This document shows positions 1 through 64,000 of a stretch of 64,000 bases of DNA, piece by piece. The position numbers and the translations under genes are program-made. Numbering within the stretch: the stretch's first letter is position 1; each line of letters starts with the position of its first letter. The notes beneath the pieces were generated by a model, which worked only from the letters and a program-made list of their open reading frames with translations, searched no databases and had not been told where the DNA came from. The stretch covers positions 1-64,000 of the forward strand of contig JAAILG010001302.1 of the NCBI GenBank assembly GCA_012026655.1. The letters run 5' to 3'. This DNA is from Hydrolagus affinis. Lineage: Eukaryota.

Positions 1-142
1 ATTGGTTAAGTAGGGCGGGGCAAGGCCATGTAAGGCCTTGAAGGTGAGGACGAGGATCTTGAACTCGATCCTCTGGAGGATGGGGAGCCAGTGGAGACGG
101 GCGAGGGTGGGGGATATATGGTCGCGGAGGCGGGTGCGGGAT
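1..142 (-). mobile_element. L2 LINE ORF2 C-terminal fragment (runs off window start)
   Basis: Minus strand reads RTRLRDHISPTLARLHWLPILQRIEFKILVLTFKALHGLAPPYL, the conserved L2 ORF2 C-terminal motif; same sequence as the copies at 24200-24340 and 53380-53500. Confidence 0.9.
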
Positions 143-1434
143 AATACACTATACATATACACAAACCCACACACCACACACAGTAACACAGTAATGTCTC
201 TGTTTCAAAATCACTAAAAGTTGTTAATGGGAAAACAAGGCACACTTTCTCTCCATTTTTTCCTACTGTTTCTATCCACATTGATCTAGGGGAAAATACA
301 GAATCAACTTTCCGTATTTTCTCCTAAATTGTACAAAATACATATATTCCCATGATTCTCGGAAGCATCATTCTGATTGGGGGAAAAATATCTCTGGAAT
401 CAGCTCATTTGAACATTACCAATTCTCTCTCCCATGCCATGTTGCAAGCAGACCATATGTACCACATTAAAGAGAACCCTCTGCAGGCTTGAAATTCACA
501 AGTGTTGGACAATAGGTCTCATAGAATTCTAAACAAACTCTCATCTATTTAAAGTGTTAACAACCAGTGCCAGCACAGTGAGTTTGTAGGAGTGTGGTTC
601 CCAGGCTGACAGAATTCATGCTGCTTAGATGGCCTTCAGAATGTTTTGTTTCCCATCAGTGCACAAACAGGAAGTAGAGATGGAAGTTTATGTATCGTAG
701 AAGTTGCTTTCTAATGAGCCGAAATATGTGCAGAAAAAGCACAGACCATTGCCTGCTGCCGATCTCTTAAATTAATTTCCTGCTCAATCACTACTTTATT
801 GCCCATATCGAAGGAACACAAGATAACTATTTGGCAAGCGAAGCATATCACTGGTGATTTTTAATGAATAGGAATAACTTTCAAATTTATTTCAGATAAT
901 TTAATCATTTGTTTTAGCAATAACTTACACAAAAGCAATATATTTACATTAACACAAAAAAGTGTACAGTGCAGTGGTTAGCTTTTCAGTATCCAATTCC
1001 CTTTTTGACCAGGATCACACATTAACCTATACAATGATAATTCTTTCTATAATGTTGAAATACAGGAAACTCTCAATAATTCGTTAGTCCGAGGAAAAAG
1101 AGCTCAGCAGCGAACTATCCAGAGTGGCGATTTAAACATATGTATACACGCAGACAGGATATTGACAGCACAATGACTTGACAACAAGTGACAAGTTAAA
1201 CCAGGATTCAGTTACAAGTTTAATGTTTCTCAAAGAGCTACATAGAGTTTCTGTAAAGAATAGTGACGTTGGGAGAACAGACAGCCAATTTGCACACAAC
1301 AATCTCGCACAAATAGCCATGAAGTGAATGATTAACTTTATCTGGAGAGGACCGTTGGCATCAAGACATCAACAGTCTAATGCCTTAACTTGATTATTTT
1401 TCTGAACTTGATGTTTTCCTGCTGATACAATGCA

Positions 1435-1600
1435 ATAAAATACAAAATTACATCCATATAATGCCCTTTACATGGGATAGATGTCGCAAGGCATTGAACA
1501 GTCAGGGATTTGGACCCGGGCATAAGGAGGGATTGGGTAAGGGAGAGTGGAATATAGGTGGGTGGCTGAAGGGACAGACAAAGTGGAGCATCTTCATTGG
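1435..1600 (-). mobile_element. Degraded L2 3' end
   Basis: aaaattacatccatataatgccctttacatggga..gtcgcaaggcattgaacagtcaggga matches the reverse complement of the L2 tail at 8062, 23840 and 57475. Confidence 0.65.
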
Positions 1601-1799
1601 AGTGCCAGTCTAGACAGTTCAAATACATGATTTGTGGCTTTGAATACATAACCTTCTAACTCAGGGAATGGAATGCTACCAATTGAACTAAACTGACATT
1701 ATTAAGCATTTGAAAGTATGAGAATTTGACTTTTGCAACATGTATTGTCAAACAGCAACCAGTTCATAGTACAAGTGGTACAAGACTGTCTCCTCTCGG

Positions 1800-2237
1800 T
1801 CATGCAGCGTCAAGTAGCTTAGTGGTTAGAGCTCTTGCCTCACAGTGAGACTAATTGGATTTGATTCCAGGCAGGGCAAAATGTTAGACAAGTTTCCTTA
1901 CTCCACGCACCTCTGTTTATCTGTTTCAAGCGCTCTGAGACGCCGTCTGGCATGAAGGGCACTATATAAATCCAAATTGTTGTTGTTGCTGTTATCTAGC
2001 AGTAAGGAGGAACCCAGTTGTTAGTAATTACTGGATTGCTTTTCTGGGGGTAATAATTCCTTCAAAATAACTGTAAATTATTTGGTCACAAATAATCCAC
2101 CATTGTTTGTGGGATACTGCTGAGCTCAATCGACTGCCACGTTTCGCCCACAAAATATAGTCAATTCAATTTACAGTATGTTCTGTGAGGAGCTTTGAGA
2201 CATCTTGAAGACATGATAAGGCGCTATATTAAATGCA
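1800..2237 (+). mobile_element. tRNA-derived SINE, long subfamily, carrying a nested ~70-bp L2-type tail at ~1922-1995
   Basis: tRNA-like head (gtagcttagtggttagagc...tttgattcc), shared body (gtttccttactccac, gtttgtggga..ctgctg), L2-like tail ending aaatgcaaggattattatt. Confidence 0.85.
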
Positions 2238-3608
2238 AGGATTATTATTATTATTATCTCACAACCATTGCAAACTAAATATCAATTTATCACTGGTGTC
2301 CCTGCAATACAGAAACCATTTTGATATTAACCTATACAGGATGACTGGCTTACACCACAAGCCGATTTAAGTACATTTCCAAGTGTTATCACAGAATGAA
2401 TAATGTACATTATAATTGAGTCTCCATTCTGCATTGTCAAAATATAATTCCTGTGAAACCCAGTGTAGGCTTGATGGGTCAAATGGCCTGCTTCAGCATT
2501 GTAATTATCTATAATTTCTTGATTGATATTGTTCTGCAGCTGAAAACCTGACAATGCTGAATAACATTGACAAACATGTTTGATATGTTTTCTTAAAACC
2601 AGCTGCAGAAACCCTAACTGCATTGTATTTTATAAGACTGCAGAGAAATGCCCTAGGAGGCTTAAAGTTGCTTTCCTATTAAATAACCACACAGACCTCA
2701 TGGATGAGTTCCTTATGTGCATGTTTCTTTTTTAATCCAGAGTGTGGGTCATGGCTGTTTATCCAGTTCCCATGGTCATCAGATGAGGGACGTGGGTAAT
2801 TTCAGGCAGGAGTGGTATTCGATGCACTGCACTGAATGAGAACAGCTTATATCTCAAGATCTTTTCCCCACGTCATTCTGAGAGAAAAAGAAAAAACAAC
2901 CGGTTGAGCCATCTATTCCCATTAAAAAGATGCCCAAGTCAAATTAAAAAGCTTTATATATAGACACAGGAAGCAACATGTTCCACAACAAGTTACATTG
3001 TTAATGTCCTAAATGATAGCTTTTTGATTGTAGATAAAGAATTTAAAACATTATGTTTGTGTTATAGTGGGAAAAGGGAAATTAATATTCCCCGCAGACT
3101 CGTGCATCCAGTAAAACGGTCTTTCAACAAACCACACATATGGACTGAAAGCCAAGATACCAAGCACATTACTGGCTTCCAGCACGACACTCTTGAGACT
3201 GTGCCAGCTAAACTATATACATATAAGAATACAACATGTCTGGTCACTTCTGTAATATTCATATTCTCTGAGCTTGGTTCTTGAAAAACAGGCACACACA
3301 TGGAAAACAATATAACTTTTGAAGATTACAATCTGAATGAATGCAAAAAGAACTCTTGAACAGATGCCCTTCTAACGAACTGTTCATAACAATATGGCAA
3401 TCATTTGCACTCTTTTAATCAAGATTTTTAAACTCGTTGTCAATTGATGATTTTTGCATATGCATTTGTGCACTTCGGTATGAAGGTCAATATTATTGGG
3501 GATGGAAGTCTTCCAATCTCCTCAGAGCCATAGTTCCCCCAAACTTACCCTGATGCTGTGACAGCTTCATTTCCTATAGTCTATTATCAAAACTTATCCA
3601 TGTCATAA

Positions 3609-3970
3609 AATAATAATGATAATTCTTGTATTTGATATGGCACCTGAGCACATCTTTGAAACAAAGATGTCTCAAAGTTCTTCACAGAATATACTGCAAA
3701 TTGAATTGACTATATTTTGTGGGCGAAACTTGGCAAACAATTCCGCATAGCAATGTCTCACAAACAGTAGTGGATTATTTTTGACCAAAAATTTTTGAGT
3801 TAGTTTGAAGGAATTATTACCCCCGGAAAAGCAACCACCAATCAATAACAACCAGATTCCTCCTTACTGCTAAGTAAACAGAGGCGTATGGAGGCAGGTC
3901 ACTTACCCAACATTTTGCCCTGCAGGGAATTAAACCCAGGTCTCCAGGCGAGTGCTCTAATCACTGATTA
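3609..3970 (-). mobile_element. tRNA-derived SINE, long subfamily
   Basis: Reverse-complement copy of the 1800-2237 family, from tail to head. Confidence 0.85.
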
Positions 3971-4034
3971 CCCAGTGATTGGGTGTCAACCTTAATTACA
4001 AACGAAAATTTTTGACATGGGCATGAACTCACAA

Positions 4035-4212
4035 CCCGCAAATAGATAAATATTTGGGGAGGACAAGTTTGCGGGGCTATGGGGAGGGAAAAGGAATTGG
4101 AATTGATTTGGACAGCTCTTTTCAAGGAGCCGGCATGGACATGATGGACTGAATGGCCTCCTTCTGTACTTTATAATTGTACTGTATTGAACTGTATGAT
4201 TCGATGATTCTA
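4035..4212 (+). mobile_element. CR1 LINE 3' end
   Basis: gacagctctttcaaggagccggcatggacatgatggactgaatggcctccttctgta...tatgattc, typical CR1/HE1-type 3' UTR and tail repeat. Confidence 0.8.
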
Positions 4213-5039
4213 ATAACCTTGTAACCCAGCACATTAAAGTGCTGCCAGGTTAACATCTGTATTATTCAAACAGGAAAGATTTGTTTGCTTTTAGTTGTGC
4301 AGATCAAATATCAACTTGATTTAAATGGAAGGGAAGAGAGTTATAATCCTCTGCAACACTGCTTTGTCAAAAAACTTTAAATGAAAATTCAGTTGAATAA
4401 TTTCTTTTTTTAATTTCTGTTTCCAGTTTTTCTCTCAAGAATTTTCTTCCATTTACTACAAGAGTGCATTGGGCAAGCATGAGATAAAAATACCAATGCA
4501 GATGTTCTAGCAGTAGTCCCGAACTGAGATGAGCATCACTTGCATCATCGCATGAGATTCAATGGTTTATGTTTCGCTCTAGTTTGTGGTTGGTGGAGGG
4601 ACAAAATATTAGTTATGAAGGTGAAGATGTCTAGGGTTGAAGAATAGATATGGATGAATCTGCCATCATTTTTATTGATAATTAAATATTAATCCTTGTA
4701 TTTGATTTACAATAGCAACAACTTGCATTTATATTTCGCCCCTCATGTAAAGTAATGTCCCAGAGGGCTTAATATAGTGCTTACAGTATCCAAAACATCT
4801 CCTCACTGGTAATAGCTATAGTTGATTTTCATTGCCCAATAGGGAGAAACTATTACATAATAATTCTTGCATTTGATATAGTAACTCATCACATTGTCTA
4901 GAATTCTCAAAGCCATCCACCTGATTTAGTGTGAAGCATAGTTACTTGTAGTAACTATGCATTTGTTGACAAATACCATGATGAACCTTCCACAGGGGAT
5001 GCATTATCTGGGGTAAATTGTGTGTGGCTTATGGCAGGA

Positions 5040-5290
5040 GACAGGTTGAGTGGTCGAGATTAACTTCTCATTGCACGGTTACTTTAGAATGCACCAAGAT
5101 AGTAGAACAAGAAGGCAGGTTTGGAGTTGTTATGGGAAATTTCAACACAGATTCCACAAAGGATTCTTTCCTCAGAGGTTAATTAATGACTTTATTAGGT
5201 TGTCAGGAAGGGTAGTTGAGGCCAGCACATGGTATTTGAAAGCTTGGTGCTGTGGTGGAGGAAGTAGTAGGCTGGGTATTATGGAAGGAT
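5040..5290 (+). mobile_element. Degraded CR1 ORF2 C-terminal fragment
   Basis: ttctttcctcagaggttaattaat...ggtagttgaggc resembles the CR1 'FFSQRVVNxWNxLP..VVEA' region. Confidence 0.6.
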
Positions 5291-5404
5291 GACACAGAGC
5301 CTTCTTACTCCAAACCGAACTTGTGACAAAACTGAATTCAAAATTTGATCCCTTTCAGGGGAATTTCAGGATGTGAGACAATGTACAGTATTACAGTCTA
5401 TGTT

Positions 5405-5536
5405 TTGTTTTGGGATGCTTTATGCCCACAAAATACAATACAGTCAATGCACTTTATTATATATTCATTGAAACACTTTCAAACATCTCAATGATGTGAT
5501 AAGGTGCAATATAAAATGCAAAGATTATTATTATTA
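5405..5536 (+). mobile_element. SINE 3' half
   Basis: cccacaaaataca..gtcaat..gataaggtgcaatataaaatgcaaagattattatt tail. Confidence 0.7.
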
Positions 5537-7261
5537 TGTTCTCCTTGTGCTCCATTTTTAAATTTTAAATGACTTTATTATGTTTTATGACCATGTTAAT
5601 ATTCCATACATAAAATGCTTTGGAATTTAGTGAACTGTTTTTTAAAATTTTCATTCTTAAAAGGAAAATTATGATTTACTTGTGGAATAAAAATTATATT
5701 TCACTGCCTTCCAAAACATTTCCACTATTTACTGTACTTCTACATCTGCTCAGGCATATTTAGGGTCAATTGAGTCCCATTGAGCAAACCCAGTTGTGGC
5801 TCAGATCCAATCTGCCGTTATGTTTCATCTGGTCAAACCTCAAATTTCCCATCTGGATGAACAAAGCAAGAAATTATTTTAATATGTTTTTTTTGGTGGA
5901 AAAAAACTACTTATGAGCGAGGGACCATTTCTGTTGACTTAAACAGGCTGGATGTTCATCTCACATCCGCAGAACATTTTCCACACATATTTGGAAGGAA
6001 AGAACATTTTGGTGAAGACTTAAGTATTTCCCAATGCATTTTTGGAAAGATTTGACTATTAACCACAGCATTAGAAAACCAGCTAAAGTAAATCTTTCTG
6101 TACTTGTTAGTATGTCAGTAGTTTCTTCCATTTTAAGCACACTTCATTATTTGTCCTCCTTCAAAAAAACGTTCCTTTCTTATTCCCTGTTGTATTTATT
6201 GGGATTTGAAGAGCATATTTCTCAATGGATAATTTATTATATATAGGCTGTCTAGTTTATTTTTCAGTGCTTTCCTTTCCTGTTTGTTGTTGTTACAAGG
6301 CCCTAGATTTCCACCCCACCCTCCTTCCCCCCCACCCCCACCCTACGTTTCCTAACCACCCTCCCTCTCAAACCTGGTTACTGAGCACTATTAAATCAAA
6401 CATTCTCAGCATGAAAAGAGGCACTTAAACAAAAGGGGGAAAAAAAATCACAGGTGTATTAATGGTCGAAATTCAGTTCACTGCTGTGGTTCCGTTTTAT
6501 CTTGGCGTAAGCCCAGTGCTGGAAATACTGACAGAGTAACAAATTGCACCTAATCTCAGAGAACGCACACATCATCTGTTTGCAGATCATATGAGGTTAT
6601 AATGTCACTGCTGCTCCCCTTCTCTCAGAGTGAAATTTTGTAAAGTGTAATTGGTATCACTGGAACATCTTGCACTAAAGTCAGGATGTCAAATGCTTCA
6701 TTGAGCTTTCAAGCTTCTTTAATGCATCTGGCTTATGCCTGTTCCTGAAATTAAAATTTACCAGGAAATATTGCTAGGGTTACTTGGTATAGGGCAGGTG
6801 AAGTTAGCCAGAAAATAATAGCAGTGTATTTAAAATAACTGGACTCCATCAGTAAAGTAATATAAACTATAAAGTAATAAAAGAAAGCATTGAAATTTGC
6901 TCTTGAATGTTATCTGTCCCTGAGTATAATGTTTCTTGAAAGCAAATCCTCAAGGTAAGTGACTAACAGACCCTTTAAAATCCTTATGACGAATGGGGCT
7001 CTTATTAAAATGATAATAAATACTAGGGTCTTAATTCCCTTATAATTCTGCTTCAGAACTTCAAGGTAATTCCCTTGTTCTGCCCTTCTATGAGTCGTAC
7101 CTTATTGTGCAGTGATGATATCTTAACTTGATGCATTTCAGCTCCACTGTTAACTTTCATTATCCCTAGCTTTATTTTATTCAGATCCCAGTTCACATTA
7201 TAACAATATTACAGATGGTGAAGGCCACGTATCAAACTGAAACATTAACATTTTTTACATC

Positions 7262-7395
7262 GGAACAACAACCACAACAACAAAATTACATTTGTAGAGC
7301 GCATTTCACGTCAGGTGATGTCCCAAGGCTCTGAACAGTCAGGGGTCAGGACCTGAGCATGGGGGAGTGGTGGAAGGCACGATTGGAAAGGAAGA
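7262..7395 (-). mobile_element. L2 3' end
   Basis: (CAA)n plus aaattacatttgtagagcgcatttcacgtcaggtgatgtcccaagg. Confidence 0.8.
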
Positions 7396-8061
7396 GTACC
7401 ATTTGCCCTATCTTCTCTAAGTCACTGCTACCTATTTTTTTGCTAATTGCACTTCTTTCAGTAACTCCATCTTTCTCCCCATATTCCTTAATATTTATTT
7501 AAGGCTATAAGAAAATCACACCCTAGAAACTTCATGCAACATTTAATGATCGAGTGAGTACATGAAGATGAGAGAAAGTGTTCTGATTTAGTATTAATTT
7601 TGTATCAAATCATCAATAAAAGCATGTAGAAATAGGACATAGAATAGATAACTTAATAGTAATCCTTGTATTTGATGTAGCAACTTTAATGTCAGAAGGT
7701 TGTCGCAAAGCTCTTCATATGATTTAATGTAAAATGTAGTGACTGTGTTTTGTAGATGAATACACATATGTGGCCTCAATCTGCAGCACTCTTGCTCACT
7801 ATATATCTCATTCTCAATATAGTAATGAAAATAATAATCGGCATCATCATTCTTATATTTGATGTGGCTCCTTTCACATCAGGAGATCATCCCAAAGTGT
7901 TTCAAACTGTAAAGTACATAAAGTGAGTCTGTGTTTTATGGGATCACTTCTCCTGTGGTGACAGGCAGCTCTGTCCTACAAATGGTTCAAACCAAAACCC
8001 AGCATTGCATTGGAGTGACAACTTAGTTTATGATTCTGAGTTCCAACACACACACACACAC

Positions 8062-8301
8062 ACAACAACAACAACAAATTACATTTATAGAGCACCTTTC
8101 ACGTCGGGAGGATGTCCCAAGGAGCTGCACAGGAGGCGTGTGAACCGAGCTGGGAGGGGAGTGTTCGGGAAGGGGTGATACACGTAGGGGAGGTCGAAAG
8201 ATTCGGGGTGGAACAAAAGGCACGGTCGAAGAGGAAAGTCTTCAAACCGGCCTTGAAAGAGGAAAGGGAAGAAACGAGACGGAGGGATTGGGGGATGGAA
8301 T
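8062..8301 (-). mobile_element. Young 5'-truncated L2 3' end beside a (CA)n microsatellite
   Basis: Highly similar to 57475-57720; encodes SSLSSFKAGLKTFLFDRAF; ccaacacacac occurs on both flanks (possible TSD). Confidence 0.9.
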
Positions 8302-8804
8302 ACACACATACCAACACACACGCAGCAAAGTGGACTGGAGTATCAGCTTGGACGATACGAGTTGTCTCACAATTGTCCCACAAACAGCAAAAAGTGGAAG
8401 TGAATGAGTAGTTTTATTTGGGTAGAGCATTGCTACAGTACACTTTTTCAAAATTGTCACACTGGAAGAAATTCTTTCTATTTTCAAATTGTGCCATGGG
8501 ATTTTTAATGTCCACTTGAAAAGGCAGGCAACACCTTGCCATACAACTGATAACTAGTCACCTTAGTATAAAGTAATAAGAGATTACTGTACAGTTTGGG
8601 GAATGAGGACAGTAGATTCCTGGTTGAGTGCAGTGGGACTTCATAATGGTATTCTTATCTGCTCAAAACACACCAAGATATGTAAGGAAACACATATGTT
8701 TCCTATGATAGTAAAGAAATATGGTATTTACACCTGGTTGAGACTAATAGACTTCATTAACCTAAAAGTTTAACATTTGCAGTGCACCCCATGTATTGAT
8801 AATC

Positions 8805-9102
8805 TTAGGGTGGAGGGGGATTTGGGGTGACCCGATGGGACCGTCGAAGAGAAGGGTCATGCGGAGGGACGTACTTCCAGAGGTTCGGGGTAGCGTGGCT
8901 GAAGTTCTCGCCTGCCAATGGTGGGGTGGGTGAGGAACGTGGAGAAGGCCAGAGCCTGCTGAGTGGAGTGGGTGGGCAGGTTGGTAGGGGGGTTAGGAGA
9001 TCGCAGATGTAGGGAGGGGTGAGGCCGTGGAAGGCTTTGAATGTGTGGACCAGGATCTTGAACTAAATTCTCTGGTTAATGGGGAGCCAATAGAGTTGGG
9101 AT
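8805..9102 (-). mobile_element. L2 ORF2 C-terminal fragment
   Basis: Minus strand has LYWLPINQRI.FKILVHTFKAFHGLTPPYICDLL-like motif. Confidence 0.8.
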
Positions 9103-9976
9103 ATCACAGTTTTGAAATAATTACAGCTTATTAATGTGCTAATAGATTATTAGTAAGACACCACACCTTATTTATGTTTTTTTTGTATGTTTTGCCACAG
9201 GTTCCCATCTTCCTTATTTTCTTCCTTGTATCTGTATAAAGGTCATTCCCAAGCATAGATGAAAGTCCCAACAGGTTTTTAGGATTCTCTTATGTGTGGT
9301 GATGTCCATTTAGTTTTCATAAGATACATTGTACAAATGCTCTGGTGTAGTATTTCTTTCTTCTCTTCTCTTCACTTTTCACAAAATATATTATTTAAAT
9401 TCCTGTCTATGTAAATTTGCAAATTATTGTTCCAGTAAAGTATAGGAATTCTTTTAAAGAATCTTTCTGCAAAATGTAATAGCTTTGCAGCAATCCCTGT
9501 TTACTTGCATAGAAATAACATTCACCACAAAAAATATTCTCAGTAGAAGAGAGGGTGCTTTCTTCCTCCATTGGAACAATGTGTGTGTTTGCATGTGCTT
9601 CAGTTTGTATAAGATCTTTTCCTTGCCACAAAGCAATCTGCTGAAGTCTCAACCTCCCATTGTTTTGCAACGTTGCACACTTCAGGAATTGGAGTGATGT
9701 AACAGATCAGTTCTTACTACAAATCCACTGTGCAGTCTTTGTCAGGTAAAATCAGGAAAGGGAATACATGACAGGTGAACTTATGGCTGGAACATTATAC
9801 TGATATTCTGATCATACTGTTTACCAGCTGGAATAAAAACAAAAGTTGGATCCTGCAAACATAATTTAGCTTCGTATCTTGCTATTTTTTCAATAACTAC
9901 TGGCAATGCACTCTTCAGAGTATATCACTTGAACATTACTGAAAGATAGTTTTGTTCCTTAGGTTTTCTCAAGTAG

Positions 9977-10268
9977 ATAATAATAATCCTTGCATTTGAT
10001 ATAGCGCTTCTCAGAATATACTGTAAAGTGAATTGACTGTATATTTGTGGGAAAAAGGAGGCAGCCAATTGCACACAGCAGCATCCCTCAAACATTTGAG
10101 GATTGAATTGACCAATTTTTATTATTGTGTGTTTTTTTGGAGGGATTATTATTACGCGTGTGGAGTAAGGAAACTTGCCCAAGGTTTCGCCCTGACCTGC
10201 CTGGATTTGAACACAGGTCTCACACTTGTAAGGCGAGTGCTCTAACCACTGAGCTAGAGGACTTCACA
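9977..10268 (-). mobile_element. tRNA-derived SINE, short subfamily
   Basis: (AAT)n-ccttgcatttgatatagcgc tail through to tRNA-like head ...gagtgctctaaccactgagctagaggacttcaca; small deletion in tail. Confidence 0.9.
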
Positions 10269-12464
10269 TTGTACAAATGTTCTGTATGTGGTTTTCCTAT
10301 CTTTTCTTTGTTTTGAAAGACACATTCTTTTTTTAAAAAAAGAAAATAGTATCTGTTAATTTCCATACAAATCTTCGGTTTGTTAAAGCATCAAATGTCT
10401 AGTCGTATAGAAAAGCCTAAGGGTTTGCAAAAATGTAGCTCATTTCTTTTGCATTAATATACAGCCATACATCATAACTTTGTACAATATTGTCACAATG
10501 ACAAATATTAAGGACATATTGAAATACAAAAGAAAATATCACGTTATGTGACCTGTGGTTCAAGTATTTGGATGTGACACAAAGTTTTTCTTTGGAAGTT
10601 GATTTTGTGACTTATTACTAAACAATAAATCTGTAGTTATTCTTTATATCCTGCCGAAGGATGTAAATGAAAGCCTGATCAAACTGTAATAACGATACTG
10701 CAACTGATTAGATTGCTGCTTACCGAATCAGTGTTCTTTTTTCTATTCCAGGGGTTTAAAGTTCGCTTTGGCTACCCGGTCTCTCATTGTGTGTGAGACT
10801 AGATTCAGTTTGGGCTCATTTGAAAAAAAATTCTAACAATTTTTACAGGTTGTCAACTTTTTTTTAACACAGAGCATGGTTAAAGGTCTGAGTTTATGAA
10901 GTACAAGGTGGATTGTTTCACAGATGTAAAATCAAGTGCCTAAACCGAGCTAATACTTTTCAGTTCTTTTGCATGTGTCAGCGTTAATGAAAGCAGCCTT
11001 TTATAAAACTCAGAATGTGAAGACATTGCTGAACTGACTAGATTCAGTTTTGATGAATGCTTTTCGTATTTTTGGAATAGCGTACAAAGAGAGACTTCAA
11101 ATCGGCCTGAACTTCAAGCCGGGGTTAATGCTATTCTCTTTTGGGCTGAACCACCCACTTTGCTTAAGGTCACTAACGGAGGCCAATCCAGCACAGAGAG
11201 ACTGCTGCAAACTTGGCATCTCCTTGATTAGGCTCCCTGCTGATCTAATACACATACCAGCTCACTTGCCAAGTCAAATAACACATTTAGTGAATTCAAA
11301 ATAAGATTTAAGTGGGTCGGTACAATGCGGCTTGCCCTCTCATCTTTTTCCCCAATCCTTCTCTTTGTGTGCTAGACTGTGAAAACTGCTCTTGTTAGAG
11401 GACTTAATCTTCATTTTTTTGTAAATGATTTGAAAACAGGTCAATTGAATGCTGTAGCTGTAGCCTCCACCTCCTGGAGGAAAAGGGGCTGCTGTTGTAC
11501 GAGTTACATCATCCATTAATAGTGCAAGTGTGGAACAAAATGACATGTTTTGTGCAGAGTGAAAACACACTGGCTTCCAGCACTGAAGAACATTAATAAC
11601 TTTAATGGTGGGGAGTTTTCTTGCAAGTTAAAAAAGAGTGCATCTTCTCTGCATCTTTTCTCAATGAACTTGTCACCCGACTAGAGATATGATTCGATAT
11701 TACTCATACACACCACACAGATTAAAAATTGTACTTACTTGCAGTATAAACACACTGATTTAATTTGACCTAAAATTACAGATACACTGATTTAATAAAG
11801 AAATTACAATCATCACTGTTTCACTGATTTCGTATTGTACAGGTATTTTCGGATAGTGCAGAATTACACTGATGTGATATATACAGAAATTACCTTTTAC
11901 ACTGGTTAAACATGGCACATACAGACTAGGTGGAGGTACTGATCTGATATTATGCATACAGACAGACAGAACTGGGTACTGGTTTGACATTGTACAGAAA
12001 TGTTCAGATACAGTGTATTTATAATTCAGCTGCTTGGTAATGTCAGAAAAAAAGCATGATCCATGTTTAGTCATTCCATATAGAGAGCGAAAGAGAACGG
12101 TTTGGGGGTGAATCTCCTAGGGCAAACAAAATGTGCATTATGCATATCTTCCCTCGATAATTGGACAGGAAAATGCAACAGAATTAAACATTAATTTCTA
12201 CGTGTGGCCTGCTTGCTGAAATATATGGGCAAGTGTGAACCATTGAGCTGTTCAATGAAATACTCAATTCAATATTGACTATTATCACAATTTTCAAGCT
12301 GAATGAGCAATATTACCTTCAAATATACATTAAAATTTACAGCAAATGCTTCATTCCAGCAAATCTGTGCACTCTTGTGTATGTGCATATGTGTGCGAAT
12401 ACCCACACACTTGTTATATTGTATATGTGCAGGACATCATAAGCCCCAAATTCCACCTAGTCCC

Positions 12465-12640
12465 GAGAGCATTTTGTGTTAAAATGTGAGATGGTGCAGA
12501 ATTGTGGAAAATTCTTTGATTCACTCTTTATTTGGAAGTTGGTTCTTTTAATAATTTGGAAAAGGCTTGCCCATATAAGATTGAATATAAGATATTTTCA
12601 TAATTCTGCACAATCTTAATTTTTAAGACAAAATGCTCTC
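12465..12640. repeat. Long imperfect inverted repeat (ancient hairpin/MITE relic)
   Basis: gagagcattttgtgttaaaatgtgagatggtgcagaattgtggaaaat pairs with attttcataattctgcacaatcttaatttttaagacaaaatgctctc. Confidence 0.8.
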
Positions 12641-12944
12641 ACAGGCTAAGACCAGACCTGATTTCCAGCCTGACAAAATTTTGCGCTGTGCATTCTAATG
12701 TCTGTCACATTAATCGCTGTAAGCATCCTGTTATGTTCTGATCCACCTTTGTCTCAGTATCTATTACAGAAAAGTAATTAATCTAGGCAGCAAAGATCAC
12801 CATGTTGTGAGCTTCTCTACACAGAGATCTAAACCTATCCTCCAAGATTCAATTCTGAGCTTCATTGGGAAGAATAGCATAGAAGGTGTACGCGATTTAA
12901 GATGTAGAAATAAAGGCAGCTGAAGTGATGTGAATGAGATCTTG

Positions 12945-13200
12945 AGCTCATATTCTAGGACATGAAGGGCACTATACAAGTGTAATTTTGTTGTTGTTGT
13001 TGGAAATGCCATTTTATGGATCAGAGGTCTGACTGATTAGGTGGACATTAAAACATCATGATGGTACATGAAAAGAGGAGTTTCCTTTGGTATTCTGACC
13101 AGCACCCGCCTTCCTCCTCCTCCATCACCCACTCCTCCCAACCACCCAAGATAAATTGAACATTCTTGTGGTGGTTGTGTGCGATAGATTGCTGTGCAAA
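12945..13200 (+). mobile_element. L2 tail followed by DeuSINE core fragment
   Basis: gacatgaagggcactatacaagtgtaattttgttgttgtt tail, then aggtggacattaaaa..catg Deu-domain-like sequence. Confidence 0.55.
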
Positions 13201-14794
13201 CGTTCTGAGAATGTATCCCAACATTTCCTGACAGCTATCCGTAGAGCAGCATTACCAGAGGCTTTAGGAGGGCCTCTTCAGTCTGTCCTCTCGGCGAGGA
13301 AAATGTGTGGGATTTAGGAGACTTGAGCTGGGAAAATGGGGAGAAAATCAACAATAAATTACAAAATCAAACAGTTCGCTAGGGCCAGCTTGGGTCTGCA
13401 AAAGCTCACATCATTTCTGATCACCACTAGCAATCAAAGACAGGCAACCTTGATCAATTACCCAGGGCTGTATTCAAAGGAACTCCGCAGAGTAGGGCCT
13501 CACACCCATCATCCAGTTTGCTGCACCATCTACCACCACAGGCTGAGGTCTCTGGAGTAAGTCATTACCATGGATTGTTCTGGCTCCAGCTTCATTCGTT
13601 TCTTATGCACCCTTAATGCAATGCAGAATCCGCATCTCACCATGAGCTGAAAGGATTTTGTATAGGAAATTAGGGAAAAAAATGTTTTTCCATATCAGTT
13701 TTTATTGGCAAATCCATTATGTTAATCTTTTGCAAAATAGAATTGTTGCATGACAGCAAACGTCAGTGATAAAAGTCTTCTACCATGAATCACATTTTCA
13801 ATTCTATTTCAGTCACAGACACTGCACCACAGCTTATTAATACTTTCTGTTCTATTAATATTACCAAATTCTATATTCTGCCATGTAATTGCACAGTATT
13901 AGTGGTACTATGAAGGCTATCGCTTAAAAGTAGCAACAGATAACATGGTTACTGCAAAAATAACAGATAATTATAGTTTTGTTTTTTGATGGAAACAAAA
14001 CAACACAACATAGAAATTTGGCATATGTTATTTTTGAGATGTAAAATAATAAATAATGAATCTATCCTGTTGGAAGTGTTAGCCCAAATACACATGAATG
14101 ATTCATTGTTTTTTAGCAAAATTCTATTTTTCCCGCAGCTTGAAGTGACATTTAAACATTTTCACAGCAATGTACTGTATAGGAGTCTCCCGTGTGAATT
14201 TAGTCCTTTCAGCTTTGAATTTATCTTTGAGTTTGCTGCAAACGATATAACTTCCACTGTGGAACTTTTGACTTGGACTTTTAACAATATCGTAAGAGAT
14301 GAATGTCATGACCTGGAAGAGATAAGTTTTTTCTTGTACAGTACTATCAATTTCTGTTGTGAGATACATGTATTGCAGATATAAACAATCCAATAAAGTT
14401 GATGGTTTGCATCAGATCCAGACTGAATTGATCATAGTGCTGCAGCCTCAGAAGCAATGTGTCAAAGTGCTTCAATTGTTGTCAAGTCTAGTGACTATGT
14501 ATTTATAAACAAACGTGTAACTCTTATTTATATTTTTACAGGAGCCCTCTGTTGTGGTAGTTGAAATTATATATGTACTAGCTCACTTGGGATTGCTTAT
14601 GGGTAGCAGGTATTATAAGAAGAGTCAACATATTATGGAGTATATTATGCCCATGAACTATTGTGAATCAATAAACTAATCCAGAGAAAATAGTGTCATC
14701 AAAAAGCAAAGCGGCAAAAGGTACTATCAAATAAATATACAGTATTTCTGCGAATAACAGGCAATATACCTACATTATCAATCTGATGATCATC

Positions 14795-15015
14795 CAATAA
14801 TAACAATAAGAATAATCCTTACTTTTGATACAGCACCTTTCACATTGAGAGGATGTCTTAAACTGCTTCACAAGATTTACTGTGAAATCTCCTTTTGTAT
14901 AGTGCTATGAGATCTTTAACATCCACCTGAACAGGCATACAGGGCTTTGGTTCAATGTCTTAACTGAAGCATGGCACCTCCAACAAAGCAGCACTCCCTT
15001 AGGACTGGAGAGTCC
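14795..15015 (-). mobile_element. DeuSINE (SacSINE1-like), internally deleted
   Basis: L2-type tail plus atgagatctttaacatccacctgaacaggca...tggttcaatgtc...ggcacctccaaca..gcagcactccc, recognisable Deu domain. Confidence 0.75.
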
Positions 15016-16091
15016 TAGTTTGGGGAGGTGGTGAGATTGAAAATGTTGTCAAGGGTGATGAAAGCTACAAACAAATAAAACCAGAAATCGTCAGGTGATT
15101 TTCCCCCTTCCCCCAGTAGCAAAGAAAATGTCCAGAGTGGTATGTGGTGTAGTAGCCTAAACCAATACTGCTCATGTACAAATATAGTTTCTACACTTTA
15201 TAGTAAAATTCTGTGAAGTGCTCTGAGTTGTAGCAAAAACGGCATCAGGCGCTGAATCCAAAGATTGTTATCAGCAATATTATTAACACCAATTGAGAAT
15301 TATAAATCTTACAGGCTATGTGATCTGCAAGGATTTTATTACTTTTAGCAGATTCACTGGTGCTAACAGCGTCCTTGCACAGATACAGAAATCGACTGTG
15401 CGGAGCAGAACATAATAAAAAGAATATTGCACATACGTGATCTGAAACATCCATTACACTGTAAACTGACCCTACTGATCACATATAACTCTCAGGCAGA
15501 ACAGTAAAATATGTCTCTGTACTTCCCCTTTGTATTCTAATCCATCTGAAGGACTCCTGCTAATTAGGAAATTCAAGGTTATACCTGGGTGTTCCAATAT
15601 AATACCAGCTTTAATTGGCCCTGAGACTGAGGATAATTCAATTACAGATCTTTTCAATTTAATTCTTTCCTTTCGTCCTTACTCAGGATTATGCTGATGG
15701 GTTTCAGGTAATGGAACTTAGTGGCTGAGGAAGGGCAGTAATACATGTTTTCTAGCTTTAGCTAATGTGATTAAGTTCCATATAGTTTGTTTTTCTCTTT
15801 AATCTGTCAGAGGTCAAATACTTGTGTGACTTGCTGCAAGCAATAATTGGAAGGCTGCACAAGTAGAGGGTACCAGCACAATTGCTGCTCAGGAATGGCA
15901 TGCACCATAATGGATCATACTGTTATTTTTGACTGGTTAAGCATAAATATAGATGCAGACTATAATTTTAATGGCCACATGTTTGTTTCAATTCAACTCC
16001 CTCAAAATATACTTGTGCTTTGCAATTCCACATAATAAAACTCTGTGGTGGGAGGATGAAACTCTCTTGTTTTGGAAGATAGAAGTGTCCT

Positions 16092-16345
16092 GGGTCCCAT
16101 TCTCCTCATGAAATCGTAAGGGGAGGGAGATGAATTTTTCGGTATTTCTTAACGGGATTTCTTAATTAAGAAACGTCGGAGAACATGTCGCAGACTCAGG
16201 AGGGTTACTCCATTTCAATCTAATTTCAGAGTGGGGTTCCTTCAAGTCGGCAAAGTATATTTTCGGTTACCAGAATGACTCCCTCTATGGATTTCTCAGA
16301 CGCACGTTTGCAGTATTTCTTAATTAAGAAACCATTAATTAAACT
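16092..16345. repeat. Probable MITE relic with internal inverted symmetry
   Basis: Palindrome tttcttaattaagaaa occurs twice (~16158 and ~16316); cgtcggagaa pairs with ttctcagacg; locally CpG-rich. Confidence 0.55.
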
Positions 16346-17589
16346 CACAAAAAAATATATTTTCTGAATAATAGGTGCTCATTTAAAGTAGGGTTCATTG
16401 AAGGTGCATAAATATTCAGAACTTACAGCAGTGTATGAAACAAATTTAGATGCCTTCTCCACCCGACCGATTACTTAGTAGCTGTGGAAGTTCCGGGTTT
16501 CAAAAAACTATTTAATTCTGCCAAATGTCTCCATATTCGAGTTTTGAGAACCACTCCATCATTGTTATCTCTTCCTTTCATTTAAGTCAAAAGAGGGTCT
16601 GAATCCAGTGTCGCTACCCTCTGAGCTGTGAGCAGCCATTCTGTCTAAGCATGGCTGCGATATTATCACAAATGCTTAATCTCCAGAAGGATTGTTATTT
16701 AGGATTTTTCATATCGTAGAAAAAAGTTTGTTTTTTCGGTTGGTGACTTTCTGGCTATCATGAAAATTCAGACACAAAGTCATCTGCTATTTCACTGCTT
16801 TAGTCAACAGTAGTCAGTGATATAACCTGAGGAAAAGGCAATAACAAAAATGCTTCTCCAAAGCACTTAATGTCTGCTTCCAGGAAAGATGAAAGCTGAA
16901 CAGATGAAACAATGAATTAGTGCCTTGAACTGGATAGTGGAGGAGTGGACTTCAGAGTCTGGAGTTTTCCTTCAATTAAAATACTTCATATCAAGTGATC
17001 TTTATGCTTTTGGCGTAATGTTTCAATTGATGCCTCCTTACTAGCTGTCCACTTAAGTAATATTAAAAAGCTGTTAAATAATCAGAGTTACACAAAAGTT
17101 GTACAGCAACATGTAATGAACTGACGAAAATATTCTTAAATGTATTCTTCAAATATTTAACTTCACTGACTCTGGCTAATTTTCAGCCGTAAAGAAAGTC
17201 AAACCTTAATCGAATGCAGAATAGTTAAAACACCATTCAAACGAGAGAGGGACTGAGCACTGAGTAACTTTAGTCAGCACCATACATCTTAATTATGAAA
17301 CTAGGACTAAGCTGTCCAACATAAATTGATACGAGGCATGGAACGTAAAATGGGTGCAGATGTAAGATATATGTAGAATATAGCTCACAAACCACATTCA
17401 TAGTTGTGGAGGCTTATCAACTTGTTTTGCACATGAAATATGGGCTGTGTGGGAGTCAGGAAATAACTTGAAATTAACAGAGAATCCACAAGAGAGAAGT
17501 CTGTGTATATCACACTATCATACTCCCAGCCTCAGTCATCACAAAATAGTTTGTCAAACTCATTCGAACTTGCCATCATTCAAATGGGG

Positions 17590-17835
17590 GAGAAGTTAGG
17601 GTACTACAATTTGACCCAATGCAACCTGGATTAGGGAGGTAAAAATCAGCCAGGGTTTCTGCTCCTGTTTGCTCTGCAGTAAGTCCTTTCTGACTCAGAG
17701 CTCCGTGTGTGTGTGTGCATGTGTGTATGGATATCAATATGCTGCTGGAAATCATTTGTGGAAACTTTATGGATGAGGTACACTGAAAAGTAACTGGTAC
17801 CCAGCAAACAACTAATGCCTTCCAAAGAGAGGGAA
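17590..17835 (+). repeat. Old SINE-like interspersed repeat (related copies at ~20735-20950 and, inverted, ~35470-35700)
   Basis: Shared aaaatcag..agggt...ctcc..tt.gctct.cagt and gcatgtgt motifs between copies. Confidence 0.45.
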
Positions 17836-19121
17836 GCAAACTAAAATAGGAAATGGTGACAACACTCCAGACCAATAAATAATGATCTTTGCATTGATAT
17901 TGTGCCTTTTACAGCAGGAGGATGTCTCAAACTGCTTCACAGTGATATGTATTTGCGGGCAATCAGGATAGTCAATTTGCACATGGCAATGTCCCACAAA
18001 CAATAAAGAGCATTTATTGTAGTGCTTGGAAGAGACTCCAGATCAGCAGAGAAATGCCTAGGATGCATGCCATTCCAAGGCGATCTATTTCATGGAAATA
18101 GAGATTCTCTAGAGAATAAAATAAATGTGAATTTACTGTCTCAAATATGCTTTACTTAGCCGTGTTTCGGAAGAGTCTTTGAAGATCCTTTGGGTGTGTT
18201 TAATCATCATTAAATTGATTTACAAAGTCACTCTTTGCACAAACTGTCTGCAGCAGTTATCAAACTCTATGTGCTGGTGAGTAGCTCAAAATTCATATAT
18301 TACTGTGATATGAGTCTTCTCCCCTCCACTCCCATCTTCCATTTTGTTTTTCCCCTCTGTTACTTTTAACAGAGGGGAATTTTTTTTAAATTAATTTTCT
18401 CTTTCTTCCTCTCACTAGTTGTTTATAGGAATTCAGTAGCATAAATTAGCAGCCACTTTCTTCCTCCATAACAACACTGTATTTTAGGTACAAATTTATT
18501 TTGTGTCTTCAGGGGGTCATCCTATACTTTGACTTTATTATTCATCTAAGCTTCTATTTCTGCTTTGTGATGAAAACGGGCTTCTGTTGTTGCTATCTCT
18601 GAACTGTGTTGAGTCTTTCTCCTGGTTATCTTGGTTTATGTTCTCATCCTAATCCAAGTATTCCCTCAAATTCAAATTAATTGGCATCTAATCTTCTTGT
18701 TGTTGACAGGACATTGCTGGCAAAGTTACCTACCAAGTTTGCTCATATAAAACTCACCTCATTCCTAATCAATTATATTTTGTGCTTCTAGACATCTGTT
18801 TTTACGAGAAAAACACTTTTTAAATGCAAGTTATTATTATCATGATAAATGAGTGCAACATCTGACCTTATTAAACAACTCATCCAAAAATTTTGAATGA
18901 AATTTGCATTCAAGGAGATTTGTATATTGTTTTGTTGATTGTCAATTTTCTTCTCTATTGTCTCTTTCTTTTGCTCTGGAAATGGAAGATCTAGCTAAAG
19001 ATTTGTTATTCTGGAGAAGTAACACCAGCTCATGTCAATGGACACCCAACCAGCAACAGCTATTCAATATGTCAGCACTATTGTCAGCATGATATTTTTC
19101 AGTGTTTAATATCACTGTGTT

Positions 19122-19540
19122 TCAATTCAAGATCCTGGTCCTCACCTTTAAAACCCTCCACGGCTTTGCCCCACCCTACCTCTGCGACTTCCTAACCCCT
19201 ACCAACGTGTCTGCTCTCTCTGCAGAGCAGGCTCCGGCCTGCTTCACATCCCCCGACCCACTCACCCCACCATCGATGGATGAGCCTTCAGCCACTCTGC
19301 CTCTAACCTTTGGAATTCCAACCTACAATCCCTCCAACTCACCCCATACCTAGCCTCCTTCAAGTCCCGCCTCAAGACCCTCCTCTTGACCGTGCCATTG
19401 GTTACCTCCCTTTCCTCCACCCATCCCAATCCCAACCCTCGCTCGGGTCTGAAACACTGAATGACCTGCGCCTTGGGAAGGCCCACTGCCAAGAAAGGTG
19501 CTATACGAATGTAATTTTATTGTTTTTTTGTTGTTGTTTT
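19122..19540 (+). mobile_element. L2 3' ~420 bp
   Basis: FKILVLTFKTLHGFAPPYLCDFL motif, frameshifted; ends gaaaggtgctatacgaatgtaattttattgtt..(TTG)n. Confidence 0.9.
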
Positions 19541-21399
19541 ATCTCTTATGTAAAGAGTTTGTCATATTACCAAATTGCTAGAAGTCAAAGATTCATCCTG
19601 TGCTGCAACACCTTCAGAATTCACCCTAAAAACTCTCCAGTACCGTAATTCGAGGCCTTGCCCTTGGTGTACTGTATCTGCGTACGTATGTCTGAGGATT
19701 GCATTGCAGCACTTTTTGAGAGTCAAGCCTGTGATCCGAATGGACTACAGTGTCAGCTCAGTGGTATCCAAACACTCATGTAAATGACTTCTGAAATAAC
19801 TTTGCATCAATTTAATTCACATCAAACTTAAATCATTCTACTTGGCTGCATAAATGTGGCTTAATTACACGAGTCAGGCTGAAGTCAGATCCTTCAGTCT
19901 GTGTGGATTAAAACATCATTTTGCAGCCAAACAGAAACACGTTCCCAATCACTGCACTTGAATTATTGTTGTGTAGCTCCAGGCTTGTATTAAAATCACT
20001 GAATAATTGCAATCTGATTATTATAATCAAGTACTGCAACAGTAATTACAGGTTACAGTCATTTCAGTCTGCCCTGGAAATCCCATATACCCATCATATG
20101 CATATTAAAAGTTTATAGTGGCGATAAAATTAATGAAGAGGATTGTAAGCCTCTTCCTACCAGTACGGTGTCACACATCTCACAGCACTGGTGAGTTATT
20201 TAACATATTTTTTCCAGCTTCTTCAGAGCATATATATATATATATCCAATATTCGGAGAGGCACCAAATTTGAATAATAAGCACGGCAAACGATTTTAAT
20301 ACCTGTACTCAATTTAAAAATGGCAACAAATAAAAGGGCAAAATAGAATATTTTCTTCCTTTTTTTTGCCTGAAATTCTTGGCTGTCACAGTCCAATGGA
20401 ATACTGCACTTAAAATCAAATGAAAATGCATGCTAGAAATAAATGGAAATTGCCCCAATATTGCTGCAATTAAGTTATTGGGGAGTTGCTATCTATTGGA
20501 GTGAAATAGTCTGAATCTCACTTCTTCACACTACAAACAAATTGGTAAATTAGAAACATAGGATATTATTGGTTTATTAGGTGGCACATTAGTGAGGATT
20601 TAGTTTAAAGGCTATTCTTAGGGATTTTTTAAAAATAATTTTAAAATCCATTTGCCCGACTGTTCTTGCACTCTCACTTGAAACAGTTTTAAGAGGAAGC
20701 TTTCCAACCAATAGGTAAATGAACTCTGTGGCTCTGAGCCATGCAGACCAGTAAGTGTAATCTCTGTTGAGTCACAGGTAAATTGATCTCAGTCAGGGCA
20801 ATAATGGGCAGTACATTTGGCTGTCATTTGAAGTGGAAAAAAATCAGGGTGGGTCCGTGGTTGCTCTCCAGTGACCAGACATCTGTTGAAGATCGCATGT
20901 GTATTGTGAGTAGTTAAGGGCAAGAACGGGCTTGTCTGTGATTTTCACTTTTGCTCTCCTTCCCCACCCCTCTCACACCGATGTTCTGGGCAGAAATTAT
21001 TAGTTTAGCCTCCAGCTTGAGTGCCTTTAATAGGAAGTGATGGGATGAATGGTCACATGAACACATAGTTGTCCATATTTGTCTTATTTTCAACTACACT
21101 ATGATCATTTGTTACATTTCACAGTAAATCTTGTGAAGAGCTTGAAATATACACCTGATGTGAAAGGTACATATTAAATGCAAGAAATATTATTATTATT
21201 TTAATTTTCTGAAGTTTTACAAAAGCTTGTAGAAATTTAATTGTGCTATTCTCTCTTGTTTTGCTGCTTTGTTATAACTGAAAGTATTTTTCTGGATTTA
21301 TTTTGGAAGTTGATGTAATACAGATATTTCAAAAAGTGGCTTCCAAATTAAGATTGAATTTAAGAATTGTTAACAACATTTTAAAGCAAATTTCCAAGG

Positions 21400-21910
21400 C
21401 CCTACAGTTCTTATTTACAGGTTTAAAATTTCTTCTGTGGTGTCTCTTTTCAAGGTAAAGAATTCTAAATTATCTTATCAAACCTCTTGGCTTCTTCTTC
21501 TGCCTGTATGATCAAACCTATTCCTCTCCTCTGCACAGCCTGAGTCCTGGATGTTCCCTCTCTTCCCAATATCATGGCAACCAGAACTGTTTAGGAGATT
21601 TCAACAAGGTTTCCACATGTCATTGATTTTCTTGTGGTATTCAACAAACCTAAGTATTTTAGTATTTTTCCAAAATAGAGATTTCCAAAATATATAGATT
21701 CCTAATAATTTTAGCTCAACATACGTACACTGATTCCAGATCAAACTTGAGCCACCTACATTTTACTGCTTGTCCCCCATTTATCTGTTCTCTTCCCATT
21801 TCCGTGATCTTTCCCCATAACCTTTCAAATCATCACTCTTGATGATTCACCTTTAAACATAGCAGTTGATTCACTTTCAATTAACAGTGTGGTAACACAT
21901 TCCATGTTCT
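21400..21910 (-). mobile_element. Degraded CR1 fragments
   Basis: ccagaactgt, cccataacctt and ggtaacacattccatgttct motifs typical of reverse-strand CR1 3' region. Confidence 0.45.
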
Positions 21911-22411
21911 GTATTGTAGAGTGGCAACTTGATAGTGTTCCTTCATAGTGTTCTTCCCAAACTAAACAATACAGTGCCAGTCTTCAGAGAAAGGGAGTCT
22001 TTAGGTCAGAGCCAGCTGAAAGGGCATTTGTGTGCTTCAGTCAATGGTAGATCTAGGATTTAACAGAGGGGGTCAGCTAGTCATCATTGGTACAGCAATG
22101 GATTTCCTCCTCACAGGTTTTGAATAAATAAAAGGTCTTCTCTCACTGCAAGTAACTGCAGCTGTTGCCAACTCTTTATTTCCCAATTACAATTGATCCT
22201 TCGGGAGAAAGTAATGCATGTGATAAATAACTTCTTTCAGATCCACTGATAAAGAAAATGTATGAGCCTAACCTCAGTAATGTACCAAAAGCAAATGAAA
22301 GCTTTGCTTCTGTGTCGGCATCTTACTTACGAACAACTAAAGCTATCAGCTGTCACTGAAGTTGAACACCAAGTTTATCCCCAGCATAAATACAGCTTGC
22401 TCTCATTGCTA

Positions 22412-22980
22412 ACAGTATGAAAATCAACTGGCGCTTCACAGAATATACTGTAAAGTGAATTGACTGTATATTTGTGGGCGAAACGCGGCAGCCAATTGTG
22501 CACAGCAGTGTCCCACAAACAGTCGTGGATTGCAATGAGCAATTTTTATTATTATGTTGTTTTGGAGGGATTATTATTAGGGATTATTAATATTAATTAT
22601 TTATTAATTAATTATTATTAATATAATAATAATAATTATTAGCCAATTATTATTGGCTGCCGCATTTTGCTCACAAATATACAATCAATTCACTTTACAG
22701 TATATTCTGTGAAGCGCTTTGAAATGTTGATAAGATGTGAAAAGCGCTATATCAAATGCAAGGAGAAAAAAGCATACAAAATCCATTTATAAGGTAAAAT
22801 CAAAAGGCATACTTTCATCAGCGATGACTGCTCACCACTGGAAAAATGTTCCCTCCAGTTGATTTTCATACTGTAGTAAGGAAACTTGCCCAAGGTTTCG
22901 CCCTGTTCTGCTTGGATTGAAACACAGGTCTCACGTTTGTAAGGCGAGTGCTTTAACCACTGAGCTACAGGAGCTCCACA
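22412..22980 (-). mobile_element. tRNA-derived SINE broken by an internal inversion/duplication
   Basis: Body on minus strand 22431-22580, AT-only patch 22581-22650, tail on plus strand 22652-22763, head on minus strand 22875-22980. Confidence 0.85.
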
Positions 22981-23839
22981 TGGGGATTGAATCACAATCA
23001 TCTGACTCAGATGCTATCAATGTTGCTGTTCACTTTGGGGGAATGCATCAGAGGACTTCACAGGATATATTTTAGTGATTGTGATTTTTTGTATGAAAAC
23101 AGCTAATTTGTTTAATTATGGAGAGTATAGGGTACAAGTTGGGAAGAGCCAAGACGTGGGGAGTGCAGAGCGTGAGATGGAATACTACTGGAGTTTAACC
23201 AGCCAAAACTCTGCTACAGGTCTAGGGGTTCAATTATTTGCAGTACGCTATGTTCAGTATTGAAAAGAATGATTGTGGATCCCCCGAGCAATCAATTGCC
23301 TGATTCTCTGCTGCCTCTTAGATCCAAACATTTCAATGCTGTTTTGGGAATTACTGACTGTTTACTCAATTTAGACCTTCCTGATAGCTTGGCTATTATC
23401 AGGAACTTGCCATGTTTGAGGGGATGAGATGGAATTGTAGCCAAGAACTTCTGTTTCAACACAGATTTTTTTAAAATAACTTCATTTGATTTGTAATAGG
23501 GTGAAACTGTGGCATTTGTAATAGAATTCTGTTACCTGATTATCTCCAGGAATAATATTTCCATCCTTATTCTTCAATAGTACTAAGTTTGTATATAAGT
23601 TCACATTCAGTGAATACGGTAGAAATTCTGATCATTCAATCTCATGTTTAAGTGCTCCGAGACACCACCGGGCATGAAGGACTTTATATAAATCCAAGTT
23701 GTTTTTGTACAAAACAGTATTGGAGTATCGGAGGCCAAAATTCCGCCAGTCTCAAGCTGTGAGGATAATTGTTGTTAAAAAAAAAGTAGTTGGTCATCCA
23801 GATATCTGACACATGCGAAGTAAACCCATCACCATGCTC

Positions 23840-24627
23840 ACAACAACAAAATTGCTCTAATATAGCGCCTTTCACGTTGGGAGGACATACCAAAGCGCTG
23901 AACAGTCGGGTCGGGACCCGAGTGGGGGAGCATGGGGTGGCAGGGTCGGGGTAGGGGGAAGGAGAGGGGGAAGAGTTAGTGGGGAAGCCAGAGGCACAGT
24001 CAAAGAGGAAAAGGTCTTGAGACCTGCCTTGAAGGAGGAAAGGGAGGAAGCAAGGTGGAGGGGCTGCGGGATGGAGTTCCACAGTGTGGGAGCAGAGAAG
24101 CTGAAAGCCCGGCCGCCAATGGTTGGGCGGTTAGGGCGGTGGACGCGGAGCAGGCCTGAGCCTGCTGAACGGAGGGTGCGGGCAGACTGATAGGGAGACA
24201 GTAGGTCAGAGAGGCAGGCGGGGGCAAGGCCTCGAATGGCCTTGAAAATGAAGACGAGGATCTTGAGTTTGATCCTCTGGGAGGCGGGGAGCCAGTGGAG
24301 ACGGGCGAGGGTGGGAGTGATGTGGTCGCGAAGCCTGGTATGGGAGAGTACACAAGCTGCAGAATTCTGAATGATCTGAAGCCTGTGAAGGGAGGAGCTG
24401 GGAAGGCCGACGAGGAGAGAGTTCCCGTAGTCGAGCCTGGAAGTGATAAAGGCGTGGATGAGAGTTTTGGTGGCGTGAGGGGTGAGGTAGTAGCAGAGTC
24501 TGGCAATATTGCGGAGGTGATGGAAGGTTGTGCCATTCATGGAGCGGATGTGGGGAAGGAAAGATAGTTCGGGGTCGAACAAGACGCCCAGATTCCTGAT
24601 TGGCTTCGAGAAGTGGCTGATTGGCTT
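23840..24627 (-). mobile_element. 5'-truncated L2 (~790 bp) retaining a long ORF2 C-terminal reading frame
   Basis: ORF 23872-24639: NLGVLFDPELSF..HAFITSRLDYGNSLL..QIIQNSAA..DHITPTLARLHWLP..; frameshift near 24010 (KTF|LFD); (CAA)n tail at 23840. Confidence 0.95.
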
Positions 24628-24649
24628 ACGAATATCCAATGTAGCTGAG

Positions 24650-24950
24650 AGTTCAAATCATCCCACCTACAAGTGGAAATTTCCATGTATTAGAACAGAA
24701 TGTATACTCTCTCCTTGGAGAGACACATTCAATTTACCTAGAGAGGTTGGCTCGGCTATCATCAGCAATGCCTGGAGTACTGCTGACCTGCATAATTCAG
24801 CAACCAAACTTCTGAGAGTTTCACAGAGGGTTGACTCAATTCTGACATTTCTTTGCCAAACATATCAGTTCAGCTCGAAGGAAACCTATTTACCTCTCTT
24901 CAATTCATTCCCCCCAAAGAAGATAGACATACCATTTTAGATTATAAAAA
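24650..24950 (-). mobile_element. Degraded CR1 ORF2 fragment
   Basis: ctctccttggagaga, aatgcctggagtactg, ctttgccaaacata motifs match the reverse CR1 post-RT region. Confidence 0.5.
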
Positions 24951-26421
24951 TTGTAGACTATTCTTAAAATCAGCTTGATTTCTGGAGAGGGTTCTTTTTA
25001 ATAACTTGGGAAAGCTGACTACCAAATTATGACTGCATTTAAGAACTCTTGTGTGATTTTGTCTGTCTTACATTTCGAGGCAAAATGGTTTTTCAGGAAA
25101 AGAGGAAAAGGAATTTCAAACCAAGGAGTTTGGTAACTGGAATTGGACAGCTCTTTGCAATAAACTGACATTTATAATTGAAAGAACCCTGTAGTTGGTA
25201 TAGCACGAGTGTTTTTTACATGAACAACAACTTCCACAATCTAATCTATTTATAAAGTGACTTTGATGCAGAGTAGTATCTTGGAATGCATAAAAGTATA
25301 AAAAGCTTATTACACAAAAAAAGATGTTAACTAAAAATATCCTTTGCAAGATCAGCAAAGGATGACTTTCTTGTAGCATTTCCTGCAGTATGTTTATCCT
25401 TCCTGAGTGCACATTATTTATTGGATGTACTGATAACCTTATTAACCGCTCATTATCTGGTCAGTTAGTCCATTCACTAGCTCTTCTTGATTAGTTAGTT
25501 AAATGTTCTTACCTCAGGATACATTAGGGCTGTGGTGAGGAAAATTAAACTTTTCCTGTGATCAGCAATTAGCCAGATTCAATTTCAATGACTAATATGA
25601 CGGAAATCCTTTACATCACCACCCCCTTTCCATTATTTGATGGATTGAGGTTTTCTTCTGTAAATGGTTGATGCTGACATTGAATATCCAACAGTGGCGA
25701 AAAATAGTGTTACATTCCCCAGCCCTGAGAGCCCTCTCCTTGATGAGCAGAAACAGCTGCTAGAAAATTAATTTATAAAAATTAGCCATTCCAGAGTTGA
25801 AATAGTCTCTATATTTTCCATGCCCTGTGCGTCAATTTCTGCCTGATGGAGTGCTGTAAGTCTCATGTGAAAGCACACGGAGAACACATTACAATGATCT
25901 AATCCATTCAGCTGTATGAAATGATTTGTGCTGCCACATAAAATGGACCATTCCATTCAGTGCTCTGAAGCTCTGAGACTCTTAAAGAATTCTGCTATGG
26001 CATTAGCAACATTGATCTATGTAGGTATTCAAATGCTGACCAAAGTTTGTCATGTTTGACTACACTTGCCTCCCTGTAAGAATGGAACTATGAAACTAGC
26101 AACAAAATGCTCCAAGAGGAGACAACAGAAGAACTTTGATGTCATCCACCCACACTAATTCGTGGAGGATGAATCTGCTTAAATACAAAAGATCCCTCAT
26201 TTTAATCCAGAAAAGAACAAAGTACTGTATTAACAAAATTCTTCCAGACCTACATTTCCATGATCCAAACTATTTCGCTCTGTAGACAACAACTATCCTA
26301 ACGGAACATGTAAAGCTTGCCTTACAGTGGATTCTATCCCTTCCACTCGATCTGTCTCATGGGGAAAGTTCTGCATAGATCCTCTCTAATAACCAAACTA
26401 AAGTCACTCAAAAGTCTTCAA

Positions 26422-26610
26422 ATGAAAAATACTGCAGATGTTGGAAATTTGAAACTAAAACAGAGATCGCTGGTAACACTCTGGCAGCACAGAAAAGTAG
26501 GTCGACGTTTCGGTTCTGACGAAGGGTCATGGATCCGAAAAATTTACCTACTTTTGTTTTTCCATCGATGCTGCCTGATTTGCTGAGTGTTTCTAGCAAT
26601 GTCTGTTATT
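26422..26610. mobile_element. Penelope-type short inverted-repeat element with hammerhead-like core
   Basis: aatactgcagatgttggaaatttgaaa..aacagag..gctgg..acactc arm mirrored by gagtgtttctagcaatgtctgtt; central gtttcgg / ctgacgaagggtc..ccgaaa. Confidence 0.75.
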
Positions 26611-26847
26611 GTGAAAGTCACTCTAATTTGAGTTGTAGTGGACAAACCAACAGAAGATTTGTTGTTTCCCATAGGGTAGCAATAGGTGGGATGATCCAGC
26701 AATTGCAGGGCAGAGATCACAATAGAAAGCTGGGTAGCTCATTCGTCCTAAATACATGTGCTCCGCTGAGATATGGATAGCTGAACTTTATTCCCTATTT
26801 ATTGCACTAAACTGTGTGTTTTATTGTATTTATTTGCAACTCTATAC

Positions 26848-27153
26848 AATAGTAATAATAATCCTTGCATTTGATATAGTGTTTTTCACATCTTCTAGAT
26901 GTCTCAAAGTGCTTCATCCAATGTTCTGTAAAGTGAATTGACTGTATATTTGTGGGGATCATGCGGCAGCCAATTCCACACAGCAGTGTCCCACAAACAG
27001 TCGTGAATAGGAATGACCATTTTTTTTGGGGGGGGATTATTGTTAGATGTGTGGAGTAAGGAAACTTGCTTAAGGATTTGCCCTGCCTGGAATTGAACCT
27101 AGGTCTCTCGCTTGGAAGGTGAATGCTCCAACCACTGAGCTACAGGACTTCAC
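26848..27153 (-). mobile_element. Full-length tRNA-derived SINE, short subfamily
   Basis: Tail, body and head colinear with the 51144-51503 copy. Confidence 0.9.
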
Positions 27154-28499
27154 GATATAGTAATGTTTTACTTATTTGGATTTAAGTTGACCATAACCAA
27201 AAACATATGAAATATGCCAGATCAATAGGAGGTCATTTTGATAATTGAAACAGCTACTAATAATAACTTGGTATAGCATCTTTCTCAAAGTGTTTTATCG
27301 AATACTCTGTAAAGTGTAGTGACTGTGTATTTTGCAGACAAACACATTTAGTTCTGTGACATTTTTACAATCTACTTCTTTGCCATTTCTCCATGTTCCT
27401 TCCTATCTCTCTTTTGAATGTCTGAATTGTCTTTGTATCTATGACGTTCTGAGACTTATATTCTATATTTAGATAGCAGATTTTGTAGCAGAAAAACCTA
27501 TGCAGGCTCTCTGCACATCATTTCTTTTGCACAACAAAAGTACAACTGTTAAATCTTTTTGTAAAGTTTCTATGAAGCTGATAAATATATACATTTAAAT
27601 ATATACATGGGCTTTATCCAGCTTGATGCTACATGTTTGGACAATTCTTGCTGGCGCATTGCTTAACATTAAGCCAATTTGATTTTGGTTCTATTTAAAA
27701 AGGTTTGGGTATTTTCTTCTTTTGTAAAATGTGTGTGCTTATGGAATTCTTCCTTACATTTATCAGAAGCAAAAGAGAGCATTGCATAAATTTAGAGCCT
27801 CTTTGATTGGCCCCTGAGAGGTTGTAATGTTTTATTCCATTTTTTTATTCCGCTGTGGGCCAAATGTTTTAGAAGAGACATAGAAACAGCTGATACACTA
27901 ATTCCCCCCCCACCCCCTCCCACCATCCTTTGTAATGGAGCATTGGTGAGACAGCAGAAGAAGCTTCAAATATCAGATAATTATCTCCACACTGGAAGAT
28001 AGAAAGTGTCACAATAAATACTTTATTTTAATTGGTTTAACTTCAGGGACCATTACTGGCCTAATTAGAAACATGAAAAGGCTACACATATTGGAAAATA
28101 TCCTGGAGGAAGGAGAACATTAGCAATTCTGTCAAGACATCTTCCATATAAGAATATAGTACCAGTAACATCTTAATAGGGTGACATCTGTACCAGCACT
28201 CTGAAAGAAACAATGTTTATCTATGATCTAAACGGCAAAAATACACTTTGCTTACGCATGTGAGAAATTCCGCATGCTTCTCAATGCAGCCTCTGAATTT
28301 ATGCACAAACACAGGCTCCTCGTATTTATCAATAAACTATTTCACACAGTTTGCTTCATTGTACAATCTGACATGCTGTGAACTTACAAGTTTACCAAGT
28401 AAATGTGTTATATTACTTTGAAGCTGCCATTGGTGTCTAAAATGCAGTTCGGGCTAATAGCCCATATTCAAACACATTCAGAAGACCTGTAGGTCTGTC

Positions 28500-28624
28500 T
28501 TCAAGACACCTCAAAGTACTTCATAGAATGTACTGCAATGTGAATTGACTCTACATTTTGTTGGTGAAACGGGCAGCACAACAGGGTTCCACGAACAGCC
28601 ATGAATTGAGTGACAAAATGTTAC
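28500..28624 (-). mobile_element. SINE fragment abutting the MITE
   Basis: tcaaagtacttcatagaatgtactgcaatgtgaattgactctacattttg matches SINE body. Confidence 0.65.
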
Positions 28625-28626
28625 TA

Positions 28627-28838
28627 TAGTAAAAGCCTGTTTATCCGGCACCTGATCAACTGTAACTTCCGTATAACCGCCATCGCAAACAAAAATCTGC
28701 ATTCAATTAATCGGAATTTATCCGGATAAATGCATTCAATTTTTTTAAATGTTTTTGCGTTTTCAGCCGAAAATCCGGCATGCGTTTTAACCGGCATTGG
28801 CCAGGTCCCGAGGGTGCCAGATAAACGGGCTTTTACTG
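28627..28838. mobile_element. Tc1/mariner-superfamily (pogo/Tigger-like) MITE, 212 bp
   Basis: 26-bp TIRs tagtaaaagcctgtttatccggcacc / ggtgccagataaacgggcttttactg with 3 mismatches, flanked by TA on both sides. Confidence 0.9.
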
Positions 28839-30004
28839 TACAGGTATATATGTATATAATATGGTATTTGCAAGTCCTTTTGTATGCGGAAGATTTTTTT
28901 TATATTGGAACAGAGTTTTTTGAATTTTTTGCACTTCTACACATCACTGATGCTTGGCATCTAAAATGCGTAGTGGACCAATAACCAACGTGATGTGTAA
29001 TCCATTTCATTGATTAGTTTGTTCCTGTGTGTAAGTGCGTCTGTAGGAGCCCCCTGGAGACAGGTTTCAATTTCACCAATGACTGAAGCATTTACTCACA
29101 CCAATATCATTCATTGCTGAACTCATGCTCTGTCCTACTTTTAGAACATCTCACAAACATTCTACCAGTGCTCTTAAACTCTTGTCCAGTTTAAGAGCAC
29201 TGGACAATTAAAATCCCATTGAATGATGACCCCATAGATACACAATTGTTACATGAATTTTAAAATACTTAGGAGACTAAACTGAGGTGATGAAATTGAA
29301 GTACAGGTAATTTAGTAAAGTAGCAAGGCTTAGAATAATCTCTATAACCTGCTACAAGTTTGTTTACTTTGATTTTGTATTTGTCCCCAATATTTTGCTC
29401 CATCGGTGCCATTTATCCTCCCTCTAAGCAGCCTGGCACCATTGCAGATTTTCACCTGCTTTCTGTCTGAGTATTTCTTCGAATTTTGCTGGCAACAGAT
29501 TTGATTAAGTGCAAAGAACTAGACTGACAGTTTTTCTCTTCTGGTTATCGAACATCTTACTACCAGAAAATACTTCAACTATTGGGCCACAAGAGATTTG
29601 ACCAAAGGTACCCAACAAGAGTATCTAAGTGACAGGCAGCCTTGGGACCCTTGTATATGCCATTCAAGTTGAAAGTCAAGTGGCCCAAATACTTCATGCA
29701 GTATCCCTAAGCATTATTTTCTGTAAAAATTGTATTTCAGGATTGGGGAGAATGTAATTTTTGTTTTTTCACCAGATAATAACAATAACAATCCTTGCAG
29801 TTGATGTAGTGCCTTATCACAGCATGGAGGCATCTCATCACATTACAGGATATGCTATAATGTAGATTTAATGTGCGTTTTATGGGGAAAACATTGACTA
29901 ATAATTGCTGATTAATAATTGTTAAACAAAATAAATGCAATTGAAAGATGTTCTTACAGCTAGAATTTAAAATCAAATTATTCTGACTTCACTTTAACCA
30001 AGAT

Positions 30005-30210
30005 AAATAATAATAATCATTGCATTTGATATAGCACTTTTCACATCTTCTAGATGTTTCAAAGTGCTTCACAGAATATACTATGAAGTGAATTGACTAT
30101 AAATTCATGGGCAAAATGCAGCAGCCAATTGTGCACAGCAGCGTCATACAAATAGTCGTGGATTGAAGTGACCAATTTATTATTGTTCTTTTTTGTTAAG
30201 GGATTACTAT
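30005..30210 (-). mobile_element. tRNA-derived SINE lacking head
   Basis: Tail and body match the family. Confidence 0.85.
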
Positions 30211-31479
30211 CAGGCCAGCAAAGTCGGAAAACAAGCAGGCAGGAGAAGCCAAAGAGAGGACAATGAGCTCAAATTCTGATGTGAGGTTTGAAACAACAGT
30301 TTCTGACTCAGAGACAGTTAGGGCTACCAATTCAGCTCACTTGATGCTATGGTCTTAAGGCTAAGACCTGGGCTTGAGAGTCTGCAAGAATGTATCCACA
30401 CCCCTGAAGACAATGTCATTGGAGAGTCTTGAACCGCCAGCCAAGGAACTCTGAAAGTTCATTGAAGTTGGGAATTTCAAACAGGGAAATGTTGTCACAT
30501 TAGTGATAGAAGCTGGGTTTGGTGGCTGAAATGATGGGACAACCTTTGCCAGTGTTTTTAATAAGAATATTGTTAGGTCACAGTGGAGGAGGTGTCAAGG
30601 TTTCAGCACGTGTTCAGAGGCTAGATGTCTTATTTTGTTGTATTAGTTCACTAAAATGGTTCACTTGCTGCTACCTGACCAGCAAGATGACAGCCTCTTT
30701 CAATATACATCCCGGCATCTGTTGAGATAGGGCCACAGCAATCAGAATTACCGTAGTTGTTGGCTAATATCTCTTTTCAGGATTCTTAAGGAAAATATCA
30801 GAAGAAAGATTTACACACCATGGACTTACTGAGTTAGCAAACAAATTCAATCAAAAGATCTTTAATTTCAGTGATGTTTTTTATAACATGATTAAAAAAA
30901 GCCACATTTAAATGTAACTGCAATTTACTTTGGAGCAGGATGATACTTGTACTTTTCTAGAATCAACGGCAGTTCTATAAGTAATGGGATTTAAATGCAA
31001 TAAACTGGATTTCTTTTGTATCTTCAGTTTGATCTTCAAATCTTCAATTTCCTTTATCTGTGTTCTCCAGCAGTTTTCTTATCCCCAAAAACAAGTTTAA
31101 ATTTGAATTGATGTATGCAAATGAGCTAACACTCGCAGACGGAGCTGATCTTGAATACGTTTAGAATTCCATAAATAATTCAAAATTAAAGAAAAAGGAT
31201 GTTTAACCCTTCTACTCCTAGCTGTTTCAGGAAGTTCCATTTATTATCTTCCAGCATTCACATGCACACAGCGCATGTGCAGCAAGGAAGATTAGAGTTC
31301 ACAATGAGGGAGCTTAAGTGTTTGTAACAAAGGTTACAATCAAATGACTGGCCATCATGTATAAGAATGTTATATAGATTCAGTTTCATTTGCATTTGAA
31401 CATAAGGATATAACTTTATCATTTGTGGTACTGTTCATTGTTTTAAGTGTCTGTACAAGAATAAATAGAAGGGGTAAGA

Positions 31480-31755
31480 AAGGAATATACTACAAATCAG
31501 GAATCTAGATAAGCTAGCAAGAGATGTCTTGGAGGGGACCCTATATAAGATAGGATAGAGAAAGTAAACCCAGAACACTACTTTCAAATGTACCAAGACA
31601 GCAAGGCACAAGTTCAAGGTTGTGAAGGTCAGTTTTTATCAGGAAGTAGTATTTCTTTATGGAGTTAATATTTGAAATAGGTTGGCAGGATGGGTGGTTG
31701 AGACCATAAGCTAGTAGGATTTATTTATTCATTATAAACAGCTTGATGGTATTTC
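31480..31755 (+). mobile_element. Degraded CR1 3' fragment
   Basis: caaggcacaagttcaagg...tttctttatggagttaatatttgaaataggttg..gggtggttgag. Confidence 0.5.
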
Positions 31756-33657
31756 TCATACCATATATTTTAACTACATAAAGTATGAACTTCAGGTTGT
31801 TGTGCTGCAAACAAATTTGTGATGCAAGCAGGTGCAGTACAATGTAAATTGGTTGTTCGCAAGAAATTATCAAATATACCAATCATTAATATGTCAAAAG
31901 AGGTGTACTGTATTTCCTCCTGATAAACAAGCATTTAAGTTTAGTCAAACCAATCTGGTGATTGCCTGGACGAATTACTTTATCTTCTGATCAATTATGT
32001 GACTAGCTTTCAGAAGGAATTTTTGTTAATTCCAAATGAACACCAAAGCTTTCATTGCTAACAATAATTGTTAGCCTTTGAATTGGCGTCATCATTGGAG
32101 CAGTTTGTTGCATTAAGTTCTTTTCCAGATAAAGACTATTATTTACGCGGGGAAAAACATGTTAAATGGAATAGGTTGTTGGACACACGTTTTGGACAGG
32201 TAGGATGTGTGTAGGATGTGTGTATGGGGGTAAGGGGATTGATTTCCTGTGGAGTTAAATGGCTGTAATGGTGATGTCAAGATGATTTTTCTTGTTTCCT
32301 TCCATTGTGCTCTGTGAGTCTCAAAAGAGCCACATAAGGTGCTCTGTGTCTGTGTCACTACATTGTTACAGCCCATGTCTATCTGCAACTGGGAGCCGAG
32401 AGTTGGAAACCTGCAGCTGTAGACGGTGATACAACGGGAACTGGCTAAGGTCAACAGTGCCGTAATTACTTTAAAATGTCAGAGTACAATAAAATACAAC
32501 AGTTCATCTGGCAGAAAGCAAATTAGCTTTGACCATGGTGTAATTACCCTTTTCTGCACTGCCATTAGAGCAGATCAAATCTCTACATTCACTGTTTGAG
32601 GAAAGGCCATCAGAATACACTCTACATGACAAGGATGCACATTTGCCATTTTGCGATGTAATTAATTGTCCTTAGAATAGAATTTTTTAATATTTGACTC
32701 TATAATGGAAAAGTGTAATAACTTGATATGTTCATCTAAAGACATCCAAGTCCTAGCTGAAATGAGAAATGTTCATGTTTTTCATTGATGTCTTCAAAGA
32801 AAACATCCCCAACAATTTATATTTTGCTCTTCCTCGTGGTGCAATGTATGGATCATATAATGTGTTGCTGAGCACAAGTTAACAATATACAGTGTAGATC
32901 ATAAATCTTGCCCACAAAACACACAATCACTCCAATCTGCAGTAAATCTTATGAAGTGCTTTGAGATGTCCTCTTGACGTGAAAGGCGTATATCAAATGT
33001 AAGGATTATTGTTATTTTGATCCCAAAAAGATAGCACAAATTTGAGGTCTAAACATAACCATGAAATCTTCTCCTGGAAAATTTATTTTAAAAGTTCCAT
33101 ATCTTGTAAAGTGCAGCAATAGGTTTTATATCAAGTTATGTAAATTTTCTTGGATCTGATCATATTTCTTTTACTGTAATATCTACACTGATAACACACA
33201 CCTACAAAACTCAGGACAGTTGCTACAGTGGTGACATGTAACCTAAAACAAGTCTGCACAATTTGATATTTCTTCTAGTTTTGCTGTTTTTCATGGATTT
33301 GATAAAATGTTATAACGGTAGTCGACCATTCAGCCCATCAAGTTTGAGCTGTTCTTTTCTCCACTTGATCCACCCAGTGTAATACTACATTTCTCCTTCT
33401 TCCCCAAATCTCATAAGGTTATTTTTCCAAGCATCAGTCTAAACTATTCAACACTGTTTACAGAGTTAGCTATCATGCAGATTCATGGGGACAATGACCA
33501 GTGAGCGAGAAAAAATAAAGTCAATTCACTTTACTGTATATTCTGTGAAGTGCTTTCAGATATCTCAAAGATGTGCTAAGGCACTTTTATCAAATGCAAG
33601 GATTGCTTTTATTATTACAACACAGTTGTTGGGTTCCTTAAATTCCTAACTCACGCT

Positions 33658-33911
33658 ATCATGATAGCCAGTTTCACTGTGGGTTGCCACATGATGGACT
33701 CCTTGTCCTTAAAGGAAAATGGATGACTTCTGGCTCATCAGATCACCACTGATGTCACTTATGTTTTGTTGTACAAAGCAATATATGATGTCGGTAGTGA
33801 CCTAATGACCCAGACTGTGGCCATTTTAACACAAAAGTTTATCAGCGCATGTGAAGTAATGAGACAACTACATACATGCACATCGAATGGGATCCATAGG
33901 GCTACCATGAT
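33658..33911. repeat. Ancient hairpin/MITE relic
   Basis: Terminal atcatgatagcc / ggctaccatgat (1 mismatch) enclosing an imperfect hairpin with ~54-bp arms at 33716-33827. Confidence 0.65.
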
Positions 33912-34351
33912 TCATTTACAATAGAAAGATTCACATTACAGCAAGGCTGCACTGCACATGATGACATCAATGATCAGAACATCACATTTCCAATGAATTT
34001 TATTTAATTCCTTGAAGCAAGAAGATTCACATCAAAGAGTTTTACATTTATTATTGATTATTGTTCCTATGTTTTCAGTTAATTCAGAAACAGCTAATCG
34101 GATAATTTTGCATTTAAAATGTTCCAAGCATTTTTCCTTTTAATTAACAAATCTATTTTAGAGAGACATGTGATTTTTTAGATCGATTGTTAGTTTTTTT
34201 CCAACAATTCAAATGACAGTGAATGATGGTAGGAGGTATGTGGAAGCATTTCAATTGAGCCTAACTCTGTCCTCACCCAAGAATCATACACATGGACTGT
34301 GTAGAAGGGATGTCAGGCAATGCTGTATCAATTATGTCTTGTATTACAAGA

Positions 34352-34490
34352 CACAAAACACAAAATATTACAGATGCTGGGAATCTGAAAGAAAAACAAA
34401 AGTTGCTGGGGAAACTCAGCAGGTTAAGCGGCATCCATGGAGAAAGGAAAAAGAGTCAACGTTTCGGGTCTACAACCCTTCGTCAGGACA
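34352..34490 (-). mobile_element. Penelope-type repeat with hammerhead-like core
   Basis: Minus strand CTGACGA-A-GGGT-tgtag-ACCC-GAAA-CGTTGAC followed by ..ctccatggatgccgcttaacctgctgagtttccccagca; same family as 26422. Confidence 0.8.
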
Positions 34491-34649
34491 TAACATTAGC
34501 TGCAAAATTATTTCCCTATTGTTGGAGAAGAGGTGGAATGTAATCTGTAGAAGGAAGGAGACCCAATTTGAATCATGGAGATTTAAGAATAAATGGATTA
34601 TCTATGCAGAATCTTCTCAATAAAATAGATTGAATGGGAAGTCCACAGT

Positions 34650-34950
34650 TCAACAACAACTTGCCTATATATAGCATAATTTATGCTCTGCATCCACCTC
34701 ACCACTGTGCAGCACTCGTGGAGTGCTGCACAGTGGTGAGGTGGATGCAGAGCATGGGAGAAGTGGGAAGTGAAGCAGGGTCAAACAGATAGGTGGGATT
34801 TAAAGATAAATTTAAAGGTTTAAAGATAAAGAGGAGGCAAGGTGGAAAGATTAAGGTGGGAAGTTCCAGGAGTTAAGGGCATAGTGATTGAAGACACAGC
34901 CACCGATGGTGATGTGGAAGGATCAGGGGATACAGCAGGCTTGGGTTAGT
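34650..34950 (-). mobile_element. Old L2 3' end containing a perfect palindrome
   Basis: caacaacaacttgcctatatatagc tail; gaggaggcaaggtgg..ggaagttccag..cagccaccgatggt ORF2 end. Confidence 0.75.
34683..34755. repeat. Perfect inverted repeat, 35-bp arms, 3-nt loop
   Basis: atgctctgcatccacctcaccactgtgcagcactc-gtg-gagtgctgcacagtggtgaggtggatgcagagcat. Confidence 0.97.
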
Positions 34951-36594
34951 TCAGATTGGATTTAAATAGGACACTGCATGCAGGATGATGGACAAACTTT
35001 CCCATTCTTGTTCACGTTTTCTTTTTGTTCTGAGGTTATACTTCTTTCTTTCTCAGGTTGTACACAATACAATCTGCATTTACTTTCACGTCATGGGGAT
35101 GTCTCAACGCGATTGATGCTGGTATTAGGCACCTGAGCTGGGGTGGGAGCTGAAGTGGGTGGGGAGAGAAAGATAGCTGTATGTGCAGCGAAGAATTTTT
35201 TATATTTATTATTTTTGTATGTTCTTCCTGTTCTTATTATTATCTTGGTTTCACATAAAGACATTACTCGTATCCTCATGTCTGTTTACTCAATTCCACC
35301 CCCTCCCCCCACCCCTATTTCTGTCTATTTTAACCTGAAGTCTATGACATATTGTGGAGATAGTTAAACTGGCACCAACTGCCCTTCCCTATCTAAGTGT
35401 GAAAGGCTACAAAAATATAATTTTGTTGTTGTTGTTGGAAGTGACCATTATTTATGTATGAACCCAGATAGTTAATGAGTGTGGCTAAGCTATTTGGCCA
35501 TGGGAAGAATCATACTTCATCCAAATTCTGTACTAGTACAATGTCTGCACACATGTATCTTCTAGTAGTGTGTGTGGGGTGGGGGGGGAGGGAAGTTTCT
35601 GGATAAATCCTGGTGGATTTCCCTTTTCACGTTACCAACCAGATATTTTTAGGAAAGTAACAGCAAGTTAACACCCCTAAATCCATCCAGACAACTAAGT
35701 AGTCTAAGAGCCACGGGTTTCCTCATTGCTCTTCTTTAAACCCTTCGCAAAGCTGCATTCAGGTATTATGAACCCAAAACTGGATAGAATGCCCCAATGT
35801 AGTCTCATTAGTGCTTTGCAGAAAGGCAGTCACACCTCTTTGAACATGCATAGTGCATGACTGGCATTGTTTGACTACTGACACCATGCAATGTGACAAA
35901 TTTCAATGTTGGGTCAACTATCACATCCGGACTCTTTTCCCGTCCCACAATCTTTAATGGTCAACACCTTAGGACATTCTCCTGACATGAAAAGCTGCGC
36001 TATAAATGTAATTTTGTCGTTGTTGTTGTTGATGATGTGTCTTTGCTTTATCATTACAAGCCCTATTTTTAGTGCCAATATGGATTATCTTGCCCTATAT
36101 GGCAGTTATACATTTGTATGCAACAAGCTTCACATAGAATGCAACACTTACAATTATCAAGACAAATGATACTTCTACCTTACAGTTCAAGCACTTGAAA
36201 TGCTTTATACTTGTTTTGTTCCATCTGGTTTGCATTGATATCCTGTTACTGAAACTTTTCATGGTAGTAAAACATATTTTAATAATGGTCCTTTTACAGT
36301 TCGCTATGTATTGCCATTCGTCTCTGGGGAATTGACACAAAAGATTGGTAAATTTAAAACAAAACCAAATCAGTTCAGTGAGAGTATCCTTGAAGTTTCT
36401 ATTCAGTCAATTATCCTGGGGAAGTCTTCCCAATGTGAAAGGTGCTACACAAATACAATTTTGTTTGTTTGTTTCTTATTGTGTTTTGATGGTAACATTC
36501 GTTAAAAAAATTCTTCTGATAAAAACAGCTAATTTTCCAATGAAAATCATATAGTAGTGAGGAAACCTATGTCAGTTCCATATGCTCAATAACA

Positions 36595-36972
36595 ACTAGC
36601 ACTTAAACTATGGCCTCCACGCCAGGCAGCATCTCAGAGTGCTTAACAGTGGCGGAACTTGACTCCAAGCCGGAGGTAGGGGGGAGGGTAGGGGGAGATG
36701 GCCATAAGCACGGTCAAAGAGGAACGTTTTCATGTGGGACTTGAAAAAGGGGAGTGAGGAGGCAATGCGGGAGGATTGAGGGAGAGTGTTCCAGAGTTTT
36801 GGGGGCATAGTGGCTGAAAGTGTAACCTCCGATGGTGGAGTGGAAGGTGCAAGGGACAAGCAGGAGGCCGGTGCCAGTCGAGCAAAGGCGCTAGTTGGTG
36901 GATTGAGGAGTGAGGAGATCGGAGAGGTAGGGAGGTGGATTTGAACATGTGTGTGAGGATCTTGAAGTCGAA
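36595..36972 (-). mobile_element. L2 3' fragment
   Basis: ORF 36608-36985 contains PKLWNTLPQSSRIASSLPFFKSHMKTFLFDRAY. Confidence 0.85.
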
Positions 36973-38144
36973 AATACTGTAGCATTTTGCAAATAATAAA
37001 TGTGATTCCTTGAGTACAAAGTGTTGTACATAAGTTTACAAGTATAATGTCCCGAGCTATTTTTTTCCCTCTCTCTGCTGCATTTTACTGATTGTGAAGT
37101 AATGTAGAGTATATTCCAAGTTGAAGAGCATACTTCATGACCCATCTTTTTCAGCTAAGACTAATTTAATGTGCTGTTTAACTAACAGTGGTAGAGATTT
37201 TATTATAAGAGGTATCATTTATCATTGGCCCCATTTACACCACAGCTGTATATTCTTCTAGATTTACTGAGTTTTTATTTAAAATGCACCATCTGAATAG
37301 AGAAGATGAATACACTCTGGTGTTAGTCAGAATAAAAACTCCCATCTGCTACTTTAATTCAAGCCATTAAACAGCATGACCTGATTCCCTTCTTGTTCCA
37401 CAGTACATCATAGTGAATGCGTCAGACTTGTAATTTCATATCTTTGACATATGCATTCATTCAAGGTGAATGCAAGTGTAATTATTTGAGCCTGATCACT
37501 AGATATAGATTATCTACTGTTCAGACTGGACACAAATGGTATTTTGCCTATTTTTTTTTACTTTACCAGCTTTGGACATCAACCTATAAATCTTGTGTTT
37601 AAAATCTGTATGAGAGATTCCTTTTGTTTCTACAATACTGCTTATTAGTATTTCTGTTCTGTTTTTTGCAGTGCCCTTTCTCCACATTGGTCCAAAGGGC
37701 ATCACCTGACAAATGTTGCAATCAGTGTTACTAACCCTTTGGGACAAGGTGGTTACGGATGATTTATATCTGAAAAATTGGGTTACCTTTCTCATTTCAT
37801 CTCGTGATAAAACCAATTTAATTGTTATATGCCATAAGCTTCAGCAGTTCTATTGTAGTACTCTGAATTGTAGCACACTTTCACATAGCTGACAATAATA
37901 ATACTTGTTAAGACATTATAATGACCATTATTTAATTACCATGGAGATCCATTGCACTTTTGTAGGAAAAGTAAAAGTTAACACAAGGTCTTACAATGCA
38001 GCCTGACATGTTAAAGATGTGACAACTCAGCAATGCATGGCTTGAATCATTTTGCAATGCCCTTTGTAAATTCAAGTGTTCATTTTGAAGTCTCTAACAC
38101 TCTAACCAATAACTATTATAGTACTGTACATATAATACTAATAA

Positions 38145-38425
38145 ATAATAATAATAACACTTGGATTTGCTTCAGCACCCTTTCACCCTAGCAGGATATC
38201 TCAACATACTTTGCACAATTTCTTTGCATGACTTTGTATTTAGTAGGCAAACATAGCAGTCAATTTGTGCACAGCAATATCACACAAATATCCAAGAATG
38301 AATGAGAGCAATTTTCTTTAGGATTGTTGGCCAGAACACCATGAAAAACATACTTCTGTTTTCAAATAATGCCATGGGATCCTCAATATCCACCTGGACT
38401 TGCAGAAAGAATCTTGGTTTAATGT
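38145..38425 (-). mobile_element. DeuSINE 3' portion
   Basis: L2-type tail, gcagtcaatttgtgcacagcaa, ttggccagaacacc, aataatgccatgggatcctcaatatccacctg. Confidence 0.75.
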
Positions 38426-39189
38426 TTAATTCAAAGGACACCAAAGGATTTTATTGTGATATATAGGGAATTGTGTATTTGTGGGCAAGACTATACTGCC
38501 CAGAGTTTTCATGTTGAAGTAACGGAAATAATGCAATGTGATGCATTGATTAGGCTTATAATGAGCAGTGAGCAACAACAATAACAGCTCGCTGTTAGGA
38601 ATGTTGCTACATGAGCCAATTATCCATGTTAGTTTTGATGTTAAATAAAAGTAATGTTTCCCAGGACTGACTACAAGTAAAACTAATGTTTTCTGTAGTC
38701 TCTTGCTGTTATGTAGTTCTTGATCAAATAAAGAATTTTGATGAATCCCAAAGTTGAATGCATGCAATGAAAGAGTTAAAAGTCCATACAGTACTTTTGT
38801 CTCTACCATGCAGACATACATTTAGTGGATAATTAAGTCAGGCAGTTTGGATACCGCTGTATCCTTAATTTCATGAAAAGGTCTTTTATCATGGAGTCTT
38901 TAAAATATGCTGAACAGTATTAAAATTTCATATAGGTCATGCTCTTAGAAAAGACCATATTAAAAAGTTTTGCATTTATATTTAGCGGTACATGATGCTT
39001 TAATAGATCACACTAGCCTATTCTGTTACATTCAATGAGATTGGCAAATGTGGTTACAATAAAATTTTAAATAATACATAAATTTACACTACAAATGTAA
39101 AATTACATTTTAAATTTAAAAATCTTAGTTATTTACAAATACATAATCAACTACAGTAAATCACTAATCACTTATAATGGGCTGAAGCA

Positions 39190-39450
39190 CTGCTCAGATG
39201 TCAGCCCAGAGTTCACCAGTTGAAACTCCTCTTGAAATAGTGCCACAGAATATTTCATGTGCACCTAAACAGGTAGATGGACCATGTATTAAAGTTTCAT
39301 CCATAGTCCACCACCTCTAACAAATCAGTGCCCCCCAGAACTGCTTTGCATTGTCACCCTGAATAATGTGAGTTCAAATTCCTATATGAGGTTTGAACCT
39401 ACAATCTATTGACTCAAAGGCAAGAAGGCTACCCACTGAACCATCCTGAC
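39190..39450 (-). mobile_element. DeuSINE 5' portion with tRNA-like head
   Basis: gaaatagtgccacag..gtgcacct..ggtttgaacctacaatctattgactcaaaggcaagaaggctacccactga. Confidence 0.7.
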
Positions 39451-39919
39451 CCGGTAAATCTTTCTAAGTTTTAGTGTCTCTTTTCTCTTTGTCTCTGTCT
39501 TTCGCTCTGAATCTCTACTTGCACATTCCTCAGTAAATAAGTGTTGAGTTTTACACCCTCAGGAGACTGTTTCTGGAATAATCAATTTACAGTTATTCCA
39601 GGAATGCCTTCTGATGAAGTGGTTACCCACAGTATACAGCCACAGGAACTCATGCATTTCAGATCTGCCATATGTACAAACTTTAAATGCAGAGATTGCC
39701 TTTCAAAAAATTAAGCAACTGATTGCAACCAATTGAGAATTTTTTTTTTGGCAAATCTTTAAGTGGCTTCACAGATCAGCACAAAAATGTACAATAGGTC
39801 AGAGTGATCCAAGGCACAAAAGGGGAAAATTTGCAGTGCTCTTTAACATATTCCTTAACTAAACACTTGTGTTAAGTAACGCATTAAGGAATACTGCTAT
39901 TTGTGGTGAAATTAAAATG

Positions 39920-40112
39920 AAAAAAATAATAAAATTGGTCACTTCAATCCATGACTATTTGTGGGACACTGCTGTGCACAATGGCTGCCGCGTTTCACCC
40001 ACCAATGTATAGTTAATTCACTTTACAGTATATTTTGTGAAGCACTTTGAGATGTCTAGAAGACATGAAATGCTCTATATTAAATGTAAGGATTATTATT
40101 GTTATTATTAAT
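39920..40112 (+). mobile_element. tRNA-derived SINE 3' half
   Basis: Body and (ATT)n tail match the family. Confidence 0.85.
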
Positions 40113-40284
40113 TATGAGCTAGGAATGTGAACCGGCCATGCAGGTTCAGATCTAACAAACACTGCACCTCAATTATAAAGTAATATCTTATGAGCCATGG
40201 TGGGCATGATTTTCACCATGCAACTGAAGGTGTGGTTCAGAAAATAGATATTAAACAAAAATAATACAAAGCTGTCTATTGAAT

Positions 40285-40880
40285 ATTTCCCCCCACCCTC
40301 TGGAACTCTATTGTAGAGATTCTCTAATTCGTCCTCTCTGTGACCCCTTTCAAATTCTAGCTCAAGACTTTCTTCTTTGACCGTACCTTTGGTTTTCTTT
40401 GCCTTCCCCAACCCCATTGCCACCTACCCCCAAGTCGGGTCTTTCCTGAATTGTCAAAATTTCAAGCAGCCAAACCTCGGATTTCAGATAACTGCGATCA
40501 TACTTTGAAACCACAGTGTGCAAGAACAAATTACATTATATAGCACCAGTCAGAAGGATATCCCAAGGCGCTGGACAGTTAAGGCACAGTCAAAGAGGAA
40601 CATCTTGAGACAGACCTTAAGGGGGCAAGGGAGGAGGTGAAGCAAAGAGATTTGAAGATGGAGTTTGAGGGAATGGAGGCAGAAAAGCTGAAGGACTGAC
40701 TGCTAATGGTGGGGCAGTCAGTGCAAGGTAACATGGATTGGCTAGTATCTGTCAAGCAGAGGGTGTGGACTGGTTGGTAGGTCACAGAGGTCAGGAGAAG
40801 AAGGCCGTGGAGGACTTTAAAAGTGAGAATGAATATTTTAAACTTGAGAGATGGGGAGCCAGTAGAGCTGGGCAAGAATA
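40285..40880. mobile_element. Two tail-to-tail L2 3' fragments (plus ~40285-40445, minus ~40525-40880)
   Basis: ctctggaactc..ctcaagactttcttctttgaccgt on plus; ORF 40579-40875 FKIFILTFKVLHGL on minus. Confidence 0.75.
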
Positions 40881-42059
40881 CGGTTGATCATTTCACCGAG
40901 TTTGGTATGGGAAAGGACGAGTATAATTGTATTATTTCTTTTATTCATTACTGTACAGAAATACCCTCTGCTTTGATAACATACATTACACTATTTAATG
41001 TGTATGACCTGATCACGCATGTCAGAATTTAAGCAGTTATTGGCACTAATATTACCATTTATCCTAAGCAGTTGTTTCTATCAGTATTCTCGAACCTTTC
41101 CTCTGTCATATTTGTGCTACCTGTAGATAATGCCTGTAGCAGCTTTCCTTTTACAATATTGGTGAACCACTACAACATGAGTGCGTAAACATGCTCTCAC
41201 TTTCTTAATTCATAAATGTATAGTAATTTAGATTTTTAACATGAGACAGCAAAGACACAACCTGGACCCTTCAGGCCTATGACTAAGACTGTGAGTATGG
41301 TAGAATTGAGGTTAGCTGGAACTCTGCCAATGGAGCCTCCAAGGAGCATACCTTTTTTACACAATAACTAATACAATATGTTGAAATATGTACCACTTAA
41401 AGTTATAGCAGGAATGTATCCTAAAACCTTCAGAACCCTTAGGCATAAGTGTTGAGTTGAAAAGTTTTTTTGTGAGCTAAATGCTGCTTATGCATTCTTT
41501 TGAATAGGACAATTGTTCTAGCAGAAAAGGAAATTATGAAACTCACAGACGTAATTTACAGTTGTTTTATGATTGGAATAAATAATGACATCATCGAACT
41601 TGTAATTCAATGCAGCACACCCATTAGAGTGTCACCAGATTGAGGTTTGCTTACTGTGGAGCCCTATACCAGTAGCTCAGTGCACCCATCTTCTGCCACT
41701 GATTGGCCAGCTACCCACAATAAAAAAACAACCTTTTTCCTGGTTTTCAGGTTGCCTTGATATTACTTTCTGAAGAAAACACCCATGTGTATGAAGCCCT
41801 GCTCAGGGCACTTCCTGTAGAAGGAACCTAACTGCAGGAAATACCACTGATATCACTTTGCGGAGGAAGTGACATCAATGATGCCTTGCTTAGCCAGATG
41901 TAGGACAGTTGCCATTTTTTATATAATCCTGTGTCTTCTTTAAATCCTCCAAAATGGGATTGCCCTCTATTATATATGTGTGACATGTATGTAGTTATAC
42001 AGTACTTAGAATCTACAAAGAAACCTATGTGATTTAGTGTCAGATATAAAAGCACATTG

Positions 42060-42575
42060 TGGAGCAATAGGCAATGACACGAGCAACCTTTGAGAATATT
42101 AGTGGGTGGATTGCTGAAATCACCAGGACAGTGTCAAACAGCAGTAAAAAGAGTGAACAAGATTGGGAAGATCAGCGAAAGGGTTACTGCCCCCAAAAGT
42201 CACAGGATGTTACACTAAACATTTATGTAATCTGAGCTAAACTATTTACAATTCTGGTCACAGTCACAAAGTACTGTATTACATTAAGGACATGTTGGCA
42301 TGGGAGAAGGTACAGTGAAGGACAAATACCTGCAGAATAATGGGTGGAATTAGGTAGATAAATATCTATTGAGAAAGAGGATTGAGGACTATGGGAATAT
42401 TAACTGCTCTGCTTTATTATCATGCTGGTTAGGAAGAAAACATTAGGTCCTTGATGTTAAGGATCCAATGGGAAAGATAGAAAGTCAATCATGACTTCCT
42501 GTTCCATTTCTACGTTCTGATCAGTTAGGGAACAGCTTGATTGGCAAATGGTCTTTTCTTGTTCTTGTTTCTTTT
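42060..42575 (+). mobile_element. Degraded CR1 3' region
   Basis: caattctggtcac..attaaggacatgttggcatgggagaaggtacagtgaagg (QFWSP..KD..LEKVQ.R-like); tail gcttgattggcaaatggtcttttcttgttc. Confidence 0.65.
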
Positions 42576-42854
42576 CTTGCTGCAGGAAGACATTTCTACA
42601 TTAGTTTTATTCTGTGGTTATTTAAAATTATTTGAAACTACATACAGTTCAATATTTAATCGAATTCCAGCAATGTTTTCTGAACAATATAGGTTTTAGA
42701 GAATCAATGGGATAAAATGCTTAATTGCAGCTTTATTGTTTTCATCTCTGATCTACTGAGATACGGGAATGTATCCTGGAACCTGTGAAATTAACATTTA
42801 CGCCAGCACCTCATCCAAAAATGCCTAAAATGGCCAGATTAAGTAGCTTGTGCA

Positions 42855-43262
42855 CAATAATATGCCTTGCATCTGATATAGCCCCTTACCACATTTGTCA
42901 TTGAGACATCTCAAAACACTTTATGATCAAGTGCGGTGACTGTGTATTTTGTAGGCACACAGCAATGTCCCACAAACTGCCACAAAGTGAGTGACCATTT
43001 TTTTGGAGGGTTGTTGGCCAGGGCAGCAGGAAAACCTTCCTTCTCTTTTTGAATAGTGTCATGGGATCTTTGATAACCATTTGAACAGCAGGCAGAAGCT
43101 CGGTTTAACGTTTCATCAGAAGGACCGCACCTCTAACAATGTAGCACACACCCAGCGATGTATTGGAGTGCCCAGACTATGAGTTAAAACTCCCAATGTG
43201 GTGCCTGATCCCATAACCTTCAGACTAGAGATGAGAGTGCTACCAACTGAATCAGGCTGACA
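42855..43262 (-). mobile_element. Near full-length DeuSINE (SacSINE1-like)
   Basis: L2-type tail, Deu domain (gtgtcatgggatcttt..ctcggtttaacgtttcatc.gaagga..gcacctct.acaatgtagcac), tRNA head (accttcagactagagatgagagtgctaccaactga). Confidence 0.85.
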
Positions 43263-45027
43263 TGTGGAATACAGCACTGCTTTGATCCTAGCTATGAAGA
43301 ATAATGGGATTTAAATACAGGTTCAATAATTTTTATGTAGGTGACAAGGAATTTGAATTAATCAGTTTAGATGGTGTGGTGAAACACAGCAAACTCTCAT
43401 TCTGAGAGGTCTAATCTTTGTCACAACCAAGATTTTTGTGGACCCAATTATATTTTGTTGTGGTATCATCCCTAATAAAATTTACTTAAGTGTTCGAGAT
43501 TACCTTTTATTCAGCATATTAGTACAGTAATTGTATTTCACAAAGTGCCAGTTTTCAGTATCATGGTATCACTCAAGAATTAAGTGTTTGAAGCCATTAT
43601 TGTAAAGATGTTTTAACAAACACATTTTGCTTCGAAGCCTTTTATGTGGCAGCAACATTTTTTTTCCTGAAAATATATAAATGTATGATGAAAAGCAGTT
43701 GAAAGCATTGTTCTATGTTGTAAGCTATAAAAGGAACAGAGTTCACCACACGTGAAGTTTTACATATTTTCAGTCAAACTTGAGTAGCTTTAGCACCTCA
43801 GGTTAAAGTAGTTACATGGTTGAAAGCACGTTGCTGTGCAGCAAGCCGCAAAAGTCAAGGGTTGAAGGATTAGTATTTCATTTCCTTTTTACTGCCATGT
43901 CTGTTTTCTGTCCAGCCGGTTTCCCTCTTATTTACCTCACACCTTCATTGAGTGGAAGGCTGAGAATTGGCAGGCTTTGGGCCCCATTTTAACAGGCCAT
44001 ATCTGGCGCTTTGGTGTCTAATTTGTCATGAATGTCATAGGTCAGAGGGTGTTAGAATGCCTCAGCCAGCAGATGGCCATTGGGACAACAGAGATGTTCC
44101 AAAGGCCAACAGCTTTATCACACTCACTATAGTGTGATAATAGAATGCATTCAACCACAAATTTATGAGGAGATAATCTCAGGTTCGACTTCTTTGCAAT
44201 TCAGATCATATTAGATTTTAAGTCTCTTCAATCTCAGAAACTATAATAGTTTTGTTCTACAAAATATTTTAATTAAGTTGTAGAAATTAAAAATATATTT
44301 TAAAGAAGTTTTACTGTTAAATTGTTAACAAGGAGATAGTGTATGTGGCAGAACATTTTTAGCTCTGTTAAGGTTGTGGTACATTTGGTGAGAGGGTGTT
44401 AGCTGCCTCTGATATGTTTGAAATGTCATTCATCAATCGATCGTTCAAAATTAGAAATATCACTTTCTGAGCAGTTCATGTCTAGGAAATGCAACACGTT
44501 AAAATGAGCTCACTGTAAACTGAAGTTTGTGAAGGTCACTGATGATGCCTACATTTTACACAAGTTCGCTATCTAGATGTCTGGAGAGTACAGTGAGAAG
44601 AACAAGGATGTGGGAGCTGGCCCCTGCCCCATGTTTCATTTCCTTTCAAATATTCCTATGGTCAGGTACTATGTACTTAACCTCAAAGGTTAGCACTTCC
44701 AAATGTTTATTAATGATTGCGAGATGATTAATTTGTGTTATGTTTAGAACCAGAATTCACTGTACAAAGGTTTACTTAAAACAATTAATGATTGTTTAAT
44801 AGTGTAAGTGGCACAGCAACAAAGGAGATCTAATATTCAGTGTTTCTTAATAGTATTCTTTAAAAAAAATCCCATTAGAATTCCTGCTAACCCATCGGAG
44901 CTCCACTCTGGACCCAGTTTGTGTTGGAGTGGTGGATTTGAAATGCATCTTGTTACCCTATCAAGTCTCCATTAGTTATCTCATTCCTTACTAATGAATA
45001 ACATTAATACCACAAAATAAAAATTCT

Positions 45028-45550
45028 AACAATAATCCTTGCATTTGATATAGCACCTTATCACATCTTCGAGACATCTCAAAGTGCTTCACAGACTCCA
45101 GAGTGCGGGGGCTGAGTGGCGGAGGATTCACTCACCTTCACAGTCAGGAAAAGCGGGGAGAATGGTGGGAATTGTGGATGAAATGGTATTGTGTTTGCTG
45201 AGCAGGGGAATCAGTCAAGGGGGCAGGTTCATAGAGTTATCTAAGACAAAGCCCAAGAGGCATTTGGAAGTGAGGCCAAGAATCTGGAATTCAATGAGTT
45301 AGGGGATGGAGAATCAGTGGGGCCAAGCGAGGATGGAGGTGATGGGAATGCTTATTCCAAAACCCAAAGAGAAGGGCGTTGGTATATGCCCTGCTCACCC
45401 AGGTGTGTTGTGGAGATGAGGGAAAGCCAAGTGAGTGAGAGCCCGGATGTAGGGTTTTGAAGGGTAATTGGGGGTGAAACAAGACACTGAGGTTCTGCAC
45501 CAGCTCCATGAGATGAAATGAGCGTCTGTGCAGGTCAGTGCTTAGGAACA
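45028..45550 (-). mobile_element. SINE-type tail joined to degraded L2 ORF2 fragment
   Basis: aataatccttgcatttgatatagcacc tail, then L2 ORF2 remnants (QNLSVLFHPQLPFK). Confidence 0.7.
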
Positions 45551-45799
45551 TAACAAAACATCAATTTATGTAATACTAAAGTAATCAGCAAATAACTAAT
45601 CAATACACTGTATCACTCCAAGACATACTGTTAAATTTACGAGGGAGGCAGGGAGGGAGAAATGGAGGGATATTTGTATCCCTCTCCCATCTACCATCCT
45701 GTTTTCTGCTCCATTTTAGCTGTGGTCAAGTGAGCTCCACCACGTCTATTACTTTGCATCAGTCAATCGGATCAGTGCTTGAGGTGAGCCATTGGTCTA

Positions 45800-46275
45800 T
45801 AACTGATGAGAGCTAACTTTCTAGAGTTGAATGTCAACAAGACCAAGGCCCTTCTGATTGACTCACGCCAGCACCTTCATGCATCAGGCACTGGCAGCAT
45901 CAACCTCCATGGTTGTACAATCAACCTCACCAAGCCACATCCAAGCCATGACCCACTGTGGCTTCCCTCACCTCTGCAATATTGCCCGAGTCCGCCACCA
46001 TCTCACCTCCCAGGCTACTGAAGCATTCATGTGTTTATTACATCCTGGCTCGACTTCACCAACTTGTCGGCCTTCCCATTGGTGGGGTAGCCTTTAGCCA
46101 CTCAAGACCCTCCTCTTCGATGGTCCCATTGGTCCCAAATCCTCCCCCTTCCTTCCACCCGCCCCGTCCCTGACCCCAGTTTAGGTCTGAAACAATTACT
46201 GTCCAGTGCTTTGGAACATCCTCCTGACGTAAAGGCACTATCCAAGTGTATTTTTGTTGTTGTAGTTGTTGTTGC
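45800..46275 (+). mobile_element. L2 fragment with internal deletions
   Basis: MRANFLELNVNKTKALLI and HLCNIARVRHHLT motifs; (TTG)n tail at ~46250-46275. Confidence 0.85.
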
Positions 46276-47997
46276 TGCGTTACATTTTCTATGGCATAAT
46301 ATGAAGCCATTGCAGGATACCAGCATAGGGGTGCCAGTGAGAACCAATACGTTTTAATGGGACAAATGAAATAATTTGAAGATAGCTAGGGCCTATCTCA
46401 TGTGGAGATAGGGCATCCAAGCCTTTTTAGTGCATTGGGACGACCTCCTGCCATGAAAGGTGTGATACAAATGAAATTTTGTTGTTATCAGTGGAGATCC
46501 CTGGATACTCCAGCCTGTTCTTTTTTCAGAAGAAAACTCCACAAGAGACTAGTTCCAGAAAAGTGGGTCACAGAAAAAAAATTCCCTTCAGTATATAATA
46601 AATTCAAATGACATCATTTTCTAGACCACCGGAGGAATATGAACTTTGATGAATTAAAAAAACATTTTATCTTGAAAAGAGTTTGGTGTATTTCCCTTCC
46701 TATTTTATATCCTCATCATCAAAAGGAATTGTAGCCGACAGAAAATGTTATGGATTTTAAATACAGTAAAATAATCATTTAGAAAATAACATACAAAGCT
46801 TTTTTTTGCAGCAAATTGAATTTGCTGTAGGAAGATGAATTTTGTCTGATCTGGTTTCAAACTCCTTGCAGCATCTAACCTTCAACCCTATCCACCTGCT
46901 GGAAGCCATGTTTGATTTTCTAACCAGGGAAATGCCTGCTTGACAGCAGAATGGTATCATAGGAAAGAGTGAAGCAATTTTTTTCTCTCGCCATCATTAA
47001 GAGGGTTACCCCTATGGTGAGGGGAATGAAAAGTACGATTTAATGTTCTTAGAAGAGTGGTGAAGAAAGAAAGGCTCAAAGCTTCACATGCTGCTTTCTG
47101 AGTGGGTCACTTTAGTCCTTGCGGCGACTGGGATGTCCCTGAGGAATTTACCATAGACTGAGCTGAAAAGAAAAGGATTAAGACCCTTTTAAGGATGGAA
47201 ATGTAACAAAAGGAGCACTTTTATGATGTAGCAGCATAAAATGAGGGGCTCTATTGTGCAACTGATTGCCACAGATCTTTGAATTGAACAGCCTACGACA
47301 CAGGCCCGTGTTCCCTGCGGGTTTAGTGGCTTGTACAAAATGACTTGTCTACATTAGAACCATAGCACAGGGCTCTTTTAGGAGCAAATAAGAGATTATT
47401 GGTTTGTTTCTACATCATTTTTATAAACCTATCTAAAACTGGCCTGTAGGGAGGTTACACCCAAACGGTAATTAAAACAAGCAATTTGTACTCCTTTAGG
47501 CTTTGAGGCTCATTTCATCCACTCTATGCTTTGCCCGCATTCATTTAAAATCAATCTAACTGTTAATCTTGAATTGTGAACTTGTTTCAAAAGATAGGTC
47601 TTCAAAATAGGTCTTCACAGATCTTATGTCTGTGGGCCACCAGATGCAAATATAATAAAGCCTAATGAACCATTCTGGATCTAAATTGTAGATTTTCTTA
47701 ATGGATTCCTTACTAAAAATAATCCTGCCAACCCAAGGGACCTCCACCCCAGACATACATTGTATTAGTGTTGTGTAATAATGGTTACTGTATAGAGTCG
47801 CCATTCGCTCAACATGGATTCCTTATTAAGAAATCATACATTGAAACCTCATTGTTGTAATAAGTAACAATAAATGCAACAATCATAACTTGCATTTGTA
47901 TAACACCCTTCACGGTAGTGTGTTGGAGCACAGTGATGGTGTCAGTTACTGAACCAGGTGGAGTGACCATAGGCACTATCTTCAAGTGTGATCTGAA

Positions 47998-50010
47998 AAG
48001 AACAACAACCGAAAATTATATTTCTATTGCCCATTTCATATCGGGAGGATGCATCAACGTGTTGAAGTAGAGAAGGAGGGGGCAAGAAAGAGGGATTCCA
48101 AAGAGAGAGTTCCAAAATTTCAGGGCACAGTGGCCAAAAGCACAACCACCAAAGGAGGAATGAAGGGAATAAGGGACAAGCAGGAAGCTGGAGCCAGCTG
48201 AGTAGATGCAACGAGTAGTGCAATGGGAAGTAAGAGTATTGAAGAGGTAGGGAATTGCCAGTGCATGAAGAGGTTTTAAACAAGTCGATCCATTCTATGA
48301 TAGGGAGCCAATGGAGCCTAGCGAGGACAAGTGTGATAGAGTTTAAGAGTGGGTGAGCATAAAGGTGGCAGAGTTTTGAATTAATTGGATAATGGAACTG
48401 ACGAGACTGGTTAGGAGGGCAATGGAATAGTCGAGACAGGATGCAAGCATGGATGAGGGGTTTGCTTGTTTTGGGTAGAAGACACGGTCATTTGCGAGCA
48501 ATGTGATGGAGCTGGAGGCAAGTGAGTGGGTAGAAAAAAATGGTGGGGATCAAACCTGACACCTAGATTACACAGGTTTGTTCAGTCTCAGGGATAGGCC
48601 ACGTAGTTTGAGGAGGTGAGAGCCACAGGAGAGAAGATGTTGACTGGAGGCAAGGAGTATATCTTCTGCCTTGTCAACATTCAACTGCAAGAAGTTTATG
48701 CTCATTCTGGCTTTAATAATAATAATATTTGCATTTGATATAGTGCTTTCCACATCTTCTAGATTTCTCAAAGCTCTTCAAAGAATATACTGTAAAGTGA
48801 ATTGACTTTATAGTAAGTCAATTCATATGTGGGCAAACCGCGGCAGCCAATTTTGCACAGCAGTGTCCCACAAACACTCATTGATTGAAATGACCAATTT
48901 TTTTATTTTTCCGAGGGATTATTATTAGGCATGTGGAGCAAGGAAACTTGCCCAAGGTTTCACCCTGTGTGGAATTGAACCCAGATCTCTCACTTGTAAG
49001 GCGAGTGCTCTAATCACAGAGCTATGGGACTCCATGCCTTGATGTCTGACAAGCAAGCTGACAGAACATCAACAAACCTGTAGTTTCAGCTGGAACAGGA
49101 AAAGTAGATTTGTGTGTCATCGTCACACATGTGAAATTGACCCCGTGTCTGTGGATGACATTGCCAAGGGGGAACATGTTAATAAAGAAAAGAAGGGGGC
49201 TGAGGATGGAGATTTGGGATACACCATAGGTGGTAGTGCATGGGCATGAGGAAAAACATGAGCATGTTTGCAGAGTTAAAGTAATGGCATGACTCAAACC
49301 AGGTGAAATTGGTCCCACTGAGGTGAATGAGGGAGGTGAGGTGTAGAGGTCCAGGAGGATGAGGAGGTCAAGGGAGCCATGATCATAGAAAGAGAAGATG
49401 TCATTTATAACTTGACGAGCACTGTCTCTGTGCTGTGGGTGGAGTGGAACTGAACTGGAGGGACTTGAGTAGGGGGTGGAGGGAGAGGTGTGAATTAAGT
49501 TGATTTGCAACAACAAGTTTCAGACTTTTAGTAAGAAAAGGCTAGATAGAAATAGACTGGTAGTTTGCAAGGTTAAAGGGATCGAGGAAGTTTCTTTTAA
49601 AAAGGAGAGTGATGACAACAGTATTGAGAGGGAGTAGAACGGGAGAAGTGATGATTGGTGCAGAAGAGTACTTTGGGATTATTTTTGGCCTCCAGAATGG
49701 CCTGTGGAGGGAAGAATGGTAAGTATGAATTCACATCTGGTGGTGAAATGTGGAGCCAATTTTGTGCCTTTTGCACTCAAGCGTCCAGGTTTGTGATTTA
49801 AGGGAGCATAGGTGATAGTTATACCAGGGAGATCAGATGTGTTTGGAGACTGTCCTGGATTTCAGGGGGATGAGGGAATTGAAAGTTGAAGCGAGACAAT
49901 CGTTAAGCAGCTTAGTTGCTACATTGGGATTGCTGCAGGTGGAAGACTAGAGGGAGAGAAAGTCTGAGGATAAAGAGGGTGTTTGCGAGGGAATTAAGGA
50001 AAAGTTATAA
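47998..50010 (-). mobile_element. Old ~1.7-kb L2 (RT remnant) interrupted by a SINE
   Basis: Tail at 47998; NFLQLNVDKAE; LLILLDL..GVSQISILSPLLF.INMFPLGNVIHRHGVNF RT motifs, with many disablements. Confidence 0.85.
48714..49033 (-). mobile_element. Full-length tRNA-derived SINE nested in L2
   Basis: Complete tail-body-head; L2 sequence resumes on both sides. Confidence 0.9.
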
Positions 50011-50153
50011 CAAGATTATAACATACAGAAATTTGGCATTTCATGATGATGTCAATGTTTTATTGAACTCCTTCTTTCCTTCCCAGTTATCGAGCTAACT
50101 TGGGTTCAGTGGCAAAACACATGTCTCCAAGCACTCAAGGATAAAAAGAAACA

Positions 50154-50400
50154 GATTGAATGCATTCAATGAGTGCCACTGCTTCTGATCACTATCTAGC
50201 GACATCCCCCACCACCCCTCAAACCCACTGGAAGTGGCTGAATATGTTGACATTGGGCAAAGATTGTTATGTCTGTTTTGTACCCGCGGATTGATTAGCC
50301 AGCCAACATTGACTGTCAAGGTTCCGCCATGAATCATGACCACTTGAATGAGATGTCATCTGCTGACTGCCACCCCTGGACCTGGATCCCTGTGTAAGGA
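50154..50400 (+). repeat. ~250-bp repeat, copy 1 of an inverted pair
   Basis: Aligns by eye with the reverse complement of 51862-52119; ORF track shows near-identical peptides GTLTVxVGWLI..NNLxPMSTYSATSSGF. Confidence 0.9.
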
Positions 50401-50404
50401 TAAA

Positions 50405-50525
50405 GGAGTGTAAGGTTAGACCACTCGTCTTGCAAGCGAGAGACCCAGGTTCGATTCCCAGCTGGGCAATATGTTGGGCGAGTTTCCTTACTCCACACAG
50501 CAGAGAATGGGAACCCGGTTGTTTG
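50405..50525 (+). mobile_element. tRNA-derived SINE head only
   Basis: gttagaccactcgtcttgcaagcgagagacccaggttcgattccc (B box) ..gtttccttactccacac. Confidence 0.8.
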
Positions 50526-51143
50526 TCAATTGAAAAAAATGTCATAAGCAAAGATAAAGTTACTCCTAAAGAGTTGACAACCAACTCTAGGGCATCAACT
50601 GGACTTCATCTCAAGTAATTCCCCACTATCCTGTCACTTCTTCACAAAACTTGCAAGATGTCAATGCTATTTCTATTCAAATCGACGCAGATCTGCGGCA
50701 TCCATAATTGGGATGTCGGTTCTTTATCAATCCGTGCATTATTAGATGCATGACTATGCAACACAGCTCCACTGAACAAAAGCAGGCAACCATGTTTCTT
50801 CATTTATTTTCATTCCTGAAAATTGCGGGCCATTCTCACTTTGTGTATGACAGATCAAAGTAATGATGACTGCGTCTGACAGAAACAAATTCATTCCCAA
50901 AGTAACCATGGAAGGTAAAAATACCAGCAAGAATTAATCAGTGGAGTCACTAAGAAGGACAATATCAGCAGGATCTATAACTATAACACTGTTTCACCAA
51001 ATATGCTCCAGTTGTCCTCTGTGAATCTGGTTCTGGTTGTGTAACCAGGAGTAGGAGAAACAGTACAAATATAATATATAGTGCTTCAGTTAAATTACTC
51101 TATAATTTACACATAGAGTCTTAACACTACTCCACTGCTACAC

Positions 51144-51503
51144 TGTGGAGCTCCTGTGGCTCAGTGGTTAGAGCACTTGTCTTGCAAGCTGGGGAGACCA
51201 AGCTGGGGAGACCTATTTTCGAATCCAGGCAGGTCAGGGCGAAACCTTGGGCAAGTTTCCTTACTCCACACACCTAATAATAATCCCTCCAAAAAAAATC
51301 ACAACAATAAAATCGGTCATTTCAATCCACGACTGTTTGTGGGACACTGCTGTGTGCAATTAGCTGCCGCGATTTGCTCACAAATATATATTCTCCCACA
51401 ATCAATTCACTTTACAGTATATTCTGTGAAGCGCTTTGGGACATAGATAAAATGTGAAAAGCGCTATTATCAAATGCAAGGATTATTATTATTATTATTA
51501 TTA
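51144..51503 (+). mobile_element. Full-length tRNA-derived SINE with a 14-bp tandem duplication in the head
   Basis: A box tggctcagtggttag; caagctggggagac x2; B-box-like ttcgaatcc; (ATT)n tail. Confidence 0.92.
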
Positions 51504-51861
51504 CACAGGCTGGAGTGTAACTTATTCCAAAGAGTGTGAGTCAAAGACATGTTTTTTGACACAAAAACATGCCTTTGGCATAAACTCTCTCACAAAAATA
51601 CAACAACAAAATTACACTTTTATATTGCCTTTCACATCAGGATGACATCCCATACCTTGACTCACATTTTCAATCATTTTTCACACAGGTTATGAAGAAA
51701 GAAAATTTAGGTACAACTAAGGAAAGTGAAATGTATATTTAAAAAATATGTATAAATTTGAAAGTGTACTTTCTAAGAAATGAAGCAAAGTCTCTCTTGA
51801 GGTTACTAAACATAAATGTTCAGCTTAGATTGATCAGGACAAACAGAGGGGAGGAGACAAT

Positions 51862-52119
51862 TCCTTATATTGAGGTCCAGGTCCACGGGTGGCAGTCGGC
51901 AGATGTCTACTCTTTCAAGAAGACATGATTCATTTGGGAACCTTGACAGTCAGTGTTGGCTGGCTAATCGATCTGCAGGGACATAACAGATATAACAATC
52001 TTTACCCAATGTCCACATATTCAGCCACTTCCAGTGGGTTTGGGGGGTGGTGGGGGGATGTCGCTAGGTCGATAGATAGTGATCAGAAGCAGTGGCCCTT
52101 ATTGAATGCATTAAATCAA
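51862..52119 (-). repeat. ~250-bp repeat, copy 2 of the inverted pair
   Basis: Reverse complement of 50154-50400, roughly 80% identical by eye. Confidence 0.9.
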
Positions 52120-52997
52120 TGCAATACAGCTGATTTGGGATGTTTAAACTGGTACGAAACATTGCTTTTACAACTCACAAAGAGTTAACGCTTTTTTTTA
52201 ATCTTTGAAGGCTGCTTGCATTTCCTCAGAAGAGCTCCAGCCTATTGACTGAGCTGGCCTGGCATTATTCCTGTGGCAGTCCACACTGCAGCAGAAACAG
52301 AGCAAGGTGTTACTTACTGGAAACCTGACTTAGTTAGGAATTTGGATGGATTTTCACATTTTTCTGCCTGGTTTTACAGAAAAATTCAAACATTGTTTAT
52401 CAAATGACAGGCAGGAAAAGCAAATCATTTTTGCTCCCATTGACTTTCCCCACATAACATTCTTTGGCTGGTAGGCAACTCACTGTGTTCGGCACTATTA
52501 CAAAATTGGCATAGACTGACTTCTCCTCTAAGTTTCCATCTATTCATTGATTCTTTCTGCTCTACACCAGTCACAATATTTCTTAAAGTAGGGTTCCGTC
52601 AATGGAGCAGGGGAGCATCAGGCTGCAGATAGAATTGTTGCAGGCAATTGGTTGTGCGTTTGAATCTTTTCAACAGAGACTAGAGAGATGAATAGTGTGT
52701 CAATTACAACCTGAAGCTCAGTGAGTTATAAACTACCTCAAAAATGACCCGCATGCCCCCCACTCCAACCCTCATATTTCCATATTTACCTTCCCAAGTA
52801 TGTGAATTACAACCAGCTTCAAGGTTAAAAGAATCTTAAAGTTTACATCGAAATAGTTTGTTATATTTTCTGACAGAAGAGTAAGGTAATCTACTAAACG
52901 GATTTGCTGCAGTGCAAAACGTTTCCTTTTGGACTGAAAATATCAGTGATTGTCATAACTCTGCCATTATTTAATTTTTAAAATGCTCAAGGTCATT

Positions 52998-54310
52998 TAT
53001 AACAACAAAATTATGTTTATAGAGTGCCCTTCACATCGGAAGGACGTACCAAGGTGCTGAACAGACAGGTCGTGACCCGAGCAAGGGGTGGGACAATGCA
53101 GGGGGGAGAAAAGGGAGAGTTGGCATGGGAGGGAGAGAGTTTGGGAAGGCAGAAGAAGGCACAATTGAAGAGGAGTGTCTTCAGCCCAGCTTTGAAGGAG
53201 GCAGTGGAGGAAACAGGCGAAGGGACTGTGGGATTTAATTCCACAGTGTGGGGGCAGAGAGGCTGAAAGCCCGTCCACTGATGGTAGGACAGGTCTCGAA
53301 GGTGACATGGAGCAGACCAGAGTCTGCTGAACTGTGGGGGCAAACAGGTTGATAGGGAGACAGCAAATCAGAGAGATAGGAGGAGGGAAGATCGTGAATG
53401 GCCTTGAAAGTGAGTACTAGGATCTTGAATTCGATCCTCTGGGGGATGGAGAGCCAATGCAGCCGTGTGAGGGTGGGAGTGATGTGGTCGGGGAGCTTCG
53501 TCCACGAGAGGACATGAGCTGCAGAGTTCTGAATGATTTGTTGCTTTTGAAGGGAAGAACTGGGAAGGCAGATGAGGAGGGAGTTTCCATAGTAGAGCCT
53601 TGATGTGACAAATGCCTGGACAAGGGTTTCAGCAGCCTGAAGGGTGAGGCAGTCACGGAGTCTGGCAATGTTATGGAGGTGGTGGACGGGAGTGCTGGTC
53701 ATGGCATGGCTGTGGGGGAGGAAATGCAGTTCAGGATCAAACAAGATAGCCGGGTTCCTAACCGGCTTTGAGAGTTGGAGTGTGCAGCCTTGAATGCTGA
53801 TGCTGCCAACCCCTGAGGTGCAGAGGCCCTGATACAAGCCAATCAGGAGGGCCTGAGTCTTGCGTACATTCAACTGGAAAAGTTGTCCCTCATTCAGAAG
53901 TCAATGTCAGTCAGGCAGGCAGTCAGGACACCAGTAGTCCTGGACTTGAGGGTGGAAGCGGAAAGGTAGAGTTGGGTGTCATCCGTGTACATGTAAAAAT
54001 TTACCCCATGTCTGCGGATGAGGTCACCGAAGGGGAGCATGTAGAGGGAGAAGAGGAGGGGACCAAGGACAGTTCCCTGAAGAATGCTGCACAGGACAGT
54101 GCGCGGGCTGGAGGAAAAGCCATTGGCGGACACAAAGTGGAGACTGTTTGATGGATAGGACCGGAACCAGTCAAGGACAGAACCTTCAAGGTTGAGGAAG
54201 GAGGAGAGGCGGTAATGGAGGATTGTGTGGTCCACAGTATCGAAGGTGGCAGATACATCGAGGAGGATGAGGTGGCAGAGGGAGTCCTGGTCACATATGG
54301 TCAGGATATA
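52998..54310 (-). mobile_element. 5'-truncated L2 (~1.3 kb) with reverse-transcriptase remnant
   Basis: LLDVSATFDTVDHTIL, QGTVLGPLLFSLYMLP, YTDDTQLY (YADD box) then ORF2 C-terminus; stops and frameshifts at ~53894 and ~53235; (CAA)n tail. Confidence 0.95.
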
Positions 54311-54339
54311 ATTTGAGCGGATATTGTATACATGTGGGC

Positions 54340-54480
54340 ATTTCACAAATTCACTGTCAATTCATTTTACAGTATAAATGTAATTTGTTGTTTGTTGTTG
54401 TTATATTCTGTGAAGCGTTTTGAGACTTCTAGAAGACGTGAAAAGCGCTACATCAAATGCAAGGATTATTATTAGTAGTA
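54340..54480 (+). mobile_element. SINE 3' end with a short L2 tail inserted
   Basis: SINE tttacagtat|attctgtgaagcg is interrupted by aaatgtaatttgttgtttgttgttgtt. Confidence 0.75.
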
Positions 54481-54639
54481 TTTTTATTGGGCCATTTTTA
54501 TATCTCTGTGTAGTTGCGTAACGTGCTCTGTTGTTTTTCCCTCTGCGTGGTGCAGATGTGGGATACATTGGTTTTAATGGCATTATTTACTCTTTCATTC
54601 TTATTAATTCTCCTGGGAGGGGAGGGGGTGGAGTTGAAG

Positions 54640-55022
54640 CTGAATTGGCTCCAAGGGGACCTGCTTGGCAACGGAATGTTGAAATCGAGCCAGCCTCTGT
54701 TGCGGTCTTCGTAGTCTGATCCTGATCCAAGCACGTCCACAGTACTCCAGGCCAATGTTGGACAGCACAGACAGCCTAGTTCATCGGCAGGACTTGGAAG
54801 GGCAGACCAGAAACAACAAGGACAGGGAATCATCCCACAGTTAACCCTGCAAGCCAAAACCCTAGCAGGTAGTGTGATCCTAGCTGGACAATCAATGTTT
54901 GCCAGACGGTGATATCAATGGCAAGCTATGCGGTTTTAGCTGGTTAAACTACAATCCCTTTACCATGTAATGCACTTTGACACATCCTCCAGAGGTAGAA
55001 AACATAATAACAAATGCAAGGG
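54640..55022 (+). repeat. GC-richer unclassified element ending in an L2-like tail
   Basis: Ends gtaatgcactttgacacatcctccagaggtagaaaacataatacaaatgcaag; body unlike the other SINEs. Confidence 0.4.
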
Positions 55023-55764
55023 AGTTTTGAAAATTATTATCTTTCCTCTAGTTTTGAGTAGTTGCTTCCCCTCATGCAGGGTCACAATAAAGGTATCTCA
55101 TTATTTATCTAACTAGGTTATCAGAGAGCACCTCATCTGCCAGGCTATGACTGGCTAAGTTAATTCCCACTTGCTGGTCAGTTCTAGTAAAGATTTAAGC
55201 GGCCTCAAAATATTTAAATTAAAATGAAGCTGCATTAAAAAAACGATAACTCATTCAGCATTTGCCTCCCAGAATTTTGCCACATCCACCCTCCCGCTGT
55301 CTTATCACTTTAAATTTATTGGGTATTGTAGATATAATGGCTTGGATGAGTGGATATAGCATCTTTCCAAACTGAATTCAAACTCGGGAAATTTTCATTA
55401 CGCACACATACTCTGCGTTTAAATGATTCATTCACTTTATCATTCGTTGTTCTCAAAAGGACGCAATAAAGTTATATACAGGTCCCATCTGCCTGTTTAG
55501 GGGGTTGTTAAAGATCCCATTGCACTTATCTTGACTTATTCTGATGTGAGGTGAGCGTCATTTGATTATTTTGGAAATTACCTATGAATAAAATTATGAA
55601 TAAAATTATTTGCTAAAGATTTGTTGCACACTGTTGAAAAACATTACCATCCTGAAAACTATTAATGTCTGAAAAATTACATTTGCAGAATTTTTTAAAA
55701 TTAAAAATTCATGCCAACTCCTATTGATTTAAAACCAACTGAAACCCAAATCATGTATCAGTGA

Positions 55765-55875
55765 AGCTCAGTTGGTAGCACTCTCGCCTCTGAGTCAGAA
55801 AGGTGTGGGTTCAAGCCTACGTCATCATGTGGAACTCACAGTCCAGTTTTGACGTGCCAATCCAGTGCTGGTGGT
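55765..55875 (+). mobile_element. DeuSINE tRNA-like head
   Basis: gctcagttggtagcactctcgcctctgagtcagaa.ggtgtgggttcaagcc. Confidence 0.75.
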
Positions 55876-56857
55876 GTTTCAACAAATTCAGTTACTACAG
55901 CCTACAGAAAAATCCTATGAAGCATTTTCAGACATATATCTACAGGAAATAAGCTAGACCAAATGCGAGAATTGTTATTGTTTAGAAATGAAAACTGAAA
56001 ATATTTACAACAATGTATACAGTATTCAGAATTCAGTGTCTGAGGTTGACTATTTTATATTTAACTTTTAGCTCACACACTGTAACGCAGAATCAATTCT
56101 ACCTTGAAATCGTCATAAAAATGTTCAGCATAGCTAATGGGCCTAGTGGAAAAACAGGTATCTGTTACTCTAACTTTTAAAATTATTTTCCACGTCCTTT
56201 CATCATTCTTCCCATTCTTTCTCGTCTATTTATATTATTTGAATTTAATTGTTATCTACTTAATAAAGGCTTCTCTACCCAATATGTGACTTAAAATTTT
56301 TGTTTAAATTTAAGACATTGCTTGCTTTCCTAAATTTTGGATGTGGGAGCCAAATCCAAACATTTTGTACTTTGATGGATTAAACCCCCGCCCTCCAGAG
56401 ACTGTTTTTAACCAATTAACAGGTGAGGAATTTTGTTCATAAATATTGAAAAGGCTGCATCTAAGATGCGATAGATTGATGCAATAACCTGATTCTTATA
56501 CACTAGAGATTCATTGCTCTATAGCCAGTCATTTTGACAGCTTGGATGGTAAGATCTCTTCCAACAAGTTAACAGTTAGACTTGTGTCCTGCTGAGGGCT
56601 AGCTCGGTTCATGCTGTCAATTTGAGTGCTTTGAGTATATCTCCTTGCTCATATTCATGATTTTCTTATTCATATGTCCATACACTTAAAATGCTGTTTG
56701 CAGTAAAATATTGTGAGACACTGTATTCCAACACACTTCCCTCTAACTGTTAAGGCACAGCTTAACACCTGAGATTTTCTTACATTCCTTATGCTGACCA
56801 ATGGATGCACTTTGTGTACACTTCTTCAATTCCAAGCCAATACTTGAAGTATTGAAA

Positions 56858-57150
56858 TGTGGAGTCCTGTAGCTTTGTGATTAGAGCACTCACCTTGTAA
56901 GCAAGAGAACTGGGTTCAGTTCCCAGCAGGGCAAACCTTTGGGCATGTTTCCTTACAGCCTTAAGAAACAAAAACAATAATAATTTGATCATTCAATCCA
57001 CAACTGTTTGTGCGTAATTGGCTGCTGCGTTTCACCCACAAATATACAATCAACTCATTTTACTGTATATTCTGTGAAGCGCTTTGAGACATCTAGAAGA
57101 GGTGAAAAGTGCTGTATCAAATGCAAGGATTATTATTATTGATTGTTATT
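56858..57150 (+). mobile_element. tRNA-derived SINE
   Basis: Head tgtggagtcctgtagct.., body with small deletions, (ATT)n tail. Confidence 0.9.
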
Positions 57151-57474
57151 ATGTTTCCCTTCCTTTTATTATGAGAAATAAGTGACGAGCAATAATCATT
57201 ACTTAACTGGCCATGTTTATTTAAATGTTTAGCTGAATTGCTACTCCAGTCTAAAGAAAGCACTTTATCTCCATCAATGACTTAACTTGGTTAGGTCATT
57301 GATTGACTTAAATCATCTTAAGGATATGCTTGTCTTGTGCTTCCATTAGCTGCATGTCAGAAGGATTTAAGTATGGATGCAAATTATTATCTGGTTTACT
57401 CTATCTTTTAATTGTGTTTCCTTGTTTAATGAATCTATGCTTTAGTTAATCTAACACATATCTATTACCATCAT

Positions 57475-58265
57475 CAACAACAACAACAAAATTACATTTA
57501 TAGAGCGCCTTTCACGTTGGGAGGACGTCCCAAGGCGCTGCACAGGAGGCGTGTGACCCGAGCTGGGAGGGGAGTGTTTGGGCAGGGGTGAAACACGAAG
57601 GGGAGGTCGAAGAATTCGGGGTGGAACAAAAGGCACGGTCGAAGAGGAAAGTCTTCAAACTGGCCTTGAAAGAGGAAAGGGAAGAAACGAGACGGAGGGA
57701 TTGGGGGATAGAATTCCATAGGGTGGGAGCGGAGAAACTGAACCCAACTGGTACCCAAACAAGGGGGAGGGGCAGGGGAGGGGGGAGGAGAGGGAGAGAG
57801 TTAGGAGGGCAGCAGAAGGCACGATTGAAGAGGAGGGTCTTGAGACTGGCCTTGAAGGAGGCAAGGGAGGTGAAGAGACTGCGGGATGGAGTTCCAGAGT
57901 TTGGGGGCAGAGGTTAAAAGCCCGTCCACCGATGGTAGGGCAGAGGACATGAAGCAGACCGGAACCTGCTGAATGGAGGGGGCAGGCAGGTTTATAGGGA
58001 GACAGCAGGTCAGAGAGATAGGATGGGGGCAAAGCCGTGAATAGCCTTGAAAAGTGAGCATGAGGATGTTGAATTCAATCTCTGGGGGATGGGAAACCAA
58101 TGGAGCTGGGCAAAAGTGGGAATGATGTGGTCAAGGAGCTTAGTGTGGGAGAGGATATGACCTGCAGAGTTCTGGATGATCTGCAGTTGTGAAGGGAAGA
58201 GCAGGGAAGGCCGACGAGGAGGGAGTTTCTATAGTCGAGCCTTGATGTGACAAATGCATGGACAA
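57475..58265 (-). mobile_element. Two tandem L2 fragments: young 3' end (57475-57745) plus a second subfamily ORF2 fragment (57760-58265)
   Basis: The ORF2 end (aaggcacg..gaagagga..ggccttgaa) occurs twice; HAFVTSRLDYRNSLLVGLP at the 5' end. Confidence 0.9.
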
Positions 58266-59994
58266 TGTGTATGTGTGTACCATGCACATTCCCAAAGAAT
58301 AACATACCAAATTGAACTTTACTATACAATGAAATCAAATTGTAATGAAAATTAATGTAAAGAATGTGAGCAAGAGAATGGCAGGATGTTCTAATAGTAG
58401 GAGATGGTGCCAACTCTATCAGTGTCTTTCTTATGATCTGTATTTCATTAAAAGTATTTGAATCAGAAATTGTTGATCCGTGATGGTTTAAAATTGTAAG
58501 TGATTTTTTCCCCTGCACTCTGAAAGTGCCCACAGAACCAGCTTAGATGCCTGTTTGGCTACATTTTGGAGCTGAAACTCACAAATGTTGATGGAAAGAA
58601 AAGAGAATAACATACTCTGATAGCGAACTACTTTTGAAAGCATGTGTGACATTTTATGTGTTTGTGAGCAAACATAGAAGAAAGGTTTTTTGCCTTGTTG
58701 TACATTAGAGATTCTGCAATACCTGCTAATGTAATTATTGTAAAATGGAGCAATATGAGTTGGGTGTTCCTTACCCGGTTAGCTTACTTGAAAACGTAGT
58801 TATCTCGGTCGGTAAATTAGAATATTTGTTTTTGTAATCACTGTTAAGGTGGGGTCTACTGCCATTTAAGACATCTGGGGATAAGACGAGGTGTGATACA
58901 TTTAATTTGGCAAAAGTACATTTTGTATTGTGAAGTCACAGCAGTGAGCTGAAAGCTCCTTTGAGAGTTGAAAAGTGGCGTCTCACAGGCCAAGGAACTT
59001 ATCCAGTGGAATCATGTGAAGAGCACTGAACACTAGAGGGGGAGCTAACCCATTGAGAGGAGTTAAACCTCTGGCCCCACTGGGAGATGATCAGAGTGAT
59101 CGTACAGCTTCTGGTTTAAATGAGCAAAAGTTAGTGGTTGGGAAGCAGTGGTTGAAAAGTCAAAGGGTCAAGAAGAGTTGAGAGCCAATTTATTACTGTT
59201 TTTCAGAAGGAGTTAGCAAATCTTGAGTGGAATTGAGAAGTTTTCCTCTCTTACATCAGGATGTGGAGTATTATTCTTAAGCCCCTTTGGAAGTTATTCA
59301 AGGTGAAGAGTAGGATTATAGGGGATTTTTTTCTGTGAGTACTACTTTAGTATTTAACAAAATGTATAAACTGTCGTAAAGTCACAAATCCTTCAGGGGA
59401 ATAAAATAATCAATTTTCTGATTTTTACAAATGAGACACTCAGAATTTGTTTCAGATGCTATTAAGTGGTATCCATGCTGAGGTCCTGAAGGAAAAATAA
59501 GAACAGAGCAAATAGATGATCTGGACCACAAGTGTGGTTGCTTTACAGTTTTTAAAACCAAACCATAATTTGTCTTTCAGATGGAATGAGCTACATCTTT
59601 TGATTTCATGAGTATCTTTACAAGGCATATGGATTTCTTCAAATTGTTTCCATCAGTTTCCAAGAGTATACAAGAATATTAATTAATTCATACAGCAATA
59701 GTTTGAGGGATGTTCTTGTTTCTTACAAAAAAGAAATCCTCACAAAATTATCATTGGTCATCTTTTCTACTTTTTAACTTGTAAATAGTGTTTGATCTAC
59801 GAATGCTGCGCTATGTCTGATTAGGTAGATATTGGAGGGAAAATTCAAAGGCAAGCAGTAGCACTGGCGTTAGGCCATTGGTCTTTCTACCAAGCAGGTC
59901 AAGGGTCAGAATCCCAGCATTTGCTGACATTCAAATGTGGCTGCTTTTTCTGGGCCTGTTATGAAAGGTAGCCAGTTTAATTGAGCCCAAAGCA

Positions 59995-60120
59995 AAATAA
60001 TAATAAAAATAATCCTTGCATTTGATATATGCCTCATCATGTCTTCGAGACATCTCAAAGCGCTTCACAGAATACATTGGAAAGTGGAGAGACTGTAAAT
60101 TTTGTGGGTGAATTGTGGGC
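59995..60120 (-). mobile_element. SINE 3' end
   Basis: aataatccttgcatttgatat..gacatctcaaagcgcttcacagaatac. Confidence 0.8.
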
Positions 60121-60919
60121 ATATTGGGAGGAACGGAAGACGGAAGAGAGAAAACATCTGAAAGACCTCTCCTCCTGTGTTTGATCTCTCTTCGTGCTCC
60201 TGACTGACAGTGGCTGTGAAGAAGTCATTGATTTTGATCACCTGAGGTTCTACGGGGAAACTAAAAAGTTTTGCTGCGAAAGGTGGTGGCAACGGTTGAC
60301 CCAAAAGGGAAGAAAGTGAAAAGCTACATAGACACTAGACTTTTCCATTATATTTAGCCAAGTGAATTGTGTCATTTTTTAGATCAGTGTGTCGAATTGA
60401 GTGTGGTACTGTATTGAAATGTTGTTGTGTTGATGTGGTGAAGCTGTGGTGCTGTGTTATAAAGCATTGTAACTTAGGTTTAATCCTACATGTCCCTGAG
60501 TTCCTGGACTTCTTCCTTTAACTGAAAGCTTGACCTTGCTTAACAGAGGGAGGTACAACCTGGGGTACCTCCAATGGAAGCCACCCTCTCCCTCCCGCAC
60601 CTGCCATGGACGTCAAGCATCTGGCATTCCACCTGGCAATGATAGCGATGGTGGAAGCTTGGGGCAAAGCTGTTCCCTACTTTAACAACATTTTATTGCA
60701 ATAGGGACTTGTTTTCAGGTGCCAGCAAATGCAAATCATTGGAAAGTATTAGACAGTTCAGTGACAGCCAAGATTGGAATCCCAAAGCGTGCATTGGGGT
60801 AATACTGGAATTTAACCTACTAAAACCACATAGCTTGCTATTGAAAGCATTGCCTGGCATGTTTTCTGCTGCTTATCCAGCTAAGACCATCCTACCTATT
60901 TAAACTGGAGGATCAAAGG

Positions 60920-61023
60920 AAGATTGAAATGAAAGCAAAAGTAATAAGAATCTACAGCAGGTCAATGAAGATCCAAAGGGGAAAAATAGGTTAACGCGTC
61001 AGGTATGGTCTTTCATCAGAGCT
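60920..61023 (-). mobile_element. Degraded Penelope-type repeat
   Basis: tgaaatgaaagcaaaa..cagcaggtcaa..ggttaacgcgtcagg..ctttcatcag, same layout as 34352. Confidence 0.55.
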
Positions 61024-61165
61024 CACACCTACTGTTAATCGACAGTTTGTATTTAGTTTCATTACACCTCAGCCTGATCTTAAGATTGAGCATTCAATTG
61101 GGGAAAAACAGATGCTCTGGCCAGAACCAGTGCTAATGACTATAATAGGATCATAATACTGTAGC

Positions 61166-61560
61166 AATAATACAAATAATCCTTGCATTTGATATACAGC
61201 TTTATCATGTCTTTGAGGAGTCTCAATGTGCTTCACGCAATATACAGTAAAGTGAATTGACTATATTTTGTGGGTAAAACGGGGCAGCCAATTACACAGC
61301 GTCCCACAAACAGTCGTGGATTGAGTGACAAAATTATTAATATTTTATTTTTTATTTTATTTATTTTTTGAAGGGATTACTACCCCCGGAAAAGCGATCC
61401 GCTAATTGATTAAGAATCCAATTCTTACTTACTGCTAGGTAAATGGAAACATGTGGAGTAAGGAAACTTGGGAAGGAATGGTTTTGCCCTACTTGGGAAT
61501 TGAACCCAGGTCGTCCTGCTTGTGAGGCAAGTTCTCTAACAACTACACTACAGGACTACA
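61166..61560 (-). mobile_element. tRNA-derived SINE, long subfamily
   Basis: Contains the extra cccccggaaaagc..ttactgctaggtaaa block shared with the 1800 and 3609 copies. Confidence 0.88.
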
Positions 61561-62172
61561 AGCACCAACCACTCACCTGATAGCAGAAAATCTCACTCAC
61601 ATTTTCTATGGATAGGACATGTTCATGAGTTTTATTTCTATAATGTGAATTTTATTTTGTTGAAAATCATTGATGATGGATCCAAGAGCCTTATTTTATC
61701 TTTTAATCCATTCATTTTTATTATGGGGTAGATAATACAGAAATAAATAAATGACAGCACACAGGCAACTAACAGCTCCATTAATCATCAGCGTATCAAC
61801 CAAGCACGAAGACGGCAGGCCAAGTGTAGATTGTATCTCAAAGTTACCACTATATTATTGCAGAGAGGGTGAACAGAAAGAGAGAGAAACTCAGCTATCT
61901 GCCCACCCCAGATCATCTCCACTTCTCCCCCTCCCACTCGACAATGTGGGAAAAATAAATCTATAGAGAGTTGAATACATTTGGATGCACCTTTCTATTT
62001 AATAATATAGGATTATTAATAACAGCATAAGAGTAAGTTGACTCATGTCAATTCTCAATGGCTTTCAGAAGGACAGGGACAAAGTTTAATATTGAACCTT
62101 CTTCACGTGACCACAAGTGCCAAGTGGGGCTTTGAGTTGTTAGAATACATAGCACTCTGGATTGTGTGCAGT

Positions 62173-62481
62173 TAATAATAATAATCCTTGCATTTGATGT
62201 AGCGCTTTTCACATCTTATCAATGTCTCAAAGGGCTTCACATAATATACTGTAAATTGAATTGACTGTATATTTGTGGGTGAAATGCTGCAGCCAATTGC
62301 GCACAGCAGTGTTCCCATGAAAATGACCAATTTTTATTACTATGTTTTTTTGTGGAGGGATTATTATTAGGCGAATGGAGTAGGAAACTTGCCCAAGATT
62401 TCGCCCTGATCTGCCTGGATTCGAACACAGATCTCACGCTTGTAAGACGAGTGCTTTAACCACTGAGCTACAGGAGCTACA
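62173..62481 (-). mobile_element. Full-length tRNA-derived SINE with intact Pol III boxes
   Basis: Minus strand tagctcagtggttaaagc (A box) and gttcgaatcc (B box); tail (ATT)n. Confidence 0.92.
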
Positions 62482-63554
62482 GTTTGCCTCATACAGCACA
62501 GATGCTGTAGTGGATTCCTGTCTAAGTTTTAAAAAGTAGTGTAAATGCGCAGCCTGTTACTGTACAAATGATTGAATTGAGATTGCCATGCCATCAAAGG
62601 TGGTATTTTCAGAGAAATAGTTGTAACACGAAGCAATATTGTAACATTTCACTCCTATTTACTGTGAAGATGCACATTTGCAGCAAAGTAATTTCAAGCA
62701 CAATGTAACATTGTATAGACAAAGTGAGGGTACGCATGAAACCAACACAGTAAGTAAACTTTCATAGAATTGGGAGTGGTTCCATATTATGTAAAGCAGT
62801 CCAAATAAAATTGTTTGTGCAGTGTATCTTTTGCATTTGCTAGCAGAAGCTCTTCAATTTACTTATTCCTTTCACCTAAGCTAACAGAAGAGCTCAGACT
62901 CGGTGGTGCGCACTTCTCAACTATGGTTTTCTGAGTGGGGTTGAAGTTTAATTATTACTTCTTGTCCTTCTTCGAGTTGGCTGTGACAGTGACTGCACCA
63001 ACTGAGCACAAAAAAAAATTCTTATTCACCAACGTTAATAGGAAACTACACCACGTGTATATTCAGTCAGCAAATGTTCCAATATATCACAGCGATTTGC
63101 TCAACCCACCTTCGGAGGGCAAATCGAGCATGTTATTTTCTGTTTAGATCTGAATTCTGAGCCTATCAGTCAGGCGAGCTTTCCCATTCTGATTAAAGTG
63201 AGTCATAGAAACCTGAAGTGTTCACACAAGGTCTCATTAGAGCAGTGGCTGTAATGACCTTAGGCTTTCTAGTACAAAGCTGTGAGTGAACTTCAAATAT
63301 TAGAGTGCATCAATCAAATCTAAGTCAGGCTTTTCTTTCCTGTCATCTTTTTCTCTAACCCTAATCTGTATTTGCTGGTGAGAAGATTGGAGCTTTGGTA
63401 TAAAAGCCTTGACAATGTATGTGTTCTCGTCCTTTTTCGAAGCACTCATTTATTAAATCTACTTACCATAAATATAGGGTTAGCTTTCACATTGAACTGC
63501 TGCAGTTGTGTTGAGGGATTGTTCAGGAATGGAGGCTGATGTCGTTCATTGTGG

Positions 63555-63768
63555 AACAACCACAACCTCAGCTTGACAACACTGCATTTATCTAGTGCCC
63601 TTTACACAGGGTAACATCTCATATTGCTTAACAGTTGAAGGGCTTGTCGCCGAGCCACAGAGAGGGGGGAGGTAATTATAGACACAGTGAAAGAGGGGAA
63701 GTCTTCAGGTGTGATCTGAAGAGCTGCAAAGTTTGGGGGATGTGGAGGGGAGGGGGTGGCAAGGCAGA
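63555..63768 (-). mobile_element. Old L2 3' end
   Basis: ctgcatttatctagtgccctttacac..gtcttcaggtgtgatctgaa. Confidence 0.6.
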
Positions 63769-63769
63769 G

Positions 63770-64000
63770 AGAATCATAGAATCATAGAACCACAGAATTT
63801 TACGGCACAAAAGGATGCCATTCGGCCCATCTAGTTTGTATCGGCTCTTTGAAAAGAGCAACTCAATCCCACTGCCCTCTCCCCATAACCTAACAGACTG
63901 TTCTCCCTAAATAAAGATCTAATTCTCTTTTAAAAGCTGTTATCGAATCGGCCTCCACCACCTTTTCAGGCCGAATGAGGCAGAGAGTTCCAGAGTTTGG
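63770..64000 (-). mobile_element. CR1 LINE 3' end (runs off window end)
   Basis: (atcataga)n tail, ggatgccattcggcccatc, ctctttgaaaagagc, gcctccaccacc..ggcagagagttccaga. Confidence 0.88.

What the first reader, a model, noticed from the sequence alone, without database searches (positions are those of the whole stretch)
34683..34755. Perfect 73-bp palindrome inside an otherwise decayed L2 tail
Seen: 35/35 arm identity with a 3-nt loop. The right arm is the L2 sequence (gtgctgcacag..gagcatggg), while the left arm replaces the expected ttcacg..gtccca segment. The host L2 is heavily diverged yet the arms have no mismatch. Inference: a recent fold-back template switch, or ongoing arm-to-arm correction, produced a cruciform-prone, pre-miRNA-sized perfect hairpin de novo. 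Template switching is a proposed route for miRNA birth.
Basis: partly seen in the sequence, partly recalled or inferred. Interest (0 to 1): 0.7.

Follow-up and report, generated by a model that had tools for sequence, protein, structure and literature searches.

The report
Old template-switch palindrome in dead L2
The perfect 73-base palindrome is real and likely arose from one DNA-copying slip inside a dead retrotransposon, but related species carry the same palindrome in broken form and similar ones occur about every 600 kb of this genome, so it is an ordinary mutational scar with no sign of being a microRNA.

Summary
Confirmed: arms 34683-34717 and 34721-34755 are 35/35 complementary around a 3-nt loop. 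The centre is single-copy. It is not an assembly artefact: contigs of public runs from two related organisms cross the site, and a run with no difference from the window covers the loop and right arm. The left arm is a copy of this locus's own right arm, private 1-nt deletion included; 0 of 206 other L2-type tails have an arm over 9 bp. About 30 nt replaced about 10 nt, between 2-nt and 3-4-nt microhomologies, as in a '1-4-3-2' template switch. It is younger than the L2's decay but predates the split from both relatives (1.4-1.8% diverged). There every listed arm change is unpaired, and one relative has lost 15 nt, likely by a second, loop-flipping switch. Perfect arms here need no correction (P about 0.6). 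Three perfect palindromes with arms of 28 bp or more lay in a 1.79-Mb sample. No miRNA evidence was found. Ordinary member of a known class.

The parts
34649..34959 (-). 5'-truncated, decayed LINE (L2-type, label recalled) 3' tail that hosts the palindrome; its 3' end lies near 34649
   Evidence: profile match 34649-34915, E=1.4e-31; repeat cover to 34959
34683..34717 (+). left arm, 35 nt; reverse complement of the right arm
34683..34686 (+). outer 3-4 nt of the left arm, likely native L2 letters that served as microhomology at the outer junction
   Evidence: colinear with the paralog majority; the fit of the 10 nt before it is weak (4 of 10 identical, 3 more are transitions); inference
34686..34715 (+). 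about 30 nt newly written from the opposite strand of the right arm, replacing about 10 native nt (net +20)
   Evidence: 25 nt between anchors in the majority of 60 paralogs against 45 nt here; carries the right arm's private changes
34716..34722 (+). native 2-bp seed and 3-nt loop (loop 34718-34720) at the inner junction
   Evidence: 34716 T in 22 of 25 and 34717 C in 20 of 25 nearest paralogs; loop letters 34719 T in 11 of 25 and 34720 G in 12 of 25; 34718 differs from the majority
34721..34755 (+). right arm, native L2 tail sequence, with a 1-nt deletion near 34742 shared by 0 of 12 paralogs, 34739 A by 1 of 12 and 34749 A by 2 of 12
34755..34755 (+). outermost pair: T in the window and in runs X7 and X10, G in organisms A and B, A in most paralogs
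   Evidence: 16 of 25 paralogs have A
34700..34720 (+). segment altered in organism B: 15 nt shorter; the six letters left of the right arm equal the reverse complement of 34718-34723 (flipped loop)

Best explanation
This is a real, single-copy perfect palindrome whose left arm is a reverse-complement copy of its own right arm, likely written by one short template switch during DNA replication or repair in a dead L2 tail, and likely drifting without function. Inferred steps: synthesis left its template near 34685, paired by 3-4 nt with the opposite strand near 34752, copied about 30 nt back to 34723 and rejoined at 34716 through a 2-nt seed beside the 3-nt loop (switch order 1-4-3-2, or its mirror 3-2-1-4). 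This happened after the L2 copy had gathered private mutations and before the window's species split from organisms A and B. Since then A has gained a pair-breaking change, and B two plus a 15-nt loss that is likely a second, loop-inverting switch. The window's lineage has had no pair-breaking change, which is the most likely outcome at this divergence.
For: The arms share the locus-private deletion and two rare substitutions, so the copy came from this locus and not from a second inserted L2. 0 of 206 paralogous tails have a perfect arm over 9 bp. Native seed and loop letters remain. Orthologous contigs cross the site in A (34610-34924, depth 33, 4 other letters, no gap) and in B (two runs of different samples, 34462/3-35297, depths 38 and 58). 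All 6 listed arm changes (2 in A, 4 in B, 34755 counted in both) are not Watson-Crick paired. Variable arm sites are 4 (5 with 34701) in 70 nt against 1.3 expected from 13 of 690 flank sites, so the arms are not conserved. P(no change in 70 nt) is 0.59-0.64 on half the pairwise divergence. In 1.79 Mb sampled from 180 stretches, 3 perfect complex palindromes had arms of 28 bp or more, about 1,900 per genome (95% interval 380-5,400); one is a 35-bp perfect palindrome in LINE-like coding sequence (L055:3701-3782). Type 1-4-3-2 makes 31% of high-confidence human-chimp events and switch points can share only 2-3 bases (PMC5453318, passages).
Against: No relative with the pre-switch allele was found (organism C gave no orthologous contig), so the ancestral state is read from paralogs, not from an ortholog. 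The tree of the three organisms is unrooted, so B's allele could be the older one. The relatives' alleles are read from difference tables of assembled contigs, one contig per run. The flank count leaves out 3-4 differences near contig ends that the table did not list, so the flank rate is understated. Base 34755 is one of only about 2-3 substitutions on the window's branch, and it makes a pair, which pure neutral decay explains only by luck. Function was not tested by small-RNA data.
Confidence: 0.8

Rival explanations
1. The palindrome is a recurrent template-switch site: besides the founding event and the loop flip in organism B, arm-to-arm copying on the window's branch wiped out mismatches and added the outermost pair at 34755.
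For: 34755 is T here but G in both relatives and A in 16 of 25 paralogs; T completes the 35th pair. The window's branch has only about 2-3 substitutions in about 760 nt, so a pair-making hit at the boundary is unlikely by chance (about 0.003 by my rough, after-the-fact reckoning). B's deletion and its A>T change are one event if read as a loop-inverting switch: 6 of 6 letters match the flipped centre. Arm homogenisation and spacer inversion are described (PMC8604942, abstract; PMC10710096, parts 1-2).
Against: It rests on one base. T could be ancestral, with G shared by A and B, and 3 of 25 paralogs have T. Arm changes in A and B stayed uncorrected. Perfect arms are expected without correction (P about 0.6). 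The sampled palindromes are too few to show an excess of perfect over slightly decayed ones.
Confidence: 0.2
2. Two-step origin: a first switch made a 17-bp-arm hairpin like organism B's allele, and a second switch in the ancestor of the window's species and organism A extended the arm inward and flipped the loop.
For: The two alleles convert into each other by one switch in either direction. B has the longest branch and may be the outgroup.
Against: The window's loop orientation is the native-like one. Its letters at 34719 and 34720 occur in 11 and 12 of 25 paralogs; B's flipped letters at 34718-34720 occur in 1, 1 and 0 of 25.
Confidence: 0.1
3. The hairpin is transcribed and processed as a young, L2-derived microRNA.
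For: The 35-bp stem is the preferred pri-miRNA length (PMC10954719, passages). The + strand loop reads GUG, and a basal UG fits in one of six cut registers tried per strand. Template switches have founded miRNAs (PMC10710096).
Against: The loop is 3 nt against a preferred 10 nt or more. There is no CNNC in any of 12 registers, and no mismatch for an mGHG motif. None of 20 Rfam miRNA-family matches reaches gathering score (best 59 of 96 bits). The arms are not conserved and B lacks 15 nt of one. No host gene was seen: 0 of 150 longest non-repeat frames (of 481) passed a Pfam cut-off. The prior is low: 57 of 6,054 suitable human hairpins are in miRBase (PMC10710096).
Confidence: 0.02
4. Assembly or library artefact, or a fold-back made by the element's reverse transcriptase at insertion.
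For: Perfect palindromes can be library or assembly artefacts (general knowledge). No raw DNA read across the whole palindrome was seen.
Against: Orthologous decayed palindromes in A and B. X10's contig 34712-34888 has 0 differences and covers 6 nt of the left arm, the loop and the right arm. X7's contig starts at 34726, the first 31-mer that leaves a perfect 35-nt right arm (k=31 assumed from the tool text and recall). Arms as old as the L2 would be mismatch-free with P about 2e-6, and they share post-insertion changes.
Confidence: 0.02

Closest known systems
Short-range template-switch mutation, type 1-4-3-2 / 3-2-1-4 (Loytynoja and Goldman 2017, PMC5453318; passages read)
   Same: A new inverted repeat made from a short inverted copy of adjacent sequence, with only 2-4 nt of identity at the switch points; inferred order of switch points fits.
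   Different: Here the ancestral state comes from paralogous repeat copies instead of an orthologous outgroup, and the host appears to be a cartilaginous fish (chimaera-like according to other AI notes).
TSM-born hairpins and miRNAs such as hsa-mir-4713 and mmu-mir-3086 (Monttinen et al. 2023, PMC10710096; parts 1-3 of 6 read, supplements not seen)
   Same: A hairpin made in one switch, followed in one lineage by a second switch that inverts the loop; pre-miRNA size.
   Different: Those loci have small-RNA support, and most such loci are intronic. This one has no expression evidence, a 3-nt loop, no host gene found, and in organism B the second event also removed 15 nt of an arm.
L2-derived miRNAs mir-28, mir-95, mir-151 (named as LINE-2-derived in PMC4482582; passages read)
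   Same: Hairpin built from L2 sequence.
   Different: Those are expressed genes; their origin from two oppositely oriented L2 pieces is recalled, not from a call. Here one L2 copy was mirrored onto itself, and the arms are not conserved.
IR arm homogenisation and spacer inversion in yeast (Abraham and Hazkani-Covo 2021, PMC8604942; abstract and outline seen)
   Same: Spacer inversion as read in organism B; possible arm extension at 34755.
   Different: Homogenisation is not shown here: the arm changes in both relatives are uncorrected.

Membership tests
Short template-switch mutation (1-4-3-2) | New segment is an exact reverse complement of nearby sequence of the same locus | tested here: met
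   35/35; shares the locus-private deletion and substitutions
Short template-switch mutation (1-4-3-2) | Replaces ancestral sequence as a complex substitution plus indel | tested here: met
   25 nt in the paralog majority against 45 nt here; ancestor inferred from paralogs only
Short template-switch mutation (1-4-3-2) | Little or no identity needed at the switch points; flanks colinear | tested here: met
   2-nt inner seed native in 20-22 of 25 paralogs; the 3-4-nt outer match is a weaker inference
Short template-switch mutation (1-4-3-2) | Orthologous outgroup with the pre-switch allele | tested here: inconclusive
   A and B both have the palindrome; organism C gave no orthologous contig
microRNA gene | Stem of about 35 bp | tested here: met
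   criterion from PMC10954719
microRNA gene | Apical loop of 10 nt or more | tested here: not met
   3-nt loop
microRNA gene | Microprocessor motifs (basal UG, apical UGU/GUG, CNNC, mGHG) | tested here: inconclusive
   loop GUG on +; UG in 1 of 6 registers per strand; CNNC in 0 of 12; no mismatch for mGHG (register positions recalled). One motif can suffice
microRNA gene | Conserved arms or compensating changes across species | tested here: not met
   all listed arm changes unpaired; 15-nt loss in B; arm variable sites not fewer than flanks
microRNA gene | Match to a known family | tested here: not met
   0 of 21 Rfam matches at gathering score
microRNA gene | Stacked ~22-nt mature and star reads | not testable with these tools
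   no small-RNA run was listed
MITE or other mobile palindrome | Multiple copies in the genome | tested here: not met
   centre pattern found once in 1.11 Gb; 0 of 206 tails share it

The most novel reading that the evidence does not exclude
The switch created a lineage-specific proto-miRNA in a cartilaginous fish, kept perfect in this species by arm-to-arm copying, whose small RNA is complementary to the very abundant L2 tails (332 tail matches in about 1.8 Mb) and so targets L2-containing transcripts.
Probability: 0.02. Interest if true: 0.55.

Novelty: new member of a known kind. Interest (0 to 1): 0.2.

Why it matters
Little on its own. It is a clean, datable example of a known mutation type, with a likely second loop-flipping switch in a sister lineage. 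The sample suggests some hundreds to thousands of such perfect palindromes in this genome, so the class could be used to measure template-switch birth and decay in a cartilaginous fish. One paper search (template switch, inverted repeat, shark, hairpin, listing only) returned two papers whose titles are on other subjects, which is too narrow to claim absence from print.

Tried and rejected
RNA: no RNA holder listed. One raw single-cell polyA run of organism A was laid (about 27 in 100 of it read): 27 reads, none 95% alike or more, none over the palindrome; this library cannot show small RNA, so the blank is no evidence. Outgroup: X11 (organism C) gave only paralogous pieces; X8 covered only 34991-35120. 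Host gene: a rough splice-site scan gave only weak candidates, the best (35057-35142) resembling another decayed L2 tail. 150 of 481 non-repeat frames were scanned with Pfam, with two sub-threshold hits, so a host intron is neither shown nor excluded. Rfam hits are structure-only. An age spectrum of palindromes (perfect against mismatched) was too small to read, and several mismatched ones belong to a high-copy fold-back repeat. Earlier findings near this place: none; first word search empty. A paper search for chimaera miRNAs gave nothing specific in its listing. Rejected: artefact, fold-back at insertion, MITE, inverted second L2 insertion.

Full report
Observation. The window holds arms at 34683-34717 and 34721-34755, 35 of 35 complementary, with 3 nt between. 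Both strands fold into one hairpin, z -11.3 and -12.1, with 0 of 200 shuffles as stable. The centre pattern occurs once in the 1.11-Gb assembly. A DNA search with 34640-34900 found 19 matches: the locus twice and 17 diverged forward-type repeat copies.

Host element. A profile from nine paralogous tails matches 34649-34915 (E=1.4e-31). The element lies on the minus strand, is about 310 nt long and is decayed: 46 of 147 downstream positions differ from a mixed-subfamily majority, and the 25 copies used differ from it by 17-41%. The name L2 is recalled from the tail motif. Pfam gave RVT_1 for 1 of 3 LINE-like frames tested elsewhere in the window, which does not separate L2 from related clades.

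What was replaced. The majority of 60 other tails has 25 nt between two conserved anchors; the window has 45. The last 5 of these are native-like: 34716 T in 22 of 25 and 34717 C in 20 of 25 nearest copies, with loop letters 34719 T and 34720 G in 11 and 12 of 25. The first 10 fit the native segment weakly (4 identical, 3 transitions). So about 30 nt (34686-34715) replaced about 10 nt, between a 2-nt inner seed and a 3-4-nt outer match. The left arm carries the right arm's 1-nt deletion (shared by 0 of 12 aligned paralogs) and two rare letters (1 and 2 of 12). It was therefore copied from this locus after those changes arose. 0 of 206 tails spanning the site have a perfect arm over 9 bp. The inferred switch order is 1-4-3-2, the type that makes 31% of high-confidence human-chimp events; that paper finds no evidence for intra-strand fold-back (PMC5453318, passages). 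The strand route cannot be decided here.

Not an artefact. Organism A has one contig across 34610-34924 (depth 33, 4 other letters, no gap). Organism B has one contig across 34462/3-35297 in each of two runs from different samples (depths 38 and 58). Run X10 has a contig 34712-34888 with 0 differences, covering the loop and the whole right arm. Run X7's contig begins at 34726, which is where a 31-mer graph must break if the right arm is a perfect 35-nt repeat; this is inference, at depth 2.7. No raw DNA read across the whole palindrome was seen.

Age and fate. The window differs from A at 11 of 769 nt and from B at 18 of 1,016 nt, so the palindrome is older than both splits. In A the listed arm changes are 34690 and 34755; in B they are 34683, 34701, 34752 and 34755, plus 15 nt left out at 34706. 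None of these is Watson-Crick paired. The arms have 4 variable sites (5 with 34701) in 70 nt against 1.3 expected from 13 of 690 flank sites, P 0.045 for four or more. The flank count omits 3-4 unlisted differences near contig ends, so I read this only as 'not conserved'. On half the pairwise divergence, no change in 70 nt has probability 0.59-0.64, and 0.35-0.40 on the full divergence. The upper 95% bound on divergence since the arms were last made identical is about 4% per site. Arms as old as the L2 would be clean with P about 2e-6.

A likely second switch in B. B's six letters left of the right arm equal the reverse complement of 34718-34723, 6 of 6. The deletion and the A>T change are then one event: a jump to the opposite strand that flips the loop and drops 15 nt. 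Loop inversion after hairpin birth is described for hsa-mir-4713 and mmu-mir-3086 (PMC10710096). The reverse direction (B-like allele first) is mechanically possible, but B's loop letters occur in 1, 1 and 0 of 25 paralogs, so B is likely derived.

The one hint of correction. 34755 is T in the window, X7 and X10, G in A and B, and A in 16 of 25 paralogs. T makes the 35th pair and is one of about 2-3 substitutions on the window's branch. That fits a one-base templated extension, but a single base on an unrooted tree of three cannot show it.

How common. In 180 stretches (1.79 Mb) of the same genome, 3 perfect complex palindromes had arms of 28 bp or more with loops up to 20 nt (35/12, 33/4, 29/5). 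That scales to about 1,900 per genome (380-5,400), or about one 64-kb window in nine; 1 had 35-bp arms. The stretches came from long contigs and were not drawn at random. L055:3701-3782 is the same kind of event inside LINE-like coding sequence.

miRNA. The stem length is ideal and the + loop reads GUG, but the loop is 3 nt against 10 or more (PMC10954719, passages), CNNC is absent in 12 of 12 registers and basal UG fits 1 of 6 per strand. No Rfam match reaches gathering score (0 of 21). No host gene was found in 150 of 481 non-repeat frames. The arms decay freely in relatives. In humans 57 of 6,054 suitable switch-made hairpins are in miRBase (PMC10710096). Expression remains untested.

Verdict. 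A new member of a known and common class, interest 0.2. Papers: PMC10710096 parts 1-3 of 6; PMC5453318, PMC10954719 and PMC4482582 passages; PMC8604942 abstract and outline; PMC13100816 and PMC8794818 listing only. No supplements were read.

Noticed in passing
window:34352-34493: A very high-copy short repeat (summed contig depth near 2 million), 190 nt upstream of the palindrome. Its minus strand shows the two motifs of a hammerhead-like core, as recalled for Penelope-type elements; Rfam did not hit it and the fold of 34420-34500 is unremarkable (z -0.6). My notes called it a SINE without a test.
   Followed up: partly
L061:4007-4206, L159:3417-3527, L069:345-447, L102:3345-3421: The same high-copy repeat often occurs as a tail-to-tail fold-back of 34-91 bp arms.
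   Followed up: no
L055:3701-3782: Perfect 35-bp palindrome with a 12-nt loop inside decayed LINE reverse-transcriptase-like sequence; same anatomy as this finding.
   Followed up: partly
L141:866-935 and L153:2870-2932: Perfect palindromes of 33/4 and 29/5 (arm/loop) in A+T-rich sequence.
   Followed up: no
window:22412-22874 and window:12465-12640: Nested inverted repeats (66 nt at 94% and 20 nt at 100%) and a 64-nt inverted repeat at 81%; MITE-like.
   Followed up: no
window:29165-29203: Perfect 16-bp inverted repeat with a 7-nt loop.
   Followed up: no
window:34997-35001: Organism A has about 16 extra letters here that the window and organism B lack.
   Followed up: no
window:35060-35200: Looks like a second, more decayed L2-type tail behind a pyrimidine tract; it scored best in a rough exon scan but is probably not an exon.
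   Followed up: partly
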